Assembly: GCA_041752435.1 (NCBI GenBank)
Contig: JBGSWM010000031.1
Span: 1 to 24,301 of the forward strand
Reading direction: 5' to 3'
Origin: Minisyncoccia bacterium
GTDB lineage: Bacteria; Patescibacteriota; Minisyncoccia; Phycocordibacterales; UBA918
Length of the DNA: 24,301 nucleotides
The notes below the pieces were generated by a model, which saw only the letters and a list, made by a program, of their open reading frames with translations, made no database searches and was not told the origin of the DNA. The translations under genes were made by a program, and so were the position numbers. Shown here one piece after another: positions 1 through 24,301 of this stretch (within the stretch, counting starts at the first letter, position 1; each line of letters opens with the position of its first letter).

Positions 1-2
1 GT

Positions 3-1445
3 GCCTACGGTAAGCTCACAATTGGTGATGGTTCGACAACTACGAATGCTGGTATCCAGATTGGCTATGGTGGCATCTGTGTCGATAATGACGGCTCTTG
101 TGTCGCGTCCACTACTGGTCGTATCACCGCGGTTGAGTACACCACGGCCAACTCCGACTTAGCGGAAAACTACTTCTCGAGCGAAGATCTCGAGGCTGGT
201 GACGTGGTGTACCTCAAGGGTGGGCTATCGGTTGGCCGAGCTACCGGCGAGACAGCCGGTCGAGTACTTGGGGTGGTCTCCACCGCGCCCGGTATGACCC
301 TTGGTAGTAACGACTCATCGCTAGTTAGTGGCGAGACGGCTTTCCCGATTGGTCTTTCAGGTCGTGTGCCAGTGAAGTTGTCTGACGAGAATGGTCCAGT
401 TAAGGCTGGTGATGAACTGATGATGTCCTCTGTACCAGGTGTCGCGATGAAAGCTTCTTCTACAGGGGTGGTGATTGGTCTGGCGCTGGAAGACTTTGAT
501 AGTGCGCGAGCGTACTCAGACACATACATCAATCAGTTTGGCGAGAACATTATCGTGCCGGAGTACACCCCAATCAATCGAATTAGTGACCCACGGATTG
601 ATGATGGCTGTTACTACGGTGGTGGCAACGAGTCGGGCGAAGAAGTTTGTGTGCCGCTGGCTGCTACTACGACCAGTGCGCAGTATGATGAGGCCGATCA
701 GTTGGCAGCCGAGGAGGCTAAAGCAAAGGCTCTGCGTGCGCTGGTGCGGGTTGATAGTGAGGCGGTAGAGATTGGTAGTGGAGAGACAGTTCAGGTGGGG
801 CAGATTGTGATGTTCGTTGACCTCAGCTTCCGTTACCTAGATGAGACTGGTTTGGCTATGGTGTCGGCCCTCCTCGCAACCACGACTGAAGCAGAAGGGG
901 AAGAGACGGGGACTATCTGGCAGCGCTTGGTTAGTCTGGCCGAAAACTTTGTCGACGGGGTTCTTTCCGTCTTTACTTTGAAGGCTGATAAGGTGGAGAC
1001 GAACGAATTGTGTGTCGACGGGGTCTGCGTCTCGGGCGATGAGCTACGCGAAATTCTCCTTAATCTCAATGCTCCGCCAGAGCAACCAATCAGTTCTTCT
1101 GGGGGAACGGTTGAAGATGAGGAGGTTGATGAGGAAGTAGTAGAAGATGAAACTAATCCACCGGTACCAGAACCAGAGCCAGAAGTAGAAATTCCACCAG
1201 ATACGGATGAAGAAGAGGAGGTGGCAACTTCAACTGAAGCAGGGACTGAACCAGGAGCTGACGAGACACCAACTGGAGATGGGTCCGAAGAGGAAAGTCC
1301 AGTTAGTGAAGATGAGGAAGGGGTTGGAGAAAGTTTAGTCGAGGAAGATCCGGTAGTCGAACCTGAACTAGAACCGGCCCCAGAGCCTGAACCAGAAGTG
1401 ATCGAGGAAACGGTCGAAGAGATTACTAATATAGGAAATCCATAA
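3..1445 (+). CDS. 3' part (5'-truncated by the window) of a large fibre/tail-spike-like surface protein. It has an intramolecular-chaperone autocleavage domain (Peptidase_G2/S74-like) and an acidic Pro/Glu-rich tail.
   Basis: Frame is open from base 3 (AYGKLTIGDGS...), so the ORF-track start at 204 is internal. Motifs: NS-DLAENY (150-173), GVVSTAPG, GRVPVKLSDENGPVKAGDELMMSSVPGVAMKA, GLALEDF, GQIVMFVDL, then ELCVDGVCVSGDELREIL and an E/P-rich low-complexity tail. Stop TAA at 1443-1445. Confidence 0.75.
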   Translation, partial: AYGKLTIGDGSTTTNAGIQIGYGGICVDNDGSCVASTTGRITAVEYTTANSDLAENYFSSEDLEAGDVVYLKGGLSVGRATGETAGRVLGVVSTAPGMTLGSNDSSLVSGETAFPIGLSGRVPVKLSDENGPVKAGDELMMSSVPGVAMKASSTGVVIGLALEDFDSARAYSDTYINQFGENIIVPEYTPINRISDPRIDDGCYYGGGNESGEEVCVPLAATTTSAQYDEADQLAAEEAKAKALRALVRVDSEAVEIGSGETVQVGQIVMFVDLSFRYLDETGLAMVSALLATTTEAEGEETGTIWQRLVSLAENFVDGVLSVFTLKADKVETNELCVDGVCVSGDELREILLNLNAPPEQPISSSGGTVEDEEVDEEVVEDETNPPVPEPEPEVEIPPDTDEEEEVATSTEAGTEPGADETPTGDGSEEESPVSEDEEGVGESLVEEDPVVEPELEPAPEPEPEVIEETVEEITNIGNP

Positions 1446-1450
1446 ACACT

Positions 1451-2296
1451 ATGAAAAAAAACATTCACTTCATTTCCGGTTTTCCGCGCAGTGGCTCAAC
1501 TTTGCTCTGCAATATTTTGGCGCAAAACCCACGTTTTCGGACCACTGCTACCTCGGGCATCATGGATGTGATTTTTGGTGTCCGTAATAACTGGGATACT
1601 TTGGTCGAGTTTCAGGCTAATCCTAACGAAGAAGCGAAGCAGCGAGTGATGCGCGGTATGCTCCAGAGCTACTTTGCTGATACGGAGCATCCGGTGGTAT
1701 TTGATAAGTGTCGGGGCTGGGTTAGTTTGCTCGAGATGGCGGAGATGTTAATCGGGAAGAAGGCCAAAGTCTTAGTGCCGGTGCGTGATATTCGTGATGT
1801 CTTGGCTAGTTTTGAGAAGATTCACCGCGCTCAGTCAGCTGCCCAGCAACCAAGTTTTGAGCGCCAGCAGTACTTTGAATCACAAACCGCCGAGGGTAGG
1901 GCACAGATCTTACTCCAGCCAGATAAGCCAGTTGGCCTAGCTTATAATCGAGTCAAAGATGCTCTACGACGCGGCTTAGGTGAGAGAATGTATTTGGTTG
2001 AGTTTGAGAAGCTGACGAGTGAGCCAGCAGCCGAACTGGCTAGAATTTACGCCTTTTTAGAGGAGGAGCCTTTTGCGCATGACTTCGAAAAGGTGGAGCA
2101 GGTGACTTGGGAAAATGACGCTGTCCATGGAGTTAAAGGACTGCATGATATCCGCCAGAAAGTTCGTCCGATCGCACCACAATGGAATGAAATCCTCGGT
2201 CAATTTGCCGAGCAATATGGTCGGATGAATTTCTGGTGGCCCGAAAACCAAGCCTTTCATGATGTGTTCTACCACTGGCAGCCGGAGGTGAAATAA
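1451..2296 (+). CDS. PAPS-dependent sulfotransferase family protein (cytoplasmic)
   Basis: 5'-PSB loop HFISGFPRSGSTLL and 3'-PB motif VRDIRDVLASF; 281 aa; no signal peptide; starts 5 nt after the upstream stop. Confidence 0.88.
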   Translation: MKKNIHFISGFPRSGSTLLCNILAQNPRFRTTATSGIMDVIFGVRNNWDTLVEFQANPNEEAKQRVMRGMLQSYFADTEHPVVFDKCRGWVSLLEMAEMLIGKKAKVLVPVRDIRDVLASFEKIHRAQSAAQQPSFERQQYFESQTAEGRAQILLQPDKPVGLAYNRVKDALRRGLGERMYLVEFEKLTSEPAAELARIYAFLEEEPFAHDFEKVEQVTWENDAVHGVKGLHDIRQKVRPIAPQWNEILGQFAEQYGRMNFWWPENQAFHDVFYHWQPEVK

Positions 2297-2394
2297 ATTG
2301 AATATGACAAAACTGCAAACCAATTACGCTTTTATATTTCGAAACTAGACAGGAATTAAATATTATATTAACAAAGACAAAAGTAGAAAAAGCC

Positions 2395-5300
2395 ATGACA
2401 AAAAATAGTTATCAAACAAAATATAATGAGCGAAAGACAGGGAGTGAGTCCCGCTTCTTCGGGGTGTTGCTACCGTCTTTTTTGTTAGCTATCCTTTGTT
2501 TGGCTATTTTCCTACTCCCAGCACTGGCTCCTCAAGCTGAGGCGGCGATTGGGACGGGTGGGGCGCTTTGTACGGCGCAAAGTAAGTCGGCCGGCACTTC
2601 GCTTTCTTGTTCACCAACTCTTGAGAGTTTTAATGTAGGTAATATCGCCGTGATGATTTTTGCCGGTAATAACACGGCGACAGTCGATGGTAACGATGGG
2701 TTACTTTCCTCAGTCACTGACGACAAAGGAAATACTTGGACTGTACAGCGGTGCTTCACCAATAGTCGCGGCTCGGCTGGTGCAGGTGCGACCACTTGTA
2801 TCGCGACCGCTAAGATAACTACTGAACTCGCTACTTCTGCCGGCAACAACATTACTGCTAACTTTTCTTCGATTACTGCCAAGTCAATGGTGGTTAAAGA
2901 GTTCACGGTCGATTCCGGTAATACCCTGGAGATAGCCGGAACCCCGCAGGACGACGCTCGACTGACTGATCCAATAAATTTAACTATCACAGGCTTAACT
3001 AGTGGGGAGTATCTATTTTTGCGTAGTGTCGCTATAGAGAGGACTGCCCCTGGCGCTTGGACATCAACCGCAGGCTTTTCATCAACTACTTGTAACGGAA
3101 CTTCAAATGGACTCAATGCTTCAAATATGGAGGTGTGTGGTGAGTATGTCATTGAGTCCAGTTCGACTGGTACCTCGAGTAACCCGACCGCTTCGGGAAA
3201 TGATAACGCCTCCATTTTCGTGGCCTTGTCTGAGGTAATCATTCCAGACTACTCTCTTGGCGGTTCTATCTATAGCGATGCGGGAATAAATAAGGCGACT
3301 GGTACGAAGACGGTTAAGATAGTGATTGCTACGACTACTACCAGCGTCTTTTCGACCACCTCTGATGCTCTCGGGAACTGGTCTCTACCCATCACTGACT
3401 TTTCTGCCATTACTACCGGTACCAAGGTCTTAGTCTACGTTGATGGTGAAACAAATTTTAAAGCCAGTACTTTTACTAAGCTGGCTGATAATACGACGTC
3501 AGTGACAAATCTGGATCTCTATCACAACCGAGCAATCTTGCGCGATGAAATCGATACAGCTACCACCACTACTTTGGGTGAGTTGACCTTTTATGATGGT
3601 GCTGACGATAGTGATATTCGCTATATTTTCTCTGGCACTAGCTCAATGAATGTGCTCTCAGGAACAGAGTTGTATATTAAAGCGGGGACCACCTTCTCAC
3701 CGGAAGGTACGGTGACGGTCGAGGGTAATGGTTTAGCCAACTCGACCGATGGTTCACTTTATGTCGGGGGTGTATATACTCCTAGTGGCACCACCACCTT
3801 GGCGGGGAATTTGGTTTTTGCTAGTAGCAGTACCTACTATACTAACGTCGAAGGATTTGTCTTTACGGCCACGACTACGGGCAAGTATGTCTATGCCCCA
3901 AGTAGTACTTCGCTCGGGCCGATAGTCTTTAATGGTGTTGGTGGCGGTTGGCTTATGGCGACAGCGGCTGAGGTATCTGATTTCACCATTACCAACGGAA
4001 CCGTCGTCGGTCCGATTGGGACACTGACTATCAGTGGTGACTTTATTAACAATGGTACTTATATCGAGCAGGGTGGTGAACTGGTTTTTAGTGGTGCGGA
4101 TTTAACTCTTTCCGGTGAGGGTAACTTTGGTAACCTGACCTTAGCAGCCGCAGCTGCAGCTGATTTGGATCTAATCACCCACGCTGATTTCAACGTTTCA
4201 GTGGTGGCCGTAGATCAAGTTAATGGCATTGTCTATTTTGGTACCGGTATTGAAGGTTCACCGACGGAGTTCGCCTCAATTTATCGCTGTGATTTAACCA
4301 CTGCTTGTGACGCCTCGGGCGACTTCAGTGAAGTCTTCACTGCCTCGGCCGATAGAGCTATCTCGGCTTTAGTTATTGATGAGATTAACGCTCGTCTGTA
4401 TCTCGGTACCGGCAGTGGTGAGGGAGCAATTTATGGTTGCAACTTGTCTTCTGATTGTAACGCCTCCGGCGACTTTGTCTTGGCTTATGATACCACTGAG
4501 TCAGTCATTAGTTCGTTTTTGATTGATGATGTTAATCAGGTTTTATATGTCGGGACCGAGAGTGGTGGCATCATCTACCGCTGTCTTCTCTCGACCGGTT
4601 GTGACGCCTCGGGCGACTTCACGACCGCCTACGACACGACCGAAACTAGTATCGAGTCAATGGTGATTGATGTGGAAAGGGGAATATTGTTTGTCGGCAC
4701 TAGTCCAAGCGGCATCATCTACCGCTGTCTCCTCAGTACCGGCTGCGACGCCTCGGGTGACTTCACGACCGCCTACGACACAGCTGAGAACGCGATTGAG
4801 TCGATGGTGATTGATACTAGTAAAGATAGACTCTATGCTGGTGGATCAGGTGATTTGTTTGTTTGCTCGCTATCTTCTCTTTGCGACGTATCTGGTGATT
4901 TTGCTAACCCAGATCTTAGTGGTGCTGATCTTAATTATCAATCTATGGTGGTGGCTCCAGCGGGAGTATTGTTTATTGGGGAGGTTGATTTGGTGCGCTA
5001 TGTCGATGTGGCTACTTCGTCACTAACAGTCCTTGACGATATTAGCGTGCAAAACCTGACCATTGGTACTTATGCCTCGGCTACTCTGCCGGCGTCGATG
5101 ACGGTTGGCGGTAGCTACACCAATAACGGCACAGTGACGGCGGCTGGCACTACTACTTTCTCTGGATTTACCCAAGTAGCTACAGGGACTCTCACTGGTA
5201 CCTCAGCTTTAGGGGGTGTGACTTTTTCTGGGTTAGCTAACTTTCAATCAGGTAACGCTACTTCCACCTTCACGGAGACAGGGGTAATTTGGGATACTGG

Positions 5301-8300
5301 CAGTAGTAGTGACGAATTAATTGGTAACGTAGTAGATGAGACCACTCTTTATACTGTCGGCTTTTGTACCGGGTGTGGTAGTGCGGGCGGGGAAGCTATT
5401 TTGGTTGCCGCTTACGATAAAAATAGTGGTGCACTCCTGTGGTCGACCACGACTGACCCGAGTACAGGTGATGATCGGGGGACTGGTATCGCGGTGGATA
5501 ATACCTACGCCTACGTGTGGGGTGAGTGGTTTGACGGAGCGGACGACGCCTTGTATCTAATGGCGCTTAATAAAAGTACGGGGGACTTTGTCTGGAGTAC
5601 GAGCCAAGATCCTTCTTCGGGAACAGATATAGGTGCCTCGATTGTGGTCGACGGCGATTATCTGTACGCCAATGGCGCCTGTGCTACTTGTGGAGCGGGA
5701 TCGTCAGCTACTTTTTACACTGCTCAGTTTACTAAGGACAACGGTACCCTTCTTTGGTCTACCACCACAGACCCGAGTTCATCTTTGGATATTGCTACTG
5801 GTATCTATACCGATGAGAGATATGTCTACACAATGGGCTACTGCATCGGTTGCGGGGATAAGGCTTTGGCGGCGGTGTACACCATAGCACTCGTCAAGGA
5901 GACGGGGGCTTTGGTGTGGCAAAAATACGCCGACCCAACTTTTTTAAATGATTTAGGTTATCGTATAACTGGAGACGAAGACACGGTGTATGTGACGGCC
6001 TACTGTTTTGGTTGCAACAGCTCAAATAAATTTGCGTACTACACAATAGCCTATGATAAGGTTAACGGTACGGAACGCTGGGCCACCACCACTGACCCGG
6101 GTGAAGACGACCGGGCGCGGGGTATAGCGGTTGATGATGAGTATGTCTACCTGTCTGGTTATTGTACCAACTGTGTAGTCGTTAGTTCGACGGCTATCTA
6201 TGTATTAGTTCTTGATAAAGCGACCGGGGCTTTTGTACAGAGTGCCAGTACCAGTGCAGCTATTGGTGAAAGTCGCGGTGAGGCGATGGCTTATGACGGA
6301 CACTACTTATATGTCTCTGGCGTCTGTGTCGACTGTGGGCAATATGAAGGCGAAGCTGCTTATACGGTAAAGTTTGACAAGACAAATCTCGCGCTCGTGA
6401 CGGGGGATAGCAGTCTGACTTTTGGCGCCAACGCCTCAACCAGTGCTCTTACTATTGCTGCTATTTCGACTAATATTGTCTCAGCGTCAGATCATTTATC
6501 GGTAGCCGGGGATTTCTATAATGAAAATATTTTCAGTGCCCCTAGTGGTAATTTCATAGTTGGAGGTAATTTTACAAATTATGGCAATTTCTCGGCTAAC
6601 GATGGTGTGGTGAAGATAGACTCGGCTTATGAGCAAATTATTGAGATAGATAGTACGGCCTCGTCGACTTTTTATGATATTTCTCTAAGTGGGCCTGGTC
6701 AGAAGACTTTTGCGAGTATTTTTACCACTGCTTATGACTCTTCAGAGACTTCGATTAGCTCACTAGCAATCGACGCTGCAAATGGAGTTCTCTACGCTGG
6801 TGGGTCTGGGAGCAGTATCATCTACCGCTGCCTTCTCACTACAGGATGTGATGCGAGTGAGGATTTTACGACCGCGTATGATACTAGCGAATCATCCGTT
6901 GATTCCCTTGTGATAGATTCTACAAACGGCGTCCTCTATGCGGGTACAGGACGCAGTTTTGGAGATGGTGGTATCATCTACCGCTGCCTTCTCTCGACTG
7001 GCTGCGACGCAAGTGGAGATTTTGCGGTGGCGTACAATACCACTCAAGCATATATTTATTCACTGGCTATCGACGCCACAAATGGTGTCCTTTATGCGGG
7101 AACTTACTCTGGCGGCATCATCTACCGCTGTCTCCTCAGTACCGGCTGCGACGCCTCGGGTGATTTCACGACGGCGTATGATACTTCCGAAACATATATT
7201 CATTCACTGGCTATCGACGCCACAAACAACGTCCTCTACGCCGGTAGTGGCAACAGCGGCATCATCTACCGCTGTCTCCTCAGTACCGGCTGCGACGCCT
7301 CGGGTGATTTCACGACGGCGTATGATACTTCAGAGGCATCAATCTATTCGCTTATAGTAGACTCTGTAAATGGTACTCTTTATGTTGGGGGCGGCAGCGG
7401 CATCATCTATCGCTGCCTACTTTCTACCGAATGTGATGGAAGCAGAGCTCTAACTGAAGTATATGATAATGCGTTGGGTATAAACATCAATAACTTCACC
7501 ATTGATTCTTTAGGTAGTACTTTGTATGCGGGTGTATCAGGGGGCAACACTTACCGTTTCCAAAACGGTTTTGACTTTGGTACCAGCGCTACTACAAGTG
7601 ACCTTGTTATTGCCGAAGGCCATGCCATGGTGGCACCTATAGAAATAGAGATTACGGGGGATTATATAAATGAAGGATTCTTTAATGCTGGTGGCGGTAC
7701 TACTACCTTCTCTGGTACTGGAGAGCAAACCGCCACTGGCACCATGACCGGTACCAGCGCGTTTGCAAATCTGGCGATTACTAACACGGCCGCGACGACG
7801 ACTTTTGGTAGCGCTCTCACTGTCAGTGACACCTTGACCGCATTCCCCGGGACAAAGATCGCTCTACAGTCTGGGGCCACCACCACTGTAGCCAATCTCA
7901 ATTTAGCAGGCTCCAGTACCTCACCCGTCACCTTTGGGGCAACAGAGACCACTTCACCAGCCAACTTTGTTTTGACTGGATCTTCGGCCGTGACTTATAC
8001 CACCATTCAAAATAACCATGCCTGTGGCTCAACTGGTGGGGTGATTGATGTTTTACTGGGTAATAATACTGATGGCGGAGATACTGAATGTTGGATTATT
8101 GTTCCTAGTAATCCGCAAATTGCTATGACGGAAAGTCAAACCTTCTTCATTGGTCAGACGGCAACACCTCTTAATGTAATAACTGTTTATGATGCAATCA
8201 ATCCTGTCATTACGGCGGTAGATGATATTAGGATTACTATTGCTACCAGCACCACTAACTTTCTCTGGGCCGATACTGGTTTTACTTTCCTAAACATCAG

Positions 8301-9624
8301 TGGCACAGCAGCCGGTAAGGTCGATTTGGTACCAACTTATACGGATGGATTTGCGACGGTAGTAATTGATGTCACTAGTGATTTTGAAAGCGAAGACACC
8401 TTAATAATTAGCGGTCTAACGGCCACCAGTTTTTCGTCCGTATCAACTACAACATCCGCACTGGCTCTACATCTAGATGGTGACAGTGTCGGTTCACCAA
8501 TCGCTACTTCAACTGAGACTTTTCGGATCACTGGTTTACTGTCTGTGGTTGACCATGACGCTGGGCAAACCGATAATCAATTTAGTTGGCAAAATCAGGA
8601 CGACGTAACACTCTTCTCGTTTAGCCTAGAGGCTACGGGTGAGACGGCGACTGTGACGGATATGGTGGTAACTCTCAGTGGTCTACAAAAGATCGACGGG
8701 ACAAATATCTCTGACTTTAAGCTCTATGAAGACATAAACAGTGATGGCGAACTCGATGGTGGAGACGCCTTAATCGAGAGTGGTGGCATCCTAAATATTA
8801 ATGGACAGTACGGAGCTATCACTTTCAGTACCGATGTCTTGGCCACTACTACGACTAACTACATTGTAACTGGTGATACCACGGCGATCACAAACGGAGC
8901 CGCTGTCTACTTCTCGCTACCGGCTTTGGGAGTGTCGGCGACTGGTTCAATCTCAGGCTCAGACATCACGGTGTTGAGTACCGTGACTAACATTCAGCAT
9001 CTACGTAATAACAGTAGTGGCGGTGGTTCAAGCCAAATCGGTGGCGCGACGCCACCGGGAGCTACGACCGAGACGGGCGGGGGAAGCGGTGGTGGTGATG
9101 AGGTGGGGCAGGAAACAGATGGTGACAATATTGCTCCGGATGCCGACTTCTACGCTCCGACCGGTACAAGTACCCCAAATCAGTGGACTAATCCAGAGAA
9201 TGTCTATGCTTCTGATGGTTTGGCGGCCACGGCGGCGACGAATAATTATGAGCAGACCTTTATCAACTTTGGCTTCAATATCCCGGGCAGCAACGTCATT
9301 GATGGTATTAGTGTCAAGCTCGATGCGTCTGGTTCAACGGCGGCAGGGACAATCGATGTCGCTCTGTCTTGGAACGGGGGAAGTTCATTTACTTCGGCTA
9401 AAGCCACCCCAACGCTAAGTGATAGCGATGTGGTGTACACGGTTGGTGGTGGAGCGGATACTTGGGGCCGCAGCTGGTCGGCGGGTGAGTTTGCTCCGAG
9501 CGAGTTTATCCTTCGGGTGACAGCCAATACGAGCAGCAACACGCTACTTCTAGACGCCCTTGAGGTACGTGTCTTCCACCGCGCCGCTGGTGGAGGTGGC
9601 GGGGGTGGGGGAGGAATAATCTAG
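2395..9624 (+). CDS. Giant (2409 aa) exported surface protein/putative adhesin. Beta-solenoid-like scaffold with three inserted beta-propellers, a Ca-binding-like DxNxDG motif and a Gly-rich C-terminus.
   Basis: Uninterrupted ORF. Basic n-region, hydrophobic stretch and AEA|A signal-peptidase-like site near aa 50. T/S/G-rich, with recurring GDF.N.G.F...GT..FSG units and internal repeats. DINSDGELDGGD motif near the C-terminus; ends AAGGGGGGGGGII*. Confidence 0.85.
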   Translation: MTKNSYQTKYNERKTGSESRFFGVLLPSFLLAILCLAIFLLPALAPQAEAAIGTGGALCTAQSKSAGTSLSCSPTLESFNVGNIAVMIFAGNNTATVDGNDGLLSSVTDDKGNTWTVQRCFTNSRGSAGAGATTCIATAKITTELATSAGNNITANFSSITAKSMVVKEFTVDSGNTLEIAGTPQDDARLTDPINLTITGLTSGEYLFLRSVAIERTAPGAWTSTAGFSSTTCNGTSNGLNASNMEVCGEYVIESSSTGTSSNPTASGNDNASIFVALSEVIIPDYSLGGSIYSDAGINKATGTKTVKIVIATTTTSVFSTTSDALGNWSLPITDFSAITTGTKVLVYVDGETNFKASTFTKLADNTTSVTNLDLYHNRAILRDEIDTATTTTLGELTFYDGADDSDIRYIFSGTSSMNVLSGTELYIKAGTTFSPEGTVTVEGNGLANSTDGSLYVGGVYTPSGTTTLAGNLVFASSSTYYTNVEGFVFTATTTGKYVYAPSSTSLGPIVFNGVGGGWLMATAAEVSDFTITNGTVVGPIGTLTISGDFINNGTYIEQGGELVFSGADLTLSGEGNFGNLTLAAAAAADLDLITHADFNVSVVAVDQVNGIVYFGTGIEGSPTEFASIYRCDLTTACDASGDFSEVFTASADRAISALVIDEINARLYLGTGSGEGAIYGCNLSSDCNASGDFVLAYDTTESVISSFLIDDVNQVLYVGTESGGIIYRCLLSTGCDASGDFTTAYDTTETSIESMVIDVERGILFVGTSPSGIIYRCLLSTGCDASGDFTTAYDTAENAIESMVIDTSKDRLYAGGSGDLFVCSLSSLCDVSGDFANPDLSGADLNYQSMVVAPAGVLFIGEVDLVRYVDVATSSLTVLDDISVQNLTIGTYASATLPASMTVGGSYTNNGTVTAAGTTTFSGFTQVATGTLTGTSALGGVTFSGLANFQSGNATSTFTETGVIWDTGSSSDELIGNVVDETTLYTVGFCTGCGSAGGEAILVAAYDKNSGALLWSTTTDPSTGDDRGTGIAVDNTYAYVWGEWFDGADDALYLMALNKSTGDFVWSTSQDPSSGTDIGASIVVDGDYLYANGACATCGAGSSATFYTAQFTKDNGTLLWSTTTDPSSSLDIATGIYTDERYVYTMGYCIGCGDKALAAVYTIALVKETGALVWQKYADPTFLNDLGYRITGDEDTVYVTAYCFGCNSSNKFAYYTIAYDKVNGTERWATTTDPGEDDRARGIAVDDEYVYLSGYCTNCVVVSSTAIYVLVLDKATGAFVQSASTSAAIGESRGEAMAYDGHYLYVSGVCVDCGQYEGEAAYTVKFDKTNLALVTGDSSLTFGANASTSALTIAAISTNIVSASDHLSVAGDFYNENIFSAPSGNFIVGGNFTNYGNFSANDGVVKIDSAYEQIIEIDSTASSTFYDISLSGPGQKTFASIFTTAYDSSETSISSLAIDAANGVLYAGGSGSSIIYRCLLTTGCDASEDFTTAYDTSESSVDSLVIDSTNGVLYAGTGRSFGDGGIIYRCLLSTGCDASGDFAVAYNTTQAYIYSLAIDATNGVLYAGTYSGGIIYRCLLSTGCDASGDFTTAYDTSETYIHSLAIDATNNVLYAGSGNSGIIYRCLLSTGCDASGDFTTAYDTSEASIYSLIVDSVNGTLYVGGGSGIIYRCLLSTECDGSRALTEVYDNALGININNFTIDSLGSTLYAGVSGGNTYRFQNGFDFGTSATTSDLVIAEGHAMVAPIEIEITGDYINEGFFNAGGGTTTFSGTGEQTATGTMTGTSAFANLAITNTAATTTFGSALTVSDTLTAFPGTKIALQSGATTTVANLNLAGSSTSPVTFGATETTSPANFVLTGSSAVTYTTIQNNHACGSTGGVIDVLLGNNTDGGDTECWIIVPSNPQIAMTESQTFFIGQTATPLNVITVYDAINPVITAVDDIRITIATSTTNFLWADTGFTFLNISGTAAGKVDLVPTYTDGFATVVIDVTSDFESEDTLIISGLTATSFSSVSTTTSALALHLDGDSVGSPIATSTETFRITGLLSVVDHDAGQTDNQFSWQNQDDVTLFSFSLEATGETATVTDMVVTLSGLQKIDGTNISDFKLYEDINSDGELDGGDALIESGGILNINGQYGAITFSTDVLATTTTNYIVTGDTTAITNGAAVYFSLPALGVSATGSISGSDITVLSTVTNIQHLRNNSSGGGSSQIGGATPPGATTETGGGSGGGDEVGQETDGDNIAPDADFYAPTGTSTPNQWTNPENVYASDGLAATAATNNYEQTFINFGFNIPGSNVIDGISVKLDASGSTAAGTIDVALSWNGGSSFTSAKATPTLSDSDVVYTVGGGADTWGRSWSAGEFAPSEFILRVTANTSSNTLLLDALEVRVFHRAAGGGGGGGGGII
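4189..5007 (+). repeat. Intragenic ~48-aa repeat cluster 1 (about six propeller-like blades, five with C-x5-C)
   Basis: Consensus I.S..ID....LY.G....IYRC.L...CDASGDF..AYDT.E; near-identical DNA copies begin at about 4567 and 4711. Confidence 0.85.
5311..6381 (+). repeat. Intragenic PQQ-like propeller repeat (seven blades, six with CxxC)
   Basis: Repeating D..G.A..D..Y.Y..G.CxxC......Y.....K..G..W.T.TDP; CTGC, CATC, CIGC, CFGC, CTNC, CVDC at equivalent positions. Confidence 0.8.
6721..7560 (+). repeat. Intragenic ~48-aa repeat cluster 2 (about six blades, five with C-x5-C)
   Basis: Same consensus as cluster 1. A 76-bp perfect direct repeat at 7112-7187 and 7256-7331 gives a 144-bp period. 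Confidence 0.88.
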
Positions 9625-9686
9625 GGGAATCTTGGGGGTGAAGAGGTAAGATGTAGTTCTTTCGCGCTCCCTGATGTCGCTTGTCA

Positions 9687-9736
9687 GGACACATAGACTA
9701 TTTTCTCCCCGTGAGGTCGAAACTAGTCTTGTGTCC
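9687..9736. other. Long imperfect intergenic hairpin
   Basis: ggacaca (9687-93) pairs with tgtgtcc (9730-36); agacta (9695-9700) pairs with tagtct (9724-29); tttc/gaaa continues the stem. Confidence 0.55.
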
Positions 9737-9738
9737 GG

Positions 9739-9815
9739 TCCAGCGATTTGCCCTAGGACGGGGCAAATCGGGACGTAACTTCGCAATAATCGCTACGCTC
9801 ATTTGCTCATTTATC
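9739..9815. repeat. Structured intergenic repeat, copy 1 (77 bp)
   Basis: 67/77 identical to 9884-9960. Stem cgatttgccc/gggcaaatcg; 32-nt core ttcgcaataatcgctacgctcatttgctcatt at 9780-9811. Confidence 0.9.
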
Positions 9816-9883
9816 CCTTGGGGGTCGAATCCAGCTAAGCGCGCATCATCACATCGGTGTATATATGTAGTTTGACCGCGTGT

Positions 9884-9960
9884 TCCAGCGATTTGGTCTA
9901 GGAATGACCAAATCGGGAACTAAATTCGCAATAATCGCTACGCTCATTTGCTCATTCATC
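9884..9960. repeat. Structured intergenic repeat, copy 2 (77 bp)
   Basis: Stem cgatttggtc/gaccaaatcg; identical 32-nt core at 9925-9956; 145 bp offset from copy 1. Confidence 0.9.
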
Positions 9961-10056
9961 TGCTTAAGTTATACACAAATAGAAGAAGAAAAGTAGTAAA
10001 AATCAGTTTATTTTTGCTAAAATTACAGTTAGAAATTAATTATTAAAAAACAGAGT

Positions 10057-10758
10057 ATGAACACACAAAATATTATTAAAGCCTCAAGTCAAGCCTTCAT
10101 AGCGGCTGTCTTGGCGGTGCTGTTGGCGGCTGGCAGTTTCTTCTTGATTGAACCACAGGTCGGACAGGCGGTTACGAGCGGTCCGTTCACCATCACGACT
10201 ACTATCACTGACGAAATTTCTTTCTTGGTGGGAGCAGCTAATGTGACTGCCACGGGTAGTATCAACGGTATTACTGGTGGTCAGGCCAATGGATCTACTA
10301 CCGTATCAGTCCGGACCAACAGTAATACTGGCTACACTATGTCCATTGCTTTCTATAACAATGGAACTGACAACGCTATGCTCGGTAACAATTCGCTCAG
10401 TCAATCTATCCGTGACTACCCAGCCTCTAGTACTGAGCCAACCTATCTCTTTGACACCTCAAGTACATCAGCGGTCTTTGCTTACACTGTTAGTGCTCTA
10501 GACGATACAGATATCGCTCGCGCTTTCTTGGATAATGGTATCGGTGCCTGTAATGAACTAGCCGGGGCTTATACAGCAGATCGTTGTTGGATGGAACCGC
10601 AGGTGGCGGGCTATGAGATTATCGATCGAACTTCGTCAGCTCCAACCGGTGCTACAAGTACCATCAGTTTCCGTATCCTCGTTCCAAATAACCCAGTACC
10701 AGGACTAGTAGCTGACGTTTATACGGCTACTGCAACCTTGACGGCGGTTAACCAATAG
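10057..10758 (+). CDS. Secreted beta-sandwich subunit, WxL-/pilin-like (putative major subunit)
   Basis: Signal peptide ending GQA|V; motif STTVSVRTNSNTGYTMSI; one Cys pair (C-x11-CW); C-terminal strand YTATATLTA; no anchor. Paralogous to 11849..12619. Confidence 0.6.
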   Translation: MNTQNIIKASSQAFIAAVLAVLLAAGSFFLIEPQVGQAVTSGPFTITTTITDEISFLVGAANVTATGSINGITGGQANGSTTVSVRTNSNTGYTMSIAFYNNGTDNAMLGNNSLSQSIRDYPASSTEPTYLFDTSSTSAVFAYTVSALDDTDIARAFLDNGIGACNELAGAYTADRCWMEPQVAGYEIIDRTSSAPTGATSTISFRILVPNNPVPGLVADVYTATATLTAVNQ

Positions 10759-10777
10759 AGGTATTGTAGTCAAAACT

Positions 10778-11839
10778 ATGACTACAAAGTGTGTTCAAAC
10801 AGCTCTGTTGAAATTGCTTATAACCTTAGCCAGCTTTATTTTGCTGGCTAATGTTGTTTTAGCTCAGGGAAATACCCCTGAAGCGTCAGCAGAAATCGCG
10901 ACGACGAGTGTAGAAGCTAGTGTACCGGTGGTGGTTGAGGCCGCGCCTTGGTTTCAGGTTGAGCAACTAATTGGTGACAACCAGGCGGTGGGCGACTTCG
11001 TGGTCGGTCCGGGACGAGCGGAGATTGAGGTCTTGCCGGGACAGACAGTGACCTATGAAATATCAATATCAAATCGGATTAGTGATGGTCGGACTTTTGA
11101 GTTGTCGGTTGAGGACGTGGCTGGTTCGGCTGATGGTTCACAGGCCGTAGTCTTGCTGGGCGAAAGTCGTGGGCCGTACACGGTTAAGGACTACATCAGT
11201 TTTCCGAGTAATACCTTTAAGTTGGACTTGGGGGAGAGAGCGCGTATTCCGGTAACTATTTCTATTCCGCCTGACGCTGAGCCGGGTGGCTTCTATGGCA
11301 GTGTGCTCGTCTCTACCCTTAAGGAGGAGGAAGAAATTGCGGCCAACGCTATTTCTCGGTCACCAATTATTGCTCGAATCGGTACTTTGTTTTTCATTAC
11401 GGTACCTGGTGAGGTACAGAGGAGCGGTCAGGTCAAAGACCTCTCGCTTCTAAACGATCAGTGGTGGTATGAGTCGGGTCCGATTAGTCTTGCTGTTACC
11501 TATGAAAACACCGGATCAGTCCACCTAAATCCTTATGGTGAATTGCGTATCAAAAACTTTTTTAAGGAAGAGGTAGGTTTTCTGGAACTAGAACCATGGT
11601 TTGCTTTACCGAAGTCACTACGTTCGCGGGAAGTGCGGTGGGATAGAGAGTTTTTGTTTGGTCGCTATGTGGCCACGGTTTACATCAACCGAGGCTATGA
11701 TGATGTGGTTGATGAAAAGTCGATAGTTTTTTGGGTATTGCCGTGGAAGATTGTGGGCGGAATCTTCCTGATAGTTTTCTTATTTGTTTTCTCGATTAGA
11801 GCCTTCTTCAAGAATTTTGAGTTTAAACGTAAAACGTAG
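10778..11839 (+). CDS. Membrane-anchored DUF916/DUF3324-like (WxL-interacting / chaperone-like) protein
   Basis: Signal peptide; IPVTISIPPDAEPGGFYGSVL and YENTGSVHLNPYGELRIKN motifs typical of DUF916/DUF3324-type proteins; VLPW followed by a C-terminal TM helix and basic tail (FKRKT). Confidence 0.65.
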   Translation: MTTKCVQTALLKLLITLASFILLANVVLAQGNTPEASAEIATTSVEASVPVVVEAAPWFQVEQLIGDNQAVGDFVVGPGRAEIEVLPGQTVTYEISISNRISDGRTFELSVEDVAGSADGSQAVVLLGESRGPYTVKDYISFPSNTFKLDLGERARIPVTISIPPDAEPGGFYGSVLVSTLKEEEEIAANAISRSPIIARIGTLFFITVPGEVQRSGQVKDLSLLNDQWWYESGPISLAVTYENTGSVHLNPYGELRIKNFFKEEVGFLELEPWFALPKSLRSREVRWDREFLFGRYVATVYINRGYDDVVDEKSIVFWVLPWKIVGGIFLIVFLFVFSIRAFFKNFEFKRKT

Positions 11840-11848
11840 TTACAGTTT

Positions 11849-12619
11849 ATGGTCCCTTGTTCTTTCATCCGCCTGACTCTTCAATCCCTGGTCACGACCG
11901 GACTGCTCTTGCTGATGATAGTTGTCAGTGAAGCTCAGGTAAGGAGTAGTTCAAACTACCGACTGGAGAGTGATAGCGTCAACTTCGGTGGTGGACTAGC
12001 GACTTCTACTAACTACAGCCTGGAGAGTACGGCTGGTGAGATAGCGACTGGTCCTTCTGACAGTGCTACTTATAGTTTGCGAGCTGGCTACCAACAAATG
12101 CAAGAAGTTTTCATTAGTCTGACCGCCCCGGCTGATGTAATAATGACACCAAACATTGGCGGTATCACGGGCGGTACGGCTAATGGATCAACTAGCGTGC
12201 TAGTGTTGACCGATAGCCCCAGTGGCTACGCCTTAACCTTGGTAGCTGAAAGTGCTCCGGCGATGCAGCGATTTGATGGGGAGAGTATTGCCAATTACGC
12301 ACCACAAGCTGCCCCTAATACTGATCCAACTTTTTTGACGACGGCGAGTGACGCGCATTTTGGCTTTAATCCTGAGGGTGATGATGTAGTTTTACGTTAT
12401 CTAAACAATACTACTTTGTGTGGTGTCGGAAGCAATAGCACCGCCTTGATGTGTTGGGATGGAGTCTCGACTACGCCGCAGACGATTGCTAGCGGCGCTG
12501 CCAACCAGCCGTCGGGTGCGACGACGACTTTATATTTCCGAGTCGGGGTAGGAGGTTCGGTAGTGGTACCGGCTGGTACCTATGTAGCAACCACGACCCT
12601 AACCGCCCTGCCACTATGA
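11849..12619 (+). CDS. Secreted WxL-/pilin-like subunit with an N-terminal S-x-N-Y repeat extension (putative minor subunit)
   Basis: Signal peptide (SEA|Q). Shares I.GITGG.ANGST.V.V.T...GY, C-x10-CW, P.GAT.T..FR..V and Y.AT.TLTA with 10057..10758. Ends in TGA overlapping the next ATG. Confidence 0.6.
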   Translation: MVPCSFIRLTLQSLVTTGLLLLMIVVSEAQVRSSSNYRLESDSVNFGGGLATSTNYSLESTAGEIATGPSDSATYSLRAGYQQMQEVFISLTAPADVIMTPNIGGITGGTANGSTSVLVLTDSPSGYALTLVAESAPAMQRFDGESIANYAPQAAPNTDPTFLTTASDAHFGFNPEGDDVVLRYLNNTTLCGVGSNSTALMCWDGVSTTPQTIASGAANQPSGATTTLYFRVGVGGSVVVPAGTYVATTTLTALPL

Positions 12620-14199
12620 GTTCGGGCCTAAACAGAGTAATTATTTGTTTGGCGCTACTTTTTTTACCGAGTCTGACCCTGGCGGCAACGGATGATTTTA
12701 CAATTAGAGCTTTTGTGGGAGATGATGTGACTGCACCGACCGTACCAGTGTTGGAGTCCGTGGTACCGATCGCCTCATCACAGATCGATATTGCCTGGAG
12801 CACTTCAACCGACGATTGGATTTTTGGTGGTTATGTTTTGTGGCGAGACAATTTGCCGATTGCTACTACTACACTGACGAGCTACAGTGATACTGGGCTG
12901 ACGCCAGAGACTTTGTATGCGTATACGGTCTATGCATTTGATGAAGCGGGTAATATTTCGGCCACCTCAAGTACTTTGTCTACGACAACTCTTGGTGTGC
13001 CGGTGGTGGCGACCAGTACACCACCAGTCGATAGTCCCCCCTCTGGGACCAGGGTGGTGACGCTCAAAAGTTTTTTGCTGGAGGAAGATAAGACTTTTGC
13101 CTGGCTGACTTGGGAGACAAATATGGCTTCCCGCTTTTCACTGCGCTGGGGTCGAACCGATGCTTATACCGGAGGCTATATAGAGAACGAAACTTACTTG
13201 ATGGGACATCGGACAAAAATTTCTGACCTGGAACCAGGTACGGTGTATCAGTATGAGTTAATCGGCTACACGCCAACAGGTATTGCTGTTAGCTTAAAAA
13301 AAGGCGATTTTACCACTCTCAGTCAAGATATAAATCGAGTGGTGCCAAACGTCGAACGACTAACGGCAGCGGTGGAAGGGGATGATGTGGTTTTGAATTA
13401 TATTATCCCGCCAACTGAAGTCGGGGCAAGGGTACGGATTGTGCGTAGTCATCTTGGTTACCCGACCGACTTATCTGACGGGGCGATTATCTATGAGGGG
13501 GCAGCCAGTACTTGGCGCGACCCGGGGGCGCTAGTTAATTATGAAAAACAGTACTACACAGTTTTTTTGCTAGGCAGTGACGGTAGTGTATCCTCTGGCG
13601 CGGTGGTGGTGGCGTTAAAGTTGGGGGTGGTGGGTATCCCGGGTGAGCCAGGCAAGTCAGTCGCTACTTCAACTGAACCTGGTTTAAACCAGCCCCCAGA
13701 AATAATTCTCAGCCGACTGACGGAAAATAACATCATCATCAAGCAGGGTGGAAAACAATTTTCATTTATTGATGAAAGTATAAGCTTATCTTACTCTCAA
13801 CCTTTTACTATTTTAATTCCCAAGACGGCTTTACCGGAACATCTAAAGTCAATTATTGTTACCTTGCTTGATCCGACCGATCAGCGTCGTAGCTACACTT
13901 TTTTACTCCGAATAAACAAATCCGGTACTGCCTATGAAGCCACTATTTCCGCCCTTGATGTAGTCGGTGTGTCGCGACTGCAGATAGAAGTCTATGACTT
14001 CAAACAGTTGGTGATTGGTCGCTATCGTAAACAAATAGATTTTGTTCGGGAAGAAAAGGTCGAAGCTGAAGTGGTCTTTCCTGATTTACTAATTGAACCA
14101 TTAAAAGTAACGGGGGTGATTACTCTTGGACTAGTCGGTCTCGGCTTTATTGGTTGGTTTCTGTTTATTTGGCGTCGTCGGGCTGAGGATAAGAACTAG
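12616..14199 (+). CDS. Membrane-anchored fibronectin type III repeat protein
   Basis: Signal peptide; Fn3 signatures (PTVPVLESVVPIASSQIDIAWSTSTD..GY..LTPETLYAYTVYAFDEAGN; ISDLEPGTVYQYEL); C-terminal TM helix plus RRRAEDKN; ATGA overlap with the upstream gene. Confidence 0.8.
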   Translation: MSSGLNRVIICLALLFLPSLTLAATDDFTIRAFVGDDVTAPTVPVLESVVPIASSQIDIAWSTSTDDWIFGGYVLWRDNLPIATTTLTSYSDTGLTPETLYAYTVYAFDEAGNISATSSTLSTTTLGVPVVATSTPPVDSPPSGTRVVTLKSFLLEEDKTFAWLTWETNMASRFSLRWGRTDAYTGGYIENETYLMGHRTKISDLEPGTVYQYELIGYTPTGIAVSLKKGDFTTLSQDINRVVPNVERLTAAVEGDDVVLNYIIPPTEVGARVRIVRSHLGYPTDLSDGAIIYEGAASTWRDPGALVNYEKQYYTVFLLGSDGSVSSGAVVVALKLGVVGIPGEPGKSVATSTEPGLNQPPEIILSRLTENNIIIKQGGKQFSFIDESISLSYSQPFTILIPKTALPEHLKSIIVTLLDPTDQRRSYTFLLRINKSGTAYEATISALDVVGVSRLQIEVYDFKQLVIGRYRKQIDFVREEKVEAEVVFPDLLIEPLKVTGVITLGLVGLGFIGWFLFIWRRRAEDKN

Positions 14200-14264
14200 T
14201 GTCCTTTTCTGCGTTTATCGCTATAGTATAAGTAGTTATAATTTAGTATAGACTTTAGAAATAT

Positions 14265-15290
14265 ATGATTCGTGTAGCAATTAATGGATTTGGTCGGATT
14301 GGTCGGACCTTCTTTCGTCTCTCGTACGGCAATCCAAATTTTGAAGTAGTAGCAGTCAATGATCTTGGTGATCTTGATAATCTAGCCTACCTCCTCGAGT
14401 ACGATTCTGTCTATGGTCGCAGTCCATTTTCGGTCGAGGTGAAAGATGGAGCGTTTTTAATTCAGGGCAAGCCGGTGGCATTTGTGCAGGAAAAGGAACC
14501 AGCTAATTTGCCGTGGGGACAGATGAAGGTCGATGTCGTAGTGGAATCCACTGGCTTCTTCACGACCTTTGAAGGATCAAAAAAGCATCTTGATGCCGGT
14601 GCGAAGAGGGTGGTTATTTCTGCCCCCGCCAAGGGTGACCCAGCGGCGGTAGGGATAACTGGTGCGACGGTGTTGATGGGAGTAAACGAACAAGAGCTCG
14701 ATACTTGCCAAGTGACCTCAAATGCGTCTTGTACTACTAATGCCACCAGCCCACTCATTGCCGTCTTGAAAGAAGCAATCGGAATTGAGAAAGCTGTTTT
14801 AAATACCGTCCACGCTTACACCGCCTCACAGTCACTCGTCGATGCCCCGAACAAGAAAGATTTGCGCGCAGGCCGAGCGGCAGCTCTAAACATTGTCCCG
14901 AGTACCACCGGAGCGGCCATTGCGACTACGCTAGCGCATCCAGAGCTCAAAGATAAATTTGATGGGATTGCGATGCGAGTACCAGTACCGGTCGGGTCAA
15001 TCGTCGATGTGACTTTTATTGCTACCCGTCCGACGACAGTCGATGAGGTTAACAATGCTTTGATTGCCGCTGCTCAAGACGCGCGTTGGCGTAATCTATT
15101 TGCGGTGACGAATGAGCCGATTGTATCGACTGATATTATTGGTTCAAGAGTTGGTTCAATTGCCGATTTGTCCTTCACTAAAGTAGTGGGAGGTAATCTG
15201 GTAAAGGTATTGGCCTGGTATGACAACGAAACTAGCTACACGCAGACTTTAGTGGAGCATGTTCAGGCTATTGCCAAGCGTCTGGGCTAA
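14265..15290 (+). CDS. gap: Glyceraldehyde-3-phosphate dehydrogenase (type I)
   Basis: IRVAINGFGRIGR, SNASCTTN, GIAMRVP, WYDNE motifs. Confidence 0.97.
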   Translation: MIRVAINGFGRIGRTFFRLSYGNPNFEVVAVNDLGDLDNLAYLLEYDSVYGRSPFSVEVKDGAFLIQGKPVAFVQEKEPANLPWGQMKVDVVVESTGFFTTFEGSKKHLDAGAKRVVISAPAKGDPAAVGITGATVLMGVNEQELDTCQVTSNASCTTNATSPLIAVLKEAIGIEKAVLNTVHAYTASQSLVDAPNKKDLRAGRAAALNIVPSTTGAAIATTLAHPELKDKFDGIAMRVPVPVGSIVDVTFIATRPTTVDEVNNALIAAAQDARWRNLFAVTNEPIVSTDIIGSRVGSIADLSFTKVVGGNLVKVLAWYDNETSYTQTLVEHVQAIAKRLG

Positions 15291-15295
15291 AAACT

Positions 15296-15787
15296 ATGTC
15301 ATTGACCCCTGACTATATTCCAACCAAAATCCACCTCGCTACTGACCATGCTGGTTTTGCGCTGAAGGAAGAGATTAAAAGTTGGCTTAGTCAAAGTGGT
15401 TTGCCGGTAGTAGACCATGGTGCCAAGACCTTTGCGGCCGAGGATGATTTTCCTGATTACATCTCATTAGCTGCCAAGGCGGTTGGGCAAGCCAATGAAG
15501 GGGAGTGGGGAATTATCTTTGGTGGCTCAGGTAATGGAGAAGCGATGATGGCCAACCGCTATCCGGGTGTACGAGCGGCTGTGTACTATGGAGCCAAGCC
15601 AGAAATAGTCAGCCTCTCACGAGAACACAACGACGCCAATGTACTGTCTATTGGTGCCCGCTTTGTTGGCGTCGAAGAAGCCAAAGAGGTTATTAATTTA
15701 TGGTTGAAGACAGTTGTCTTGGCCGAAGAAAAAAGAATTAGGCGTAATCAGAAAATTGAGACTTACACTAAGGCGATGCGAAGTTAA
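15296..15787 (+). CDS. rpiB: Ribose-5-phosphate isomerase B (GGSGNGE, Glu-base type)
   Basis: TDHAGF, GGSGNGE, SREHNDANVLSIGARF. Confidence 0.92.
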   Translation: MSLTPDYIPTKIHLATDHAGFALKEEIKSWLSQSGLPVVDHGAKTFAAEDDFPDYISLAAKAVGQANEGEWGIIFGGSGNGEAMMANRYPGVRAAVYYGAKPEIVSLSREHNDANVLSIGARFVGVEEAKEVINLWLKTVVLAEEKRIRRNQKIETYTKAMRS

Positions 15788-15793
15788 ATATTT

Positions 15794-16450
15794 ATGATAC
15801 CAATAGTTCCCGCTATAATACCCAAAACAGAGTCCGAGATCTTGAGTATTTTACCGACCCTCCGCTTTTCACCGGAAATCCATGTTGATGTTGTAGATGG
15901 TCAATTCGTACCTTTTACTTCCTGGCCCTATGAGCCGGCTGGCGAACCTCTTCAGGTTAAGGCTATGACTGACTCATTCACCTTGGAAGTAGATCTAATG
16001 GTAAAAGAGCCTTTATTGGCTGCTGAAGCCTGGCTACAAGCCGGGGCCGATATGTTGGTCTTTCACATCGAGACTATTTCGCTGGCCGATTTCACCGCTT
16101 TTGTTAAAGCCGAGCCAAACGTAAGTTTTGGTATCTCGGCGTTGAATGATACTCCGCTAGAGGATTTGCTAGCTTACGCCGCGGTAGCTGATTATGTGCA
16201 GCTGATGGGAATTGCTAAGATTGGGGCGCAAGGCCAGGGCTTTGACGCTAGAGTTTTGGCTAGAATTGCGGCGGTTAAAGAAAAGTTTCCTCAGCTGGCG
16301 ATATCAATTGATGGAAGTGTAAATATGGAGACCGTGAAGCGGCTAAGTGAGGCGGGGGTCAATCGACTGATTTGTGGCTCGGCAATTATCAAGGCGCCTG
16401 ATAGAGAGCAGGCCTATCGAGAGTTAAGGAGTTTAATTGCACGGAACTAA
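15794..16450 (+). CDS. rpe: Ribulose-phosphate 3-epimerase (divergent)
   Basis: HVDVVDGQFVP, DLMV, ISIDGSVN, GSAII; located between rpiB and transketolase. Confidence 0.82.
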   Translation: MIPIVPAIIPKTESEILSILPTLRFSPEIHVDVVDGQFVPFTSWPYEPAGEPLQVKAMTDSFTLEVDLMVKEPLLAAEAWLQAGADMLVFHIETISLADFTAFVKAEPNVSFGISALNDTPLEDLLAYAAVADYVQLMGIAKIGAQGQGFDARVLARIAAVKEKFPQLAISIDGSVNMETVKRLSEAGVNRLICGSAIIKAPDREQAYRELRSLIARN

Positions 16451-16451
16451 C

Positions 16452-16475
16452 ACCTAAAGACTACAGTCTTTAGGT
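16452..16475. promoter_or_regulatory. Perfect 11-bp palindrome (2-nt spacer) over the expected -35 region of the transketolase promoter
   Basis: acctaaagact-ac-agtctttaggt; extended -10 TGC-TATACT at 16482-16490. Confidence 0.5.
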
Positions 16476-16501
16476 TATGACTGCTATACTCAAAGAGAGA
16501 T

Positions 16502-17398
16502 ATGCATTACATTTCATCACAAGAAGTTAAAGATTTAGAACTAAAGGCTAACTCAATCCGGCAAAGCATCATTGAGATGCTGGTCGCGGCGGGTAGTGGC
16601 CACACGGCTGGTCCGCTCGGGATGGCAGACATTTTTACGCTACTATATTTTAAGGTTTTACAACATGATCCGAAGAATCCCGAGTGGGAAGAGCGAGATC
16701 GTCTAGTCTTGTCTAATGGCCATATCTGCCCCGTCTTGTATGCCACCTTGGCTCACGCTGGGTATTTTCCGATTGAAGAATTACTGACTTTACGAAAGTT
16801 CGGCTCTCGTTTGCAGGGCCATCCGCACCGCGAGGCTTTGCCGGGAGTTGAGACGAGTTCAGGTCCGCTTGGCTCTGGTCTCTCCCAGGCGGTAGGGATG
16901 GCGCTAGCGGAACGAATGGACAATCCCTACTCCTCAAAATATATCTATTGTTTGGCGGGAGACGGCGAGCTTAATGAAGGGCAGATTTGGGAAGCGGCGA
17001 TGCTGGCTGGTAAGGAAAAGCTGCACAACTTAATTTTGATTATTGATCGTAATGGTATTCAGATTGATGGTTATACCAAGGATGTCATGCCGCTTGAGCC
17101 GCTCTCAGAGAAGTTTGCCGCCTTTGGTTTTGATGTTCAGGAAGTCGATGGGCACAACATTCGTTCAGTGAATGATGCGATTGGTAAAGCCCAGGCTATC
17201 TATAGTCAGCCCTCGGTGATTATTGCCCATACGATAGCTTCAAAAGGGGTGGATGTGTTTGAGCGGGATTTTCGTTGGCACGGTAATCCACCAGGAAAGG
17301 GGCCAGAAGATCGAGTGCCAAAAAGTGAGCAAGCAAAAGTGGCTCTTGAGAAACTACGCACTCTCGCGGGGGTAATCACTAAAGATAAAATTTCGTAG
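16502..17398 (+). CDS. Transketolase, N-terminal subunit
   Basis: SGH..G.L, RDRLVLSNGH, LQGHP, SGPLGSGLS, ThDP motif GDGELNEG...IIDRN. Confidence 0.95.
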   Translation: MHYISSQEVKDLELKANSIRQSIIEMLVAAGSGHTAGPLGMADIFTLLYFKVLQHDPKNPEWEERDRLVLSNGHICPVLYATLAHAGYFPIEELLTLRKFGSRLQGHPHREALPGVETSSGPLGSGLSQAVGMALAERMDNPYSSKYIYCLAGDGELNEGQIWEAAMLAGKEKLHNLILIIDRNGIQIDGYTKDVMPLEPLSEKFAAFGFDVQEVDGHNIRSVNDAIGKAQAIYSQPSVIIAHTIASKGVDVFERDFRWHGNPPGKGPEDRVPKSEQAKVALEKLRTLAGVITKDKIS

Positions 17399-17405
17399 TC
17401 TGCAT

Positions 17406-18395
17406 ATGTTAGCTTTACACATAGATAAAAAATTTAATACCAAGGAGATGAGTCAAGTACCGAGTCGCAATGGCTACGGTGAGGGTTTGGTGGAGGCTGG
17501 TAAGCGAGATAGTAGAATCGTGGCGCTGGCGGCCGATCTAACCGAGTCAACCCGAACCCTACCGTTTGCTGAAGCTTTTCCTAAGCGCTTTGTGCAAGTC
17601 GGCATCGCTGAACAAAATATGGCTTCAGTTGCTTCCGGTATGGCGGCCATGGGTAAGATACCTTTCATCGCATCTTATGCGATGTTTTCTCCGGGTCGAA
17701 ACTGGGAACAGATTCGCACCACGATTGCTTATAACAATAGCAACGTCAAAATCATTGGTGCCCATGCCGGTATCTCCGTTGGTCCTGATGGAGCCACTCA
17801 CCAAGCAATTGAGGATCTGGCGATTATGCGGGTGATGCCAAATATGATAGTGATTGCCCCGGCTGATGTGCATGAGGCGCGCAAGGCGGTCTTGGCGGCG
17901 GCCAAACACGAAGGCCCTGTCTATATTCGGGTTGGTCGTAGCAACACCCCAGTCGTAACAACCGAAGAATCTCCGTTTGAGATTGGTAAGGCAAGCGAAG
18001 TATTTAGTAAGAGTGTCGAAGGTGAACGAAGTATCGCTCTCTTGGTAACCGGAACTCTGTTGTATAACGCTATTGCCGCCGCTGAAGAATTACAAAAGAT
18101 GGGTATTCCAACCTCAGTATTACATCTACCTACTATCAAGCCACTGGATACGGAAGCATTGCTTAAGATAGCTAAGACCCATACGGCTTTAGTGACGATT
18201 GAAGAGCACCAAAAAATTGGTGGACTCGGTAGTGCGGTCACTGAGTATCTAGGCGAAGCCTATCCGACAAAAGTCGTCCGAGTGGGTATTGATGATGAGT
18301 TCGGTCAGTCTGGTGAGCCAGAAGAGCTCATGGTTCATTATGGTCTTGATACGCCAAGTATTGTCGCCGCAGCCAAACGAGCAATTGGAGAGTAG
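17406..18395 (+). CDS. Transketolase, C-terminal subunit
   Basis: GIAEQNM, GPDGATHQAIED, TIKPLD, IEEHQKIGGLGSAV. Confidence 0.95.
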   Translation: MLALHIDKKFNTKEMSQVPSRNGYGEGLVEAGKRDSRIVALAADLTESTRTLPFAEAFPKRFVQVGIAEQNMASVASGMAAMGKIPFIASYAMFSPGRNWEQIRTTIAYNNSNVKIIGAHAGISVGPDGATHQAIEDLAIMRVMPNMIVIAPADVHEARKAVLAAAKHEGPVYIRVGRSNTPVVTTEESPFEIGKASEVFSKSVEGERSIALLVTGTLLYNAIAAAEELQKMGIPTSVLHLPTIKPLDTEALLKIAKTHTALVTIEEHQKIGGLGSAVTEYLGEAYPTKVVRVGIDDEFGQSGEPEELMVHYGLDTPSIVAAAKRAIGE

Positions 18396-18420
18396 GGGCA
18401 AATAAGATAAAAGCGAACAA

Positions 18421-18450
18421 CAAAAAAACCGGCCTGTGGCCGGTCTTTTG
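18421..18450. terminator. Bidirectional intrinsic terminator between convergent transketolase and pfkB genes
   Basis: A7 - accggcc tgt ggccggt - cT4. Confidence 0.75.
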
Positions 18451-18479
18451 CTGGTAGAAGTAGCAAGCGCCTCCTTTGC

Positions 18480-19484
18480 TCACTCAATCATTTTTGCCTC
18501 GTACTCAACCGGTCGATTGGCTAGATGTTCTTCTAACTTTTCTCGGGGCAGCAGGCCAGCTTGAGCGCCGATATACTGAACAACTGACATGGAGTTAACT
18601 GGACCCCAGGTGAGAGCCTCGGCCGGTGTTTTGCCGAGGGCAATAGCGGCGGTGAAGGTAGAGGCAAACGAGTCGCCGGCACCGGTCCGATCGACTGGCG
18701 GCTTAGGGTCTGGGTACATCGGCATAAACCAGGCTTGGTCGTGTTCATCTACTACGTAGGCGCCGTTTGGTCCATCAGTAATAACTGGCAGGGTTGGTCC
18801 AAGCTTCTTGAACTCGCGCAGCAGGGTGGGGACATGTTGTTCCTTGGTGCCGAGGATTTCCTGAGCCTCTTCTTGGTTGCAGAAGAAGATTTCAGTCACG
18901 GCGTAGAGATCTTTGAGAGCTTCGTGACCAAGCTTGATCTGGAAGGTGCCGGGTTGGAAGACTAGCTTGGTATCGTTGTTCTTAACGTACTCAGCAATCT
19001 CATGGTGGAAAGGAACGCCATTTTCACCAATCGAAGAGAAATATAAGTAGCGGGGAGCTTCGGCAAAGTCAGGGAGTGAGTAAGGAAAGACTTCGTGCTT
19101 GATCAGAATAGTGCGCTCTGGGCCGTAGCGCAAAACATAGTGATAATTGGTCTCCTTGCCCTCATGCACTTTAACGTACTCAGTGTTGATGCCTTCTTGG
19201 CGCAGAGCCTCAAGACAGTCCTTGCCATAGCGGTCGTGACCGAGGTTGGTTACGAGAGCTGTCTTAAGACCTAGTCGGTGCGCAGAGACAGCGGCGTTTG
19301 GTGAATTACCAACGGCATTTATCACTTGGACATTATCGTATGGTAGTTTGCTCCCAAACGGCATATGTAAGGTGTAACGGCCGGTGTCCATATCTTGGCT
19401 CACATCAGCCGCGTCCTTATTTAGTTGAATAAAGGCGTCGACTACGATGTCGCCGATGGCAACAAAATCATATTTTTCTGACAT
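18480..19484 (-). CDS. PfkB/ribokinase family carbohydrate kinase
   Basis: DRTGAGDSFAST signature, GNSPNAAV, VITDGPNGAY. Start MSEKYDF at 19484 is preferred to the ORF-track start at 19502, because an extended -10 lies in between. Confidence 0.9.
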   Translation of the reverse strand: MSEKYDFVAIGDIVVDAFIQLNKDAADVSQDMDTGRYTLHMPFGSKLPYDNVQVINAVGNSPNAAVSAHRLGLKTALVTNLGHDRYGKDCLEALRQEGINTEYVKVHEGKETNYHYVLRYGPERTILIKHEVFPYSLPDFAEAPRYLYFSSIGENGVPFHHEIAEYVKNNDTKLVFQPGTFQIKLGHEALKDLYAVTEIFFCNQEEAQEILGTKEQHVPTLLREFKKLGPTLPVITDGPNGAYVVDEHDQAWFMPMYPDPKPPVDRTGAGDSFASTFTAAIALGKTPAEALTWGPVNSMSVVQYIGAQAGLLPREKLEEHLANRPVEYEAKMIE

Positions 19485-19492
19485 ATATAGAC

Positions 19493-19501
19493 ATTGTAAC
19501 A
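19493..19501 (-). promoter_or_regulatory. Extended -10 (TGT-TACAAT) of pfkB, 8 nt before ATG
   Basis: Reverse complement of attgtaaca. Confidence 0.5.
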
Positions 19502-19703
19502 CTGGGTTAGCTCACACGGGCTTAGTTTGAGGGCTGTTTGGGGAGTACCGCAGGTAACTAAAGGAGACTGCCGTGAGCGCATTGCTAAGGTGAGTGATAA
19601 TTCTATGTCGCTTATTGCCTGGTCAATCGTTTGGTTGGGTTCGAACGCCGGAAGAGAATCCCGCTGTAGCGGCCAGTCAGAAGGTATGCTATCTTTGTCG
19701 GAT

Positions 19704-20327
19704 ATGACAGTAACATTGCCAATCAAAGAAAGAAGTAGCGAAAATAATAAGACCAATCAAAAGGAGTCCATACCAGCGGTCGTCTACGGTCCAAAGCAGA
19801 CACCGGTCTCGGTAGTAGTTAATCGTAAGGAATTTGAAAAGCTGTTTAAGGTAGCCGGTGAGTCAACCGTTATTGAGTTGACTGGTTTAAAGTCGCCAAT
19901 CAGTTCACTGGTTAAGGAAGTGACCTTCTCACCTTTGCAGGGGGGAATAATCCATGTTGATTTCTATGCTCTAGAGTCTGGTAAAGAAATTGAAACTCAT
20001 GTGCCGCTTAGTTTTGTCAACGAGTCTCCAGCCGTTAAGTTAGGAGCTGTCGTTAATAAGGTGATGCAAGAGGTCATGGTGACTTGTCAGCCGGCTGATT
20101 TGCCAGCTCATATTGATGTTGATTTAAGTCTTTTGACGACTGTTGAATCGCAGATTCACATCTCGGATATTGTTGTCCCTAAGGGGGTGGTGATAAAAGA
20201 AGACGGTAAAAATGTCGTTGCTATAGTAGAGATGATTACTGAAGAGGTAGAAGCCGCGCCGGTTATGGATATTGCTGATATTCCGGTGGAGAAGAAGGGT
20301 AAGGAGGAGGAAGCTGCCGCTGCCTAG
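19704..20327 (+). CDS. rplY: 50S ribosomal protein L25 (long/Ctc form)
   Basis: IPAVVYGP, IIHVDFY, VPLSFVNESPAVKLG, LPAHIDVDLS..IHISDI. Start MTVTLPIKER at 19704; the ORF-track extension to 19527 is non-homologous. Confidence 0.93.
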   Translation: MTVTLPIKERSSENNKTNQKESIPAVVYGPKQTPVSVVVNRKEFEKLFKVAGESTVIELTGLKSPISSLVKEVTFSPLQGGIIHVDFYALESGKEIETHVPLSFVNESPAVKLGAVVNKVMQEVMVTCQPADLPAHIDVDLSLLTTVESQIHISDIVVPKGVVIKEDGKNVVAIVEMITEEVEAAPVMDIADIPVEKKGKEEEAAAA

Positions 20328-20349
20328 GTCGTTCGCTCTGACTAGACAG

Positions 20350-20390
20350 AAACACAGGCCTTTGGTCGAATTGACCAAAGGCCTGTGTTT
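20350..20390 (+). terminator. Perfect 18-bp inverted repeat downstream of rplY (probable terminator)
   Basis: aaacacaggcctttggtc-gaatt-gaccaaaggcctgtgttt. Confidence 0.7.
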
Positions 20391-20402
20391 GTGGTTGGGG
20401 TT

Positions 20403-20411
20403 TGGTATAAT
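20403..20411 (+). promoter_or_regulatory. Extended -10 (TGG-TATAAT), 10 nt before ATG 20422
   Basis: Consensus TGnTATAAT. Confidence 0.6.
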
Positions 20412-20421
20412 AATAAGACTT

Positions 20422-21789
20422 ATGAAGAAGTTTTTGGTTTTTGGCTTTGGGGTTACTTTGGTATTTTTAACTGGAGTAAATTCATTACAGGCCGAAACAG
20501 AAACCGAGCGTCGCGCGCGCCTCGAGGCTGAACTACAAAATGTCGAAAGACAGATTCTCACCCAGAGCCGTTTGGTGGAAGATAAGCAGCTTGAACGTCA
20601 GTCTCTCGAGCGTGACGTTTCAATTATTGAGGGACAAATTAAAAAGGCTCAACTTGGTATCCAGGCTCGGTCAGTAGCGATTATGCAGCTGTCAGATCAA
20701 ATAGAAGAAAAGACGATTACCATTTCTATTTTGGATGATAAGCTAACCAAACAAAAAGAATCACTCGGTGATTTGATTAGAAAGTCGGTTTTGCTCGAGG
20801 ATTATTCTTTGGTAGAAGTCATGTTGAGTAAGCAGAATTTTTCTGACTTCTTTACTGATGTGGCCAATTATCAATCGCTCAAGGAATCTTTAAATGAATC
20901 GTTGACTATACTTGAGGGTATTCATCGGGACACCTTAACCCAAAAAGACTTGCTGGAGTCAAAGCAGGGGACAGAGGCTGAGATGAAGAGAATCCAGGAA
21001 TTGGAAAAAATTGAAATTGAGCGACAGGAAAAGGAAAAGGAAAGAATTCTGACGGTTACTAAGGGTGAAGAAAGAGTCTATCAGCAACTCTTGGAATCCC
21101 AGCAACGCACGGCGGCTCAGCTTCGTAACGCTCTGTTTCAACTCCTTGGTGGAGGGGGAGGTATTCCATTTCCTGAAGCGGTCTCACTCGCGCGCTATGC
21201 GGAAAGCCAGACCGGGGTAGCCGCCTCACTTATCTTGGCCATTTTGGAACAAGAGACCAACCTTGGTTCTAACCTTGGTAGCTGCTTGTATAGTGATATG
21301 CGCGGCGGTAAAGCAGTGATGCACCCTGATCGAGATGCTCCCGTCTTCTTGGCCATTGCTGCTGAGCTGGGCTTTGATCCTGCCACCAGATCCGTTTCCT
21401 GTCCGATTGTTAGTAACGGCGAGCGCTATGGTTGGGGTGGAGCCATGGGTCCTTCGCAGTTTATTCCTTCCACTTGGGCGGTTTATGGCGGTATTGTCAA
21501 TCGGGGTAGTGGCTGGGTCTACAGCCAGTCTGATGACGCGATTAGACGGATGAACGGCAGTGGTTTACCGGCCAACCCCTTTAATAATCGGGACGCTTTT
21601 TTGGCGACAGCCTTACTCCTTAGAGACAATGGCGCCAATGGCTCATATGCCGGGGATAGGCTGGCGGCTTTGCGCTACTACGCTGGGTGGGGTGGAGCTA
21701 GTAATCCCGCTAATGCCTTTTATGGTGACCAGGTCATGAATCGTAAATCCCGTCTTGGTCAAGAGATGACTGTCCTTGGTGGAGGTTAA
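20422..21789 (+). CDS. Secreted coiled-coil protein with C-terminal lytic murein transglycosylase (SLT_2-like) domain
   Basis: MKKFLVFG signal peptide at 20422; long heptad-rich region; ILAILEQET (catalytic Glu), GAMGPSQFIPSTW, NPFNNRDA. Confidence 0.85.
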   Translation: MKKFLVFGFGVTLVFLTGVNSLQAETETERRARLEAELQNVERQILTQSRLVEDKQLERQSLERDVSIIEGQIKKAQLGIQARSVAIMQLSDQIEEKTITISILDDKLTKQKESLGDLIRKSVLLEDYSLVEVMLSKQNFSDFFTDVANYQSLKESLNESLTILEGIHRDTLTQKDLLESKQGTEAEMKRIQELEKIEIERQEKEKERILTVTKGEERVYQQLLESQQRTAAQLRNALFQLLGGGGGIPFPEAVSLARYAESQTGVAASLILAILEQETNLGSNLGSCLYSDMRGGKAVMHPDRDAPVFLAIAAELGFDPATRSVSCPIVSNGERYGWGGAMGPSQFIPSTWAVYGGIVNRGSGWVYSQSDDAIRRMNGSGLPANPFNNRDAFLATALLLRDNGANGSYAGDRLAALRYYAGWGGASNPANAFYGDQVMNRKSRLGQEMTVLGGG

Positions 21790-21793
21790 AAGC

Positions 21794-21821
21794 TTGCTTA
21801 TTTATTCAGCTTTGGTATAGT
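21794..21821 (+). promoter_or_regulatory. Sigma70-type promoter of rpmE (TTGCTT, 16 nt, TATAGT with TGG extension)
   Basis: -35 at 21794-99, -10 at 21816-21, 11 nt before ATG. Confidence 0.55.
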
Positions 21822-21832
21822 ACGAGCCACAT

Positions 21833-22096
21833 ATGAAAGCAGACATTCACCCAGGAAATTATCGTTTAGTCATTTTTGAAGACAATTCAAGTGGCGAGCG
21901 TTTTCTACTTGGCTCAACAATCGAAACCAGCAAGACCAGTAAGTGGACAGATGGAAATGAGTACCCACTAGCGCACGTTGAAATCTCAAGTGCCTCGCAC
22001 CCATTTTATACTGGACAGGAAAAAGTCATGGACACAGCCGGTCGGGTTGAGCGCTTTAAGGCTCGCGCCGCTAAAGCCAAAGGGACAGCTAAGTAA
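21833..22096 (+). CDS. rpmE: 50S ribosomal protein L31, type B (no Zn-binding cysteines)
   Basis: [41 protein letters not shown]; no Cys. Confidence 0.95.
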
Positions 22097-22102
22097 CCAA
22101 GG

Positions 22103-22139
22103 AATCCGCCGAGCACGTACTAAAGCTCGGCGGATTTTT
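22103..22139 (+). terminator. Intrinsic terminator after rpmE
   Basis: aatccgccgagc - 10-nt loop - gctcggcggatt followed by ttt. Confidence 0.8.
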
Positions 22140-22170
22140 GCTGGGACAGTCTCTGCGGTACAATAGAAAT

Positions 22171-23157
22171 ATGGAATACCAAGACTCCGAATTAGAAAAT
22201 TTTCGCACCAATCAAAAAACGCAGTTTTTGGCGAGTCAATTTGACGAGCTTAGTGTAAAACACCAAGAAGCCTTAGAGATGGGTGAGGTGGACGAAGCGA
22301 TGGCTGACTTGGCGGCCGAAGAAGCTGCCACGATTGAGGTTAGGCGCGAAGAACTATATTTAGAAATGCAGAGAATTATTGAAGCCAATAAGGAAGAGGA
22401 AGAAAGGCCGTATGGTGTCATGCTTGAAGTACGAGCTGGTGCTGGCGGCGATGAGGCGGCTTTATTTGCCGAGGAACTAGCTAATATGTATTTGTTGTAT
22501 GCAGAGAAGCAGGGGTGGCCATATACTAAGGAACATGTTTCGCCGGGTTCGGCCGGGGGTTATAAAGAGGCGGCTTTTGAAATTGTGCATCCGAAAGTCT
22601 ATGCCGACTTACGCTATGAGACGGGGGTTCATCGGGTGCAGCGTATTCCAGTGACAGAAAAGGCGGGTCGCATTCATACCTCGACGGCATCGGTCGCAAT
22701 TCTGCCGATGCGTAAAAAGCCAACTATAGACATCAGTCCGTCTGATATTGAAATGGAATTTTCTCGCTCTGGTGGGGCTGGTGGTCAAAACGTTAACAAA
22801 GTAGAGACAGCTGTCCGTCTCGTACACAAGCCAACCGGCCTTGAGGTTCGCAGTCAGTCTGAGCGTTCGCAGCTTAAAAACCGAGAAAAAGCTATGACTC
22901 TGTTGGTGGCTAAGCTAGAAGCTGCCCATGAAGAGGAGCAGGTTCGTTCGCATGCCTTTGAGCGTAAAAATCAGATTGGTACTGGTGATCGTTCAGAAAA
23001 AATTCGCACTTATAATTTCCCGCAAAACCGCATTACCGATCACCGGATTAAGGTGTCCTGGCACAATATTGAAGGGGTAATGGCCGGCGGTCTAGAGCCG
23101 GTAGTGGAGGCACTAGCTGCCTTTGCCGAAGGCGGGGAAAGTGTTGCGTCTGCTTAG
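22171..23157 (+). CDS. prfA: Peptide chain release factor 1 (short N-terminal domain)
   Basis: [18 protein letters not shown] recognition motif (RIPVTE), [26 protein letters not shown] 22171 is preferred to TTG 22138, which lies in the terminator tail. Confidence 0.93.
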
Positions 23158-23172
23158 TAGATGTGGTAGCAT

Positions 23173-23201
23173 CACGGGGCTTAAGCGCCGTGCGCTTTTT
23201 T
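23173..23201 (+). terminator. Possible terminator after prfA
   Basis: cacggggc-ttaa-gcgccgtg (one mismatch), then cgc and T6. Confidence 0.45.
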
Positions 23202-23215
23202 GCTTATAATTCATT

Positions 23216-23980
23216 ATGTCAACAAATACCAACAATTCAACACTTATCGAACGCCTCTTCAGTGTAGGTGCTCACTTTGGTTTTAAAAAGAGTCGCCGTC
23301 ATCCAACTGTAGCGCCGTATCTGTACGGCACAAAGGAGGGTAATGATATCTTCGACCTTGAACAAACGGCTACACTGGTTGCTACGGCAGCTGAAAAATT
23401 AAAAGAAGCTGGTCTTCTCGGTAAGACAGTATTGTTTGTCGGTACTAAGACTGAGGTAGTTACTTTGGTCAAAACCGCAGCGGAGAAAGTGGCTATGCCT
23501 TATGTTACTAATCGTTGGATTGGCGGCATGCTAACAAACTTTTCTGAAATCAAGAAAAGAATCAATCGTCTCGGTGAACTTGAGAGCGGGACTGCTTCAG
23601 GGGAACTAGAACGTAAGTATACCAAGAAAGAGAGAATGGTTTTGGGTCGCGAGGCGACAAAACTTGAACACAATTTTAAGGGTATCAGTGCTCTGACTAA
23701 AACTCCAGATCTGATGGTGGTGGTTGACCCACGTCACGATCATATTGCTATTAAGGAAGCGAGAGTAATGAAGGTTCCAGTGGTAGGTATTATGAGTTCT
23801 GACTGTGATGTTTCGCTGGTTGATTTTCCGATTTTGGTAAATGATTCTCTAAAGGGCAGTGTGTCAGCGGTACTAGAAGAGTTGACCAAGGCCTTGGCTG
23901 AAGGTCAGGCGGCTTACGTACCAAAACCAGCCCCGACTCGAACCGCCGTAGAAACTCGACCGCGAACACCACGTGCCTAG
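23216..23980 (+). CDS. rpsB: 30S ribosomal protein S2
   Basis: GAHFG, VLFVGTK, YVTNRWIGGMLTNF, PDLMVVVDP, DFPILVND. Confidence 0.96.
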   Translation: MSTNTNNSTLIERLFSVGAHFGFKKSRRHPTVAPYLYGTKEGNDIFDLEQTATLVATAAEKLKEAGLLGKTVLFVGTKTEVVTLVKTAAEKVAMPYVTNRWIGGMLTNFSEIKKRINRLGELESGTASGELERKYTKKERMVLGREATKLEHNFKGISALTKTPDLMVVVDPRHDHIAIKEARVMKVPVVGIMSSDCDVSLVDFPILVNDSLKGSVSAVLEELTKALAEGQAAYVPKPAPTRTAVETRPRTPRA

Positions 23981-24031
23981 ATGTTAGAATGAAGTGTTCT
24001 TTAGTAGAAGTAAATAAGTAATAAATCAAAC

Positions 24032-24301
24032 ATGGAAATAACTTCAGTTCAACTAAAACAACTGCGCGATCAAACTGGTATCTCTGTGATGCAGTGTAAG
24101 AAGGCTCTTGAGGAAGCTGGTGGTGATATGGAAAAGGCGGTTATCATCCTTAAAAAGAAGCGTAGCGAAGCCGCTGACAAAAAGTCAGATCGTGAACTTG
24201 GTGCTGGAGCCGTCGGATCTTATGTGCACAATACTAATGAAGTAGCGGCCATGGTTCTCTTGGCTTGTGAGACAGACTTCGTGTCAAAGAATGAAGAGTT
24301 T
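24032..24301 (+). CDS. tsf: Elongation factor Ts (3'-truncated by the window; not in the ORF track)
   Basis: MEITSVQLKQLRDQTGISVMQCKKALEEAGGDMEKA...LACETDFVSKNEEF; canonical rpsB-tsf order. Confidence 0.95.
   Translation, partial: MEITSVQLKQLRDQTGISVMQCKKALEEAGGDMEKAVIILKKKRSEAADKKSDRELGAGAVGSYVHNTNEVAAMVLLACETDFVSKNEEF

Follow-up and report, generated by a model that had tools for sequence, protein, structure and literature searches.

The window analysed here, a stretch of 24,301 nucleotides from an ultrasmall bacterium (Patescibacteria/Paceibacteria), carries one very large gene and, next to it, genes resembling parts of Pam and WxL systems. In the encoded giant protein, a scaffold unit of about 76 amino acids is repeated, in which we distinguish two half-units, X (44 amino acids) and Y (21 amino acids), and two sites: A, which follows the G-T-V-Y strand, and B, which follows the N-L-T-I-x-G strand. 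The features are as follows:

2395..9624, + strand: giant secreted protein gene (P0001), an open reading frame of 2,409 amino acids
2395..2544, + strand: N-terminal hydrophobic signal sequence, the sole hydrophobic peak (aa 18-52)
3652..4149, + strand: start of the beta-helix stalk, a divergent unit 0 with empty site B, then unit 1 (aa 521-585)
4150..5028, + strand: insert 1 at site B, class R propeller (aa 586-878) with 48-aa blades and two Cys
5029..5232, + strand: scaffold unit 2 (aa 879-946) with an empty site A; 36 bits for X and 19 bits for Y
5233..6414, + strand: insert 2 at site B, class Q (PQQ/BamB-like) propeller (aa 947-1340)
6415..6705, + strand: scaffold unit 3 (aa 1341-1437), in which one half-unit is duplicated
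6706..7569, + strand: insert 3 at site B, modelled by AlphaFold2 as a six-bladed beta-propeller of class R (aa 1438 to about 1725-1727)
7570..8109, + strand: scaffold unit 4 followed by the terminal cap module of the beta-helix (aa 1726-1905); a homologous stretch folds as beta-helix
8110..9621, + strand: conserved C-terminal region, ending in a conserved poly-Gly and then Ile tail
10057..10758, + strand: small secreted WxL/pilin-like protein, close in Atlas features (0.92) to a cluster that is 37% WxL; syntenic
10778..11839, + strand: putative WxLIP/PamC-D-like chaperone with C-terminal transmembrane helix; weak match to Pfam WxLIP_PGBD (E 0.003, below the cut-off); syntenic
11849..12619, + strand: PamT-like small pilin-like protein, NCBIfam NF058579 (E 2e-11; score 43.6 bits, cut-off 240)
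12616..14199, + strand: fibronectin-III protein with C-terminal transmembrane helix and PamR-like architecture, Pfam fn3 (E 3.6e-6); syntenic

The signal sequence is likely cleaved after an A-x-A motif at about aa 50. A chimeric assembly is unlikely, given the single open frame, three bridged junctions and the same junctions in independent genomes. In Logan contigs from one run, the probable source sample, the gene was matched in 30 of 30 bins and the junctions at nt 6415, 6706 and 7570 were spanned with zero differences; no alternative joints were seen at the depth of about 4 in these contigs, which drop rare variants. BLAST of the protein against itself returned the full-length self match only, and neither the scaffold nor the class R propellers had a model in Pfam or NCBIfam. 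An Atlas feature search with the scaffold gave nothing informative.

Half-units were located using X and Y profiles built from homologues alone, with the query left out. These profiles gave the order X-[insert]-X-Y-[insert]-X-(weak Y)-[insert]-X-Y; full matches to X scored 23-39 bits, and the best locally shuffled match about 6 bits. A first-pass annotation of this DNA had claimed that three propellers interrupt the scaffold at the same position of the unit. All eight motifs quoted there lie in the open frame 2395-9624 (+), at nt 4120-7824 (aa 576-583, 881-890, 937-946, 1341-1354, 1425-1439, 1726-1739, 1788-1797 and 1802-1810), and position-constrained scoring bears the claim out: all three inserts sit at the Y-to-X junction, in one 5-residue loop that corresponds to site B, which is thus used three times while site A is unused. 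The unit noted there as the fourth, without an insert, continues into the terminal cap module. A cleaner empty site-B junction, at about aa 507-521, lies upstream of the range that the annotation had covered. In unit 3, the duplicated half-unit spans aa 1343-1406, with low pLDDT at about 1360-1375.

Inserts 1 and 3 share 140 of 275 residues, and insert 1 probably has six blades. Insert 2, which matches Pfam PQQ_2 (E 3.5e-13), has CxxC blades of about 54 aa, probably seven in number, and its class occupies site B also in the homologues P0151, L056 and P0111. For insert 3, the AlphaFold2 model has a pLDDT of mostly 87-98, and fold comparison with known propellers covered model residues 99-388 (best Z 27.7, rmsd 2.5, 255 residues aligned), so that the borders in the model agree with those defined by sequence. 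The matches to the query fragment model were taken up by propellers and so bear on the insert, not on the stalk. The fold of the scaffold was obtained from an uninterrupted homologous stretch, P0058:1512-1850, which is modelled as one right-handed beta-helix domain (pLDDT 96, pTM 0.91) with sites A and B as 5-residue loops between strands. Its best match was Vag8 (Z 15.7, rmsd 4.8, 307 aligned), and EtpA also matched (Z 14.6, rmsd 5.8, 311 aligned); both are beta-helical adhesins. Foldseek with the scaffold model found no match at E 0.001 or better. The beta-solenoid stalk with an insertion hotspot that had been proposed for this protein is therefore supported as to the fold, the homologue being modelled as one continuous beta-helix through the junction loop, but the hotspots are two.

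This was seen in a gap survey of 273 de-duplicated proteins, where gap sizes were bimodal at both sites. At site A, 205 gaps measured at most 12 aa and 62 measured 221-560 aa, with 5 between; at site B, 168 were empty and 57 filled, with 2 between, about 25 of the 57 being cap-and-restart continuations and not cassettes. Half-unit X is almost never interrupted mid-way. One homologue of 6,233 aa (L063) carries ten or more large domains at regular intervals. The cargo, 220-460 aa in size, comprises five propeller classes and LamG lectin domains, and five of these six classes occur at one site only: counts at A/B were 0/14 for R, 0/8 for Q, 0/4 for LamG, 15/0 for LVIVD, 19/0 for the lactonase-like and 23/19 for the YGNG-type class. 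The motif rules behind these labels assign no class to about 80 gaps; many of these are members of the listed classes that the rules overlook, and about 36 resemble cap-and-restart segments. Since most classes are tied to one site, the pattern suggests a few ancestral insertions that recombination then spread, rather than a free plug-in of domains.

The locus has conserved ends. The C-terminal region, which probably consists of three beta-rich domains, showed no membrane anchor and no Pfam or NCBIfam match; its orthologues occur in 51 of 119 genomes of the genus, nearly always in one copy and at a syntenic locus. Homologues, while collinear in the flanks, leave the junction empty, hold other domains there or have a different order of inserts. 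The cassettes, which had been called exchangeable, thus do vary in content, though probably not as free plug-ins. In a C-terminal tree computed with a quick method, close relatives carry different cargo, as shown by P0008 (R,R) and its sister P0111 (Q,Q), a pair with an SH-aLRT of 100. The query has the cassette order R-Q-R versus Q-R-(empty)-R in L056, and there were 19 cassette strings among 32 orthologues, a figure inflated by truncated contigs.

It is improbable, though to be taken seriously, that this variation is old and passive, the inserts having arisen in place, for instance by blade amplification, followed by random loss with no selected exchange. At the DNA level, identity between blades of insert 3 reaches about 85%, and class R propellers of the query have six blades where those of most homologues have about seven, both of which fit amplification in place; several cargo classes group by clade, and the orthologues are only 35-60% identical. 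Against this, classes reappear at an unchanged site in distinct clades with good support, the difference between sister proteins can amount to entire classes, and the order of R and Q cassettes differs between the query and L056. Less favourable to our main reading, a test of whether cassettes and their flanks travel together was mixed: the nearest-neighbour agreement of 0.52-0.62, a value inflated by kinship, compares with 0.16 after shuffling, and within mixed proteins co-travel found no support.

Another reading, which we consider rather unlikely, takes the displayed domains for enzymes, such as host-envelope hydrolases, or for structural spacers, such as those of a protective coat, and not for adhesive heads. 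The top fold matches of insert 3 include six-bladed lactonase-type enzymes, one cargo class matches Pfam SGL/Lactonase, and giant proteins of predatory Omnitrophota have been linked to wall degradation (10.1101/2023.11.21.568195). The fold matches have, however, only 8-18% identity to insert 3, a generic propeller likeness, and LamG lectin-like domains share the same slot. Enzyme propellers usually have asymmetric active sites, unlike the near-identical blade repeats found here.

The inserted domains would have to leave and re-enter one helix. Four proteins (five cases, one leading into a cap module) have a 21-aa Y preserved on its own between two large inserts, which is hardly explicable other than by stacking in a continuous helix. 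The median score of Y was 24.5 beside a filled site A, 22.1 beside a filled site B and 24.1 at empty sites; a longer loop followed Q cassettes in 4 of 6 measurable cases, as compared with none of 11 R cassettes and 5 of 117 empty sites. In the AlphaFold2 model of the query fragment, the pTM is only 0.71 and the pLDDT is 60-69 just before insert 3, where stacking of the rod is a matter of inference; this pTM would fit either one rod or a loosely placed upstream part, and a complex prediction of the flanks before and after the insert (score 0.01) counts neither way. These model values leave some room for scaffold stretches that are independent small beta-helix spacers with propellers in series and no continuous rod, an arrangement that is nevertheless very unlikely, as such a spacer would need circular permutation between site-A and site-B proteins, lone Y segments persist between inserts, flanking rungs hold consensus and register with no sign of capping, and empty units fold as one helix.

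Taken together, the protein is probably a secreted fibre, a two-slot beta-helix rod with sideways domains in recombined cassettes, acting as a multivalent adhesin near a Pam/WxL-like pilus. Its stalk would be a right-handed parallel beta-helix of ~76-aa units with two short surface loops each, and each loop could hold an entire globular domain with its two ends near each other. The chain would exit the helix, fold the domain and re-enter in register, so that the domains stick out sideways from one rod. Most likely the repertoire goes back to few insertion events in ancestors, roughly one for each combination of cargo class and site, after which unit-plus-cargo blocks would have been duplicated, lost and exchanged via recombination between the repeated scaffold sequences, yielding a hypervariable locus with conserved ends. 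The first-pass interpretation is thus largely supported, and neither outcome named there as speaking against it was seen: the flanks modelled in the homologue form one solenoid, and homologues do not always carry the same propellers. Stacking across the filled loops of the query and the adhesin role are our inference. For the latter, the export signal, the fold, LamG cargo in homologues and the gene context suggest multivalent binding, most likely of glycans or proteins on a host cell or surface, and display may occur with or beside the adjacent pilus system.

The products of these neighbouring genes resemble parts of the Pam operon described for Ca. Mycosynbacter amalyticus, below curated cut-offs (PMC13278184): small pilin/WxL-like proteins, a two-domain chaperone-like protein with C-terminal helix and an FN3 membrane protein. 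The product of 10057..10758 is a paralogue of that of 11849..12619 (profile comparison, E 1e-72). PamA and PamB had no match among the neighbouring genes. WxL clusters of Firmicutes also hold one large host-binding protein (PMC10599100). Unlike in Pam/WxL systems, neither a WxL nor a pilin domain could be detected in the giant protein (no Pfam WxL match, no profile match to the WxL-like neighbours), and this protein is absent from the parts of the Pam description consulted (PMC13278184). As it shows no profile likeness to the neighbouring pilin-like proteins either, synteny is what links it to the pilus.

The design had been regarded as unmatched, and in the literature searched, with most subscription journals outside its reach, we found no description of this family; the principle has precedents in side domains of autotransporters and split domains of RTX adhesins, and the family belongs to neither. 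With autotransporter passengers (Hbp, IgA1 protease, Vag8; PMC3521207, PMC9289746) it shares the right-handed beta-helix stem as scaffold. Their subdomains are loop-derived and can be removed or replaced with the stem intact (PMC3521207, PMC9289746), and the stem of Hbp tolerates exchanged side domains (PMC3521207). In contrast, the stem described here genuinely repeats at the sequence level and offers two equivalent slots in every unit, and its cargo consists of 220-460-aa propellers or LamG domains, not small loops, and varies naturally among orthologues. No C-terminal beta-barrel translocator was matched in Pfam or NCBIfam with the whole protein or C-terminal pieces, which end in the poly-Gly tail; there was no family match to a SPATE serine protease domain in aa 1-590, no TPS domain as in TpsA proteins of two-partner secretion (FHA, EtpA) and no TpsB gene among nine neighbours (Pfam). 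As in the RTX adhesin AhLap of Aeromonas, where the RTX beta-roll solenoid itself buds off a vWFA domain (PMC12077191), a domain is predicted to bud from a carrier and return in register. The carrier here is a beta-helix unit, unlike the Ig-like domain or Ca-binding beta-roll of RTX adhesins, and the cargo, including propellers, which the AhLap paper does not mention (PMC12077191), is distributed all along the stalk. Ig-like extenders, RTX nonapeptides and a type I signal were not found; an N-terminal signal sequence is present instead. Very large exported proteins have also been proposed to serve host recognition and attachment in Vampirococcus lugosii, likewise an ultrasmall (CPR) bacterium (PMC8080830), where the portions consulted give sizes and domain lists and do not describe beta-helix slots or cassette variation.

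With the principle known from autotransporters and RTX adhesins, the surprise is moderate. What is added is a rule for the locus, two slots with site-faithful cargo, and, for protein engineering, a natural barrel-free beta-helix that takes large domains at regular spacing. Little is settled about the ways in which Patescibacteria select and hold on to their hosts, particularly beyond Saccharibacteria, and a rod whose fixed slots are filled differently across species is a strong candidate for a variable host-gripping adhesin. We would put forward only tentatively that the protein is a host-recognition display of Paceibacteria on or beside a Pam-like pilus, with cassettes still being exchanged and the string setting the host of a strain. 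As one syntenic locus with conserved ends holds discrete, expressible 220-460-aa cassettes that differ by species, host binding would be testable cassette by cassette.

The genome carrying this contig is that of a patescibacterium (778 kb, 47% GC, 86% complete). The giant gene and its surroundings comprise the following features:

3-1445 (+): C-terminal part of a conserved upstream gene
1451-2296 (+): sulfotransferase gene between the conserved upstream gene and the giant gene
2395-9624 (+): giant gene encoding 2,409 aa, with an N-terminal signal as sole hydrophobic segment
9592-9621 (+): Gly run ending in Ile, the C-terminal tail of the giant protein
9738-9812 and 9881-9958: intergenic ~75-bp element with inverted arms, present twice
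10057-14199 (+): four genes, a putative Pam/WxL-like pilus cassette

In a scan against Pfam and NCBIfam, no family named the whole 2,409-aa protein, and PQQ_2 was the only clear match (aa 950-1340, E 3.5e-13). The first-pass annotation had described three beta-propellers plugged into one position of a repeating beta-solenoid stalk, and all motifs quoted there were found in place within the giant gene. In order to avoid circularity, the profiles of the two half-units of the stalk, X (44 aa) and Y (21 aa), were derived from homologues alone, leaving out the query. Full X matches in the query scored 23-39 bits, compared to about 6 bits for the top locally shuffled sequence. The three inserts (aa 586-878, 947-1340 and 1438-1725) all lie between Y and the next X, which bears out the common insertion point. 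Inserts 1 and 3 belong to one class (140 of 275 residues identical) and insert 2 to another. The fourth unit, described as free of an insert, is indeed empty but leads into a helix cap, and a further junction without insert was located around aa 507-521. Three junctions are bridged, with 0 differences, by contigs of the best-matching public run, a hot-spring metagenome that is probably the source sample.

The AlphaFold2 model of aa 1340-1905 (mean pLDDT 88, pTM 0.71) has short repeating strands flanking the insert on both sides. Its structural matches, led by six-bladed propellers (top Z 27.7), span model residues 99-388, corresponding to aa 1438-1727, and the borders of insert 3 thus agree with the junction originally proposed. 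An uninterrupted stretch of a homologous protein (P0058:1512-1850) is predicted to form one domain (pLDDT 96, pTM 0.91), closest to the right-handed beta-helices of Vag8 (Z 15.7), EtpA (14.6), AlgG (13.5) and VacA (13.4), with Atlas matches of TM up to 0.71. Both junctions of the unit take the form of a five-residue loop connecting two strands in this model: site A (X to Y) at residues 129-133, and site B (Y to X) at residues 152-156.

An orthologue of the C-terminal region was found in 51 of 119 genomes of the genus, nearly always in single copy; outside the genus, the scaffold has a patchy distribution in the class (7 of 200). In a survey of 273 de-duplicated proteins, 101 of them with at least two X units, gap lengths were bimodal at site A (205 empty gaps and 62 filled ones of 221-560 aa) as well as at site B (168 empty, 57 filled, about 25 of the latter being cap-and-restart segments and not cassettes). 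Intermediate lengths were few at both sites, X was hardly ever cut mid-way, and the labelled cargo classes had narrow length ranges. Rarer cargo comprised Vgb-like propellers at site A and DUF2341-containing inserts at site B.

Cargo at the two sites
Class R (propeller with 48-aa blades): 14 at B, 0 at A
Class Q (PQQ/BamB-like propeller): 8 at B
LamG: 4 at B
LVIVD-type: 15 at A, 0 at B
Lactonase-like: 19 at A, 0 at B
YGNG-type propeller: 23 at A, 19 at B

Among the nearest orthologues, locus L036 (G035:C1:331400-340000) combines LVIVD, R and YGNG-type cassettes within a single gene, which is split into numerous frames, probably as a result of faulty assembly. Another homologue (L063:458-19156, genome G107; 6,233 aa) carries ten labelled and about 13 total cassettes of three kinds (YGNG-type propellers, Vgb-like propellers and LamG) among empty units, some units having both slots filled. 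Two further giant open frames of at least 3,483 and at least 3,867 aa lie on contigs C112 and C113 of genome G000, the former with a related scaffold and DUF2341-type inserts. Outside this scaffold, propellers of classes Q and R turn up in a LamG-rich protein (P0152), in numerous further proteins and, weakly, in one Omnitrophota genome, pointing to a cargo pool shared more widely.

After inserts, the scaffold is always back in register, and the Y half beside filled sites scores equal to Y in empty units. If the scaffold stretches were a chain of independent spacers, opposite permutations would be required in site-A and site-B proteins. Moreover, four proteins have cargo in both slots of a single unit, and the conserved 21-residue Y segment between the two large domains is too short to fold by itself. 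On sequence grounds, a single rod continuing across filled loops therefore appears to be the better reading. Experimental precedent for such a rod is provided by the Hbp stem, whose five side domains were shown to be deletable or replaceable (PMC3521207).

Cassettes differ in order and kind among homologues, in the comparison that the first-pass annotation had proposed: the order is R-Q-R in the query, Q-R-empty-R at locus L056 and LVIVD then R at L033. Rather than always the same propellers, homologues carry five propeller classes plus LamG. In a quick tree of the C-terminal region, the neighbours of the query bear YGNG-type or LVIVD cargo, and a sister pair carries R,R (P0008) and Q,Q (P0111). 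Since related proteins have labels in common and truncated genes are numerous, we take these differences as indicating variation, not its rate. The faithfulness of five of the six classes to one site suggests that each class would enter a loop on one or a few occasions and that the unit-plus-cargo block would then spread as scaffold repeats recombine with one another. Such block spread is in keeping with the longer loop that follows Q cassettes in 4 of 6 cases (R: 0 of 11; empty sites: 5 of 117); a broader flank test had a mixed outcome. In-place blade amplification probably acts as well, since the blades of insert 3 reach 85% DNA identity and blade number varies in class R.

The pilus-like genes follow the giant gene at most orthologous loci with enough sequence and are syntenic with it across the genus. 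They resemble the Pam pilus parts list (PMC13278184) and WxL clusters (PMC10599100), and encode a PamT-like protein (gene 11849, match below cut-off), its paralogue with WxL-like features (gene 10057) and two membrane proteins, one WxLIP-like and one with FN3. Profile comparison gave no match between the giant protein and its small pilin-like neighbours. A homologue of 204-1445 usually precedes the giant gene where upstream DNA is present, at L036 itself preceded by Asn/Thr/Gly-rich repeats; it is a candidate for the 'tail fibre-like' gene described in the vicinity of pam operons. The sulfotransferase gene, an insertion at this place, was not found at any of the homologous loci examined. The ~75-bp element, which looks REP- or MITE-like, has similar copies on six other contigs of the genome and on other contigs of the hot-spring runs, and gave no tRNA or Rfam match. 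The Gly-Ile tail, a possible docking or sorting signal, is conserved in most complete orthologues, without membrane anchor; some orthologues have an amphipathic helix extension in its place.

In its way of working, the protein parallels autotransporter passengers bearing side domains as well as RTX split domains (PMC12077191), yet it lacks the features that define either family. In the literature searched, no description of a two-slot beta-helix protein family was found; the two-slot rule, site-faithful cargo and genus-wide cassette variation are added here. Host or surface binding is the most likely, putative role of the giant protein, in view of its export signal, its adhesin-type stalk, the use of the same slot by lectin-like domains, the highly variable cargo and the gene context.

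What the first reader, a model, noticed from the sequence alone, without database searches (positions are those of the whole stretch)
9738..9960. Twin 77-bp intergenic element with three compensatory base-pair changes: candidate new structured RNA or ssDNA element
Seen: the copies differ at 10 of 77 positions, yet pairing is kept. Stem cgatttg-CC-c/g-GG-caaatcg becomes cgatttg-GT-c/g-AC-caaatcg (two covarying pairs). Below a 2-nt AG bulge, Gtcc/ggaC becomes Ttcc/ggaA (third pair). Two more differences fall in the loop. A 32-nt core is invariant and contains gctcattt-gctcatt. Covariation between just two copies points to selection on structure, and the invariant core suggests a protein-binding site. 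The element lies between the adhesin gene and the pilin-like operon. Inference: a cis-regulatory RNA, small RNA or REP/MITE-like mobile hairpin. I do not recognise it as a known family.
Basis: partly seen in the sequence, partly recalled or inferred. Interest (0 to 1): 0.75.

Follow-up and report, generated by a model that had tools for sequence, protein, structure and literature searches.

The report
Mobile twin-hairpin DNA repeat, Kaiserbacteria
The two look-alike stretches are copies of a small, apparently uncatalogued repeat scattered through the genomes of ultra-small (CPR) bacteria; it folds as single-stranded DNA and behaves like a jumping element with one exact end, not like a switch for the neighbouring pilus genes.

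Summary
The twin and its compensatory changes are real, but it is not a local pair. It belongs to a dispersed family: 9 copies in this genome, 23-38 in four relatives, present in 78 of 121 genus members, no Rfam match. The unit is 76-84 nt and folds on the window's minus strand as two hairpins. The 5' end is exact, at the foot of the head. 28 of 186 copies have flank duplications ending there (0-3 by chance), 28 of 30 orthologous loci lack it, and one genome has a 152-nt identical copy at two unlinked sites. Both orientations occur beside unrelated genes, which argues against cis-regulation. Best reading: a non-autonomous single-stranded-DNA mobile element that works like REP/BIME repeats and is moved in trans by a nick-and-join enzyme. 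No partner enzyme was found (RAYT, GIY-YIG and reverse transcriptase tested). This scan noted this family and sister families before on other DNA.

The parts
9882..9958 (-). Copy 2, full unit: head hairpin (5') plus body-A hairpin (3')
   Evidence: best covariance-model hit, 102.5 bits (it is in the training set)
9921..9958 (-). Head of copy 2 (38 nt): 5-bp basal stem, tandem G.A/A.G, 4-bp stem, internal loop, second tandem G.A, GCGTAGC mini-hairpin tip; the 5' end of the element is 9958
9882..9920 (-).
9738..9813 (-). Copy 1, full unit; slightly decayed (one A.G mismatch in the head's basal stem at 9779, one lost pair at the body foot)
9776..9813 (-). Head of copy 1; 5' end at 9813
9738..9774 (-). 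Body-A hairpin of copy 1
9814..9850 (-). Half of a sister module (TTCGAC..GGGA hairpin) cut exactly at the 5' end of copy 1; the same junction recurs in L003, L007, L030, L044 and contig C55
9706..9721 (-). Diverged downstream duplicate (12 of 16 identical) of the 16 nt at 9814-9829 that precede copy 1; fits the family's duplication geometry but is too short to prove alone
   Evidence: family statistics
9687..9736 (-). Intact sister body hairpin with tandem G.A; relatives at C28, C55, C67, C13
   Evidence: DNA z-score -5.7
9959..9967 (-). First 9 nt of a sister head (TTAAGCAGA), broken off at the 5' end of copy 2; intact at the same spot in G010
9969..9977 (+). Host motif TTATACACA (DnaA-box-like, from my own knowledge of the consensus), upstream of 21 of 30 pilin-gene orthologues; not part of the element, marks where the inserted block ends

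Best explanation
A non-autonomous mobile repeat of about 76-84 nt that acts as folded single-stranded DNA (window minus strand). SHOWN: a constant head hairpin with two tandem G.A steps and a GCGNAGC/GCGNNAGC tip; interchangeable body hairpins; an exact 5' end at the foot of the head; a loose 3' end; insertion polymorphism; recent copies at unlinked loci; tandem arrays; flank duplications ending at the 5' end. INFERRED: a trans-acting nick-and-join enzyme, most simply a HUH/Y1-type enzyme forming a 5'-phosphotyrosine, binds the head's shape, cuts at its foot and joins that 5' end to a 3'-OH elsewhere (sites mostly end in GT, AT, GA or TT). The 3' end is made by a looser second cut or by repair, which would give body swapping, 3' carry-over, tandem [head+flank] copies and duplications of roughly 10-100 nt. 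Copies survive where the host is unharmed: at stop codons (the head's first bases can supply TAA/TGA), behind terminators, before start codons, or inside gene and tRNA starts when the duplication restores them. The window holds a nest of such events. Covariation reflects selection on the replicating element, as in REPINs. Odds by step: mobile repeat 0.9; DNA rather than RNA as the folded form 0.7; HUH-type chemistry about 0.45.
For: Copy number and spread. Structure: (14 of 25 pairs change on both sides). Strand: (head G.T 67 versus A.C 13; G.A 179/184 and A.G 184/184; on the plus strand these would be C.T mismatches). DNA signature: loops are GNA or GNNA, including non-GNRA GATA, GCCA and GGTA; PMC13037366 reports that only GNA triloops form the DNA mini-hairpin (GCGTAGC Tm about 70 C) while r(GCGAAAGC) melts at 39 C. 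Exact 5' end: position -2 pairs in 92% (50% shuffled), -3 does not; duplication signal peaks at that offset; 28 of 186 versus 0-3 in controls. Gene ends abut the 5' end in 29 of 117 and the 3' end in 0 of 102. Recent copies: 152 nt identical at two unlinked G041 loci, sharing only 1 nt upstream. Filled and empty sites: pilin locus, DGR terminator, smc stop codon. tRNA-Glu and tRNA-Ser 5' ends are duplicated in other families. Precedent for the chemistry and for tandem amplification: PMC3333891.
Against: No partner enzyme was found: no head near 14 RAYT or 12 GIY-YIG loci; RAYTs carry their own different palindromes; no mobile gene recognised by eye among 305 neighbours; no cargo gene between head and duplicate. 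IS200/IS605 elements cut at a distance from the hairpin, use a guide tetranucleotide, make no direct repeats and prefer the lagging strand; here the end is at the hairpin foot, duplications occur, and no skew bias was seen (55:60, a weak test). Only about 5 of 22 duplications show a remnant of a second element upstream, so tandem amplification explains a minority. Loop counts are biased by the search patterns. The strand signal in the body is weak (G.T 48 versus A.C 32). Many of the 50 near-identical pairs come from one subfamily.
Confidence: 0.5

Rival explanations
1. Same DNA fold, but spread by host repair or replication, not a dedicated transposase. The stable, SSB-excluding head serves as a priming or ligation substrate; a folded fragment is joined to a broken or nascent 3'-OH, and its free 3' end re-primes on the opposite strand (direct duplication) or on its own strand (inverted copy of the flank).
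For: No linked mobile enzyme. Mini-hairpins mark the G4 primase site and ssiA and bind SSB poorly (PMC13037366). Weak target preference. Site-matched inverted flank copies: L008, and a subfamily whose own far arm pairs better (mean 8.8) than other members' arms (5.5; n=10). Most duplications lack a second head.
Against: It does not say how a fragment with a base-exact 5' end is released. Inverted copies are rare (5 of 145, two of them apparently 5S rRNA stems). Copy number varies from none found to 38 among genus members that should share core repair genes.
Confidence: 0.2
2. A short retro-element: the minus strand is an RNA with a processed 5' end and a read-through 3' end, copied in by target-primed reverse transcription, which gives variable-length target duplications.
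For: The geometry X-element-X-Y with variable length is what target-primed reverse transcription gives (own knowledge). Tandem G.A and GNRA loops also occur in RNA. Three DGR cassettes carry a copy right behind their terminator-like hairpin.
Against: No RVT_1 match in this genome (86% complete) or in G061 (99% complete, 23 copies). RT is in 38 of 120 genus members, mostly DGR-like, and is not associated with the element (28/77 versus 10/43, p=0.16). The GNA triloops and non-GNRA tetraloops follow the DNA rule. Other DGR cassettes are empty at that site.
Confidence: 0.15
3. Old mobile remnants now kept by the host for a structural job at gene borders (transcript-end protection, supercoil-driven cruciform, replication restart). 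This is compatible with a mobile origin.
For: Copies within one genome are only 74-87% alike yet keep their pairs. Some sites (smc stop, 5S rRNA end, efp start) are occupied in many species. These genomes are under about 1.2 Mb and gene-dense.
Against: The same sites are empty or hold other modules in close relatives. No orientation rule. A third of genus members had no match.
Confidence: 0.1
4. A cis-regulatory RNA or small RNA controlling the adhesin or pilin-like operon.
For: It sits between the two genes, and the body stem folds on the plus strand too.
Against: 28 of 30 orthologous loci lack the head. The conserved fold is antisense to both genes. Neighbours elsewhere are unrelated and in all orientations: 38, 28, 21 and 15. 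The promoter-side motif lies downstream of the element.
Confidence: 0.05

Closest known systems
REP / BIME / REPIN elements mobilised by RAYT (TnpA-REP); PMC3333891, PMC3116915, PMC6006769
   Same: Short intergenic hairpin repeats, gene-less, lineage-limited, mosaic and tandem arrays, nested insertion, compensatory changes, bulged stems, probable single-stranded DNA recognition.
   Different: No 5' GTAG tetranucleotide; not an inverted doublet; not found beside any RAYT; the fold rests on tandem G.A pairs and a mini-hairpin; exact end at the hairpin foot; long flank duplications.
CGTC-tagged REPs, including Rickettsia RPE-4/RPE-6 and Neisseria dRS3 (PMC3733652)
   Same: Palindromic repeats for which no dedicated transposase was found.
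   Different: Those are single 8-9 bp stems with 4-5 nt loops, a CGTC tag and a CCA tail, mostly head-to-head dimers; this is a 76-84 nt two-hairpin unit without the tag.
IS200/IS605 ends (IS608, ISDra2) and their non-autonomous derivatives
   Same: Strand-specific imperfect hairpins, one active strand, no terminal inverted repeats.
   Different: No fixed 4-5 nt target, end at the hairpin foot, loose 3' end, direct duplications present, no lagging-strand bias detected.
d(GCGNAGC)/d(GCGNNAGC) DNA mini-hairpins of the phage G4 origin, ssiA and the N4 promoter (PMC13037366)
   Same: The tip of the head matches the motif exactly, loop rule included.
   Different: Here it crowns a dispersed chromosomal repeat; no match in viral contigs, phages or plasmids.
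Bacterial MITEs (Correia, RUP, ERIC), recalled from memory
   Same: Small, non-autonomous, hairpin-forming, intergenic.
   Different: No fixed terminal inverted repeats and no fixed short (TA-type) target duplication.

Membership tests
REP/REPIN-RAYT | [quoted passage not shown] | tested here: not met
   Bases before the stem are unconserved apart from an RW bias; definition from PMC6006769
REP/REPIN-RAYT | Copies flank a RAYT gene (REPtron) | tested here: not met
   No head at 14 RAYT loci of five copy-rich genomes or at the three Y1_Tnp loci of G000; these carry other palindromes
REP/REPIN-RAYT | Unit is an inverted doublet of two REPs | tested here: not met
   Unit is head plus an unrelated body; the twins are direct repeats
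REP/REPIN-RAYT | Dispersed extragenic hairpin repeat with compensatory change and tandem or nested clusters | tested here: met
REP/REPIN-RAYT | Bound and cut as single-stranded DNA by a HUH Y1 enzyme | not testable with these tools
   needs biochemistry
CGTC-tagged REP | Terminal CGTC/TGTC tag, 8-9 bp stem, CCA tail | tested here: not met
   Element ends lack the tag; in bodies that begin TGTC/CGTC these bases are paired inside the stem
IS200/IS605 ends | Fixed tetra/pentanucleotide target 5' of the left end | tested here: not met
   Most common preceding trinucleotide is 19 of 184
IS200/IS605 ends | No flanking direct repeats | tested here: not met
   28 of 186 have junction-anchored duplications
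IS200/IS605 ends | Lagging-strand template preference | tested here: inconclusive
   Local GC skew 55:60; the skew is confounded by gene strand
Classical MITE | Fixed terminal inverted repeats and fixed short target duplication | tested here: not met
Rfam structured RNA | Match to a curated model | tested here: not met
   No gathering-level hit; best E 0.43, chance level
DNA mini-hairpin motif | GC-GNA-GC or GC-GNNA-GC | tested here: met
   (sequence match only; stability not measured here)
RT-mobilised retro-element | Cognate reverse transcriptase in carriers | tested here: not met
   a divergent RT below the Pfam threshold is not excluded

The most novel reading that the evidence does not exclude
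A new class of single-stranded-DNA mobile element, read by an as yet unknown enzyme through a tandem-G.A / mini-hairpin shape rather than a sequence tag, joined by its hairpin foot to almost any 3' end, and able to land inside essential gene and tRNA starts because the reaction re-copies the interrupted flank. Sister families in Paceibacteria share the same tip and may use the same machinery.
Probability: 0.3. Interest if true: 0.8.

Novelty: new variant of a known kind. Interest (0 to 1): 0.55.

Why it matters
Streamlined CPR genomes are generally thought to be poor in repeats (own knowledge), yet this lineage carries up to about 40 copies of a structured element per megabase. It is a natural case of a conserved non-canonical DNA fold (tandem G.A plus GNA triloop) shown by covariation. 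The base-exact 5' end gives a defined substrate for finding the enzyme, which would bear on how REP-like repeats without a dedicated transposase spread. A short DNA tag that is nicked and joined at a fixed position could also be a tool. In practice it explains repeated false 'regulatory RNA' or 'operator' calls in these genomes.

Tried and rejected
Rfam at both thresholds: nothing. Promoter and terminator scan: nothing above chance. RAYT and GIY-YIG as linked partners: rejected. Reverse transcriptase: not associated; the three DGR-linked copies are insertions behind a terminator-like hairpin. An autonomous version with cargo genes: none among 157 heads with long flanks or 305 neighbours read by eye. 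Viral contigs, phages and plasmids: no match. Replication-strand bias: none seen, weak test. Splint-type pairing of target and body: none beyond -2. Presence/absence profiling for the enzyme was dropped because the GAGCG..AGCGA tip also occurs in genomes without this family, partly at chance level. Sequencing runs: no RNA holder listed; DNA contigs were fragmentary and no record spanned the locus. Five literature searches aimed at the element or its motif found no description; the library lacks most subscription papers. The 3' distance count had a script error and was redone.

Full report
Observation. The two stem covariations are exact. The third uses the base just 5' of the 77-nt match. They lie in the 432-nt gap between a 2409-aa adhesin-like gene (2395-9624) and a 233-aa pilin-like gene (10057-10758), both on the plus strand. 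Rfam gives nothing.

It is a family, not a twin. BLAST of the genome found further copies on seven other contigs. A covariance model built from 40 copies finds 9 here and 23-38 in four relatives. 78 of 121 genus members have a match. None of 16 genomes of other families matched by BLAST, and 6 genomes of other families in a sample of 149 from the order matched the model. An exact head pattern across GTDB returned records almost all labelled Kaiserbacteria, Paceibacteria, Patescibacteria or unnamed. There was no match in viral contigs, phages or plasmids.

Anatomy. Read on the minus strand, each unit is a 38-nt head followed by a body of about 39 nt. In the 40-copy alignment 96.1% of cells pair and 14 of 25 pairs change on both sides; no shuffle of 500 reaches this and slid controls give 33-50% (relatedness not corrected). 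Across 184 heads the pairs flanking the first tandem step take all four Watson-Crick forms, while G.A (179) and A.G (184) stay fixed. Wobble positions are G.T 67 times and A.C 13 times on the minus strand, so the minus strand is the folded one; on the plus strand the fixed steps would be C.T mismatches. The tip is GC-GTA-GC in both window copies. Elsewhere it is GNA or GNNA, including GATA, GCCA and GGTA (where counts are biased by my patterns, where the first loop base was left free and is G in 17 of 17). This is the rule for the extra-stable DNA mini-hairpin: only GNA triloops form it, GCGTAGC melts near 70 C, and the RNA form is far weaker (PMC13037366). The window itself holds an intact sister hairpin (9687-9736), half of another (9814-9850) and the first nine bases of a sister head (9959-9967).

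Boundaries. Position -2 before the AATGA start pairs with its partner in 92% of copies (50% after shuffling); position -3 does not. So the head stem begins at the element's first base. Independently, copies of the upstream flank recur downstream of the element and the signal peaks at that same offset: 28 of 186 against 0-3 in controls, aligned lengths 9-97 nt. Several restore what was interrupted, judging by the sequences: the starts of pth, dnaJ and, in this genome, trmD (contig C116), and the 5' ends of tRNA-Glu and tRNA-Ser in other families. Near-identical copies at unrelated sites share few bases upstream and mostly 76-84 downstream, though many belong to one subfamily. One genome has 152 identical bases at the ends of two unlinked genes, sharing one base upstream and carrying 3' flank along. 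Gene starts or stops touch the 5' end in 29 of 117 cases and the 3' end in 0 of 102.

Polymorphism and context. Upstream of the pilin-like gene, 28 of 30 orthologous loci lack the head; G115 has one copy resembling copy 2, and two more genomes hold sister modules. The site behind the smc stop codon and the site behind a DGR terminator-like hairpin are each filled in some genomes and empty in others. Flanking genes are unrelated and occur in all four orientations (38, 28, 21, 15). A host motif TTATACACA, found in 21 of 30 orthologues, lies between the element and the pilin gene. This excludes a regulator specific to the operon.

Mechanism. Shown: a structured, strand-specific, gene-less unit with an exact 5' end, a loose 3' end, body swapping, nesting, tandem arrays and flank duplication. 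Inferred: an enzyme recognises the head, cuts at its foot and joins that 5' end to a 3'-OH. This is the polarity of HUH/Y1 enzymes, and the rolling-circle-like model proposed for BIME amplification predicts tandem units with one exact junction (PMC3333891). About 5 of 22 duplications keep traces of a second element upstream, as that model needs; the rest do not, and look like insertion with re-copying of the flank. I put the whole HUH reading at 0.5, a repair or priming route at 0.2, a retro-element at 0.15, host co-option as the main cause at 0.1 and a cis-regulatory RNA at 0.05.

The enzyme was not found. Heads are absent from 14 RAYT and 12 GIY-YIG loci of copy-rich genomes, whose RAYTs carry their own palindromes. 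Reverse transcriptases are sporadic and mostly DGR-like, were not found in this genome or in a 99%-complete genome with 23 copies, and are not associated with the element (p=0.16). No cargo gene lies between any head and its duplicate. No replication-strand bias was seen, in a weak test.

Comparison and novelty. It works most like REP/BIME/REPIN elements but fails their defining tests: no GTAG tag, no inverted doublet, no adjacent RAYT. It also fails those of CGTC repeats, IS200/IS605 ends and classical MITEs. Only its tip is a known motif. Searches of the held literature found no description. Earlier notes of this scan report pieces of this family and several sister families in Paceibacteria; they are leads, not support. 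Verdict: a real, apparently undescribed variant of small structured mobile repeats, with good comparative evidence for a DNA fold and an exact end, and an unidentified mobiliser. Interest 0.55.

Noticed in passing
window 9969-9977 (+): TTATACACA, a DnaA-box-like word, sits 53-110 nt upstream of 21 of 30 orthologues of the pilin-like gene; only 12 such words occur in the whole genome. Possible replication-linked control of the pilus operon.
   Followed up: partly
window 10014-10026 (+): TG-n-TAAAAT, an extended -10-like promoter word for the pilin-like operon, downstream of the repeat block; seen by eye, not called by the scan.
   Followed up: no
G000 contigs C7, C30, C32, C34, C42, C48, C75, C77, C90, C91, C93: A second repeat family, mostly behind tRNA genes, shares the GA-GC-loop-GC-GA tip.
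   Followed up: partly
G000 C72:15365-16039 and C39 near 5741-5965; L174-L187: RAYT-like Y1 transposases of about 200-225 aa, each flanked by its own short palindrome, occur in all six genomes checked; C97 holds a broken IS200-type TnpA.
   Followed up: partly
G000 C116 (around 20-290): A family copy sits about 33 codons into a duplicate of the trmD start; a ParE-like gene and three accessory genes lie upstream, between khpA and trmD (names by eye).
   Followed up: partly
L291-L312: DGR-like cassettes of this genus have the accessory (avd-like) gene on the strand opposite to the RT, converging on the template repeat at a shared terminator-like hairpin.
   Followed up: no
L077, L083, L117, L120, L168, L171, L172: The end of what looks like the 5S rRNA gene is a hot spot holding different heads and a RAYT palindrome in different species.
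   Followed up: partly
L274, L282, L284, L287, L290 (G267): A variant in another family keeps the basal stem and body but replaces the mini-hairpin tip with a longer variable hairpin.
   Followed up: no
L079: An Acidimicrobiales MAG carries an exact head match; possibly a misbinned CPR contig, not tested.
   Followed up: no
window 20347-20393: Near-perfect 21-bp inverted repeat with a 5-nt loop just after the stop of the ORF at 19527-20327; probably a terminator.
   Followed up: no
window 4279-4770 and 6805-7436: About 144-nt repeats inside the 2409-aa adhesin-like gene.
   Followed up: no
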